Source of the DNA: Mobula hypostoma
Lineage: Eukaryota
Direction of reading: 5' to 3'
Length of the DNA: 64,000 nucleotides
Assembly (NCBI RefSeq): GCF_963921235.1
Contig: NC_086108.1
Span: 22,506,001 to 22,570,000, forward strand
A model generated the notes under the pieces. The model made no database searches. It was not told the origin of the DNA and saw only the letters and a program-made list of their open reading frames with translations. Of this stretch, positions 1 to 64,000 are shown in pieces; the first letter of the stretch is position 1; every line of letters starts with the position of its first letter. Made by a program: the position numbers and the translations under genes.

Positions 1-287
1 TTTGTCCTTCCCTGTCCCCTCTTCTTCTGTTCCCTACTCAGGCTTCTTACCTCTTCTCACCTGCCTGTCTGCTCCCCCCTGGGTTCCCTCCTCCTTTCCT
101 TTCTCCAATGGTCCACTCTCCTCTTCTATCAGAGTCCTTCCTCTCCATCCCTTTACCTTTCCCACCCACCTGGCTTCACCTATCACCTTCTAGCTATCCT
201 CCTTCCCCTTCCCCACCTTTTTATTCTGGCATCTTCCCCCTTCCTTTCCAGTCATGAAGAAAGGTCTCCAGCATTTTGTGTGTTGCT
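1..287 (+). mobile_element. Decayed 3' end (pyrimidine-rich UTR and degenerate hammerhead/pLTR) of a Penelope-like element
   Basis: C/T-rich tract ending in ccagtcatgaagaaaggtctccagcattttgtgtgttgc, resembling the 3' ends at 19630-20022 and 46350-46500. Confidence 0.6.
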
Positions 288-419
288 TAAAATAAATAGC
301 CGGATAGTTCTGTTGTTGGGTCTTGTCCCAAAATGTCAACAATTACTTTATAATGACAGTGCTGTTCAGTCTGAATTCTTCCAGCAGTTTGATTTCTGAG
401 CCAGAGAACTCTGTTTAAA

Positions 420-640
420 TGATGTTGGTGGAGGGATGGGTATTGCATGGGATACCAGGAGTAATTTTTGTTTCTGACACAACCTACAAGGGGCTAAGCA
501 TAATTTCAGCTTCATGCCTTACCTGAAGAACTACATTTGCAGCAATGCAGCAGCCTCTCAGTACTGTACAGACTGTTTTCCTTTCAAGCTCAAGACCTGT
601 TTGCTTTGGTGAATATAGTATCCAGTGGGTAAGGACTGAC
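420..640 (-). mobile_element. Very old DeuSINE (SacSINE1/AmnSINE1-like) relic
   Basis: gatgttggtggagggat...ataccaggag and gcagcagcctctcagtactg motifs, also present in the better copy at 1850-2150. Confidence 0.45.
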
Positions 641-1304
641 ACAGTATCATGGGATAGATATATATGAGGAAATTTATTCAGTAAACTTCAGACCCTGCTT
701 TAGGAAACCAACACTGTTCCTTCAACCCACCAACAGTATATTGCCTCATTACATTCAGATATTGCTTAAATTATTTTGGAGTTGTTCCACCTCTGTACCT
801 GGAATTCCATGCATTAGTCACTCTGTGTTAAGAACCTCCTTTGTGGTCCCGTGTGGTCTTGTTCAGTGGTCATTTGTTTAATCACACATTTATACTGGAA
901 ACTTACCCAGATGGCCTTTTTCCAAGTATATGCTTGATCAACAAAGCTCTGTAATTCCACAGAACTTCCATTTTCTTGCTCCAATACTGGCAGGCTGGCC
1001 TGACAGCACACATCTCCAACAACCTCCAGCATGTAATGGGCAGACACCTGATGTCATCTGATTTGACATTCTGAGTATGGATTGCATAGAGAATGTAGGA
1101 GAGTTTGGCAGCTAAAGTTTACATGCCCTATTACAGTCGGGTTTACCACATCTTCCCTTACATTATGATGAGATATGAGGTTCACTTCCTTGAAGAAGCC
1201 AGGAGCTAAACTTGATGCCTTTGTACTCTGTAGCCTCAACAACACGATATTCAAACCACAGCGTGTATGGCATCAAGGTCATTGCCCTAGTTTCCTCAGA
1301 AAAA

Positions 1305-1480
1305 CATGAGACTATAGATGCTGAAATCTGGCGCAACACACAAAATACTGGAGGAACTCAGTGACTCAGGTAGCATCTATGGAGAGGGAATGGGTAGCAG
1401 ATGTTTTGGGTCAAGACCATTTCCTCCATTGATGGTGTCTGACCTGCCAAGGCTTTCCAGCATGCAATGTGTTCCTACAA
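1305..1480. mobile_element. Decayed Penelope pLTR-derived mini-element with foldback arms
   Basis: gatgctgaaatct..caacacacaaaatactggaggaactcag..gcatct followed by a degenerate antisense arm (gacctgcc..tttccagcat). Confidence 0.65.
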
Positions 1481-1849
1481 CTCCCTCGCATATTTTGAGA
1501 AATGAGACCAGGTTTTGGCTCTAAGATGCAAGCAACTCTCAGGGTCATATTAATACTATAAGGATGCTGAAATACAAGTTTTAGAACTTTCAATTTTCTC
1601 TAGCAATCCTGAATAAAATGTTTTTCAGCACTCTGTGATCCAACAAAGCACAGCACAGGAAAAACCCATTCTCCGCTTTGGGAAATTGATCCTCTTTGAT
1701 GCCTCATTTAGGCAAATTGTCCAATTAAAGTTATGCTACTCTATGGGAATACGTAGATACTTGAAAGAGATTTAATTTGTAACCACAAACTGCCTCCAGG
1801 TATTCTTAGAACTAATAAAATACTTTCTAAAGCATAGACATTTACAATA

Positions 1850-2150
1850 GGGCAACACACCAAGATCCCACAACGAGCAATAAGATAATGTGTGTTTTTT
1901 TTAGTGATGTGGGTTGACTGGTAATTATCGGGCGGGATACCAGATTTCTCTTCAATATGTGAGGGACTTTCACATCTGTATTACTTGGGAGAAAATAGTT
2001 TAACATTTTTCACACAAACAGAACTGATGCCACAGAAAGAGGCCAAATTTATACCAGCAAGACAGCACCGCTGACAAGGCAGACAGAGCTTCCTCAGTGC
2101 TGGGATGACCTAGAATTTGTGCTCAGATCTCGGACTAAAGGGGAATTACG
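1850..2150 (-). mobile_element. DeuSINE (SacSINE1/AmnSINE1-like) relic upstream of the promoter
   Basis: caagatcccacaa..gcaataagataatg..tttttagtgatgt..gatacc..ttctcttc..gacagcacc..cctcagtgctg..tgtgctcag matches the Deu-domain SINE consensus as I recall it. Confidence 0.6.
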
Positions 2151-2329
2151 CCCAGCGGCGGTCTCACTGGAAATAAAAGGATGGTTTAAAAAGAACACTT
2201 GCCATGTTATTTTAGATAATACTTCTACCAGAAAGAGTGGCCTGCTTTTACTTTTAGACTGCTTGACAACCTGTATTTTTCGAGTTAAGAAGATGCATTA
2301 AGGATCCCTCTGTGTGTGTTGTGGGGGGG

Positions 2330-2700
2330 GGGAGGGTTTGCAGGACTGGAGGAGGGGCGGGCAGTTTAAGAGGTGCCATGTGGCTTTCATTTCTGCTCGC
2401 TTTGATTTACCAGGTTGTCTCCTAACATGAAAAGAGATTTGTCTATTCTTTTTAACGTATCATATTAAAGAGGAAACGCTTCCTCTTTTAACCTGCTGCG
2501 CAAACTTCAAAGGCAGTCAGCCTGGAGGTGGCTGCTGGTCCCAACCCCTTGTGACTTGCCGAGAGAGTGAGTGACTTGCCGCCACTGGCGAGAAACCGGC
2601 AGGATGATTGCTCGCTCGGGTCGACCGCTCTCTTCCTGACCGCCAGTCTGCCCTCCTCTCTTATGTCGCTTTGGGGGTAAGAGAGAAGGGGTGGGGGCGA
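2330..2700 (+). promoter_or_regulatory. Putative CpG-rich promoter / non-coding first exon of the ADAMTSL2-like gene
   Basis: Local CpG enrichment, GC box (GGGGCGGG ~2354), candidate donor GG|GTAAGA at 2676/2677, candidate acceptors at 2898 and 2936 just upstream of the ATG exon. Confidence 0.5.
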
Positions 2701-2948
2701 AAATAAACGTTCACAAGAATACGCAGTGATACAAAGCTTGCTTGGAGCCCTGAGAGGAGAAGGATGGGTATCTTTCCCTTTCAGCTGGGGTCTTACACTT
2801 ACACTGTTTGTCTAGCTTGTCAATCAGGGTAAATGGAACGATCTGCTCTCCTCGCTTGCACCCACAGGTTGTAAAGTCATTAATTGCTCTCCATCCAGGT
2901 TTCATCAAGCTCTCCCTTCATGTGTTCCTCCTGCAGTTCTGTTGGAGA

Positions 2949-3047
2949 ATGGCTGCCAGGGTTTGGACTCATAGCTACAGGTCTGCAGCGCTTTTCACCT
3001 ATTCCGTGTTTTTCCTTCTGTGGCGTGCCGAAACTCATGGCAATCTG
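2949..3047 (+). CDS. ADAMTSL2: First coding exon (signal peptide) of ADAMTSL2-like protein: MAARVWTHSYRSAALFTYSVFFLLWRAETHGNL
   Basis: ATG at 2949 in AGAATGG context, hydrophobic core, 99 nt, CTG|GTAAGT phase-0 donor that joins in frame to the exon at 23121. Confidence 0.75.
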
Positions 3048-3869
3048 GTAAGTTTGAGCTCTCCTTATTCCTAGACACTCTTGAGCTTTGGTGTATTTTT
3101 TTTAAATCCCTTCTCCCGCTGCAACATTATTAAGTCTTATTTCACAGGAGGACAGCACGCAGACAGAAGCTGTTCTCACGTGTGTGAGCGAAGTGGTGAG
3201 AAATAATTTGTATCTTGGTTTGCATCTCGCAGTTCTTTTTAAGTTTCAAAAATATTTTTAAAGGAAATTTTCCAAATCAGTTTGTTCTGCGCCTGGTTTT
3301 ATTTTTAAACGGCATTCATTGTTTTATGTTGTTCAGATTTGCAGAGAGTGAGAGAGAGCACTTTTTGGCAAAAACTATTTGAAACATTTTAGTAAGCTTA
3401 TAAATCTAACTATGCACTCTAAACTGTTGGATATATATATTGTGTTTTTTTGGACAGTAGAGTTGTTCTATATTGTTGCCCAGTTAAACTGAACCTCCCC
3501 TATCCTTATGCATCCTCACACCGAAGTTGGTAAATGTAGGTTTCTTATTTAACCTTGCTGTTTCCAAATGCAGACTCTCATCACACACAGCTATAGCTTT
3601 CCGACTTTAAAAAAAAAATCCCCCCCCTTTTAGTCGCTCAATTTTATTTTCCCTCAAGTCTTGCATCAATCAATGATACTGGGGCTCGCACTTTAAATGG
3701 TGTTTGCACGAGCTGAGAACCTGAATTTAAGAGATGGTAGAGAAAATTAAATGATTGGGATGAAGATATTTTAAATTTAAATCTGAAGAAAAGACAACAT
3801 TGAATTTTTAACGTTAGGAGGAGCTGATGAGGTGAAAGGCTTTACTTCGTTAAAGGTCAGATGAAAGAG

Positions 3870-4960
3870 AAATGAACGCAGTCGTGGCTGGGAGCAGGGC
3901 AGTGCATTGAGAGGCTGGGGAGGGCACTCTGCAGCCACCTTCATGCTTGTCTAGACGAGCAGAGGCGCGTTAAAGTTGCCTCAAACGTGAGGCCTTTCAT
4001 GTACCCCCGGTTCGGCTGTGTGTTAAAACTCTGGCACATCACGTGGGTTTTGTTTTGTCTCTCTCCTTCTCCCACCCCCACCACCCCCCGCTCTTTAGTT
4101 CCAACCCCGAGGGTAGAAGGGAGAAGCTATTAAAGGAAGGGGGTGGGGAAGGGGAGTGTGTGTGTGTGTGCTCGATGCAATCGATTGTAGCGAAAGGGCG
4201 CATTTTAAACAAAAAGAACTTAAAGAGACTGTACTGAAACTGCAAGACTAAATTGCTGACGGTTTGCAGAAACAAAATTGGATGTCATTAACTCCACCGA
4301 TTAGCTGTTTCCCCAAGGAAAGAAAAACAAGAGATTATTTGCTGTGGTTTATTTTGATATTCTGAGGGTTGTTCTCCCAAACACAGCTGCATGGGGTCCG
4401 GAACACTTTGTTTCACCATCACCACCCCACCTCCCCCGACTAAGGAGTCCCGATATAAATATGCGATGAAGAGCTGCGGGATACTGCTGCTACAATTACT
4501 CACCCCTGTGAGCGGGACACAAGCGGACTGGCGCATGCTCCTGAGAGAGGCACCTGAATTTACATGGCGCCTTTCTTCGACATTCCCCCCCATGACACAG
4601 TATATTTTTGTAAAAAAAGTGTGTTGTTGTGCACTTTTAGAAACGTGGCAGCCCATTTTGCACGGAACAGATGTGAAAGTGACCGATTCATCTGTCGCTG
4701 CTGGAGAGGGCAGATGTATTCTGGAGGTCGGGAGCTGCCGTACTCTGAGAACTGCCTGCTCCTTCACGTCACCTGAAGGGGCAGACAGGGCCTCTGTTAC
4801 ATTTCCTCCAACAGAAGACGCCTTCCACCGTGCAACCGCCCCTCCCAGTTCTAACCTGGACTGAGTGCCAGCCGAGTATCTGTGCCGGGAGTTGGGCGTG
4901 AATCCAAAATCCGCTGTCTCAAAGGTGAGAGTGCTGAGCCACAAGTGAAATCCGAGCAAT
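3870..4960. promoter_or_regulatory. CpG-enriched non-repetitive segment in the first coding intron (possible enhancer or alternative promoter)
   Basis: CpG density visibly above flanks, TATAAAT at ~4454, donor-like AAG|GTGAGA at 4924/4925. Confidence 0.35.
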
Positions 4961-5521
4961 TAACAGGGTAGACCTTTTTCACAAATAATAACTGCAGTGA
5001 TTTCCCCTTCTCCTGCCCTCACACGTGGTGTCTGGGTATGGGAGGCACAAGCATCTTGGAAGCGTCTTAATGCAGCCAGCCAGTTTTGCTGCTAATAGCA
5101 CAGACCATGATTCACATTGGCCTGAGATTATTGTTTTTGCAAGGTAGAACTGAGGGAAGAAAATAAATAAACTCTTAACTCAAAAGGTGCATTAGAGCAA
5201 GTGCATGACTGGCCAAAGGAATTTAGACACAAGAAACTGCAGATGCTAGAATCTGAAACAACAAATAATCCGAAGTCTTGTACCACAGCAAGATGCCCAT
5301 AAAGGAATGCTGCTGACTGCACATTCTAGGTTGCAGGAATATGTGCTGAAACTTGGTGCAGCTGATGTGAAACTTGTTGGGGAAGGACTACAGTGCAGTC
5401 TCTTTTTGCTTTTGCACACAGTGGGCAAGCCCCTGAAACATTGACCTATCCAGATGGATCCGTTCATACACAAGTACCTCAAGGAAGTTCAAAAAGAAAA
5501 CAAAACAATGCAGAATATACT

Positions 5522-5905
5522 GTTGGCCCTCCGTTGGTCGGGATCTACAATGAATGTTGCGACCTAGCTGTTGAAGTTGCTATGCAAGTCAGTACGCAAG
5601 CCGGGGCAGTACGATATGGGGAGCAAGATGTTGCCCATGTAGCAGATTTGCCCTCTCCACGCAGCTGATGAAATCAAAGGAATAGCAGAGACTGCTACAG
5701 TTTTACACCAGCAGTGTCGTAGGAGTTGCTGGTCAGTGTTGAACTCAACACAGGACTGCCTTAGGTCTGTATTTTTCCTCTGGGTTTACCTCCATAGCAT
5801 TCCCCATGAGTGGGTATAGCTGCAAGGCAGCAGAGGTTTGAAATCAGAGTTTCCCTTCTAGATGAGCTGCCAACCGTGGCTGTCGAGCTCCATCTGCCCA
5901 GACAA
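5522..5905 (-). mobile_element. RTE-related non-autonomous retroelement, 5'-truncated copy
   Basis: Colinear with 50150-50550 (gagcaag..gttgcccatgtagca, catgagtgggtatagc, gcagcagaggtttga). Confidence 0.7.
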
Positions 5906-5919
5906 TATGGTTTCAGTTA

Positions 5920-6320
5920 GAGAATAAGTGTAGGTAGACAAATTGCAAGGGCTAAAGATGAGTTAGACTGAGAAATCAAGAGTTCATTTTTATGATTCAA
6001 AAAGTCAGTTTAAGAGTCTTATAACGATGACGTAGAAGCTGTCCTTAAGCCTCGTGGTTCATATTTTTGAATTTCCGTATCTTCTGCCCAACGTTAGAGG
6101 GGCAAAGACTGGAGTGGGAGGGGTCTCTGTTGGCTGTTTTCATGAGGCAAAGTTGGGAAGTGTAGACGGTTAATGGAGGAGAGACTGTGTGATGGACTAG
6201 GCTACGTTTACATCCCTCTCCAATTTCTCGTGATCTTATGCCGGTTAGTTGCCAAACCAAGCTGTGATGAACCTGGATAGGGTGCTTTCCATGTTGCATC
6301 TGTAAAGTTTGGTGAGGGTA
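5920..6320 (-). mobile_element. Decayed Rex1/Babar-like LINE 3' fragment
   Basis: ccaaaccaagctgtgatgaacctggatagggtgctttcc..catctgtaaa parallels 29640-29710. Confidence 0.55.
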
Positions 6321-6894
6321 TAACTACTTAGAACGGATATAGGGGTGCGGGCTCAAAGATGGTCATGAAAGAAACTTCATCTAGGGATAGGATGATTCAT
6401 TTGATTTGCCAGGTAAGCAAATGTAGCTCAGCAGAGGCAGGTTATTGTGTGCATGCTGCCGAGCTCATGTCTATGTCCTTACCAAAGTTGCGCTATTGCA
6501 AATGGGATTATATTTTCCCTTTCTCCAGCCCTTGGGTAATGACAACAATGATCGATGGGGTTCTCAGCACAACTCGTAGTGGGAGAAGTCAGTGAAGTGC
6601 TCAGGCATTGCCTTCAATTGTTTGTTTAGAAGATGACCACACAAACAATATAGTAAGGATGCTTCATATAATCTCGCTTGCAATCCATAGATAGTAATAC
6701 AGGTTGATGTCCTTTTCCCACTCATCTCCATTTGCATTAATAGATTTCTTGCAGGAATTGTCTATACTTTTGCATGGGAAAGAATTCCTCTGAGTCTTGT
6801 TTCCCACCCCTAACAATTGTTAATTACTTTGCATGTACTAATATATCGATTTTTATTAAACAAAGAAAAAAACAATTCTGGTGTAACTTGGCAG

Positions 6895-7660
6895 CTTAAG
6901 CAGCATTTGTGGAGGCAAAGCAAGTAAGTTGATGTGGGTTGAGACCTGGGAACAGGATCGATAGAGAAGAGGAAACATTGCCAGCAAGTTGCAGTACACA
7001 CAAGGGTTGGGAACAGGAAAAAAAGTCAGGAACTAGACAAAGAGGAGATGAAGGGCAGATGGAACCAGCTGGGGGAGGGGATGACAAGGATGATCAAAGA
7101 GAGATGATGATTAGATGGACAGGTGAATGTGTGGGAGGGAAACACTGGGGTGCAGATTATCTGAAATTGGAAAGTTCAAAGAAAATTTATTCACGAAGTA
7201 CCTGTAGACATGTTACCATATAATACCTTAAGGTTAATTTCCTTGCGGACATTTACAGGAAAAACAAAATAGAATAGAATTTTATAGAAAATTATTCATA
7301 AACACTGACAAAACAAGCAATGCACAAAAGAAGAGAAATTGTGCAAATAAAAATAATACAACATGAGTTCTTGAAAGGACTCTCAATGTTCACACTATTG
7401 GGTTGTATGAAACTGAAGGAGAATATGAAATATTGCTCTTTCAAATTGTACTTGGCTTCTCCTTAGCAAAGGAGAAGGCCGAGGGCAAACAGATCGGTGT
7501 GCAAATGGGAGGAAGCTTGAGATACCTGCTGCAGACAGAGCACAGATGCTCCACAAAGCAGTCACCTGGTTTGCAGTTGCTTTCACCAATTTAGAGAAAA
7601 CCTCATTGTGAACACCAAACATTGAGATCAGGTTGGAAGAAGTGCATGTAATCCTCTGTG
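6895..7660 (-). mobile_element. Old Penelope 3' fragment, interrupted by a LINE 3'UTR (~7170-7385)
   Basis: Purine-rich UTR complement and degenerate antisense of the GIY-YIG tail seen intact at 19300-19627. Confidence 0.5.
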
Positions 7661-8907
7661 GTGAGTCTGTGGTGGCCAGTGCTATCATGTTTGCTGTTGT
7701 GTGCTGGGGCAGCAGGCTGAGGGTAGTCATAGTCATACTTTATTGATCCCGGGGGAAATTAGTTTTTGTTACAGTTGCACCATAAATAATAAATAGTAAT
7801 AGTAATATTACTATTAGTAAATAGTAATAGTCATAGAAATAATAAATAGTAGTAGAAAATAGTAATAAATAGTTAAATAGTAATATGTAAATTATGCCAG
7901 TAAATAATGAAATAAGTCCAGGACCAGCCTATCGGCTCAGGGTGCCTGACCCTCCAAGGGAGGAGTTGTAAAGTTTGATGGCCACAGGCAGGAATGAATT
8001 CCTATGACGCTCTGTGTTGCATCTCGGTGGAATGAGTCTCTGGCTGAATGTACTCCTGTGCCCAACCAGTACATTATGTAGTGGATGGGAGACATTGACC
8101 AAGATGGCATGCAACTTAGACAGCATCCTCTTTTCAGACACCACCGTGAGAGAGTCCAGTTCCATCCCCACAACATCACTGGCCTTACGAATGAGTTTGC
8201 TGATTCTGTTGGTGTCTGCTACCCTCAGCCTGCTGCCCCAGCACACAACAGCAAACATGATAGCACTGGCCACCACAGGCTCGTAGAACATCCTCAGCAT
8301 TGTCCGGCAGATGTTCAAGGACCTCAGTCTCCTCAGGAAATAGAGACGGCTCTGACCCTTCTTGTAGACAGCCTCAGTGTTCTTAGACCAGTCCAGTTTA
8401 TTTTCAATTCGTATCCCCAGGTATTTGTAATCCTCCACCATGTCCACACTGACCCCCTGGATGGAAACAAGGGGTCCCCAACAGAATCAACAAACTCATT
8501 CGTAAGGCCAGTGATGTTGTGGGGATGGAACTGGACTCTCTCACGGTGGTGTCTGAAAAGAGGATGCTGTCTAAGTTGCATGCCATCTTGGTCAATGTCT
8601 CCCATCCACTACATAATGTACTGGTTGGGCACAGGAGTACATTCAGCCAGAGACTCATTCCACCGAGATGCAACACAGAGCGTCATAGGAAGTCATTCCT
8701 GCCTGTGGCCATCAAACTTTACAACTCCTCCCTTGGAGGGTCAGGCACCCTGAGCCAATAGGCTGGTCCTGGACTTATTTCCTGGCATAATTTACATATT
8801 ACTATTTAACTATTTATGGTTTCATTACTATTTATTATTTATGGTGCAACTGTAACAAAAACCAATTTCCCTCGGGATCAATAAAGTATGACTGTGACTA
8901 TGACTAC
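7661..8907 (+). mobile_element. Rex1/Babar-like LINE 3' end (outer copy; pieces 7661-7725 and ~8478-8907)
   Basis: RT C-terminal ORF (8519-8761), AATAAA and (TATGAC)n tail ending 8907; the two pieces are colinear with the inner copy. Confidence 0.8.
7722..8475 (-). mobile_element. Rex1/Babar-like LINE 3' end (inner copy, same family, opposite strand)
   Basis: ORF 7929-8447 (YKYLG..KKGQSRLYFLRRLRS) and (GTCATA)n tail complement at 7722-7737. Confidence 0.85.
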
Positions 8908-11900
8908 GTCTTTCAAAAGGGGCTGTTTACAATGCTGCTGAGATTACCTATCTTGCCTGTGTTTTCCACAGGATGCCTGGTATCTATCCTGTGCCATGGA
9001 TGGTTAGGTTATAAGCATGTTGAGGGAAGGACCAACGCCTTTTTGTAGGTCAATGTCTGTCTTGCTCTCCCACTCCTCCTGGAAGCTGGTTTTGGATGCT
9101 GTCTTGATGGTTAAAAGACCTGCAGTATGGTTCTGTTGCATGGGTAGTCAGTGTTTATCAATTGGATTGGCAAACATACCTTTTCGTGATGGTGGGCTTG
9201 AATAAAGGTGGTAGGGGCAGTATTCTTACAAGTGCAGAATGAAAATGTGTTCCTGTCTGGCCAGACTTAGCAGTTGCACTCACAGAAGGCAAACACACTG
9301 ATTGCTCCTGGGATCAAACCAAGGCATTCTACAATCTAGAACTTGTGTTGAGAAAGTTATTCTCATGAATCATTGGTGTTTGGAACTCTGTTCCTCAAAT
9401 GGCAGTATAAACACAGTCTTTGAATATTGTTAATACATGGTTAGATGGATCATTGAAAAGTAAAGGAGGGTGAAAGGGTATTGTGAATAGAGGAAGAGGT
9501 TACAATCAAATCCGCCATGATCTCATTAGGTATGGTGCAGGTTTGAGAGGCAGAGTGGCCTACTACTGATTTAGATGTTTATAAGATTTTCTTCATAACC
9601 TTGCACTTCCTTGAAACATTTGAGGTTGTCTCATTACAGACCCTGCCTCTATCTCTAATATTCAGAATCAAGGCATTTATTAATTGGTCTTGAAAGCTCT
9701 AAATACTTCCACAGTCTTTTGGGGTAAGTGCTATTAAATTATGCTCCCTTGTGTTGGATTGGTCTATTAGAGAATATAGTCTCAGTCTATCTTGGCAATA
9801 GCAGCAGGTGCAGAAAGAAGGCCAGGAAGATCAATGGGGACACCAGTCACCTCAACCGTAAACTGTTTCAGCTGCTTCCATCTGGCAAATGCTACTGTAG
9901 CATTAAGCCAGGACCAACAGGCTATGGGACAATTTCTTTCTACAAACTGTTAGTCTTCTGAATTGCAACGGAGACGTAATACCAAGATTTTTACTCCCTC
10001 ACGTTGTAGGATGGATGTAAGATTTAAATAAATTCTGAACAAAGTAAACATCAAATTTGAAGTGCACATGAATCTTTCATCCACTCTTTCAATGATTGGA
10101 AAGGCTCTATGTAAATTTCCCTGGATTCTTCTCACGGTGGTGAATGTGCTTTATGCCACTTGTTTTGATTAGGTGCTCTGAAGGATGAGAAATGGTGGTC
10201 AGTCTCTGGTAATCTTACCTGCCATTCACAATACACAAAATCTGTTGTAATCTGAAGAAAGATTTTATGACATTTTCTTCTCCTGACTGCAGGATTGCTG
10301 GAAGCCACCATGAAAGATGGACTGCTTGGTGGGGGTGGGGGGAGAGGGAGGGAAGCGATTTTAAAAACGGGAGTGGAATTGCTTTAAATGATAAATTCAG
10401 CAGCTTCAGTACCAAGCATGGGCATTTGATTTATTCATAACACTCTAATCTGGATATCATTTAGAATTTTGGGTTATTAACATTGAGGCCAAGGATTAGC
10501 AGAATTGTATTATTAGTTTGCATTGTAAATCCCAAAAGTTTGCTTCATTGTGGTGTGGTAAACAAGTGAGAATTTATGCTATAAGACTCAGTTCTGCTGG
10601 TGATTTTTGTCTTGTGATCTTTTACCCCCAGCTTCCTTTTTAAAACCATGGCCAATATTTCTTATAACTCAGTAAAATCTTATGTTCAAGGTAAAGGAGT
10701 TGGGGTACTGTGAATACAATTGATATCTGTACAGTACTGTATTTTCCTCAGGATTTGCTTTCAGTGTTGAATCCTTAATTCATAGAACCATATCCAGGAG
10801 GATTTTCTGCAGAATTCCACGACAGAAGCAGGCCATTCAACCCAACAATTCTATGTGTATTCATGGACCACTTGGCTTTTTTCCTAATCCCCACATAACT
10901 TGAAGTACTTAAATAGCTTCTCCTTCAATATGTCTTTGCATTGTGCTTTATTAAACCCCTGTGGTAGTAAATTTCACACTTCAACTACATGGATTCATTC
11001 ACCTGGTATAATACCTCATATATGTAAACTGCCCAGTGGTGTATTTTTGGACTGGATTAGTAATTGAAGAGCTTTCTCCTTTGTTCGGGTTTCATGAATA
11101 AAATTGTTTGTCCAAAGCACTGTGGTCTTCCTTGCTAAGGCCAAGTCTGCTTCTGGGATTAGATATTTTCTGTTCATGAGATCTTCCCTGATACATGGTT
11201 CCCACCTAAAATCTCAATGGTTCCTTTCCCTCTCACTGCTGAGTTCCTCCAGCAGGTTGTTTCTTGCTTCAGATTCTAGCTCCTGATGTTTCTTGTGTCT
11301 CTGTGCTGTTTCTCTATGACTCTGTGATTCCCTACCCCAAAATATTTTGGGGAATGTACACAACTTGCAGTAAGCACCTTGAAGTGTTGGTGGAACTTCT
11401 CCAGTGACATCCTTGGAGAAGTTCCTCTGGGAGATGAACAACTGTCCTCTATTAGGCCATTATGTTTGTATGCCTGACACAACGTCCTGAGACAAGGTCT
11501 CTGTTTCAGAAATCTGGTTTGGCAAGTGATGAGAGAGGGAACAGAAACACAGAGCGAATGCTTCAAGGACATTCTCAAAGTGTCCTTGAACTTCCAGGGA
11601 AGGTCAAGCTAAAAGAGAAGTTGTGCACTTAGATTTAGAGCATGCCCAAAGGCAAGCAGATACCAGTTGTGCAAAATGAAAGGTATACAGCGGTTCAAAT
11701 CACCTGTGATGGAGGCTGTTGACTTCACTGCAGACTCAACAGCCACCCCAGTTCTGATGGAAATCAAGTATCTACCCCTTCATTCTCTCTCTTTTCCCAC
11801 CGCGCACACGCTGGGCAGAAGATACAAAAGCTTGAGACAAGTATTGGCAGGCTCAAGAATGGATCCTGTTGTGTTGTTTTCAGACTTGTGAATGGACCTC

Positions 11901-12998
11901 TTGTATGGTAAAGAGGAACTCCTGATCTCTTGTCTACTTTATCATGGTCCTTTAGACCTTATTTGACTAAGTTCACTAAGCTTTTTGTATAAAATGCAAA
12001 AATATTTTGCAACCTGTTATGGTTTTCCTTCTGTACTACCTGGATGTGCTTATGTGCAGAATGATTGGTACGGACAGCATTGGTACGGATTGCTTTTCGC
12101 TGTATCTCATTACCTGAGACAATATTAAACCTATTACCAATTATCTCGAACTTGGAAGGACCAGCAAAGAAACATGACCAATCTTAGTCAATGTAATTCA
12201 TCTTGCATACTAAGGATCATCCCAAGCCTTTAATTTGTTTTGTTCCATTTGGATGGTAACTAGGGCACTGTGCTATCTATAAAACTACTGTAGACTTTCA
12301 AATTCAGCAAAACAAATAGCACAAACAAGTGCAGAAGTTTAAGTTTAATTGGTTTTGGACAGACATGTTTTGATGCCTGTGTTTTAACCTTGATCCAATA
12401 CAGGCAGCCCCTAGGTTACTCTAGGCTTGCATTCCTGCGAGCAGTTCTTAAGTTGAAGAACAAAAGCTGTGTGGAGGAGGATCACAGAAACATTTGTGAT
12501 GGGGAGAGCAAACAGGAGAAGGAAGTGTGGCTCCCAGCTGGTCTCACTGACTCCCGGATCTGCTCGGCTCAATGCAGCCCTTGATTGTTGTAGCTTGGGG
12601 TGTTGTGGAGGGGGGTGGGGGAAGTAGAGTGGGAGAAAATTCACACACAAATGCCTCTTTTCCACCTGACAGAAGAAGACTGCAGCCCTGTAGCCAGTAG
12701 CCATCAGCAAATTCAACCCAATTCATCCTAGTGGTGTTGCAAATGCATATTCATATGTACAGTTGTCCAGAAGTCAGATATTCATGACCTGGGAAGGGCC
12801 TGAATGCTTATGCTTAACAAAGGTTTACCATGTCTCTGCTCCCCTACTCACTGTGTGAAGCCGCATTTCTCAGTTCGATGAGTGAGTGATTTTTATGCAC
12901 TGGCTGAATGCCTAGTTGGTGTGGTCTTTCATTGATTCTATTATGGTTATTGAATTTATTGAGTGTGCTTGTAAGAACATGAATCTCAGGGTGACAAA

Positions 12999-15623
12999 CA
13001 GTGCCTATAAAGAGTATTCACTCCCCCCCCCACCCCCGAAGCTTTCATGTTTTGTTTTGCATTGAATCATAGTGAATTTCATATGGCCTTTGTGACACTG
13101 ATCAACAGAAAAAGACTTTTTCATGTCAAAGTAAAAACAGATCTCTACAAAGTGATCTAAGTTAATTAAAAATATGAAACACAAAATAATTGATTGCATA
13201 AGTATTCATCCCCTTCAAGTCAGTATGAAGTAGATGCAGCTTTGGCAGAATTACAGCTCGAGTCTGTGTGGATAGGTCTCTATATCAGCTTTGCACATCT
13301 GAACACTGCAATTTTTCTCCTTTACAAAACTACTCAAGCTATATCAGATTGCATGGACCTTGTGAGAGAACAGCCCTTTTCAAGTCCAGCCACAAATTCT
13401 CAATTGGATTGAGGCCTGGACTCTGACTTGGCCACTCCAGGACATTAACTTTGCAGTTTTTAAGCCATTCCTGTGTAGATTTGGCTTTATGCTTGGGGTC
13501 ATTGTCCTGCTGGAAAACAAATCTTCTCCCAAGTAGCAGTTCTCTTGTAGACTGCATCAGGTATTCCTCCAGGATTTCCCTGTATTTTGCTGCATTCATT
13601 TTGCCCTCTACCTTCACAAGCCTTTCAGGGCCTGCTACAGTGAAGCATCTTCACAGCACGATGCAGCCACCGCCATGCTTCACGGTAGGGATGATGTGTT
13701 TTTGATGATGTGCAGTATTTGGCTTACACCAAAAATAGCATTTAGTCTGATGGGGGGAAAAAAAAGCCCAATTTTGGTTTCATCAGACCATAGAACCTTC
13801 TTCCAGCTGACTTCAGAGTCTCCCACATGCCTTCTGGCAAATTCTAGCTGAGATTTCATGTGAGTTGTTTTCAACAATGGCTTTCTCTTTGCCACTCTCC
13901 CATAGAGCTACACCTGGTGAAGTACCCAGTCAACAGTTGTTGTAGGTGCAGACTTTCTCATCTCGGCCACTGAAGCTTGTAACTCCTCCAGAGCTGTCAC
14001 AGGTCTCTTGGTGGCCTCCCTCATTAGTCCCCTTATGCAGTCACTCAGTTTTTGAGGATGGTTTGTTCTAGGCAATTTACAGCTGTGCCATATTTTTTCC
14101 ATTTCTTGATGATTGACTTAACTGTACTATAAGGGATATTCAGTGACTTGGAAATTTTCTTGTATCCATTTCCTGACTTGTGCTTTTCAATAACCTTTTT
14201 GAGGAGTTGCTTGGAGTGTTTTTTTTGGTTTTCATGGTGTAGTTTTTGCCGGGATACTGACTCGCCAGCAGCTGGATCTTCTCCCTCCTCCCCCTTCAAG
14301 GTGCATTGCCGCCACCAACTGGACTGGAGTGTGGTGTAGTGAGTTGGGAAATAAAACCCCTACTAGTTCTCTATCAACTGAATACTAAATTACCCCAAAA
14401 AGCCCTACAGATTTTAAATAATGAAAGGCAATATTGTAAATTAAATTAAAGTAACTTCCATAACTTAGTTTTTAAATGAAAACTGTCAACCCCCAAAACT
14501 GGTAGTGTAGCTTGTATTTGCTTTCGTTCAACCTTGTATGTTTCACAATGTAAAATAATGTGTTCAACTGTTTCATAATGTTGACAACAGTTACATACCC
14601 CAGAGTGATGTTTTCCAACAAGATATAGGAATAATTAAGCATAGTATGTCCAACTCAGTTCAAGTCAATATGATCCCTTCTCCCATCAATCCAACAGTTT
14701 TGTATTTTGTCAAGGGGTTTCCCCTCATGCCCATTATTCCACAAGTCTTGCCATAATCCCCGAATTCTTAGACTCACCAACCCCTTAGCTTCTGATTTGT
14801 TAAGTGGAAGGTCTATATCCATAGTTGGACTTTAACAGCCTTTTTGACCAAAAATCTACCACTCATTCCCCTCAACACCTCTGTGTGCAGGGACCCATAA
14901 GAAGACATGTAGACCAATACTTTGAATATGAAATAAAGTTTGAAGAGCTTCCAGCAGTAAATCAGACCTATTGCTAGAACGACCTGTTTTAAGACTAGTC
15001 AAAACTGAGAAAGAATCTCAACAAATTATAACTTTGCAGGGACAAAGTTCCTCCACCCACTGTGAGCCCAAAACGATGGCAACCAGTTCTGCAGTATACA
15101 CTGATAAATAGTAAGACATTTCTTTATTGTTACCTGTAATTCAGACACAAAAACATCCACATTGACATTCCTCATTAAATTATCTGTAGATTCATCAGTA
15201 AAAATTGTTAACATATCGCAATAATTTTCCTTAACATACTGATAACCAACAGACTCAGGCATTTTGGAGCAGTTGGACCTTCCAGATACAGGTGTGTTTT
15301 TACTACAATCATTTGAAACCTCTAGACTGCACCCAGGTGATCTCCATTTAATTAATGTGACTTCTGAAACCAGTTGGCTGCATCAGTGATGATTTGGTGT
15401 GTCATATTAAAGGGGATGAGAAAACATTCAATTACTTAATGTTTTTATATTTGTAATTAATTTAGATCACTTTGTAGAGATCTGTTTTCAGTTTAACACG
15501 AAAGAATCTTTTTCTGTTGATCGGTGTCAAAAAAAGTCAAATTAAATCTACCGTGACTCAATGTTGTAAAACAATAAAACATGAAAACTTCCAAGAGGGG
15601 GTTGAATATCTTTATAGGCACTG
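12999..15623 (-). mobile_element. Tc1-family DNA transposon (long-TIR type), transposase pseudogene
   Basis: TIRs start CAGTGCCTATAAAGA at 12999 and end TCTTTATAGGCACTG+TA at 15623, ~210 bp each; frameshifted transposase 13339-14232 with [38 protein letters not shown]. Confidence 0.92.
14282..15267 (-). mobile_element. I-clade (Nimb-like) LINE 3' fragment with RNase H remnant, inserted in the Tc1
   Basis: IFTDES and WVPAHRGVEGNE motifs on - strand; 3' end ccagttggtggcggcaatgcacc; ~15-bp TSD agcagctggatcttc (14267-14281) / agcagttggaccttc (15268-15282). Confidence 0.75.
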
Positions 15624-16352
15624 TATATACTTTGATAATGAATTTACTTTAAATTTACTTTGAATTCCATCATCTGGGTGTGAATAATTTCCTTTTGTAT
15701 ATGAGTGTGAGGGTGTATAAGCTTCTCCTATTCCTTGCATCTTTTGACTTTTGAAAGAGTAGCATCACGAGATAACAGTCAGTCTTTCTGCTTTGCTGGG
15801 TATAGTGATGCACTTGTTTCTCCTTCCACTTTGTTCATAGATTTGCTTTGCCACTTAGTGTCCCAGCAAGATGACGACTCAGATGAGTTCTGAGCTGCAG
15901 GTGACTCTCAATCTCAGATAGCTGCTTCAGTTTACTTAGACTGAATTTGAGAATCTGTCACAATAACCTCAGTGTGGTAATGCTTTGCAAGGTGGCAACT
16001 ATTTCAGGAACATTTCAGTTTCTGCTGATGATTATGTGCTCAAAGGATGAAGCACGAAGTCTTTAGGAAAAGGAATTTTTCATCCTCATTGTAATTATTT
16101 TGGAAACAATTTTTATAACTAATATTTTGCTTTAGGTAACTGACCTCTCATTTGCAAAATATCATGTAGATGACTATCTGACATGTAACATACCTCATTT
16201 TTATATTCTTTCAATTTGTGCAAAGTTTTGGCTGAACAATTTCATTACGTGTATCGTGCTGTGTCTGCTAATTATTTGCCAGACCTGTCTTTATTCACAA
16301 GTAGTGTGAATTGATGTTATATGAATGCATGGAAAATTCATTTTGAAATAGA

Positions 16353-16918
16353 CTCTCAGTGGCCACTTAATTAGGTACACAACTGTACATCTGGTTAATG
16401 CAAATATCTAATCAGCCAATCATGTGACAGCAACTCATTGCATGTAATCATACAGCCAGGGTGAAGAAGTTCATTTGTTCAGACCGAACATCAGAATGTG
16501 GAAGAAATGTAATCTAAGTGACTTTGATCGTGGAAGGATTATTGGTGCCAGTTGGGGCAGTTTGAGCAGCTCAGAAACTACTGATCTCCTGGGATTTTCA
16601 TGCATAATAGTGTCTAGAGTTTATAGAATAGCGCAAAAAAAACCAAAGCAAAAACAACCAGCGAGTGCCAGTTCTGTGGACAGAAATACCTTGTTAATGA
16701 GAGGGGTCAGAGGAGAAAGGCCAGACTGGTTCAAGCTGACAGGAAGGTAACAGTGACTCAAATAACCACTACAACAGTGGTGTGCAAAAGAGCATCTCTG
16801 AACGCACAACATGTCGAACCTTGAAGTAGATGGTTTACAGAAGTAGAAGATTATGAACATACATTCATTGACTACTTTATTAGGTACAGGAGGTTCCTCG
16901 TAAAGTGACCACTGAATG
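16353..16918 (+). mobile_element. Internally deleted non-autonomous Tc1-like element
   Basis: ctcagtggccactt..ttaggtacac left TIR, taaagtgaccactgaatg+TA right TIR; decayed N-terminal HTH (LSDFDRGRIIGA..ETTDLLGFS). Confidence 0.8.
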
Positions 16919-17264
16919 TATGGACAGGTCATCCTTGAGTTACAAGCACTGACCTTATGGGCACCCCTGCATACGAATAATAATAATAAATTCAAATGTC
17001 TTGCATATATATGTGTTTGTTCCGACAAACAGCAGAACTAGCTTTTTTTTTTGCTTTCCACTTTTATTAATTGTTTTTTCTTATCATTCTAATGTGCTTT
17101 GGATGCCACTGTGGAGGTGTGGTTACCATACTGCATGATATTATTTTTGTGCACTGCCCAACGTACAGACAATATCAATCTGTAAAAACCTAATCTGTTA
17201 ATGGGTGAAAGCGTGTATGTTGTATCGTGAAACAACATCATTGACATCTGACTATAATGCTCAT

Positions 17265-17998
17265 ACATCGGTTGCAGTTAATTGGGACACATTGGGATCA
17301 GAACATTTTGTCCCAATTTAATGGCTGCTCCATTTAGCCGAAGTTTCATGGAAATAGTTTTTAAAAAAAAGTATTAAAAAAAAGGCAAACAATCATTTAC
17401 ACCAGAAAATCTGCAGATGCTGGAAATCCAAAGCAACACACAAAATGCTGGAGGAACTCAACAGGTCAGGCAGCATCTACGGAAAAAAGTACAGTCGACG
17501 ATTCGGGAGTTCATCTGCTGTGCTTTGACTGACTGTAAATAAACAAAATCAGTGTAGACACCTATTGCAGATAATAGATTGCCTTTATACAATGCTTATA
17601 ACGATTGCACCCTCCAAATCTTCATAACTCCTGACTTGTTGAAGTAGTGATGAATGTGGTGAGCAAAACAGACACGAATTGTCCTGCGGCTTATTTCTCA
17701 CCAAATATCAGTGACAAAAATCACTGCTTTTTGAACAGAAACACACACAACTGATGCTATTTAAAAACTGATTGCTCTAAGTGCAGAGTAGTGTCTAATG
17801 GCTATGCAGGTGTACCTGACAAAGGCTAGTTAGAAAATGTCCAGCAACAGTCTCCTGCCCCAATTAAGTGTCACAGTGTCCCAAATAAACAAAAGGAATC
17901 CTGGCAATTTGCTCGATTTTTAGCTTTTGTTCTTTAAGAGTTGTCCTAAATACATGGCAACCCCAATCAACTGATGACTCAGTTAAGTAGAATCCACT
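17265..17998. mobile_element. pogo/Tigger-like MITE, carrying a Penelope mini-element at ~17400-17510
   Basis: TA-flanked ends, repeated ttaattgggacac / tgtcccaa / cccaattaa subterminal motifs, right end gaatccactg+TA. Confidence 0.55.
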
Positions 17999-18538
17999 GT
18001 ATTTGCTTTGTGTTTAATAATCTTTATTTACTGTGTTACACAGTGCTTTTCCCACACATCCTTTTATAACTTGTTTGTATGTATGTGTTTTTCTTGTACT
18101 TTGCAAGCTCAGTTTTGGGTTTCTATTTAATTTGTGCACTTTGTTCATTTTGTGAATGATAGATGTCTACTCTTTGTTCCTTTCCTGCTTGTTTAGTATG
18201 ATTAACTCACTTTTAAGTGCACTTCTATCTTTTCACTCCACTTTCACTAACACTTGCAGAGCTGCCTTGTTGAAGTTGTCACTCTGAACTATTTTTCATT
18301 GCTAATTGATTCTCTAGCCAGATTTTTAGAGTCTGCAAAAGGTGTAAGGATCATATGGCTCATTGGTAGCTTCAAAATTGGATGACTGTTGCAGAGAATT
18401 TGTATCTCTATTAGCCAAATATGAATCCAGATAAATATTCAAACAACAGGAATTCTGCAGATGCTGGAAATTCAAGCAACACACTTCAAAGTTGCTGGTG
18501 AACGCTGCAGACTAGGCAGCATCTCTAGGAAGAGGTAC

Positions 18539-18574
18539 AGTTGACGTTTCAGGCCGAGACCCTTCGTCAGGACT
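18539..18574 (-). ncRNA. Minimal type I hammerhead ribozyme motif (inverted pLTR)
   Basis: - strand AGTC-CTGACGA-AGGGTCTCGGCCT-GAAACGTC-AACT. Confidence 0.75.
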
Positions 18575-19924
18575 GCATTGGCGCTGCTTCCTGTACACAT
18601 GCTGAGCTCGTTGACTTTATTAACTTTGCCTCCAACTTTCACCCTGCCCTCAAGTTTACCTGGTCCATTTCTGGCACCTCCCTCCCCTTCCTAGATCTTT
18701 CTGTCTCTGGAGACAGCTTATCTACTGATCTCTACTATAAGCCTACTGACTCTCAGAGTTATCTGGACTATTCCTCTTCTCACCCTGTTTCTTGCAAAAA
18801 TGCCATCCCCTTCTCGCAATTCCTCTGTCTCCGCCGCATCTGCTCTCAGGATGAGGCTTTTCATTCCAGGACGAGGGAGATGTCCTCCTTTTTTAAAGAA
18901 AGGGGCTTCCCTTCCTCCACTATCAACTCTGCTCTCAAATGCATCTCCCCCATTTCACGTACATCTGCTCTCACTCCATCCTCCCGCCACCCCACTAGGA
19001 ATAGGGTTCCCCTGGTCCTCACCTACCACCCCACCAGCCTCCAGGTCCAACGTATTATTCTCCGTAACTTCCGCCACCTCCAATGGGATCCCACCACTAA
19101 GCACATCTTTCCCTCCTTCCTCCCCCCCGCCTGCTTTCCGCAGGGATCGCTCCCTACGCGACTCCCTTGTCCATTCGTCCCCCCCATCCCTCCCCGCTGA
19201 TCTCCCTCCTGGCACTTATCCTTGTAAGCGGAACAAGTGCTACACATGCCCTTACACTTCCTCCCTTATCACCATTCAGGGCCCCAGACAGTCCTTCCAG
19301 GTGAGGCGACACTTCACCTGTGAGTCAGCTGGGGTGATATACTGCATCCGGTGCTCCCGATATGGCCTTCTAAATATAGGCGAGACCCAATGCAGACTGG
19401 GAGACCGCTTTGCTGAACACCTACGCTCTGTCCACCAGAGAAAGCAGGATCTCCCAGTGGCCACACATTTTAATTCCACATCCCATTCCCATTCTGACAT
19501 GTCTATCCATGGCCTCCTCTACTGTAAAGATGAAGCCACACTCAGGTTGGAGGAACAACACCTTATATTCCGTCTGGGTAGCCTCCAACCTGATGGCATG
19601 AACATCGACTTCTCTAACTTCCGCTAAGGCCCCACCTCCCCCTTGTACCCCATCTGTTATTTATTTTTATACACACATTCTTTCTCTCACTCTCCTTTTT
19701 CTCCCTCTGTCCCTCTGACTATACCCCTTGCCCATCCTCTGGGTTCCCCCCCCCACCTTTGTCTTTCTCCCTGGGCCTCTTGTCCCATGATCCTCTCATA
19801 TCCCCTTTGCCAATCACCTGTCCAGCTCTTGGCTCTATCCCTCCCCCTCCTGTCTTCTCCTATCATTTTGGATCTCCCCCTCCCCCTCCCACTTTCAAAT
19901 CTCTTACTCACTCTTCCTTCAGTT

Positions 19925-19960
19925 AGTCCTGACGAAGGGTCTCGGCCTGAAATGTCGACT
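19925..19960 (+). ncRNA. Minimal type I hammerhead ribozyme motif (3' pLTR), CpG-decayed
   Basis: AGTC-CTGACGA-AGGGTCTCGGCCT-GAAATGTC-GACT. Confidence 0.75.
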
Positions 19961-20231
19961 GTACCTCTTCCTAGAGATGCTGCCTGGCCTGCTGCGTTCA
20001 CCAGCAACTTTGATGTGTGTTGCCAGATAAATGTTGATCTGTTTAACAACGTTTTAACAAAACCAGTTTCACTTCACTTGCTTCAGATGCTACATTAACT
20101 TGATTTTTCTTTTGATGGTCTTCCAGTTTTAAGGCCCTGGTGAAAGCAATGCAACAGCGGCTATGCATTTTCCTGTGTGCATTGAGTATCAGACCGAATT
20201 GAGGAAATATAAGAAGACTTGCATAACAAAC

Positions 20232-20357
20232 ATGGGAAAATCTGCAGATGCTGGAAATCTGAGCAACAGACAAAAGATGCTGGAGGAACTCCGCAGGCCA
20301 GGCAGCATCTATGAAAAGAGTACAGTCACTGTTTCGGGCCAAGACCCTTCATCAGGT
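20232..20357 (-). mobile_element. Penelope pLTR-derived mini-element with hammerhead core
   Basis: - strand CTGATGA-AGGGTCTTGGCCC-GAAAC at ~20331-20355, followed by the gatgctgcctggcctg..ttcctccagca arm. Confidence 0.75.
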
Positions 20358-21837
20358 CTTCAATGTCTTCAAGCTCTTGTTGCTTTGAAGGAGGCAAAAA
20401 AGATAGGTTTATGGATGCTTCCTCTGGAGCAGGGTTTCCCAACTTACTTTATACTGTGGGCCAATACCATTAAGCAAGGGGCCGTGTCTAGAGACGGGAA
20501 AGGTGATTATTTTGGTAGGTAATGTAGACTGTCTGTAGTCATATCTGCTTTAGCCTTGAATTGAAGATCTTGAGTTGTGAGACATTGAGGAATATTGTTC
20601 ATAAATTGTCTGCAGTATTTTTTGAATTTATAGCATTGGTTGAAAGTGCTCACAAGCACAAGAGCATAAGACCACGTCAAGCCTTTGAATTTTCTAAAAG
20701 CCAAACAAAAACCTGTGGATCTTAGAAATCAAAGTTGAGTTTATTGTCAAATGCACAAGCATGTGTACGCATAGGTGCATTTGAAACTTTTGCAGCAGCA
20801 TCAAGGCACAGAGTCAGAAACGCAGCATTGTCAAGAAAAACATAAATTATAGAATATCTGAAGCAAAAGCAGAAAATGCTGGAAATAATCATCAGACCAG
20901 GCAATTTCGGGTCAGTGAAATGTCATACACTTAACACTTTCTCTTTCCATGAATACTGCCTGACCTTCCAGGTATTTCCAAATCTTCTAAAACATGGAGA
21001 GTCCAAATCTAGTTGGTATATTCATGACTCAGAATTTAATTCATGGAAGGGAGGTAACATTCTGGTAAATTTCCATTATACTTTGTCCCAGACATCCTTG
21101 CTATGCTGAAGTTTGTGATGCTGAATTAAGGAATGGTAGTGGATGTTTATGTGGTTTTCAAGGAGGCATTCATTATATTCCCTTGGAGCAGGGGTTCGCA
21201 GCCTGGGGTCCATGGACCTCTCGGTTAATGGGAGGGGTCCATGCATTAAAAAAAGATTGGGAACCTCTGCCTTGGAGATTGTGAATGACCAATTGTGAAA
21301 CTGCTATCATGGAGTTCAATTTTTTTTCATCTGGTTTGGACACTAGCTGCCTGCAGGCAACAGAGTTGGGATAATGCACAACCTGTTTCTATAAGTGTTT
21401 ATCAAGGGCTTGAGTGAAAAGGTAAAAATCTGTTTATGTGTGATTTAGGATACATTTATGTTCAATACTTAAGTTACCATGGGCTCCTTAATCAGAAATA
21501 ATAAAGCATTATGAAATTATATTAATTGCACTGGAATTCAAAGGGTTGTGGTGCAGTTAAACAAAGCTTTCCATAAATCACACCTGGGATACTTAAGACA
21601 ATCCTAAGCATCTTAGCATTGTGAGGAAGAACTAGACCATGGACCATAAGATGTAGGAGCCAAACTAGGCCATTTGCCCCCTCGAGCTGTCTTTGGAATG
21701 GGTGTTGTGCATATTTATGAGAATGGTAACTGGGTCTCCAGAAATTACATTCTGAGTACTGATTGCATAGGCTTGGTCTTGAAATTTAGAAGATGAAAAG
21801 TGGGGATTAGATCAAAGTTTCTATTTATTATGGGTGG

Positions 21838-22070
21838 AGGCAACACTGTGTTGCAGTTAGTAGAACTGCTGCCTCAGTGTAAGCAACCTGGTTCGATCCT
21901 GATTTCTGATACTGTCTGTGTGGAGGTTGCAAGTTCTTCGTGTGGGTTTCCTCTGGATGTATAGGGTTCTTCTAATATGAAGATATGCAGGTTAGTAAAT
22001 TAATTGGCACCTGTGAATTACTCCTAGTGTGTAGGCGGGTGGTAGGATCTGTGGGAAGTATAAAAATGTG
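21838..22070 (+). mobile_element. HE1/V-SINE-like tRNA-derived SINE
   Basis: B-box GGTTCGATCC at ~21890, V-domain-like tctgtgtggaggttgcaagttct..gtgggtttcctctgg, ttagtaaattaattgg. Confidence 0.7.
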
Positions 22071-22497
22071 ACTAGTGTAAGATTGGAGTGGATGCTCAGT
22101 GCAGATTTGATTCTTTAACAAATAGAGTAGTTGGAAGCCAGTTTCTAAGTCTGGTGGGAGCAAAGGCTGTTGAGAATGGTGAGGGTGGAGCATCGTGGGA
22201 GGGTTGTGGGACAGGCGGCAGAGGAGGGGAGCCGGGGCGGGTGTTGGGTGCAGACATGCCCAGCTCTGAGACACCAGGCAAGGTAATTTGATTTCAAACA
22301 ATTGGTTAATTGGTTATTACAGAATGTTTCTCTGCTTCCTCTGCCTTCCCCTTTTTGCAACCATGATTCCCCTCTCCCTATCCCCTTCCCACTCTCAGTC
22401 CACAATACAGAGCCATATCAGAATCGGGTTTATCACCTACAAGTCATGAAATTACTTTTTTAGTGGCAGCAGTACAGTGTAATAAATAAAATTACTA

Positions 22498-22562
22498 CAG
22501 TACTCTGCAAAAGTCTTAAGCAGCCTAGCCATATATGTGCCTAAGACTTTTGCACAGGACTG
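22498..22562. mobile_element. 65-bp TA-flanked Tc1/mariner-type palindromic MITE
   Basis: TA|cagtactctgcaaaagtcttaagca...tgcctaagacttttgcacaggactg|TA. Confidence 0.75.
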
Positions 22563-22639
22563 TACGCTAACACGATTATTCATTCTCCCCACTTCATCAT
22601 TGACTTCCTCTAGATCCTACTATGTATGCACACAACAAG

Positions 22640-22795
22640 AATTTATATTGGCCAATTAATCTGTCAGCACATCTTTTGGAGGGTACCCATGTGGTGAGAG
22701 AGAATGTCTAAACTCCACACAGAGAGCACCCTGGATTAAGATTGAATCTTGGTCTTTGGCACTCCAGCCTAATGCAGCAACTCTGCCCGCTGTGC
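22640..22795 (-). mobile_element. HE1/V-SINE-like fragment
   Basis: gccaattaatct..cacatcttttgga..aaactccacacagagagcacc..gattgaatc. Confidence 0.6.
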
Positions 22796-23120
22796 CTCTG
22801 TATCACTACTGGCTGGGAAAAAGTCTGGAACTCGCCTCTGAAAAATGTAGCAAGTGTTGGAATGTTTATAATTATACACGTGGGATGTTAATAACTAAGG
22901 TTGTAAGGCAAAGATCCATCTGTGCACTTGGGTCACAGATTATCCATGATTTCCCTGACTGGTGGAAACAATTTAGGACTAAATGTTGTTGTGTTCCTAA
23001 AATAGTTCTTTGCCTCTTTGCTTCACGTTTACCAATTTTACTGCATGCTCCTTGGGTAAGCAGCCAATCCATTTAATGGCTGATGAATATAAATGGATTT
23101 TTATTTTTTATTTTTGTCAG

Positions 23121-23263
23121 GACAGTAGTGAAGTCATGGAAAGGGACCAAAGCAAAGAGGAGGATGTGGCCCATTGGTGGGGAGAGTGGAGCTCCTGGTC
23201 CACCTGTAGTCGGAGCTGTGGGGGAGGAGTTATGTCCCAGGAGAGGCACTGTTTACAACAAAG
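23121..23263 (+). CDS. ADAMTSL2: ADAMTSL2-like exon encoding the start of thrombospondin type-1 repeat 1 (DSSEVMERDQSKEEDVAHWWGEWSSWSTCSRSCGGGVMSQERHCLQQR)
   Basis: T-rich tract + TCAG acceptor (23119-23120), 143-nt open exon, AAG|GTAAGT phase-2 donor; WWGEW..CSRSCGGGV.SQERHCLQQR is characteristic of the ADAMTSL2 subfamily (the paralog ADAMTSL7 is not excluded). Confidence 0.9.
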
Positions 23264-23589
23264 GTAAGTGACGTTATTCTCCATTGGTTTTCAGTGAGGA
23301 TGCACAGTTTCCCAATGAATTACTTCCTACTTCTAGGCAAAAAAAGGATTGCCTGCTCTTCTTGCCCATCTTGGCAGGTCCTTGAAGAGGCCATTTCCAG
23401 GAAGTTTGGTGATGCTCCTCCCTAGCTCCACCGCCCCTCTTCTCCCCCCAGTCATCAGGTCAAAAGGCATAAACCTAGATTTGGTGTGTTGGATGAATCT
23501 ATTTATTGAGATACAGTGCAGAATAGGCCTTTCTGGCCCTATGATCTGCACCACCCACTGAACCCCGATTTAATCCTATCCTCACAATT

Positions 23590-23720
23590 TACAATGACCA
23601 GTTAACCTACCAACCGGCACATCTTTGGATTGTGGGAGAAAACCAGATCACCCAGAGGAAGCCCACATGGTCACGGGAAGAACATAAAACTCCTTACAGG
23701 CAGCGGTAGGATTATTTCGG
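23590..23720 (-). mobile_element. HE1/V-SINE-like fragment
   Basis: tacaatgaccagttaacctaccaaccggcacatctttggattgtgggagaaaaccag..cacatggtcacggg. Confidence 0.65.
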
Positions 23721-24644
23721 ATGGTAACGATAGTTTTACCCCTCTTTGGCACAAGGTGACCCTGGTATAACAAAAAATATTGTGTTCCTTGGGTTGATCG
23801 ATTGGCAACACCATTTCCTCTTTGGGGTCACTGAGTGGAAAATTATAAATTAGTTCTTTATTGTCACCTGACTTGAGGTCTGGTGACAAACTTTGCTCTG
23901 CATGCCATCCGTGCAGATTTCATCACATCAAAACATCAAGTAGTGCAAGGGGAAGCAGTAACAGAATGCAGAATAAAGTGTTATAAGATGCATGACCATG
24001 ACGGGGTAAACTGTGACATCAAGAATCCATCTTATCATACAAGGTGCTCAGGAGGCACTTCACTGTCATGCTGATTTATTCGATTGTGTAGTTGTGGTTC
24101 TGTGGACCATCTCTGCTCAAAGCTTTATATTTAACATTGTAGCTGTAAATCAATCTTCATGATTTATGACAAATAGCATGAAAAGCTGTTCCCAGTAGCT
24201 GCAGTTGTTGCAAAGATGGCTCATGCAACAATGTTGTGTTGTGAAGACCACGGCATAAGTCAGTGTTTTGACTGCCTCGTTGATATTCTCTTCCTTCTTC
24301 CCCAATCTGGCAGGAAGATTTGGGGATGAAGTTACTTTATTCTGTCCCCTTACCATTGATGTATCAGTGCAGTTTAGCACACTGACACTTGTTGAATTTA
24401 TCTGAAGCCTCTTTCCCACTTGGTGATTAACAGGTGCAAAAGAAAGACAAGAAGATATTTATACAATTATCCATGATTTAACTGTGGACTCTTTGGCTAA
24501 ATAGAGTGTCTCCCATTTGAGGTCCTGTAGGATTTGTAACCTTTTCCAGTGGCTCTACAATTAAAATAGTTTGACTGTAATAGCAACACAAGTGAAAACA
24601 ACTTAAAAAAAAAACAAAAAAACTAGAACTTGAAACGGTAGTGA

Positions 24645-24719
<75 letters not shown>

Positions 24720-24720
24720 A

Positions 24721-24751
<31 letters not shown>

Positions 24752-24754
24752 ATA

Positions 24755-24787
<33 letters not shown>

Positions 24788-24853
24788 ATATATGTGTGTG
24801 TATATATATATGTGTGTGTGTGTGTGTAATGTGTGTGTGTATGTGTGTGTGTA

Positions 24854-24884
<31 letters not shown>

Positions 24885-24933
24885 GTGTGTGTGTGTGTGT
24901 ATATATATGTGTGTGTGTGTGTGTATATATGTG

Positions 24934-24984
<51 letters not shown>

Positions 24985-24989
24985 GTGTA

Positions 24990-25028
<39 letters not shown>

Positions 25029-25071
25029 ATATATGTGTGTGTGTGTGTGTATATATGTGTGTGTATATATA
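24645..25071. repeat. Compound (TG)n/(TA)n microsatellite, ~430 bp
   Basis: Seen directly; source of the HT/CV low-complexity ORFs. Confidence 0.98.
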
Positions 25072-25736
25072 CTTTTTTTAAATTGCAAATTTTTGTGCTC
25101 CTGACTTGAGTAAGTTAATTGCAGAAATGGGACAATTTAACTCATTGTCTTGCCAGAATGCCGGAAACTCTGACTCTGTGCTGGGGCATCATTAGTTGTT
25201 CTTCACTAGGCGGCCTTTGAGGCACGTACAAGCAATCGGAGCAGCCATGACAAGCTAGAGATGTCATGTTTTGTTTCCTAGTCACTGAGAGTGACCCTGT
25301 GTCTTTGTGTCTCCATTCACTTCGTAACTGGACTGATCAAGGTACAAGTTGGCCACTGGTCAGTTACCACTGTGGCTTTGAAATTCAATTACATAGCAAT
25401 GCATTTTAATCAGAAATCTGAATTGCTGTGTAAAAACAATATGTAGGTTGAAAAGAGAGCAGCATGCACATTTTGAAAGACTTGATTGCAATTTTGAGCC
25501 TCATTCTGGGTTGATGTCAGTTGTGCGATGCATGTTTATCATTTTTACTTTCAGTTTGGTTTGCATGGGTGAAGTTAATGTACAGTGACACCCAAGCACA
25601 CATTCTGAACAGAACTGGGAAGTTCTTTACCTACATAAAGGAACATCCACTACTTGCAGGTTTGTTGAAGTTGGCTAGGGTCAGCCATACTGAACTTTGG
25701 AAGCTGCATTGATTGTGGACGTTACTGCTTATCACT

Positions 25737-25845
25737 AACACAAAATAATCTGCAGATGCTGGGGTCAAAGCAACACTCCTGACGAAGGGTTCCGGCCCGA
25801 AACATCGACTGATCTTTTCCACTGATGCTGCCCGACCTGCTGAGG
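25737..25845 (+). mobile_element. 109-bp hammerhead-bearing Penelope-derived mini-element with 13-bp TSD
   Basis: ACTGCTTATCACT at 25724-25736 and 25846-25858; core CTGACGA-AGGGTTCCGGCCC-GAAACATC at 25779-25806. Confidence 0.85.
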
Positions 25846-27049
25846 ACTGCTTATCACTTGCGTGAAGGCTAATGGTGTTGGTGCAAATCCTTGAGCAGGA
25901 GGGATAAGACTGAGGGCATGGTCTCCTGAGGAAGGAAGGAAGGAAAAACGACTCTTATTTGCACTGGCTATTACTTGAGATTCTTCTTGGATCATCATTC
26001 CTTTTTTTTTCTCTGTTCCAAGGCAATGGTGACAGCTATCTATTGTTATCTGTGGCTGGAGCTTGTGCATGCTTTGCATTCACCTGGTGATATGTCACAT
26101 GTTATACCTGACAGGAAATTGGCTCATGTATCACACTTGCTGTTTCTCTGACAAGAGAGCAGTCCATCTCTGTAGGACGGTTGGTGATAAAGAGTGGAGT
26201 TCTGTACTAGGCAAAAAGGCATCAGCCTTTGAACAGCAGATCCTGTGTGACTACACACAGTGCTGCGCAGCTGAGAAGCTTGCAGTGCTGGTCTCCCCTG
26301 AGGTAGTCAGTTGTTCCCGAGACAGCAAGCCTCGGGCTAGAATGTTTTGGTGACTGGGTATAACCTGACCTGGCAAGCTCGAAGAAGAAAGACCACACAC
26401 AGCCACAGAGAAATGAAAATTAGTGTAGATAAAAATAATAGCAATAGCTCATTGCAAAGATAAGCACTACTTAAAACTGGTGATCAAGAAACTAGAAAGT
26501 ATCGCACACTTTGTTAGTACCCACAGCAACCATCACAAAAGATTGCTCAACCGTTCTTGCTGCTTTAGTCCTGGCAACATCCTCTTCAGTATTCCTTGTG
26601 CTATTGCGATCTTTCTGTAGTGTGACCAGGAGTTTATTCTGTATGTTTTTTTTGTGCTATCCCAATCCTTCTGTAGTGTGACTCTAGCTCTATCCTATAC
26701 TCTGAATGTGGTTTAAGTAATTTCTTAGACAGTTATTGGATGGGGCAAGTGTTGTATATCTTCTCAACCATTGCATCCATCTGCCTTGCTACCTGAGCTC
26801 TGTGGTCATGGGCTCATTGGTTCTTCATGTCTCAGCATTCTGTACAGGTTCTTCCTGTTTACTGTCTTCAAATGGACTCCCTTACACTCAGTTCAATTCC
26901 ATTTACACTTTTCTGTCCATTTGGTGAAATAAAGTTTGTAGTATTATATGATTTAATCAGCACTGTTTGCAATGTTCTGAGAAGGTGAATTTGTCATCTT
27001 TTTTTTCTTGTGCCTTGATAAAAGGAAGTAGAGCTATAGTTGGATGTGC

Positions 27050-29155
27050 TCAGGATCTTCTGGGATTCCAAGGATGATATAGACGACAGTTTTGGTGATG
27101 TAGTCACACCTTGGGTGTGAGTTACTGATAGCTGGGTGAGATAGATGGGGAGTAGATAGACAGCTGAATTCCCCTGTGGCCAATCCTCGCAGTAACAGGC
27201 AAACCCCTTTAGGTATTTTTGGAGGGTCACCTCTTAGAGGTCAGCAACAGTAGCTGGGTGTCTTGTCTCTAAGGTAAAGAAGTGAAAGTGAAGTCAGGCA
27301 GTGCGATAGGCAAGGGGGACTTAGTAAGGGTGCAAGGAGGTTTTTCTGTTACCACATTCAGGATGGTGTGTTGCCTTCCTGGTGCCAGGGTCAAAGATGT
27401 CTCGCAGTGGGTTCAGGACAATCTGAGAGGGGAGTGTGAACGTGGTCTATATACTGTAGGTACTGTACTAATGGCGTAGGCAGGAGTAAGGATGAGGTCT
27501 TGCAAAGGGATTTCAGGAAATAAGGTACAAAGTTCAAACTCTGGAGTTCAATGGTTGCAATTTTAGGATTACTACCCATGCCACGTGCTCACAAGATGAG
27601 AAATAGATGCAAGTTCAGTCAGTATGTGGCTAAGGAACTGTTGTGGGAAGGAGGACTTCAGGTTTATGGATCATTGGGCGCTCTACCAGGGAGGGTGGGG
27701 ATCTGTACAAACAAAGTGGTTTGCATCTGAACTGTAGGGGAATCAATATCCTTGCTGGGAGGTTTGTCGGTGCTACTTGGGAGTGTTTAAACTAGAGTGG
27801 CAGAGGAACAGGAACCACAGCAGCAGGACTGTTTGTAGGGTTACAGGTAAGAAAGAAGGTTTGCCAAGTCAGATTGAAAGCAAGGACACCAAGGAACAGG
27901 CTAATAAACGTGGTGGGTGGGATTGTCTAAGAAATGTTTATTTCAAAGCTAGGAGTACTATACCCAAGAAGGATAAAGTTGGAGCTTGGATCTGTACATG
28001 GAATTGCATTGTTGCTGATGTGGAGACCTGGGTGCGAGAGAGACAGGACTGGCAGCTCAGTGTTCCTGGGTTTCATTCTCTTGCTTATGATAGAGAGGGG
28101 ACAATAAAGGTGTCAGGGTTGTACTGCTGATAAAGGAGAGTGTCACAGCAGTACCCAGAGAAGGCACATTGGAGAACTCATCTGCATAGGCAGGTTGGTG
28201 GAATTCAGAAATGGGACAGACGAAATCTTGCTGAATAGACTTTGACCATAGACTACTGATAGAGAGGGGACCAGATATGTGGACAGATTATGGAATTTTT
28301 TTTGTATTGGGGGAGGGTCTTCAACTTCCCCGGTATTAATTAGAACTTTATTGCAAGAAGCTTAGATGTGGTGGGATTTCTTCAGTACATCCAAGATGGT
28401 TTCTTGAAGCAGCATGTGGAAAATCTATCTAGAAGAAAGAATGTAACGGGACTAGTTTTGGGAAATGAACCAGAACTGATAGTGGGTGAATATTATGGGT
28501 ATCTTGAAATTGGAGGATCATGGAAATAGTGTGAGACCTGCTAATGTGCTGGAATATTTTGTGATTAAGAGGAGATGATGCTGGATTTTCTGCATCAGGT
28601 GTATAAAAACCTAGTGCCTGCTGTCATGTTTGTATATCAGAATATTGAAATAAGCAAGTGAGGAGATCGCTTAGGTTTGGCAAGGATCTTTATGTCCCCA
28701 CTGGAAACAGGTGAGGTCCCAGAGGATTAGAGATTGCCAAATGTGGTTCCGTTGTTCAAGAAGTTAAATGGAATTAATCCAAGTAATTATAGTGTCAGTG
28801 GTAGGAAAGCTCTTGGAGAGGATACTGAAGGGTGCCTTGGGACAGTCAGCATTGCTTTGTGCAGTCTAAGTCATGTCTCAAAATTTAATTGAGATTTTGA
28901 GGAGTCAGAAAGGTGCTGATGAGAGTAAGGCAGTGGACATTATCTACATGGACTTTAATAAGGCTTTCGATAAGGTAACTCATGGTAGGTTGATTCGGAA
29001 GATGCTTGGGATTCAGGGTGGATTGCAATTAGGTTTTGGAATTGGATTGCCTATGGAAGATAAATATGGGGTGGAAGGATGTTATTCTGCCTGGAGGTCT
29101 GTGACAAGTGGTATTCGGCAAGGGTCAGTGCTGGGTCCCCTGTTGTTTGTGATGT
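27050..29155 (+). mobile_element. Decayed CR1 LINE (ORF1 esterase, ORF2 endonuclease/RT remnants)
   Basis: VCCLPGARVKDV; YMDFNKAFDKV; VTSGIRQGSVLGPLLF. Confidence 0.8.
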
Positions 29156-30410
29156 ACTTTATACTTTATTGTCGCCAAACAATTGATACTAGAACGTACA
29201 ATCATCACAGTGATATTTGATTCTGTGCTTCCCGCTCCCTGGAGTACAAATTGATAGTAAATATTAAAAATTTAAATTATAAATCATAAATAGAAAATAG
29301 GAAATGGAAAGTAAGGTCGTGCAAAAACCAGAGAGGCAGGTCCGGATATTTGGAGGGTATGGCCCAGATCCGAGTCAGGATCCGTTCAGCAGTCTTATCA
29401 CAGTTGGAAAGAAACTGTTCCCAAATTTGGCCGTATAAGTCTTCAAGCTCCTGAGCCTTCTCCCAGAGGGAAGAGGGACGAAAAGTGTGTTGGCTGGACG
29501 GGTCGTGTCCTTGATTATCCTGGCAGCACTGCTCTGACATCGTGAGGTGTAAAGTGAGTCCAAGGATGGAAGATTGGTTTGTGTGATGTGCTGGGCTGTG
29601 TTCACAGTCTTCTGCAGCTTCTTCCGGTCTTGGACAGGACAACTTTCATACCAGGTTGTGATGCACCCTAGAAGAATGCTTTCTACAGTGTATCTATAGA
29701 AATTAGTGAGGGTTTTAGGGGACAGGCCAAATTTCTTTAGTTTTCTCAGGAAGTAAAGGTGCTGATGGGCCTTCTTGGCAGTGGACTCTGCTTGGTTGGA
29801 CCAAGTCAGGTCATTTATGATATTGACCTCGAGGAACTTAAAGCTTTTGACCTGTTCCACTTGCGCACCACCAATGTAAATTGGGTTGTGCAGTCCTCTA
29901 CTCCTTCTGAAGTCAACAACCAATTCCTTCGTCTTGCTGACGTTGAGGGATAGGTTATTGTCTTCGCACCATGCCACCATTGTTCTTAATTTCCTCTCTG
30001 TACTCAAACTCATCATTACCCGAGATACAGCCTACAATTGTTGTGTCATCAGCAAACTTATGGAAACTTGGCTACACAATCATGGGTGTACAGTGAGTAC
30101 AGCAGGGGGCTGAGTACACAGCCTTGTGGGGCACCGGTGCTCAGAGTGATTGTAGAGGAGAGCTTGTCCCCTATTTTTACAGCCTGGGTTCTGTCTGTGA
30201 GGAAGTTGAAGATCCAGCTGCAGATCTGAGTGCTAAGGCCCAGGTTCCAGAGCTTAGAAATCAGTTTATTTGGAATGATGGTATTGAAAGGCAGAGCTGT
30301 AGTCAATGAAAAGGAGCCTTACGTATGCGTCTTTATTCTCTAGGTGTTCTAAGGAGGAATGTAGGGCCAGAGAGATGGCATCTGCAGTTGACCTATTGCT
30401 GTGGTAGGCG
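29156..30410 (-). mobile_element. Rex1/Babar-like LINE, 5'-truncated
   Basis: ORFs 30058-30306 ([22 protein letters not shown]) and 29375-30016 (WCEDNNLSLNVSKTKELVVDFRR); AATAAA/(AAAGTAT) tail complement at 29156-29170. Confidence 0.88.
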
Positions 30411-30771
30411 AATGGGTTTGTTTTGGGTGCCCCAGTTTCCACCCACAGTACAAAGACATTTCTCCTTTGGCTCCTCCCACTTCCTCCAAACTACAGGTGT
30501 AGCTATGGGCACCCATATGGGTCCTAGCTATGCCTGCCTTTTTGTTGGCTTTGTGGAACAATCTATGTTCTGTACCTATTCTGGTATCTGTCCCCCACTT
30601 TTCCTTCACTACATCGACGACTGTATTGGCGCTGCTTCCTGCATTCATGCTGAGCTCATTGTCTTTATTAACTTTGCCTCTAACTTTTACCCTGCCGTCA
30701 AGTTTACCTGGTCCATTTCTGACACCTCCCTCCCCTTTCTCGATCTTTCTGTCTCTATCTCTGGAGACAGC

Positions 30772-31631
30772 TGTGACGAGAATACACATAAAATTAAGAT
30801 GTTTGCTGGCCTGGGCTAGCATCAGTGGCATCAGCAGTTGGTCTGCCACCTGCCCTCAGGGGAAGGAGAGATAAGGAACAATGGAGCAGCGTCTGGAGAT
30901 GTGTAATGAAGGGACGTGGGAGAGAGAGCTGTCTGGAGCGGCTTCCCCTTTGAACCTTGAACTGTTTGAAGTGGTGGACAGGCGATACCCCAGCAGGGGG
31001 ATAAAAAGGGACAGGTTCGCTAAGGCAGGACACACGCCACCCGAGGTAACGAGACCCTGGAAGCGGTGCGAATGTCACGAGTGGGTGAGAAGTATCAGAC
31101 AACGGCCAGGGTGGAAAGGTACGATCAGCGGGAACCCGGTGTGTGTCCGCCCTTGCCTGGGTGCCGGGTTCACTGCAGAGGATCGACCGCATTTGGAGGA
31201 GTGGTCACAGTCGGTGACCTCAGGTGACATCACCAAGGACCCGCCCAAAAGTTGCTTGTGAGCCATCTCGCCGGTCTGTGAGTGAAGCCGTGTCTGAATG
31301 ATCAGTTGTTCCTGTTCTATCTCTCTCTTCCCCCACCTTGTCCATTGCCATGGCAACGATTACTGTGAACTGAACTACTAACTGGACTGAACTTTGAGTC
31401 ATTTTGAAATTTGGTCATTTTCCCCCTAGACAACGATAGAGCTTGATTGATGCTGTTATCTTAATTCTGTGCACATGTGTGGTTAACATTGCTGAACTGT
31501 TGCATTTATTATCCTTTCGATTACTGTGTTGCTTGTTTCTTTAATAAAACTTTCTTAGTTCTAGTACTCCAGACTCCAACTGAGTGATCCATTTCTGCTG
31601 GTTTGGCAACCCAGTTACGGGGTACGTAACA
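30772..31631 (+). mobile_element. Solo LTR (Ty3/Gypsy-type by its 4-bp TSD), 860 bp
   Basis: Starts TGTGACG, ends CGTAACA; CAGC TSD at 30768-30771 and 31632-31635; the empty site gagacagcttatc is seen in the paralogous Penelope at ~18710; GATAAAA ~31000 and AATAAA ~31543. Confidence 0.9.
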
Positions 31632-32811
31632 CAGCTTATCCACTGATGTCTACTATAAGCCTACTGACTCTCTCAGCTATCTGGACTATTCCTCTTCTCA
31701 CCCTGTCTCTTGCAAAAATGCCATCCCCTTTTCGCAATTCCTCTGCCTCCGCCGCATCTGCTCTCAGGATGAGGCTTTTCATTCTAGGACGAGGGAGATG
31801 TCCTTTTTTAAAGAAAGGGGCTTCCCTTCCTCCACCATCAACTCTACTCTCAAATGCATCTCCCCCATTCCACGCACATCTGCTCTCACTCCATCCTCCC
31901 GCCACCCCACTAGGAATAGGGTTCCCCTGGTCCTCACCTACCACCCCACCAGCCTCCGGGTCCAACATATTATACTCCGTAAATTCCGCCACCTCCAACG
32001 GGATCCCACCACTAAGCACATCGTTCCCTTCCCCCCCTCTCTGCTTTCCGCAGGGATCGCTCCCTACGTGACTCCCTTGTCCATTCATCTCCCCCATCTC
32101 TCCCTACTGATCTCCCTCCTGGCACTTATCTGTGTAAGCAGAACAAGTGCTACACGTGCCCTTACACTTCCTCCCTTACCACCATTCTGGGCCCCAGACA
32201 GTCCTTCCAGGTGAGGCGACTGGGGTGATAAACTGTGTCCGGTGCTCCCGATGTGGCCTTCTATATATTGGCGAGACCCGACACCGACTGGGAGACCGCT
32301 TTGCTGAATACCTACGCTCTGTCCGCCAGAGAAAGCAGGATCTCCCAGTGGCCACACATTTTAATTCCACATCCCATTCCCATTCTGACATGTCTATCCA
32401 CGGCCTCCTCTACTGTGAAGATGAAGCCACACTCAGGTTGGAGGAACAACACCTTACATTCCGTCTGGGTAGCCTCCAACCTGATGGCATGAACATTGAC
32501 TTCTCTAACTTCTGCTAATGCCCCACCTCCCCCTCGTACTCCATCCGTTATTTTTTTTTTATACACACATTCTTTCTCTCACTTTTTTTCTCCCTCTGTC
32601 CCTCTGACTATACCCCTTGCCCATCCTCTGGGTTCCCCCCCACCCTTATCTTTCTCCCCGGGCCTCCTGTCCCATGATCCTCTCATATCCCCTTTGCCTA
32701 TCACCTGTCCAGCTCTTGGCTCCATCCCTCCCCCTCCTGTCTGCTCCTATCATTTTGGGTCTCCCCCTCCCCCTCCCACTTTCAAATCTCTTACTAACTC
32801 TACCTTCAGTT

Positions 32812-32847
32812 AGTCCTGACGAAGGGTCTCGGCCCGAAACGTCGACT
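32812..32847 (+). ncRNA. Minimal type I hammerhead ribozyme, best-preserved copy; predicted cleavage after GUC (32843)
   Basis: AGTC/GACT helix I, CTGACGA core, GGG/CCC helix II, GAA, palindromic ACGT helix III. Confidence 0.82.
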
Positions 32848-32896
32848 GTACCTCTTCCTAGAGATGCTGCCTGGCCTGCTGCGTTTACCAGCAACT

Positions 32897-35240
32897 AACA
32901 GGTTTAGGGTACCTTGGTTTTCAACAGATATTGAGGCTCTGGTTAAGAAGAAGGAGGATGTGCGTAGCTGGTACAGGCATCAAGGAGCAAATGGTGTACG
33001 TGATTATATGAAATGCAGGAGGACACTTTAGAAGGAATTCAGCAGGACTAAAATAAGGCATGAGTTTGCTTGGCAGTCAGGGTGAAGGAGAATGTCATGG
33101 GCTTGAGAGATATTAAGAGCAAAAGGATAGCATAGGAAAAAATTGGTCTACTGGAAGATTAATGTGGTCATCTATGCATGGAGCCAAAAGTGATGGTGGA
33201 AATCTTGAATGTTATTGTTTTTTTTTTTTGCATTTGTATTTACCTGGGTGATGGACACAGTCTATAGAACTGAGGCAAAAGAACGATGAGGTTGTGGGCC
33301 ATGTCTGCATTACAGAAGATAAAGATTCTTGCTGTCTTGAGAAAAATAGGGTGGATAAATCCCCAGGGCCTGACAAGGTGTTCCCTTGGACATTGTGGGA
33401 GACGAGTGCAGAAATTGCAGGTGCCCTGGCAGAGATATTTAAAATGTCCTTAACCATGGATGAGGTGCTGGAGGTCTGGAGGATGGCTAATGTTGTTTAA
33501 GAAAGGCTCAAAGAATATTGTGAGGTGGTGAGTCTGATGTTAGTAGTGGGTAAGCTTTTGGAAGATACTCCACGGGACTGGATATATAAGTATTTGGATA
33601 GGCAAGGACTGGTTAGGATAGTCAACGTGGCTTTGTGCGTGGTAGATCATGTCTAACCATTGTTAGTTTCTCAAGGAAGCTATCAGGAAACTTGAAGATA
33701 ATGCAGTGGATGGTGTCTACATGGACTTCAACAAGGCTTTTGACAAGGTTGGTCAAGAAGGTTCAGTCACTTGGCATTCAGGATGAGGTAGCAAATTGGA
33801 TTGGGCATTAGCTTTGTAGGAGAAGCCAGAGAGTGGTAGTAGATGGTTGCCTCTCTGACTGGAGGTCTGTGACTAGTGGTGTGCTGCAGGGATCAGTGTT
33901 GTGCCCATTGTCGTTTGTCATCTATAGCAACAATCTGAATGATAATGTGGTAAACTGGATCAGCAGATTTGTGAATGACACCAATATTGGGGGTCTAGTA
34001 TGCGGCAAGAGAGGCCATCTAAGCTTGAAGTAGGATCTGGACCTGCTGGAAAAATGAGCTGAAAAATGGCAGATGGAATTTAATGCAAAAGAGGTGTGAG
34101 TTGTGACACTTTAGGAGGACCAAACAAAGTTGGTCTTACACAGTGAATGCTAGGGACTGAGGAGGACAGTATAACAGAGGGATCTCAGAATGCAGATCCA
34201 TAATACCTTCAAAGTGGATAGATAGGGTTGTAAAGATATTTTAGCACATTGTATTGAGTACAGGAGTTATGTTGAAGTTGTAAAAGAAGCTAAAGAGGCT
34301 AAATTTGGAGTATTATGTATAGTTCTAGTCACCTGCCTATAGGAAAGATGTAAATAAGATTGAAAAAGTACAAAGAAGATTTACAAGGATGTGCCAGGAC
34401 TTGTGGACCTGAGCTACAGGGAAAGGTTGAAAAGGAATAGGACTTTATTCCCTTGAGTGTAGGCGATGAGGGGAGCTTTGATTGAGGTATATAAAATTAT
34501 GAGGTGTATAGGTAATGTAAATGCCCTATAGATTGGGTGGTGGGGTGGAGATCTGTCTCTACCAAAGGAGCTATAAGGCACTCCTTCCCTCCTCTGGCCT
34601 GCAAATCACCCTTGTGCAAGATGTAGCACCTTCTTAGCCCCCTGATCAGGGTCACGAGAAGCCATAGGAACAAGTGTTGGATGGTCGTACGAACAGTTGG
34701 TGCACATCACAAGTCCTGGTTATGTGACCATGGATGTCAGGCAGACAGTCCCTGAAGAGTGTTGATAATGGCTGTGGTCACCTGTCTTGTAAAGACACTG
34801 CCCAGAAGAAGGCAATGGCAAACCACTTCTGAAGAAAAAATTTACCAAGAACAATCGTGGTCACGGAGAACATGATTGCCCATGTCATACAACATGGCAC
34901 GTAATGATGCTGATGAAAAAGCAAGCAGGCTTTTTGCATTGAGGTTGGATGAGACTAGAACTAGAAGCTGTGGGTTAAGTGTGAAAGGTGAAATGTTTTA
35001 AGGGGACCATGAGGGGGAGCTTGTTCACTTAGCGTGCTGAGAGTGTGGAATGAGCTGCCAGTGGTCGTGGCAGATGTAAGTTTAATCTCAACATTTGAGA
35101 CGTTTGGATCGGTATATGGATGGGAGTTGTATAGAGGGCTGTGGTCCATGTGCAGGTTAATGGGACAAGACAATAATAGTTCAGCACGGACTAGATGGGC
35201 TGAAGAGCCTGTTTCTATGCTGTAGTGCTCTACCCTCTTA
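32897..35240 (+). mobile_element. Decayed CR1 LINE ORF2 and 3' end
   Basis: VDKSPGPD, VTSGVLQGSVL, terminal gcctgtttctatgctgtagtgctct. Confidence 0.8.
34533..34915 (+). mobile_element. RTE/BovB-related SINE-like element inserted in the CR1
   Basis: gaaggcaatggcaaaccactt motif and (TGA)n-type tail; second partial copy at 61345-61545. Confidence 0.65.
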
Positions 35241-38200
35241 TAGGATACAGGCCAAATGTGAGCAAATGGAACTAGCAGAGACGGACGTCATTGTTGGCAT
35301 GGGTGAGTTGAGCCGAGGGCAAGGTTAGAGACCTTTACAAGTCAGTGCTACTTCATTGAATGCCAGCACAGACTCACAGGGGATGGCTGACAGCAAAATA
35401 TAGAATATTTCATTGGTATCTTGCTTTAAAATAACCCCTGGAATTTGTTCATGTCTACTTCATTATTCGTTAAAGAAGGCTGGCTGTTCCACTAAAACAG
35501 GTCGATTACATTTAAAAGACACTTGGGCAAGGGATACAAAAAGTTATGAAAGGTGTGAGTCAAATGCAGATGAATGGGACTAACTTAGCATGTTTGCTTG
35601 GCGTGGAGTAGTTGGGCTGAAGGATCTGTGTCTGTGTTGTATGACTCCCAGGTGAGGGATGACATTGTGATTTATCCCTTGTGACTAACATGAACACGCC
35701 CCCTCAGTGGAAATTATAGTAAACATGATTACTACACTATTAGTCTTCATCTATCAAACAATTTTGCCATTTAATTTTACATGAAATCTTTGGTTCAGGT
35801 ATGTAAAATTATGATGGTTACAGATATGTTAGATGTCAGGAGCATTTTCCCTCTTATCAGAGGTAGCTAAAACTGGAGGACATAGATTTAGGGTAAAGCA
35901 CAAGAAATTTGGAGGGGAACTGAGGGGGATATTTTCAGCCAGACAGTTGAGTCCAGGAGGCTGCTGGAGAGAGTGGGTGAAGTGGACTCACCAGTAGCTT
36001 ATAAAAACTATCAAGACAGCACTTGAATTGCCTAGGCATAGGGAGCTATGGGCTAAATTCTGGAAGATAACTAATGTGGGTTTGATATGGATGAGTGCCT
36101 GCTGGTCAGTGTGGATGTGGAGAGCTGAATAGCTTGTTTCCATGCTGTATGACTTGAGGTCAAAGGAAAGGTTTTTCAGCTGATGAGCACCAAAGATTTT
36201 GTCTTAAATGGAGGTTCATGGGTATCAGAAAGTAGGGAGAGCAGGTAACATGACAGTATGAGTAACCATCAATGGTAAACCCTCCTGGACCTGATCATAT
36301 ACCTGCTGGAAATTTCATTTCACTACTGAAGGAGATTGCTGAGGCTCAGTGTGATAACTTTCACATTGTGCACACATTGATGAAAGATGAAGGGTTGGAC
36401 AGATATTCATATCCTTTCATATCCAGATGGAGAAGGACCTCCTCATCACAACTCTGCATCTTTCATTGAAGTGCTCAGGCAGGATTGATCCAAAGATTTT
36501 AATTTATATAAATATCAGGATTTAGTGGTTAAAAACAAAGAACTGTCCATGCACTTTTGAGTGTATAGTATGTGGTTCCCTCTGATGTTGCAGTCCACTA
36601 CAGTAGCGACTCAATAGTACATAAGCCAACCCATTCATGTGCGTCTGGATATCGAATTCCAACCTTCTTCACCAAAGGCAGACCTGTTTAGATACAGAAT
36701 ATAGGCTGTCCCCAGGCTATGTACACTATGTACAAACACCCTTAAATGCAAAGAAACCCCCATAATATTCAGTTCAAATGCCTGATGTGCATACATCTGT
36801 CTTCAGAATGGCTAAACTAGTTCCCTTTCTTTCCCTTTCCATTTTTATTAATTTTTTTCTCACATGCAATACTGTGCTGTTACTGTATTGTGATTTTTGT
36901 GCATTTTCCAATTTGTGGACAAAATCAGCTGATGGTTGTAAAATCCAGTTTGTAACTCAGGCATGGCCTATATAGAGGAGGGGGTGTACTGTCCACCTCA
37001 CCGATAGACCTTGATATGCAGATGGAGGATGTAGCTCTGGACTGGAGAAAAACCACCTTGTTGCAACTGTCAACCAGGATGGAGGAGCGCCATTAATATG
37101 GGCTGACGCTTTTGCTCTGAGAATGTCATAGGTGGAGGGTTGTAATGGATCCTTTGTCAAGCAGTAAGTTCTGATATTTCAGACTTTCTGTCCATTGTAA
37201 TTTATTGTAATTTAACTTGTGTCAGCTCCACAGGCAGCTGTCTGCATTTAACAACTAATTGTTGGGAGATAAATATTGGTTTCCTCTGAGAATTCCCCTG
37301 CTCTCCCTTGAAAACAAAGGGCGTGGACTTCCAACCGAAGGGCTTGGAGTCACAACTGGAAGAGCTTGATTCTATTTCTGAAGGACCCTTCTTCTCCAAG
37401 TTATGGCAGGGTAACATTCCTGTGAACTGCCCATAACCCAAATGGAATGCACGTTAAAAATGTACCCACGAGTTGAGATCCCACCCAACCCACAACGTCT
37501 GCAGCCCCAGTGAATCCATCCCTCTGGACTCAAACACTTCATTCATGCATACAGGTTGTGTAGGTAAGGTGCGTGTTCGTAACCTGGTAAGGACCTGCAT
37601 GTGGAGAGTGATATAAATTGTGAACCACAGGAACTGAAATAATTCAAACATAATTCTGATTCTGAAGAATTTGTGGTTTGTGCTGTGGCTCTGTGTTAAA
37701 TTGACCACAAAATCATTTGCTGCTGTTTCAGCATTGAAAAACAAAATTGAAATGACTTCCAGGTCCAAGTGAGATGTATTTTCCATTCTGAGTGTAAACT
37801 TTACTGAACTGCTCTGCCTTCACAACTGTTCCCTGTCTGCCCTTGTGTGAGACTTGAAAGGCTTCTCATGATGTGATTATTCATCATAGTGATTAGTGCC
37901 TTGACATGTTTCGCTTTCTACTGACCCGCCAACTCTCTTATCGCCCAACAGAACATGCCCCAAACCAGCCAGCAACCCTGGTCTGTAACCTGATGCTTGA
38001 AAGTTGCTGCTTGAGTAACTTCTGTGCTTTGAAGAGCAGCAGAAAGAGATTATAGCCTGAGCCAGCTCTGGTTTTAATTTACCAACACGGCTTCTACAAG
38101 GTTTGGAATTCTTGGTAATACTGCCGTGCTACATTTTTTTAGCTGATAAATGGAAGGACTGCAAATCACTTTTCTGAGAAATTATTTTCTTTTTACCCAC

Positions 38201-38466
38201 TCACCACTAGCAATGAACTTTGAATCTGTGCTGGTCACTGCAGACCACAGATTTGCAGTAAGCTCTGTGTATTGATAAAAGACAGCTTGACATTGATGGG
38301 TTTTTGAACAAACAGCCCAGAGAGCAGAAGTTCAGATCCTGTTGTGTTGTGTCGTGAAATTGAATGCAGACTTAATTAGTGAGCAGGCACCAGGTGAAAT
38401 GCCTCTGTCAGAAACATGTAGAATTCTAACTAGTCCAGTGTCTAGTCTTTCAGGAACCTGAATAAA

Positions 38467-40690
38467 TCAAAGTTCAAAGTAAATTTATTATCAGAGTACA
38501 TGTATGTCACCATGTACAACCCTGAGATTCATTTTCTTATAGGCATACTCAATAAATCTATAAGAGAATCAATGAAAGACTGCACCAGCTGGGCATTCAA
38601 CCAGTGTGTAAAAGACAACCAACTATGCAAATGCAAAAAGAAATAATAAATAAATAGTACTGAGAACATCAGATGGAGTCCTTGAAAGAGAGTCCATAGG
38701 TTGTGGGGACACTTCAATGATGTGACAACTGAAATTGAGTGAATTTATCCCCTTTGGTTCAAGAGCCTGATGGTTGAGAAGTATTAACTGTTCCTGAACT
38801 TCAGTGGTGTGAGTCTTCTGTAGTGAGAAGGGAACATTACTTGCTTCAGCCTTCACTGTGGAAGACACTAGCTGTGTGCCAGAGGCCTGTGAGTGTCGGG
38901 GAGCAGGAGTGAGTGCCATTGCTATTACAGAGGAAAAAGTGTTAGGCAAACTGAAAGGTCTTAAGGTGGATAAGTCACCTGGACCAGATGGACCACATCC
39001 CAGAGGACTGAGAGAGGTTGCTGAAATGATAATGAAGACATTGGTCATGATCTTTCAAGAATCGCTTGACTGGCATGGTCCCGGAGGACTGGAAAGTTGC
39101 AAATGTCACTCCACTCTTTATAAAGGGAGGAAGACAAAAGGGAGGAAATTATAGGCCATTTGGCCTAACCTCAGTGGTTGGGGAAAGTGTTGGAGTCCAT
39201 TACTAAGGATGAGGTTTCAGGGTACTTGAAGACAAATGATAAAATAAGTCAAAGTCGGCATGGTTTCTGTAAAGGGAAATCTTGCCTGACAAATCTGTTA
39301 GAGCTCTTTGAGGAAGTAACAAGCATGGTGGACAAAGGAGAGGCAGTGGATGTCATTTAATTAGATTGCCAGAAGGCATTTGATAAGATACTTAATAAGA
39401 AAATCCTTTGGTGTTACAGGAAAGATACTGGCATGAATAGCAAAATGGCTGACAGGCAGGAGGCAACGAGTGGGAATAAGGGAGGTCTTTTCTAGTTGGC
39501 TGCCAGTGACTAGTGGTGTTCCTTGGGTGTCAGTATTGGGACCGCTACTTGTCACAATGTGATTGCAGCAGGAAATTGGAAGAATGGGCAAAAAATGGCA
39601 GATGGAATACAGTGTTGGGAAATGTATAATCATTTTGGTAAAAGGAACAAAAGTGTAGACTATTATCTAAATGGAGAGAAAATTCAAACATCAGAGGTGG
39701 TGCAAAGGGACTTCGGAGTCCATGTGCAAGACTCCCAGAAGGTTAATTCACAAGTTGTCTTTGATAAAGAAGGCAACTGCAATGTTGGCATTTATTTAAA
39801 AGGGAATAGAATATAAAAGGAAGGAGATAATGCTGAGGCTTTATAAGGATCCTTGGAGTATTGTCAACAGTTTTGGGCCCCTTATCTCAGAAAGGATATG
39901 TTGTCATTGGAGAGAGTCCAGAGGAGGTCCATGAGGATGATTCTGGGAATGAAGAGGTTAACATATGAGGAGTATTTGGCACGTTTGTGCCTGTACTCAA
40001 TGGAATTTAAAAGAATATGGGGGATCTCATTGAAACCTACCGAATGTTGAAAGGACTAGATGAGGTGGATATGGAGAGGATGTTTCCTCTGATAGGGGTA
40101 TCCAGAATTGAAGGGCACAGCCTCCAAATTGAGGGGTGACCTTTGTCCTAAGGAGGCATTTTTTTTTGGCCAAAGAGTGGTGAATCTGTGGAATGTTGTT
40201 GATAGATTCTTGATTGGTTGGGGCATCAAAGTATATGGTGAGGGCAGGTGTATGGGGTTGAATGTGATTTGGAATCAGCCATGATAAAATGGTGGTGCGG
40301 ATTTGATGGGCTGAATGGCCTAATTCTGCTCTTATGTCTTCTGGTCTTAAGTTCTTATGGACCTGGATGGTGGGTTTCCCTGATGATGGATGCTTATTTC
40401 CTGCCACAGCGCTCTGTCTAGATGTGCTCAATGGTAGGGATGGCTTTACTGTGATGACTACACCATATCCACTTTTTGTAGGATTTTCCAATCAAGGGCA
40501 TTCGTGTTTCCATACCAGGTTGTGATGTAGCCAGTCAATATACTATCCACCAGATATTTACAGAAGTTTGTCCAAGGTTTAGATGTCATGCCGAATGTTT
40601 GTGAACTCCTAAGGAAGCAGAGCCACTGCCGTGCTTTCTTCGTAATTGCACTTCCGTGCTGGGCCCAGAACAGGTCCTCTGAAATGAAAT
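38467..40690 (-). mobile_element. Rex1/Babar-like LINE remnant (38467-38820 and 40346-40690) split by a CR1 insertion
   Basis: 3'UTR/tail caaagttcaaagtaaatttatt..; RT remnant ccataccaggttgtgatg..ctcctaaggaagcagag. Confidence 0.6.
38836..40345 (+). mobile_element. CR1 LINE 3' part (same subfamily as 54940-56198)
   Basis: LKGLKVDKSPGPDG, HGFCKGKSCLTNLLE, EYCQQFWAPYLRKD; 3' gaatggcctaattctgctcttatgtctt. Confidence 0.85.
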
Positions 40691-43600
40691 CACTGACACC
40701 TGACTATAAATATGTACCAAATGGTTGGCCCCAAGTTACTTTTGGATAAATGTATATGGGCAACTAACTGGTGGGGTGATGTCTCAAGACTTAATAATCT
40801 AGGCATGTAGGATATCCCAGTGAAGATTTGCAGTGGGAATGGTAGGTAACAAGAGGACAATCATTTGGTCACAAGAACCTGAGCTTCCATATTAGAATGG
40901 GGTAATAGTGTAATTTGTAGTCGCACTGATACGCAATGTGTGAAAGCAACACTGAGTCGAGCAGGGTTTGGTTGACCTGTTTACTGTTTCAAACCACGCG
41001 TGCTAAAGTGCCCGCTCCCAGCATCCTCTGCTCTTTGTGGGGCGGAAGTGACGTCGGCTTCCGGGCTGAGGTCTGCTCTGCACTTGGAGTCCTTTCCATT
41101 GCTGCTGGCTGTGGACTCGCCCGCGACTGCTGGAGCCGGTTCGCTTGCCACGTGGGCGGGTTGCCACAAATTAACAAATTTCACGTCACATGCTGGTGAT
41201 AATAAACCTGATTCTGAAATGAATAGCATCTATAATACATCAGACCAGGGCCCATCAAAAGAACCATAGCATACATCATGATGCTGAAGCACTGTAAAAA
41301 ATATTATGCTATACCATTTGTGCATTGTCTGTTAGTTTATGCTGCAAACAACCCTTCTCCCTCTCATTTTCATACTCTTCCAGCATATTCTTCTTTCATT
41401 TCTTTTCATATCATATTCCTACAGCTTTGCCGTAAATTCAGGTAGGCTATTTGTCAAACCTTTATGTAGTTTGTAGTGCAATCCTCATTGTTACCACTCC
41501 TCTAGCAAAGAAATTTGTACAGAATTTCTAAAATGATTAATTAGCAATTATACCAATGGCCTGTAGTCTTGGATTTCTCCAAAAAGTGAATGATCTTTCA
41601 ACATATGGTCTCTAAAACACTTGCTTAATATTAAAGCTCTCCATTATAATCACTTATGACATTCTAAATCTTGAAGTCACAGTTTCATTGCAGTATAAAG
41701 AATCTTTAAAAATATAAACATACATCCCAAGGTAATTACAGAAATCTAATTGGACAGAGTGGATTTGTGTTAGGCAAAGGAGGAACTGCAGGGTTGGGAT
41801 GATCAAACACTCAATGAAAGGGAAAGACGATAAGGTGGTTCTTTGAGGAATGGATTGGGAGAATTGTAAGGATGGAGTTCCAGAATGTAATTGTAGTCAT
41901 GGCTGTGACTGGTGGGACAAAAAGAAGAGGGGTGCAGATCATGTTGGAATGAGGGGAAGAATGTGTTGTGGAATTGGAGACCAAGCAATTAGAATTGCGG
42001 CATGAGCAGGGGACAAAGGCAAGTATGATTAGAAAGAGCAAGGGTAGTGCAACTGTGCTTGGTAGTACAGAAGGGCATTGGAGGATTGTATAATTGACTA
42101 TACCAAAAACAGAGGAGAGTTTGCAGGTTCCGCTGTTCACAAGCACACAGGTGACAACCTGTATCCTCAGAGCTGTAGCAGGACCCAGAACAGGGTAGGC
42201 AATATTGAGCTTATTTTGTAGAAAAAGTCGGTGCAGATCTGGGATTGACAGAGCCGAGATGTTCCAGAGAAGAAGTCGGGTAAGGAGCAGTAAGTTGCAA
42301 GGGTGGAATTCTCAGGGAGGTGCTGACTGTGCCTTTGGAAGTGCTTGGGAACAGTTTGAAGAAAGCGAGCCATTTGTGGTCCAGTCAAATGTCGTCATGA
42401 CATCTGCTGTATAAGATGACCTGTAAAACATGATATGAAGGTCAATAGACTGGCTAATCTTGAGGAGCTACCTGCAATAGTGTCTTGATAATGGAAGCAA
42501 ATAAAAGCAATTTATTGTGTGTCTGGACTTTATTTTTTTGGAATTTAAATAGTGCTTTGTGCAGCACTAGTGCTGAAAGTTCATACAAAAATATGTCATG
42601 AAACTTGTTGAAAAGAGGTTAAAACAGTGCCATGGTGGTTTGCGTGCAGTATTTTCACCTTCAGTTCATGTATAGTTGCAGATAGAACTGCATGAAAGAA
42701 CTTGCACCTGCTGTCTTTTTGCAGGACTGAACATTGGGGGGGAAGGGCATCAAATCTTGAAAGAATTCTTCTTTCCCCAGCCCCCTTCTTCCCCTCCCTC
42801 CCCAAAAAAAATGAAGGAGGATGGACTGGGTGATTGAGTCATGTGTCATGGAGGGTTGTAAGCTCATTAAGTGTTGATGGATGACTGAAAGGGACTGGAG
42901 TGTGGGATGTGCAGTGTGGCACTCTGATTTGCTCAGTACAAAACAGGGTGCAATCACCCTGGAACAGTAAGGAATGAGGCATTTGAAAACCAGCAGATAC
43001 CGTGTGCAAGACACAGATACCAGAATCGAGCCTTTTTTATGGCATCATGGCAGCCCAATGTGCTCCTAGGCTTTTGTGAATGTTCAACCAAGCCTGTAAG
43101 ACATTCAAAGGATGCAGTTTCTGCAGATGCGGGCAGAAACGATGGTGTACAACTTGCAACGTCATCAGATGCACAATTGATATTGGGGAAATGCATCTGT
43201 ACTCTGAATTGAACTCAGTATCTAATGAGTCAGTTTTACAAATATCAAAGTTTAAAGTAAATATTATTAAAGTACATATATGTCACTATATAGTATTCAA
43301 AGATTCACTTTTTCAGGCATTCACAGAACAAAGAAATGCAGTAGAATCAATGAAGAACTACACCAAGACTGATAAACATCCAATTTGCAAAAGAAGACAA
43401 GGTGTACAAAAACAAATAATAATAAATATGAAAATTTGCCCTGGAAATCTAAAGCAACACACACAAAATGCTGGAAAAACTCAGCAGGCCAGGTAGCATC
43501 TATGGAAAAGAGTAAACAGTTGAGTTTGGGCTGAGACTTTTCTTCAGGACTGAGAAGGAAGGGGAAATAAACAAATAATACTGAGAATCCTTGAAAGTGA

Positions 43601-44147
43601 GTCCATAGGTTGTGTAATCAGTTCAGAGTTGAGGTGAGTGAAGTTACCCATGATGGTTCAGGAACCCAGTGGTTGAAGGGTAATCACTGTTCTGGAACCT
43701 GGTTGGCAATTCAACTTAAAGCAACTGCTAGTGTGATCTGATCTGGGTTAAACTGCCTCCATGCAGGTTTTGTACGTGTGTGTGGGGGGGGGGGGGAGGA
43801 GGAGGAGAGAGCAGGTGCTAAAGGATCCATTTTTTTGAACTGGTTGTCGATGATGTGCCTATGTTGCTTAGTTGTTCTTGCCCGTAAGTTCACTGTTAGG
43901 CCGTTGTACCACTGAAATACTATACAACTTTGGTTAATTCTATTTTAAGCAAGTATCAGGCTCCCATTTGAAGAGCAGCTGCTGAAGTTCTGTATTGTTT
44001 TGAGCCTGCATGTAGTAAATCACTTGTAAGTCTAACAAGTCATGCCCTTGACCCAAGAAAGTCCTTTCATGTCTTAGTTGTAACAAACCACCTGACCTGT
44101 TTGAAGGCTTTGGTAACGCTTTGGAGACGTAGAAGGTAGTTCATACG

Positions 44148-46160
44148 TAGAACATAGAATAGTACAGCACATTACAGGCCCTTCGGCCCACAATGTGCTG
44201 ACCCTCAAACCCTGCCTCCCATATAAGCCCCCACCTTAAATTCCTCCATATACCTGTCTAGTAGTCTCTTAAATTTCACTAGTGTATCTGCCTCCACCAC
44301 TGACTCAGACAGTGCATTCCACGCACCAACCACTCCCTGAGTAAATAAAATCTTCCTCTAATATCCCCCTTGAACTTCCCACCCCTTAGCTTAAAGCCAT
44401 GTCCTCTTGTATTGATCAGTGGTGCCCTGGAGAAGAGGTGCTGGCTATTCACTCTTATCTATTCCTCTTAATATCTTGTGTACCTCTATCATGTCTCCCC
44501 TCATCCTCCTCCTCTCCAAAGAGTAAAGCCCTAGCTCCCTTAATCTCTGATCATAATGCATACTCTCTTAACCCGACAGCATCCTGGAAAATCTCCTCTG
44601 TACCTTTTCCAATGCTTCCACATCCTTCTTATAGTGAGGCGACCAGAACTGGACACAGTACTCCAAGTGTGGCCTAACCAGAGTTTTATAGAGATGCATC
44701 ATTACATCGCGACTCTTAAATTCTATCCCTCGACTTATGAAAGCTAACACCCCATAAGCTTTCTTAACTACCCTATCTACCTGTGAGGCAACTTTCAGGG
44801 ATCTGTGGGCATGTACCCCCAGATCCCTCTGCTCCTCCACACTACCAAGTATCCTCCCATTTACTTTGTACTCTGCCTTGGAGTTTGTCTTTCCAAAGTG
44901 TACCACCTCACACTTCTCTGGGTTGAACTCCATCTGCCACTTCTCAGCCCACTTCTGCATCCTATCAATGTCTCTCTGCAATCTTCGACAATCCTCTACA
45001 CTATCTACAACACCACCAACCTTTAAGTTGTCTGCAAACTTGCCAACCCACCCTTCTACCCCCACATCCAGGTTGTTAATAAAAATCACGAAAAGTAGAG
45101 GTCCCAGAACAGATCCTTGTGGGACACCACTAGTCACAATCCTCCAATCTGAATGTACTCCCTCCACCACGACCCTCTGCCTTCTGCAGGCAAGCCGTTT
45201 CTGAATCCACCTGGCCAAACTTCCCTAGATCCCATGCCTTCTGACTTTCTGAATAAGCCTACCATGTGGAACCTTGTCAAATGCCTTACTAAAATCCATA
45301 TAGATCACATCCACTGCACTGCCCTCATCTATATGCCTGGTCACCTCCTCAAAGAACTCTGTCATGCTTGTTAAATACGATCTGCCCTTCACAAAGCCGT
45401 GCTGACTGTCCCTGATCAGACCATGATTCCCTAAATGCCCATAGATCCTATCTCTAAGAATCTTTTCCAACAGCTTTCCCACCACAGACGTAAGGCTCAC
45501 TGCTCTATAATTACCCGGTCTATCCATACTACCTTTTTTGAACAAGGAGACAACATTCGCCTCCCTCCAATTCTCGGGTACCATTCCGGTGGACAACGAG
45601 GACATAAAGATCCTAACCAGAGGCTCAGCAATCTCTTTCCTCGCCTCGTGGAGCAGCCTGCGAAATATTCTGTTAGGCCCCAGGGACTTATGCAGGAACT
45701 ATATGCATTTGTATATATGTCCCTAATGTATTTTAACAACTCCAACACCTCCTCTCCCTTAATATCAACATGCCCCAGAACATCAACCTCACTCATATTG
45801 TCCTCACCATCATCAAGTTCCCTCTCATTGGTGAATACCGAAGAGAAGTATTCATTGAGGACCTTGCTCACTTCCACAGACTCCAGGCACATCTTCCTAC
45901 CTTTATCTCTAATCGATCCTACCTTCACTCCTGTCATCCTTTTTTTCTTCACATAATTGAAGAATTCCTTGGGGTTTTCCTTTACCCTACTCACCAAGGC
46001 CTTCTCATGCTCCCTTCTTGCTCTTCTCAGCCCTCCTTAAGCTCCTTTCTTGCTTCCCTATATTCCTCAATAGACCCATCTGATCCTTGCTTCCTAAACC
46101 TCATGTATGCTGCCTTCTTCCACCTGACTAGATTTTCCACCTCACTTGTCACCCATGGTT
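44148..46160 (-). mobile_element. Relatively young 5'-truncated CR1 LINE (ORF2 RT with few disablements)
   Basis: ORFs 45497-45997, 45225-45605, 44568-45218 (YMDFSKAFDKVPH, VTSGVPQGSVLGPLLF, HLEYCVQFWSP); (TTCTA) tail complement at 44148-44160. Confidence 0.92.
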
Positions 46161-46344
46161 CCTCAACATTTGATGTTTCTGTTGGTGAGAATTGTAGGAG
46201 CATTATACTGTGTTGTTTCTATGTCAGTAGCACAATGTGAGACCCGTGGAAACTACAGGCCGTAGTTTCACTTATAAGGAAGTAGTAGTTTACTTAGTCC
46301 TAAGGTGTGCCTTGTCAGTCCATATTTTTTGTCACCATACCATT

Positions 46345-46505
46345 CCATCTTATTTTGGCTTCTGCTCCCTTCCTTTCCAGTCCTGATGAAGGGTCTCAAC
46401 CTGAAATGTTGAATGTTTATTCCCCTCCATAGATGCTGCCTGACTTGCTGAGTTCCTCTTGCATTTTGTGTGTTACTCAAGATTTCCACCATCTGCAGAA
46501 TCTCT
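46345..46505 (+). mobile_element. Penelope pLTR-derived mini-element with decayed hammerhead (46379-46414)
   Basis: agtcctgatgaagggtctcaacctgaaatgttgaat..gatgctgcctgacttgctgagttcct..catctgcaga. Confidence 0.75.
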
Positions 46506-49029
46506 TATGTCCGTATTATTGCGAATTCAAATCTCAAGTTATTCCACTTTCCTTGGTTCTAGACAAGCATCAATTTTGAACATATCAATTGCTTAACATG
46601 TATACTGTAGCTTCTCATGTGAAGAGTTAATATTTAATGACCCCACTGTGTAGTGAAGGTACCATCTAGATGAGGATGTAGGTTTACTAATGTACACATT
46701 AGAAGCCAGACTTTGGAATCTGCTCATCAACAACTGAATTATGTGTAATTACCTTCAAAGCTTGTGACGGAGCTTCCTTTACATCGATGTGCAGTAAATT
46801 CTTGGTGTTAGCATTGCAGAATAGGGTTTGTGATTTTTTTAAAATGCTTCAGTGCAAGGAGAATATTAGTTCTTACTGTCTTTTGTACTGAGATGCATTG
46901 AAGATTTTGTTATGCATGCTATCCATACAGGTTGTTTCAAAATGTAAGTATATCAAAGCGAGTACAAAAGGGAAAGCAGTAACAGTGGAGAAAAGAGTAT
47001 TACAGTTACAAAGCAAGTGCAGTGTAGACAGACAGAAGTAGTGTAAGGGACATGACGCTGTAGAATGAGAGGTCAAGAGTTTGTGTGCATGTACCATTGA
47101 TGCTTTCAATGGTGCATGCACACTCACACACCAGAGTGAGGTAGAGTGCAACAGAATCTCAACTCTCTCTGGCATCAGTTGATGGTTATCAAGGACTATG
47201 CTTGCAGTTCTACTTCAGCAGGAAATGGTGTGTAATGGGTGAGCAAAGAAGACTGAAGAGAAAATAGGTAGCATGATGGGGTAGTGGATCTTCCCCTGTT
47301 AGGGACCTATTGAGACCAGGAGGACACCTCTATTTCCCTCAGTCTCTGTTTTGTACGTGGGGGGGGGATGGGAGGGTAGGTTCAAAGGGGATGTGAGGGG
47401 TCGGTTTTTTATTTCGTGGTGGATGGCTGGTATGGTGGCAGATGCAAATCCATCAGAGGCTTTTAAGAGATGTTTAGATAGGCATATGAATGTGCGGAAG
47501 ATGGAGGGGTATGAACCTTGTCCAGGTAGGAGGGATTGGTTTTTGGGGGTTTTGGATTTGAGTTTTTAGTTGGTTCGGCACAACATTGTGAGCCGAGGGG
47601 CCAGTTCCTGACCAGTACTGTTCTATGTTGTATGAGTAGGCAGTGAGGAACCTGGAGCAAGGTGATGGTTGCCCTGTTGCCGCAAAACTGGAGCCAGATT
47701 TCCTTCATATTCTCAGTATTTACTGCTTGCAGAGAGCAGCTGGATGCAGGGTGGGTCTTGGGACTGATGGTAATGCTCTCCAATGTTGACTATTTAAGCT
47801 CACTTGTTGGCCAAAAAAAATACTCTGGGATAAAACTGACAGAGACTGAAAACTAAAAACATTTTTTCAGTGGAGGGGTAAGGGGAAAGATGAAGAAAGT
47901 ATTCAATGTTACTTTTTGGTTGGGGGAAAAAAAAGTAGTTTAGAGCTGCAAATATACTGTCTCCCAATTTAAATGATTTATGCTGATTATTTTCTTTTGT
48001 CCCCAGGATGGGCATGGTATTGAAGCTGATGAGATTGTTTTTAGTTTTGGAAAGAAGGCACAAAATGGAAATCAACAGCAGAGATCGCTGAACATTGTTA
48101 GAAGCTTTATGAAAACTTCCCTCAGTCTTTCAGGTTAAAGGTTACACTCTCATGTCTCAGTCCTCTTCATGGTAGACAGCACGCACCTCATTATGTTTAG
48201 AGAGTGTGGAGAAATGGAAAAAAAAATTGAATCAGGTAGGGTTGGACACAAACAATTTTTGGCATATCATAAAAAGTGAGAATTATTCTGAGGTTTGCAG
48301 GAAGGAAACTTTGTGTGAATTGTAACCTTTGGGATCATTAGTGCAGCCTCAAAGTGAAAAGCTCATGACGCAGGGAGACTTGCTCACAGCTTGTGGCCCA
48401 GTTTGAACTTTTAACAATAAAGGTCACCCTCTGATGATTTTAATATGCAAGAGAAGGGGTGAACGTTCATTTCCTCCCTTGCCATTGTGGTGTGACTCTC
48501 AACCTCCCAGGTTTTTTTGAATCCATCTGTTAGGGAGGTGAGAGGCTTCCCCCCAGTAAGAGCCATTCGTACATATAATTCCATTGTTGGTGAGCAGGTT
48601 CCAAGCTCTGGCTTCTAGTATGTACAACAATAAACCTACATCCTCCTCTAGAATAGAAATGGTAAGTATTAGAAAGCAGAGTTTAAGATGAGGGGGGCAA
48701 GTTGAAGGGAGTTTTTAGGAGACAAGTTTTTTAAAAATAGGTAAGGGTCGGTGCCTGGAATGTACTGCCAGAGAAAGTGGTAGCAGTAGGTACAATAGCA
48801 AACTTAAAAACTATTATGACAGACGGAATAGAGGGATATGGACTTGGTGCAGGCAAAGGAGATTAGTTTCAATTTGTGTCACAGTCAGGCTTGTTCCTGT
48901 GCTATACTCTGAATACTTTGAGCTTTGCCCACACCACCACCTCTTCAGGCAGCATATTTATGTACTTTTTTTTAAAAATTAAGATATATCTTGGAATAGG
49001 CTCTTCCAGCCCTAATCACAGACATTTTG

Positions 49030-49190
49030 CAGTGACCAATTAACCTACCAGCCAGTGCGTCTTTGGAAGGAAACCCATGTGGTCACTGGGAGGACGTACA
49101 GATTCTTTACAGGCAGCAGTGAGAATTGAACCCAGATCGCTGGTACTGTAAAGTGTTGTGCTGGCCACTATGCTACTGTGCTGCCCCACA
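49030..49190 (-). mobile_element. HE1/V-SINE-like fragment
   Basis: gaccaattaacctaccagccagtgcgtctttgga..gaattgaaccc. Confidence 0.6.
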
Positions 49191-50149
49191 ATATTTTAGA
49201 CTCAAACCACCCTCTGTTTTAAAAATTCCTCCTCAATCTCTACTTCAATTCTCTTGCCTTGAACCTATGCTGTCCTTCCAGAGAGAAACAGATTTTTACC
49301 TTCTATCCACTGGGTAATGAGAAGAAAGTCGAGATCAGTTTCAAAAACTGAAAGGAGTGTGTATTTGTCTTTCCTTAAGGAGCACTATTGAAAGGATACT
49401 TCCAACAAACAACAGGACATTATCATAGTACTGTATAATTTTGTGTAAATCTCTATCTGTTTATGTTCACGAGTCCAGTCCCAAAGTTACCACACCTTGC
49501 TGTCCACAAAGTTGGCTTCATCACTCATTTCCAAGGCAGTATGATTGAGGAGTCAGATCTGGCCTGATAACTTCAAATGCCACAGCTCTTTGCGTGTGAA
49601 ATGTATGTGGCCCACTTAACACCTCCTTGTAGTTCATCTTATATGGCCTTTATTGTGGCACAGTTTGCTCACACTGTAAAAGAAAATTAACACAACATGC
49701 TGGTTTTAAAAGGTGCAAGAAGGATCAGGAACCATGTAAGTGCAGGGCAACAGATTGCATGCTGCCTTTAGCAGAATGCACACAATATAATTCGGCTGCT
49801 TGGCCTGTGCTCCATTGTTAAGTGCAGTTAGAATTTTTGACAGCTCTTGCTCATTCCTGATACATTTTAGGCACTTTGTCAGCTTTGACACTGCATACAT
49901 AGACTAAGTGCTGGGTGATCATCCAACACTCCCCTTCAATGATTTGGTCCTCAAACCAGCAATCTCTACTTCAATATGCCAACACTATAACCATTTTGAT
50001 AAAGTTGCACTGAAATGGACTTAAATTATGCACAAATTTTATAAGATAGAAAAAAAATTGTTTAATTGATGCTTTCTTCTGAATGATGCTTTTATATTGT
50101 TAAGTACCTGTGATGCCTCTGCAAGTAAGATATTCATTGCATCTGTACA

Positions 50150-50757
50150 TGGTTGAGTTGAGGCCTCTGTCAGTCAATTTTGACCATGGATATTGCATCC
50201 TAGCTGCCTATATATGCAAGCCTGGGCAGTATGATACGAAGAGCAAGCTGTTGCTCATGTAGCAAGCTCCTTATCACAGCTTATCTGATGAACCGAAAGG
50301 AGCAGTAGAGACCGATTATAGTTTGGCATCAGCAGTGTCACAGGAGCTGCCATTCAGCATTGAACTCAATGTAGGACTGCTTTGGGGACTCCAGCTCCAG
50401 ACTTTTCCCTCGGGGGGCGGGGAGGTGGGGTTTACGCTCGACGCCTTCCACATGAGTGGGTATAGCTTCAAGGCAGCAGAGGTTTGAGATCAGAGTTTTC
50501 CTTCTAGATGAGCTGCTGACCATGGCTAACGAGCCCCACCTGCCCAAAGTGACTGGTTTTAAGGTGCCAATAACCTGCCTTTGCCCCTTCGGTCAGTAGA
50601 AACGGTTCTGCTGGATTTAGTAGCTAAGCCATATATGAAGACCGGGAGCTAGACTTCGTTGTCAGAGGCTATTTGAGGCCCATGCCATTGGGAGCATTTA
50701 ATAGGTAGTGGGAATTTGTCCCCATTACCATCCCCAGCTATAACAACCTTAAGGAAT
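50150..50757 (-). mobile_element. RTE-related non-autonomous retroelement, probably near full length
   Basis: Shares ~380 bp with 5522-5905 and extends ~200 bp further 5'; no ORF. Confidence 0.7.
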
Positions 50758-51870
50758 CAACTGTACATATATGTACTTGTATATATGAGAATAAACTCTA
50801 ATTGGAGTTTGACTTTGTAGAACATGCCATTTGTGGCTCCGGGTCTTCTCTCTGATGGCCAGGAGCTTGTAGATTCAAGTTTTCCTTCAGAGAACTGAAA
50901 ACTTGAAGGACAGCATCTCTGACGGTACCAGCACTTCCTCAAAGTGTCTATCTGTGCATTATGCTGGTGTATTTGGGTTGCAGATTCAAACTTGAGATCT
51001 TCGAATGTGCAAACCATTACAGCTGTGATGATCTCTCACTCACAAGTGATATGACTTTGGGACTGGCATTGCCATTGCATTAAATACCAGTATACTCCAC
51101 TCTGTATCTCCACGCCTACTAATTTTTGCCATGATCTGGCTGGAATTAGATTAATTATGCATGGAATTTGCATCAGGAAACCCAGTGCTTTGACTGAACC
51201 TACACTATTCTAACTCACTGTAATGCAACCAGTAAAGTTTTAGGCACTAACATAGTTCCTTTTTTCTATATATTCCCTTCCACCCAACTATTAATTGTCA
51301 GTTACTACTCGAGTTGTACATTGAGAAGGCAGACTGGGTGTCAGGTGCTGATGTCACTGATGAGAAGTTTCTCTGGTAAGCCTTTTTCTTGAAGTCTGAA
51401 CCATCTTTATGAATGCTATTCTTCAAAATATTTATTATGGGGAAATTATGACAAAGATTTTTGATTAGAGGAGAGATCATACTGGATCTTGTACTAGTCA
51501 GTGAACCTGGTCAAGTGATAGATCTCTTGGTGTGCGAGTATTTCAGAGATGGTGACCACAGCTCCCTAACTTTTAGCACTGCTGTAGACAAGGATAGGTA
51601 TGGAAACAGAAGAGATTCTGTAGGTGCTGGAAATCTAGAGTAATGCACACAATGTGCTGGAGGAACTCAGCAGGTTAGGCAGCATGGAGGGGAATGAACA
51701 GACGATGTTTTGAGTGTGGGGATGTATGTAATTGGAGGAGGGCAAATTAGGATTGTGTTGGGCAGAAATGTGGAACTGTAAATCTAAAGCTTTTCAAGGA
51801 AATTCACAGTGGAACTGTGAAGTTTATTTATGGAGCACTTCCATGGGATTCTGTATAGCTTTGTCCCACT

Positions 51871-52137
51871 TCCTCTCTTCCTAGCGTGTCGCACCAGACA
51901 GTCAGCCATTCTTGTCTGGAGAGTAGTGTCAGGATTCGTCTCCTTTCGGACTAACTGAGTCATGGTATGAACGTTCCTGACTCGACCCTTGTTTTTTTCG
52001 AGGCCAAGTGGCTAGCTCAACGCTCAACCCGGTACGGATTGAAAGTGTGCTCGAGGGGTGGCCTGACTTGGATTTGAACTTGGGAGCCTTTGCTCCGAAG
52101 TCCGGCGCTAATGTCACTGCGCCAGCAGCCGGCCACG
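51871..52137 (-). mobile_element. tRNA(Arg-TCG)-headed SINE with 11-bp TSD; tail contains a candidate HDV-like fold
   Basis: TTTGTCCCACT at 51860-51870 and 52138-52148; - strand head ggccggctgctggcgcagtg..gcgccggacTTCGgagc..gttcaaatcc (A and B boxes). Confidence 0.85.
51928..51988 (-). ncRNA. Candidate HDV-like ribozyme (probably CpG-decayed)
   Basis: - strand GGGTC-GA-GTCAGGA-ACG-TTCATAC-CAT-GACTC-AG-TTAGTCCGAAAGGAGA-CGAA-TCCTGAC fits P1/P2/P3/L3/P4/J4-2 order. Confidence 0.5.
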
Positions 52138-52869
52138 TTTGTCCCACTGATACAGGGAAAGGATGGTAGGGTGAAGGAACCATGATTGATAAGAGAGGTG
52201 GCAAAATTTAGTCAAGTGGAAGAAGAAAGTGTACTTAAGATTTAGGAAGTAAAACTAAGAATGGATTCTTGAGAGCTTTGGGTTTGCAGGAAGGAGCTTA
52301 TGAAAGTAGAGCTAGGAGGGGACATGAGAAGGCCTTGGCATGTAGGATTAGGGAAAATCCCATGGAAGGGTGTTTTACATGTACTTGAACAGAAGAATGA
52401 CCAGAGTGGGTGTAGGACTGTTCAGAGATAAAGTAGGAATCGGAATAGGTCGGGGAGGTCCTTAACAAATATTTTGCTTCAATGCTCACCTATGAGATGG
52501 GTCTTGAGGAATGTGAGGTCAGCGTAAAACAGGCTAATCTGCTGGAGCACATTGAGGTTAAGAAAGGCAGTTTTGGAGCTTTTGGAAAATATTAGGATAG
52601 ATAAGTGCTTGGGGCTGGATGGAATATACTCCAGCTTGCTATGGGAAGCAAGGGAGAAGATTGTTAGGGAGTTGGTAATTATCTTTGTATCCCCAGTGGT
52701 CGAAGAGGATTTCTTCATTCAGGAAAGCTAATAGGGATATTTCTGGGAATTATGGACCAGTGAGTGTTATGTTAGTGGAGAGCAAGCTTATAGAGGGTAG
52801 GATTTATGAGCATTTGGAAAATCATAGTCTTATTAGGGATGATCATCTCGGCTTGTTAGGGAAAGTGAG

Positions 52870-55800
52870 GAGGTGATAGACAGGAGCTAAAGAGAGGTAG
52901 TCACCCCCAGGCTACAGCAGACAGATAAATGGGTGACTGTAAAGAGAGGAAGGGGTAATTGTCAGCTAGTGGAGAACCCTGTGGCCAACCCCCTCAACAA
53001 TAACTACTCCATTTAGAGTACTGTTGGGGGTGATGCCTACCTGTGGGAAGCAGCAGTGGCTGTGCCTCTGGGCCCTGTGGCTCAGAAAGGTAGGGAACTG
53101 AAGAGGATGGCAGCAGTAACAGGGGACACTGTAGTAAGGGGGAACAGACAGGCAGTTCTGTGGAGGCATAAAGGAAACGGGGATGGTAGTTTGCCTCCCA
53201 GGTGCCAGGGTCGGCGATGTTTCTGAATTGCTCCACAATATCCTGAAAAGGGAGGGTGAGCAGCCAGAAGTCATGGTACATATTGGTAACTACAAAATAG
53301 GTAGAAAAAGGGAGGAGGTCCTGAAAGTAGCGTACAGGGAGTGAGGAAGGAAATTGAGGTGGAACCTCTCTGGTAGTACCTTTGGGATTGCTGCCTGTGC
53401 CATGTGACAGGGAGGATAGGCATAGAACGAGGTTGCAGGAGTTCGGATTTCTGGATTATTGGGACCTCTTCTGGGCCTGTGACCTGTATAAAAGGGACAG
53501 GTTGCACTTGAATCTGAGGGGCACCAATATCCTTGCGGGCAGGTTTGCTAGAGCTGTTGGGAGTGGTTTAAGCTAATATGGCAGGGGTATAAGAACTAGT
53601 ATGATAGAGCTGAGGGTGAGCCAGCAGGTTTACAAGTAGATGATGGATGTAATATGAATGTAAGGACGGACAAGGCAATGATTGGGTACACATAAAGACA
53701 GTGTAAAGAGTTAAATTGTACAGAGACAACGTTCAAAGGGGCAAAGAATGTAGGACTGAAGATGCTGTATTTAAATGCATGTAGTATTCGGAATAAGGTG
53801 GATGAACTTGTGGCACAATTAGAGATTGGTCGGTATGACGTTGTGGGCATCACTGAGTCGCGACTGGAGAGAGGTCATAGTTGGGAGCTTAACATCAAAG
53901 GATATATTTTGTATTGAAAGGACAGGCAGGAAGGTGTAGGCATTGGTAAGAGGTGAAATTGTCATTTTTAGAAAGAGGTGACATAAGGTCTGAGAATGTT
54001 GAATCTTTGTGGGTGGAGTTAAGAAACTGCCCCTGTTTCAAAACAAAACATTATGGGAATCTTGTATAGGCTTCCAGATAGTAGCCAAGATGTGGGGTTG
54101 AGATTGCAAAGGGAGCTGGAAAACGCATGTAGTAAGGGTAATGTCACAATTGTAATGGGGACTTCAATATGCAAAGGATTGGGAAAATCAGGTTGGTGTT
54201 GGATCACAAGAGAGGGAATTTGGTGAATGCCTACAAGATGGCTTTTTAGAGCAGCTTGTGCTTGAGCTTACTGGGGGAAAGGCTATCCTAGATTGGGTGT
54301 TGTGTAACATTCCAGATTTTATCAGGAAGCTTAAGGTAAAGGAACCCTGAAGAGGCGCAGTAATCATAATATGATTGAATTTGTACTGCAATTTGAGAGG
54401 GAGAAGCATAAGTCACATGTATTAGTATCGCAGTGGAATAAAGGGAGTTACAGTGGTATGAGAGAGGCGCTTGCCCAGGTGGTTTAGAGGGGGATACTGG
54501 TGGGGATGATGGCAGAGCAGAGGTGGCTGAAGTTTCTGGGAATAGTTCACAAGGTAAAGGATAAATATGCCCCACAGAGGAAGATGTTCTCAAATGGCAG
54601 GGGTAGGCAACTGTGGCTGACAAGGGAAGTTGAGGACTGCATAAAAGCCAAGGAAAGAGCATATAATGTAGCAAAGTGAGTGGGAAGTTGGAAAATTGTT
54701 GGATAAGTTTTTAAAATCCAACGAAAGGCAACTAAAAAAGCCATAAGAGAGGAGAAGATGAAATATGAGGGCAAACTAACCAATAATATAAAGCAGGATA
54801 CCAAAAGTTTTTTCAGTTGTATAAAGAGTAAAAGGGAGGCGAGAGTTGATATTGGACCACTGGACAATGATGCTGGTGAGGTAGTAATGGGGGACAAAGA
54901 AATCACGGATGAACTTAATAAGTACGTTGCATCAGTCTTCGCTGTGGAAGACACTAGCAGTGTGCTAGAGGTCCGTGAGTATTTGGGAGCAGGAGTGAGT
55001 GCCATTGTTATTACAAAGAAAAATGTGCTAGGCAAACTGGAAGGCCTTAAGGTGGTAAGTCACCTGGACCAGATGAACTATATCCCAAAATCCTGAGAGA
55101 GGTTGCTAGAGAGATAACGGATGCATTGATCATGATCTTTCAAGAATCACTTGATTCTGACATGGTCCCGGAGGACTGAGCCCTTTTTTTGGTTGGCTGC
55201 CAGTAACTAGTGTTCCTCAGGGGTCAGTGTTAGGATTGCTACTTTTCATATTGTTTATCAGTGATTTAGGTAATGGAATTGATGGCTTTGTGGCAAAGTT
55301 TGCGGATGATATGAAGATAGTTGGAAGGGTAGGTGTGCTGAGGACGCATTGCGATTGCAGAAGGACTTGGACAAATTGGAAGAATGGGCAAAGTAGTGGC
55401 AGATGTTGGGAAATGTATGATAGTGCATTTTGGTAAAAGGAGCAGTAGTGCAGACTATTACCTAAATGGGGAGAAAATTCAAACATCAGAGGTGCAAAGG
55501 GAATTAGGAGTCCTTGTGTAAGACTCCCAGAAGGTTAATTCACAGATTGAGTCTGTGGTAACAAAGGCAAGTGCCATGTTGACATTTATTTCAAAGGAAA
55601 TAGAATATAAAACCAAGGAGATAATGCTGAGGCTTTGTAACACACTAGTCAGGCTCACCTGCCGTATTGTCAACAGTTTTGGGCCCCATATCTCAGAAAG
55701 GATGTGTTGTCATTGGAGACGGTCCAGAGGAGATTCATGAGGATGATTCTGGGAATGAAGGGGTTAAGATGTGAGGAGTGTTTGGCAGGTTTGTACCTGT

Positions 55801-56198
55801 ACTCACTAGAATTTCGAAGAATGTGTGGGGATCTTATTGAAACCTGCCATATGTTCAAAGGACTAGATAAGGTGGATGTGGAGAGGATATTTCTTATCAT
55901 GGGGATGTCCAGAATTAGAAGGCACAGGGCGACCTTTTAGAACAGAGTAAAGGAGGAATTTTTTTAGCTAGAGAGTAATGAACCTGGATTGCTTTGCCAC
56001 AGACAGCTGTGCATGCCAAGACCATGAGTATAATTAAAGTGAAAATTCATAGCTTCCTGATTGGTCGGAGCATCAGGTGATGTAGTGAGAGAGCAGGTGT
56101 ATGGGGTTGAGTGGGATTTGGGATCAGCCATGATGATATGGCAGAGCAGACTCAATGGGCTGAATGGCTTAATTCTGCTCCTATGTCTTATGGTCTGA
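52870..56198 (+). mobile_element. CR1 LINE, long decayed copy (ORF1 esterase and ORF2 with internal deletion)
   Basis: MVVCLPGARV, LYKRDRLHLN, LYLNACSIRNK, KFADDMK; CR1 3' end at ~56170-56198. Confidence 0.85.
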
Positions 56199-56683
56199 TT
56201 GACCTTTGCAGGAAGTGAATAAGCAAAGGGAATGTAGAATTAATGGGTGTGGCTTTTAGTAAAGTGTTTGACAAAGTTCCTTGAGGAAGTTATGAAACAT
56301 GGGATCCATGGAAACTTGACTGCATGGATTTGGAAGTGGCTTGCCACGGGGGCAGAGGCTGGAGGATCAATGACCAGTGGTGTTCTGCAGGGATCTGTTC
56401 TGAGACTCCTGCTCTTTGATTTTTATGATTGACTTGGATGAGGAAATAGAAGGACAGGTTAGTAATTTTGCAGATAACAGGAAGTTTAGTGGTGTCGAGG
56501 ATAGTGTAGATGATTGTCATAATTTACTTTCTAACACAGGATGCAGTGCTGGACTGAGAAATGGCAGTGGTAATCCAGAAAAGTGTGATATTGGTGCAAT
56601 TTGGAAGATTGAACTTGAAAGCAGAGTACAAGGTTAATAGTAGAATCCTTAGCAGTGTTGAAGACTGGGGATCTTGGGGCGAC

Positions 56684-59600
56684 TATAAGATATAGGAGCA
56701 GAAGCAGGCCATTCGGCCCATCGAGTCTGTTCCGCTATTCAATCATGGGCTGATCCAATTCTTCCAGTCATCCCCACTCCCCTGCCTTCACCCTATACCC
56801 TGGCTAATCAAGAACCTGTCTATCTCTGCCTTAAATACACCCAGTGACTTGGCCTCCACAGCTGCTCGTGGCAATAAATTCCACAGATTTACCACCCTCT
56901 GACTAAAGTAATTTCTCTGCATCTCAGTTCTAAAAGGACGTCCTTCAATCCTGAAGTCATGCCCTCTTGTCCTCGAATCCCTTACCATGGGAAATGGGAA
57001 ATAACTTTGCCATATCTAACCTGTTCAGGCCTTCTAACATTTGGAATGTTTCTATGAGATTCCCCCCCCCTCCCCCCCCCGGCCATTCTCCTATTCTCCT
57101 GAACTCCAGGGAATACAGCCCAAGAGCTGCCAGACGTTCCTTATACAGTAACCCCTTTGATTCCTGGAATCATTCTTGTGAGTCTTCTCTGAACCCTCTC
57201 CAATGTCAGTATATCCTTTCTAAAATAAGGAGCCCAAGACTGCACACAATACTCCATGTGGTCTCATGAGTGCCTTATAGAGCCTCAACATCATATCCCT
57301 GCTGTAATATTCTATACCTCTAGAAGTGAATGCCAACTTTGCGTTTGGCTTCCTCACAACCGCGCCGGCTGGTGGTGTAATGGCATCAGCGCCGGACTTT
57401 AGAGCAAAGGCTCCCGAGTTTGAATCCAGCCAGCTCCCTTGCACGCTTTCCATCCGTGCTGGGTTGAGTGTCGACCTACAACTGGGCCTTGTATAAATAA
57501 GAAAGCCTGCTTAAAAAAAAAGCCGTCATGACGACGTTCCAATGACTCCACTTGGGAGGGCTTTCTTCTTCACAACCGACTCGACCTGGAGGTTAACCTT
57601 TAGGGTACCTTGCACAAGGGCTCCCAAGTCCCTCGGCATCTCTGCATTTTGAATTTTTGAATTCTTTCCCCATCTAAATAATAGTCTGCCTGTTTATTTC
57701 TTCCCCCAAAGTGCATGACCATATACTTTCCAACACTATATTTCATTTGCCACTTCTTTGCCCATTTCCCTACACTGTCTGTCTGCAGGCTTTCTGTTTC
57801 CTCAACACTACCCGCTCCTTCACCTATCTTTGTATCATCGGCAAATTAAGCCACAAATCCATTAATACCATAGTCCAAATCATTGACATACATTGTAAAA
57901 AGCAACAGTCCCAACACCGACCCCTGTGGAACTCCACTGGTAACTGGCAGCCAGCCAGAATAGGATCCCTTTATTCCCACTCTGTTTCTGTCAACCAGCC
58001 AATGCTCCACCCACGCTAGTAATTCCATGGGCTTTTATCTTGCTAAGCAGCCTCATGTGCAGCACCTTGTCAAAGGCGTTCTGATAATCCAAGTACTCCA
58101 CGTCTTTTGGATCTCCATTGTCTACCCTGCTTGTAATTTCCTCAAAGAATTGCAGTAGGTTTGTCAGGCAGGATTTTCCTTTCAGGAAACCATGCTGGCT
58201 TTGGCCTATCTTGTCATGTGCCTCCAGGTACTCCGTAATCTCATCCCTAACAATTGATTCCAACAGCTTACCAACCACTGATGTCAGGCTAATAGGTCTA
58301 TAGTTTCCTTTCTGCTGCCTCCCACCCTTCTTAAATAGCGGAGTAATATTTGCAATTTTCCAGTCATCTGGTATAATGCCAGAATCTATCAATTCTTGAA
58401 AGATCATCATTAATGCCTCCGCAATCTCTCCAACTACTTCCTTCAGAACCCGAGGATGCATTCTTTGATATTAGTCACCAGTTTCCTCTTCATAATTCAT
58501 CTTTTCCTTCTGAATGACCTTCCGCAAGTTTTTAAAAGCTTTCCAATCCTCATCTTCCCACTAGCTCTGGCTTCCTTGTATGCCCTTTCATTTGCTTTAA
58601 TTTGGCTCTGATTTCACTTGTCAGCCACGGTAGTGTCCTTCTTCCCTTTGAAAATTTGTTCTTATTTGGGAATATATCTGTCTTGCACTTTCCTCATTTT
58701 TCATAGAAACTCTGCTGTCCTTCCTGCAAATGTCCGTTTCCAGTCATTTTCGGCCAATTCCCCTCTCATGTCATTGTAATTTCTTTTATTCCACTGAAGT
58801 GCAGACACATTGGATTTTATTTTTTCCCTCTCAAATTTCAATGTGAACTCGATCATATTGTGATCACTGATCCCTAAGGGTTCCTTAACCTTAAGCTCTC
58901 TTATCACCTCCTGATCATTGCACAACACCCAATCCAGCACAGCTGATCCCCTAGTGGGCTCAACAACAAGCTGTTCTGAAAAACCATCCCTTAGACATTC
59001 TATGAATTCTCTCTCGAGGTCCAGTACTGACCTGGTTTTCCCAATCCACTTTTATGTTGAAATCCCCAATGATCATCATGACATTGCTCTTCTGACACGC
59101 CTGTAATTTGTAATCTACATCCCAACTGCTATTTGGAGGCCTGTATACAACTGCCATTAAGGTCCTTTTACCCTTGCCATTTCTTAACTCAATCCAATCC
59201 TGTGTCATCTCTTTCCAATGATTTAATATTATTTCTTATACACCACCCCCTCTGCCATCTAACCTATCTTTCCAATATACCGTATATCCTTGGATGTTCA
59301 GCTCCCAATTGCAGCCATCCTTTCGCCAAGTTTCAGAGATGGCCACAACATCATATTTGCCAATCTGTAGCTGAATTTCAAGATCGTCCATTTTATTCCT
59401 TGTGCTGCGTGCATTCAAATACAACACTCTCAGTCCAGTATTTGTTGCCTTCTATTTTAACTGCATCATGCCTCTATTGCCCTGTAACTCATGCCACTGC
59501 CTTTGATTAAGCCTCACCTCCTGCCTTTTCTTTCTGTAATCTCTGTTGCACACTATCTTTGATTTATTTCTGTTTTTCCCTTCCTCAGCCCTATCACTCT

Positions 59601-60237
59601 GGTTTCCATCCCCCTGCCAAATTAATTTAAACCCTCCCTAACAGCTCTATTAAATGTGCCCACTATGATACTGGACCCCTTTGGGTTAAGGTGTAACCCG
59701 TCCTTTTTGTACAGGTCATACCTCCCCCAGAAGAAGCCCCAGTGATCCAGGAATCGGAATCCCTGCCCCCTACATCAGTCCCTCAACCACACCTTAATAC
59801 ACCTGATCATGCTATTCTTGCACTCGCTAGCACATGGCACAGGCAGCAATCCTGAGATTGCTACCTTTTAGTTTCCTACCTAACTTCCTGAATTCTCTCT
59901 TCAGGACCTCCTCCCTTTTTCTACTTATGTCATTGGTACCAACGCTGTTCACCCTCTCCCTTCAGAATACTCCGCACCTGATCTGAGACATCCCGTACCG
60001 TGGCATCTGGGAGGCAACACAGCATGCAGGTATCTCTGTCAGGCTGACAGAACCTCCTGTCTGTTCCCCTCACTATGGAATCCCCTATGACTACAGCATT
60101 CCTCATCTTCCTCTTTCCCTTCTGCACTACGGAACCAGGCTCGGTGCCAGAGACCCAATTGCCTTAGTTGTCCTCTGTCAGGTCATCCCCCTCAAGGGTA
60201 TCCAAAACAAGATGACGATTACTGAGGGGGATGGTGA
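56684..60237 (-). mobile_element. CR1 LINE, long decayed copy in opposite orientation
   Basis: AVVIGDSIVRG, MLYLNARSTRNK, NYRPISLTSVVGKLLE, VTSGVPQGSVLG; (CTTAT) tail complement at 56684-56695. Confidence 0.88.
57363..57564 (+). mobile_element. tRNA-headed SINE (same head/core as 51871-52137, different tail) with ~14-bp TSD
   Basis: cttcctcacaaccg (57349-57362) / cttcttcacaaccg (57565-57578); A box tggtgtaatgg, B box gtttgaatcc. Confidence 0.85.
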
Positions 60238-61344
60238 AGGTCCATCGTTCTCTCAAGTTAGCTGCCCAATTGATCGGGTTGTTAAAAAGGCATATCGTGT
60301 TTGTGTCTTCATTAGTTGGGGGATTGTGTTCAAGAGCTGAGAGTTAATATTGCAGCTCTATAAAACCCTGCCTAGATCACGCTTGGAGAATTGTGTTGGG
60401 TTCTGGTCACTCATTATAGGAATGATAAGGAAGCTTTAGAGTGGTGCAGAGGTGATCTACCAGGATGCTGCATGGATTAGACAGTGTGTATTATCAGGAA
60501 AGGTTGAGCAAGCTAAGGCTTTTTTTCTTTGGAGTGAAGGAGGATGAGAGGCAACTTGGTAGAGGTGTATAAGATTATAAGAGGCATAGATAGAGTAGGC
60601 AGCCGGTGTTATTTTTTTCCCCATAGTGGCAATGGCCAATACCGGAGAGCATCGTTTTAGGGTGTGTGAAGGAAAGTTTAGGGGAGATGTCAGAAGTAGG
60701 TTTTTAACACACAGATAGGTTGGTGTGTGGAACGTGGTGCCAGGGGTGATGGTAAAGGCTGATACATTAGGAACATTTAAGAGACTCTATAATAGGCATA
60801 GGGATGGAAAAAAAATGGAAGGTTATTGGCTATGTAGGAGAGAAGGGCTAGATTGACTGTAGGGTAAGTTAAAAGGTTGGCACAATATCATGGGCCAGAG
60901 GACCCACACTGTGTTGTACTGTTGCATCCTGTCTGGGTCTATTATAAAAATGACTGTCTTCTACACTATTCACAACACCACCGAACTTTGTGTCATCTGC
61001 AAACTTACTGGGGAGAATGAATAGTACCATTTGTATTCAAGTTTCAGTAATAGTTCAAGCAACATCTTTAGATTGCCTCCAGGATTGTTTGGTTAGTAGT
61101 TTATGGATTAGTTCAATTTCTTTTTGTCTTCCATTTTACTTGAGTCTTGTAACAATAGCCAAATAAATCATTGGTGGTTTACTTAGTTTGTGGACCCTTG
61201 CACGCAAGTTGAATTCTTATCTCTGCTACTGAAGTGCTTTTTCTGTCTAAGGTGAATAATAAATCATCTTTCATATCTTCAGTATATCCCAAAGATATTA
61301 CCCCTGGTCTCTCTTCATGCAGCAATATTTGGTGGTAAGTTTGT

Positions 61345-61545
61345 TTGTTATGTGTCATGTCATATGGCATGGGCGATCATGGTCTTTCCATGACCATGAT
61401 TGTTCTTGGCGAATTTTTCTACAGAAGTCGTTTGCCATTGTCGTCTTCTGGGCAGTGTCTTTACAAGACTGGTGACTCCAGCCATTATCAGTACTCTTCA
61501 GAGATTGCCTGCCTGGCGTCCGTAGTCGCATAACTAGGACTTGTG
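61345..61545 (-). mobile_element. RTE/BovB-related SINE 3' half, cut by the L1 insertion
   Basis: Reverse complement of ~34710-34905. Confidence 0.7.
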
Positions 61546-61702
61546 GAGAGACTTCCGGTAGCGCTCATGGAGTGAAGTCGCGTTCTTGACTCGCTCCATT
61601 ACCTCTGAGTTTTTTCTCTCTATGGTCAGCTATACTTTAATTAACTATTAAGGCATCAATTTTTACAATACTTTGAATTAAACTGAATTCTCTGACAATT
61701 GG

Positions 61703-62602
61703 ATGATACTGAGATCGGCTATGTCTAAGAACGGGAAAGACGGCAAGGATGGTAAACCTCCGGTTAAACCGAAAGCTACGGATCTCCCTCCGACTGAATC
61801 ACCGGTGACTTTGAAAGCGATATCGGAGTTAATTCAGAGGGAAATTTCAACCTCTGTTAGGGAGATGATTCGTACAGAAATTATGGGCTTTGTTAAAGAC
61901 CTGATTCATACGGAAATCTCAACTAAGTTCCAGAAAATTGCCGATTTAATTGATAAGATGCAAACATGTATTGCGGAACATCAGTCGGCTATATCTGATC
62001 TTCAAAAATCCGCGCAACAAAGTGAGCTTAAGATGGGGAAAGTCGAAGAAACAATTAATGTAATGAAGAAGAAACTTGACTTTTTGACTTTTAAAAACTC
62101 TGACTTGGAATCTAGAATGCGACGGCAGAATTTACGAATGATTGGCGTCAGGGAAGCCGTGGAAGCTAACAACCCTATGAAATATTTCTCCCAACTTTTA
62201 AAAGATGCATTCCCTACTGTATTTCCTGACCAACCACCGCTACTGGATCGTGTTCACAGAATCCCATCATACTCGTCTAGGTCAGATAGACCTAGGCATG
62301 TTATCTTACGTTTTCATTATTTTCAAGACAAGGAGAGACTGTTTCGATTCGCTCGATCTAAAGGTTTCATTGATTTTTCGGATCTTAAGTTCCGATTCGT
62401 GGAAGATTTCAGTAAACCAATCTGGGACCAACGGGTCCGTTACAGATCCGTGATGTCGGAATTCTATAAGATGGATTTAAGACCAGCGCTGCTGTACCCT
62501 GCACGTCTAAGGATTCGCATGTTAGATGGAGCCCTTCGTTTTTTTGATTCTCCATCGGATGCCCAGAGTTATCTGGATCAACTTTCATCTTCAACATCTT
62601 AA
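61703..62602 (+). CDS. L1 ORF1p (coiled coil, RRM, CTD; Transposase_22-like); alternative start at 61721
   Basis: DLESRMRRQNLRMIGVRE, LDRVHRI, RPRHVILRFH, LLYPARLRI motifs; uninterrupted 299 aa. Confidence 0.9.
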   Translation: MILRSAMSKNGKDGKDGKPPVKPKATDLPPTESPVTLKAISELIQREISTSVREMIRTEIMGFVKDLIHTEISTKFQKIADLIDKMQTCIAEHQSAISDLQKSAQQSELKMGKVEETINVMKKKLDFLTFKNSDLESRMRRQNLRMIGVREAVEANNPMKYFSQLLKDAFPTVFPDQPPLLDRVHRIPSYSSRSDRPRHVILRFHYFQDKERLFRFARSKGFIDFSDLKFRFVEDFSKPIWDQRVRYRSVMSEFYKMDLRPALLYPARLRIRMLDGALRFFDSPSDAQSYLDQLSSSTS

Positions 62603-63324
62603 TTGCCTTTTTTTAATTTTCTCCGTTGATCGGAGGCTGTGAATTGGTTGGTTTTAACTTTTCTATGCCCTATTTGGGCAGAAAAGTTTACTTTCGATTT
62701 CTTAATATGGCTGCTAAACTTTCTTTTTAACTGCGTCATTTCTTTCTTTTCCCAGGGGATTCTGGGTGGTTACTTCCCTTTTGTCATCTTACGTATTTCC
62801 TGTGCGGCCTTAAATTTTGTAGTTTTTTTTTTAATTTTATTCTGTTTTGCTTTTTATAATCATTTTATGTTAATAATCCTATTTTTTTTTGTTGCTGTGT
62901 CTATTCATGAGTTTGAGGTTTATTGTGGTTTTTTTTTAATATATACTTTCCGGCTTTTGTTCTGTTCTGTGTGTATTTTAATTGAGCTAACTTTTTTTTA
63001 CTTATTTTTTTACTGTTTTACAATTAGCTGACCCTTTTCATATTTATACCTTTTTTTTAGGGAGCGTATACCGGAAGTCATGGGGGTAGTTTTAGCGCTT
63101 GCTTCTTTCTGGCGGGTCTGCTTTAGATTTCGCCTTGGGGTCTTGGGGTGGGGGGTGGTGGGAGGGGCTTCACGTTTTAGTTTGTTTCTTTTTGGGCTAT
63201 ATACATTATTGAAGTATTGGTTGCGTCCTTTTCCCCGGTATCTTTTGTATGTTCTGTTTCCTCTCCGGGTTTGTGGGTCGCGCCTATTGTCAATCCTCCT
63301 TGTTATGGGTTGACTTTAGGATTT

Positions 63325-64000
63325 ATGGAGTCTATTATTAATTTTGTCTCCTGGAATACTAATGGTCTTAATCATCCTATTAAAAGGAAAAAAGTTTTTA
63401 AAGTGTTCCGGAGACTTAAAGCACAAATTTTATTTTTACAAGAGACCCATGTACGGAGGGGGGACAGACTACGTTTTTTCAAATTCTGGAAGGGACAACA
63501 ATTTCATTCGAACTCCAATGCTAAGATTCGAGGCGTCTCTATTTTTATAGACTCCTCAGTTACTTTTATACAACAGGATATTATCTCTGATCCGAATGGT
63601 AGATTTTTACTGGTTAGTGGTTTACTATTTAATAAAAAAGTAGTTTTGGTTAATGTTTATGCTCCTAATATGGATTGTCCGGAATTTTATAAATCATTGT
63701 TTGATCAGTTTCCGAATTTGAACGAGTTTTCATTGATTTGGGGCGGAGATCTTAATACCTGTTTATCTCCAGCTTTGGACCGTTCGGCTCCTTTACGGAC
63801 TTTACCTAATAAATCTGCAAATTTGATTAATTTTTTCCTTTCTGATTCTGGGTCGACGGACATTTGGCGTTTTCTGCATCCTCAGGAAAAAGATTTTTCC
63901 TTCTTTTCACATGTTCATCATTCCTATTCAAGAATTGATTATTTTTTCATTGATTCTCGTCTCATTCCTTCAGTGATTAAATGTGATTATGATTCTATAA
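63325..64000 (+). CDS. L1 ORF2p N-terminal APE endonuclease (partial; open to the window end, missing from the ORF track)
   Basis: Manual translation MESIINFVSWNTNGLNHPIKR..FLQETH..DPNGRF..NVYAPN..GGDLN..DIWR..YSRIDYFF; no stop in 225 codons. Confidence 0.92.
   Translation, partial: MESIINFVSWNTNGLNHPIKRKKVFKVFRRLKAQILFLQETHVRRGDRLRFFKFWKGQQFHSNSNAKIRGVSIFIDSSVTFIQQDIISDPNGRFLLVSGLLFNKKVVLVNVYAPNMDCPEFYKSLFDQFPNLNEFSLIWGGDLNTCLSPALDRSAPLRTLPNKSANLINFFLSDSGSTDIWRFLHPQEKDFSFFSHVHHSYSRIDYFFIDSRLIPSVIKCDYDSI

Follow-up and report, generated by a model that had tools for sequence, protein, structure and literature searches.

The SINE and its internal ribozyme-like segment

The window, a 64,000-nt stretch of Mobula hypostoma DNA, contains a 264-nt SINE at 52134..51871 on the minus strand, with an 11-nt target-site duplication on either side. 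Direct reading of the sequence placed a 61-nt candidate ribozyme string inside this element, at 51988..51928 on the minus strand, as the initial annotation had given it. The parts are listed below, with the basis of each assignment in brackets.

52138..52148, minus strand: 5' target-site duplication, 11 nt (sequence)
52060..52134, minus strand: tRNA-type head (sequence)
52124..52114, minus strand: Pol III A-box-like motif in the head (sequence against the box consensus)
52079..52070, minus strand: Pol III B-box-like motif in the head (sequence against the box consensus)
51990..52059, minus strand: body, common to a sister SINE family with a different tail; A-run at the junction end (comparison with the sister SINE)
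51928..51989, minus strand: ribozyme-derived segment, LINE positions 1-62 (SINE/LINE comparison, Rfam)
51989, minus strand: position of LINE G1, the cleavage-site base; A in the SINE (A in 47/49 SINE copies, G in 11/15 LINE copies)
51988..51984, minus strand: P1 5' strand (fold assignment)
51981..51975, minus strand: P2 5' strand (fold assignment)
51974..51972, minus strand: P3 (fold assignment)
51971..51965, minus strand: L3 (fold assignment)
51965..51967, minus strand: loop-3 block, CGC in the LINE and TAT in the SINE family, with G25 corresponding to 51966 (A in 48/49 SINE copies, G in 14/15 LINE copies)
51964..51962, minus strand: P3' (fold assignment)
51961..51957, minus strand: P1' (fold assignment)
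51956, minus strand: position of LINE U37, the wobble partner of G1; G in the SINE family, A in this copy (column counts)
51950..51941, minus strand: P4 loop region (fold assignment)
51938..51935, minus strand: J4/2 (fold assignment)
51938, minus strand: catalytic cytosine position (C75), retained (C in 49/49 SINE copies)
51934..51928, minus strand: P2 3' strand (fold assignment)
51914..51927, minus strand: LINE 5' UTR positions 63-76, which pair with the tail as the 5' arm of a hairpin that is damaged here (LINE comparison, folding)
51882..51912, minus strand: tail, the LINE 3' end (last codons of the LINE ORF), bearing the hairpin 3' arm (27/31 positions identical to the LINE tail)
51871..51881, minus strand: GGAA-type terminal repeat (sequence; type found in 20/90 copies)
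51860..51870, minus strand: 3' target-site duplication, 11 nt (sequence)

The motifs at 52124..52114 and 52079..52070 resemble the A and B boxes of Pol III promoters. ARAGORN called no tRNA in the SINE heads of 20/20 loci and Rfam returned nothing in the head of one family SINE, while the head of the sister SINE matched tRNA-Sec alone, and weakly (E 1.3). The body at 51990..52059 may resemble the 5' UTRs of RTE elements. A search of supplementary text gave no confirmation of an RTE origin for the body.

This copy is decayed, diverging from the family majority by 8.8% (family median 5.4%). Six private changes fall within its fold, including 51965, 51958, and 51951; P3 is broken and P1 is weakened. 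The loop-3 G25 position is A here, a point absent from the initial annotation. Against the Rfam CPEB3 model this copy scored 13.9 bits (E 0.35), a match that appeared only in 201-nt scans; a scan over the 4 kb around the site reported no ribozyme. A loose HDV descriptor, set to the tolerances of the initial annotation, matched once in the window, at this site, and once in 40 resampled windows. The first TTTT on the SINE strand is at window position 51428 (minus), ~450 nt beyond the element, which would give a Pol III transcript of ~700 nt from this copy. Among many other repeats, the window also holds a 1.3-kb pair with 92% identity (18713-20009 and 31631-32896).

The SINE family

Searching the 3.48-Gb genome yielded many full-length relatives at 86-89% identity. 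A pattern with 526 matches covers 28 of 70 tail-selected copies, which gives an estimate of ~1,300 SINE copies; the 4,736 search candidates include the sister family sharing the head. The family is dispersed and non-coding, with a LINE-like tail and target-site duplications of 7-13 nt in 40/75 copies (1/75 in shuffled pairings). The 3' ends of 90 copies comprise the 20 GGAA-type repeats and 70 A-runs. Family-level contigs from four runs of presumed RNA type cover the SINE and carry no information on transcript ends.

Column counts were made over 49 distinct SINE copies from 60 loci, with duplicates dropped; these were unselected on loop 3 and ranked by likeness to this copy. The family majority has the nested double-pseudoknot order P1, P2, P3, P1.1, and P4, in keeping with the HDV-type fold first proposed, and the whole fold is kept in both SINE tail subfamilies. 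Both defects of this copy are repaired in the family, as predicted. P3' reads CGT, with G in 37/49 copies, and the GG assigned to P1.1 returns (first place G 33, A 15, T 1 of 49; second place G 49/49). Its presence was correctly foreseen, but its register was not: the first G is the changed U37 of the LINE wobble, which is U in 15/15 LINE copies. The CGAA reading of J4/2 proved private to this copy, the family having CCAA in 48/49 copies, with C75 invariant and A78 in 47/49. Loop 3 of the family reads UUCAUAU, and P1 has 5 bp with A1 opposite G37, compared with the 6-7 bp ending in a G1-pyrimidine pair that are typical of HDV-like ribozymes.

One family SINE copy scored 22.8 bits (E 4e-4) with the Rfam CPEB3 model; this value, the 13.9 of the present copy, and the 26.2 of a LINE copy all lie below the gathering score of 35. 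A strict HDV descriptor passed 0/49 SINE copies versus 2/15 LINE copies, and the loose descriptor passed 32/49 SINE copies. Because the stems are identical between SINE masters and copy variation arose after insertion, covariation within the family is uninformative. Three SINE copies (L220, L287, and L288) have deletions inside the fold, possibly acquired after insertion.

The parent LINE

A pattern with the canonical loop 3 gave 13 matches. None of the 13 has a SINE head; each starts with the fold, or a few bases into it, and then continues into LINE sequence. When the 13 loci were extended, seven showed a colinear element, 2.8-3.1 kb long and terminated by TGA repeats, and we place the parent LINE at ~3.03 kb with a TGA-repeat tail. 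Target-site duplications adjoin base G1 in L076 and L081. One broken copy encodes endonuclease and RT domains (PF14529, PF00078), three other fragments of the same copy gave no family match, and the C-terminus contains a Cys/His knuckle. The element agrees with the published description of Vingi, with a compact single ORF, an APE endonuclease followed by RT, and no RNase H, and its 5' end resembles, by eye, the printed Vingi-2_Gav sequence. Judged on domains and layout, the parent fits a Vingi/Ingi-type LINE and not R2.

The 5' end of a LINE copy matched the CPEB3 model at 26.2 bits (E 3e-5). Its fold has a 6-bp P1 closed by G-U, a loop 3 reading UUCACGY, and compensatory differences from CPEB3 in P1, P2, and P3; P1.1 is one pair only. 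The LINE thus begins with an intact CPEB3-like HDV fold, a predicted ribozyme. In a comparison set obtained with a query downstream of the fold (30 loci, of which 15 distinct copies reach into the fold), 10/15 copies start at the predicted cut site, base 1, and the other five start within nine bases. Two LINE copies carry A in place of G25, or comparable chance decay. The SINE and LINE copies are similar in age, at 3.0% and 3.6% non-CpG divergence.

Several further features of LINE copies were observed. Those truncated at the 5' end (L087-L116) cluster just behind the fold, with 14/29 starting at positions 62-76 and none at 10-61 (p 2e-7), which suggests that the template RNA adopts the fold and that reverse transcription halts at it or at the 5'-3' pairing. 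Inverted 5' pieces ending at ribozyme positions 2-5 are present in L084, L085, L086, and L350/L351, the outcome expected of twin priming on an RNA whose 5' end is the cut site. L083 is internally deleted, with 1-481 joined to 2794-3033, and in L039, L042, L340, L348, and L358 the 5' piece extends to about position 105 and stops at a short direct repeat. Additional G-runs precede base 1 in L074, L097, and L305.

Differences between the SINE and LINE folds

The LINE and SINE majorities are identical at 57/62 fold positions. Differences are confined to positions 1 (G to A), 23-25 (CGC to TAT), and 34 (T to G). They affect the two bases of the cleavage-site wobble and the G25-bearing loop. Relative to its parent, the SINE family is fixed for G1A, G25A, and U37G. 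Loss of G25 removes the U20-G25 reverse wobble of loop 3. Genome-wide, SINE-type cores have A at the G25 position in 526 pattern matches and G in 16 (542 total), the latter being the level expected from mutation after insertion. Tail-selected copies have TAT in 57/70 and G25 in 1, with 5 unparsed. There were 36 U37-type matches; the 30 examined were 28 LINE-type copies and 2 headed SINEs. Clustering of the changes at the core has p 5e-4 if they were five independent events and 0.014-0.06 if they were two or three, with a core set that was chosen after the data were seen.

Two other accounts of these columns were rejected. CpG decay is a poor cause of the loop-3 block: a single deamination does not turn CG into TA, and in the family none of the remaining four CpGs in the fold has been lost. 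An older SINE sub-lineage with G25 and G1 is not indicated by the 16 G25 copies, which are 3% of matches, occur with both tail types, retain G1 in 2/16 cases, and are all headed.

Published biochemistry gives a scale for such changes. A G25A ribozyme showed no cleavage in 60 s (PMC13635239), and G-to-A at the equivalent of G25 left no detectable cleavage in the Nasonia R2 ribozyme (PMC3774820). With the same change, giving the pair U23/A28, a ribozyme was 528-fold slower yet not dead, at 0.0033 per min with 17% cut in 2 h in vitro, and C23/G28 falls, by exclusion, among eleven inactive pairs (PMC3386971). A Nasonia R2 ribozyme with a 4-nt P1 is deviating yet still cleaves (PMC3774820). Given this cleavage with a short P1 and the residual activity of U23/A28, P1 length alone is too little to dismiss a shifted 5-bp register in the SINE. 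When folded without pseudoknots, the SINE body forms a 9-bp helix with the P1 5' strand that competes with P1 (pair probability ~0.47 vs 0.42).

We consider it probable that this locus is a decayed copy of a tRNA-headed SINE carrying 76 bases from the start and 31 from the end of a Vingi-type LINE, in which the internal ribozyme fold was likely disarmed, since the family changed G1, G25, and U37 whereas the LINE keeps them. The CGT/GG restoration test is passed, yet it would have misled, because the disabling changes sit at other positions.

Cleavage footprint in the genome

Examination of 90 of 200 core matches gave 89 distinct SINE loci. All retain upstream SINE body, and 0/89 start at the cut site. 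Of the tail-selected loci (70 of 160 matches), 65 still have head or body; the remaining five begin within loop 3 (three) or beyond the fold (two), and 0/70 start at the cut site. Copies that retain G1 (15) or G25 (16) are likewise never headless (0/15 and 0/16). Compared with the LINE starts, the difference is strong (10/15 LINE versus no SINE; Fisher p 1e-10), and the upper 95% bounds on the headless SINE share are 3.3% (of 89) and 4.2% (of 70). By themselves, the missing headless copies show only that no cleaved SINE RNA was retrotransposed. For the LINE, RNA that begins at base 1 did give rise to new copies, and little or no cleavage of the SINE RNA is therefore the simplest reading. Three of the five truncated SINE copies (L258, L261, and L266) begin inside loop 3 versus 0/14 for the LINE (p 0.01, on small numbers), perhaps reflecting a looser core.

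The initial annotation had proposed cleavage that splits head from tail. The three fixed changes and the lack of cut-site starts both speak against it, and the ribozyme-led passenger RNA proposed with it goes unsupported on the same grounds. On sequence criteria, the SINE segment behaves as a remnant of an HDV-type ribozyme and appears to fail as an active member on P1, G25, and the cut-site footprint.

Origin of the chimera and retention of the fold

The initial description of the SINE as chimeric is supported by sequence comparison: the head and body are common to the sister SINE, and the ribozyme region and tail derive from the LINE. The sister family has at least 40 copies in the genome, one of them in the window at 57364-57570 (plus strand) with the same head and body and a different tail that finishes in TTC repeats. 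Two LINE ends likely took the place of the 3' part of such an older SINE. The junction coincides with the pairing of LINE positions 63-76 to the LINE tail, a duplex of -27.2 kcal/mol that is matched by 3/500 internal windows, and the end-joining hairpin has a pair probability of 1.0 in the SINE majority. The SINE tail differs from this LINE at 4/31 places, two of them synonymous, and on account of these mismatches the true donor may be a sister LINE lineage; no LINE with the SINE's loop 3 or tail was present among the 90 of 200 core matches or the 70 of 160 tail matches. A search for a headless two-end mini-LINE family gave just sporadic deleted or inverted copies.

We propose that the LINE ribozyme cleaves, and that the SINE is transcribed by Pol III from its own head and copied by the LINE enzyme. 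An armed ribozyme would then strip the promoter from every new SINE copy, so that, following the argument of Kojima 2018, only a non-cutting master would keep its promoter and spread; capture would have been filtered for the disarmed version. Recognition by the LINE protein may be the reason why the SINE has retained both the fold and the hairpin that links the two LINE ends, a step that we consider about evenly balanced. Scaffold changes number 0 at 47 positions versus 5-6 at 45 positions outside, as counted by eye (p 0.011-0.025), which is modest evidence of selection on the fold scaffold.

The recognition step alone is challenged by a passive origin, in which the LINE copy that supplied the piece was damaged beforehand and the fold does nothing in the SINE; we rate this somewhat below an even chance. 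Few events would be needed, as the loss of G1 lies in the A-run of the junction and loop 3 changed as a single block of three bases. The two LINE copies with A at G25 or similar chance decay also speak for it. The in-fold deletions in L220, L287, and L288 point the same way, though they may postdate insertion. A passive fold sits less easily with the unchanged scaffold and with its retention in both tail subfamilies. The alligator SINE described below, by eye from its printed consensus, also keeps all stems.

Improbable, in our view, is a slow, leaky ribozyme that adopts the shifted register (a 5-bp P1 ending in G-C and a two-pair P1.1), cuts over hours, and serves as a decay timer. Such a ribozyme would account for the restored P3 and GG, the retained C75, P2, and P4, and the 32/49 descriptor passes, and the U23/A28 rate and the Nasonia short P1 offer precedents (PMC3386971, PMC3774820). 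The bounds on headless copies weigh against it, G25A, the short P1, and the competing helix would add up, and the G25 change abolished a retrotransposon ribozyme (PMC3774820). An active ribozyme that separates the Pol III head from the tail and frees a passenger RNA, as initially suggested, agrees with the fold order, the perfect P2, and the restored CGT and GG, but with A at G25 in 526/542 matches, the cleavage-site wobble gone, no headless SINE copies though LINE RNA starting at G1 is copied back, and P3 and P1 also damaged in this copy, we regard it as very improbable.

Comparison with known systems

The mammalian CPEB3 ribozyme is a single-copy intronic RNA. Its model (RF00622) is the best Rfam match for both the LINE and the SINE segment, and the LINE shares its loop 3 and the GU after P1'; the LINE differs in its 6-bp P1, its shorter P4, and a score of 26.2 against the gathering 35. 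The gharial LINE 5' end Vingi-2_Gav 2-74, as printed in the supplement of PMC5786205, looks nearly identical, by eye, to the mammalian CPEB3 model. We found no link between Vingi and CPEB3 in a literature search lying outside most subscription journals.

L1Tc/Ingi, R2, and RTE elements, as well as short elements derived from them, are reported to carry HDV-like ribozymes at their 5' ends (PMC4035085, PMC3774820, and PMC3414825). The parent LINE is like these elements in having the fold at base 1, where its copies start. Unlike them, the SINE has an internal fold behind a Pol III head and a changed active site. In the hagfish SINE1-1_EBu and SINE2-1_EBu, the 3' part of an older SINE was similarly replaced by two LINE ends; there the donors are RTE elements, and the word "ribozyme" is absent from the main text (PMC7245038).

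The architecture of a tRNA head followed by a Vingi 5' end is already published, for SINE2-1_AMi of alligator and SINE2-1_ACar of anole (PMC5786205). SINE2-1_AMi is like the SINE described here in having a tRNA head and then a Vingi LINE 5' end, with a match to Vingi-2_Gav positions 2-74. Read by eye from the printed consensus, this segment is a CPEB3-type ribozyme in which P2, P3, P4, and CGAA are kept, U20 is replaced by C and U26 by G, and P1 contains an A-C mismatch. The passages of PMC5786205 at hand identify no ribozyme in the alligator and anole SINEs, and Vingi is absent from the ribozyme-bearing clades named there. The present SINE belongs to another lineage and sequence; G25 rather than U20 is altered, the cleavage-site wobble is lost, and, compared with the alligator and anole SINEs, it has an additional body between the head and the Vingi part as well as a Vingi-type tail. 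Our search, made outside most subscription journals, Repbase, and Dfam, found no description of a disabled ribozyme in a tRNA-headed SINE; this family may already be named in Repbase or Dfam.

We tentatively suggest, while thinking it less probable than otherwise, that each time a Vingi-mobilised SINE arose, its ribozyme had to be disarmed. The present SINE and SINE2-1_AMi would have independently kept a CPEB3-type fold and broken the U20-G25 pair from opposite sides, and the HDV fold would have a second, non-catalytic job as the recognition module of the LINE enzyme. If the LINE protein needs the retained fold, this bears on template recognition by Vingi elements, a clade that is now employed for gene insertion. 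According to Kojima 2018 (PMC5786205), a ribozyme behind a SINE head causes 5' truncation, an argument put forward there to explain why SINEs often miss the extreme 5' end of their LINE donor. The SINE described here keeps that extreme 5' end, and with an intact parent in the same genome, the five differences between the two folds constitute a natural knock-out set.
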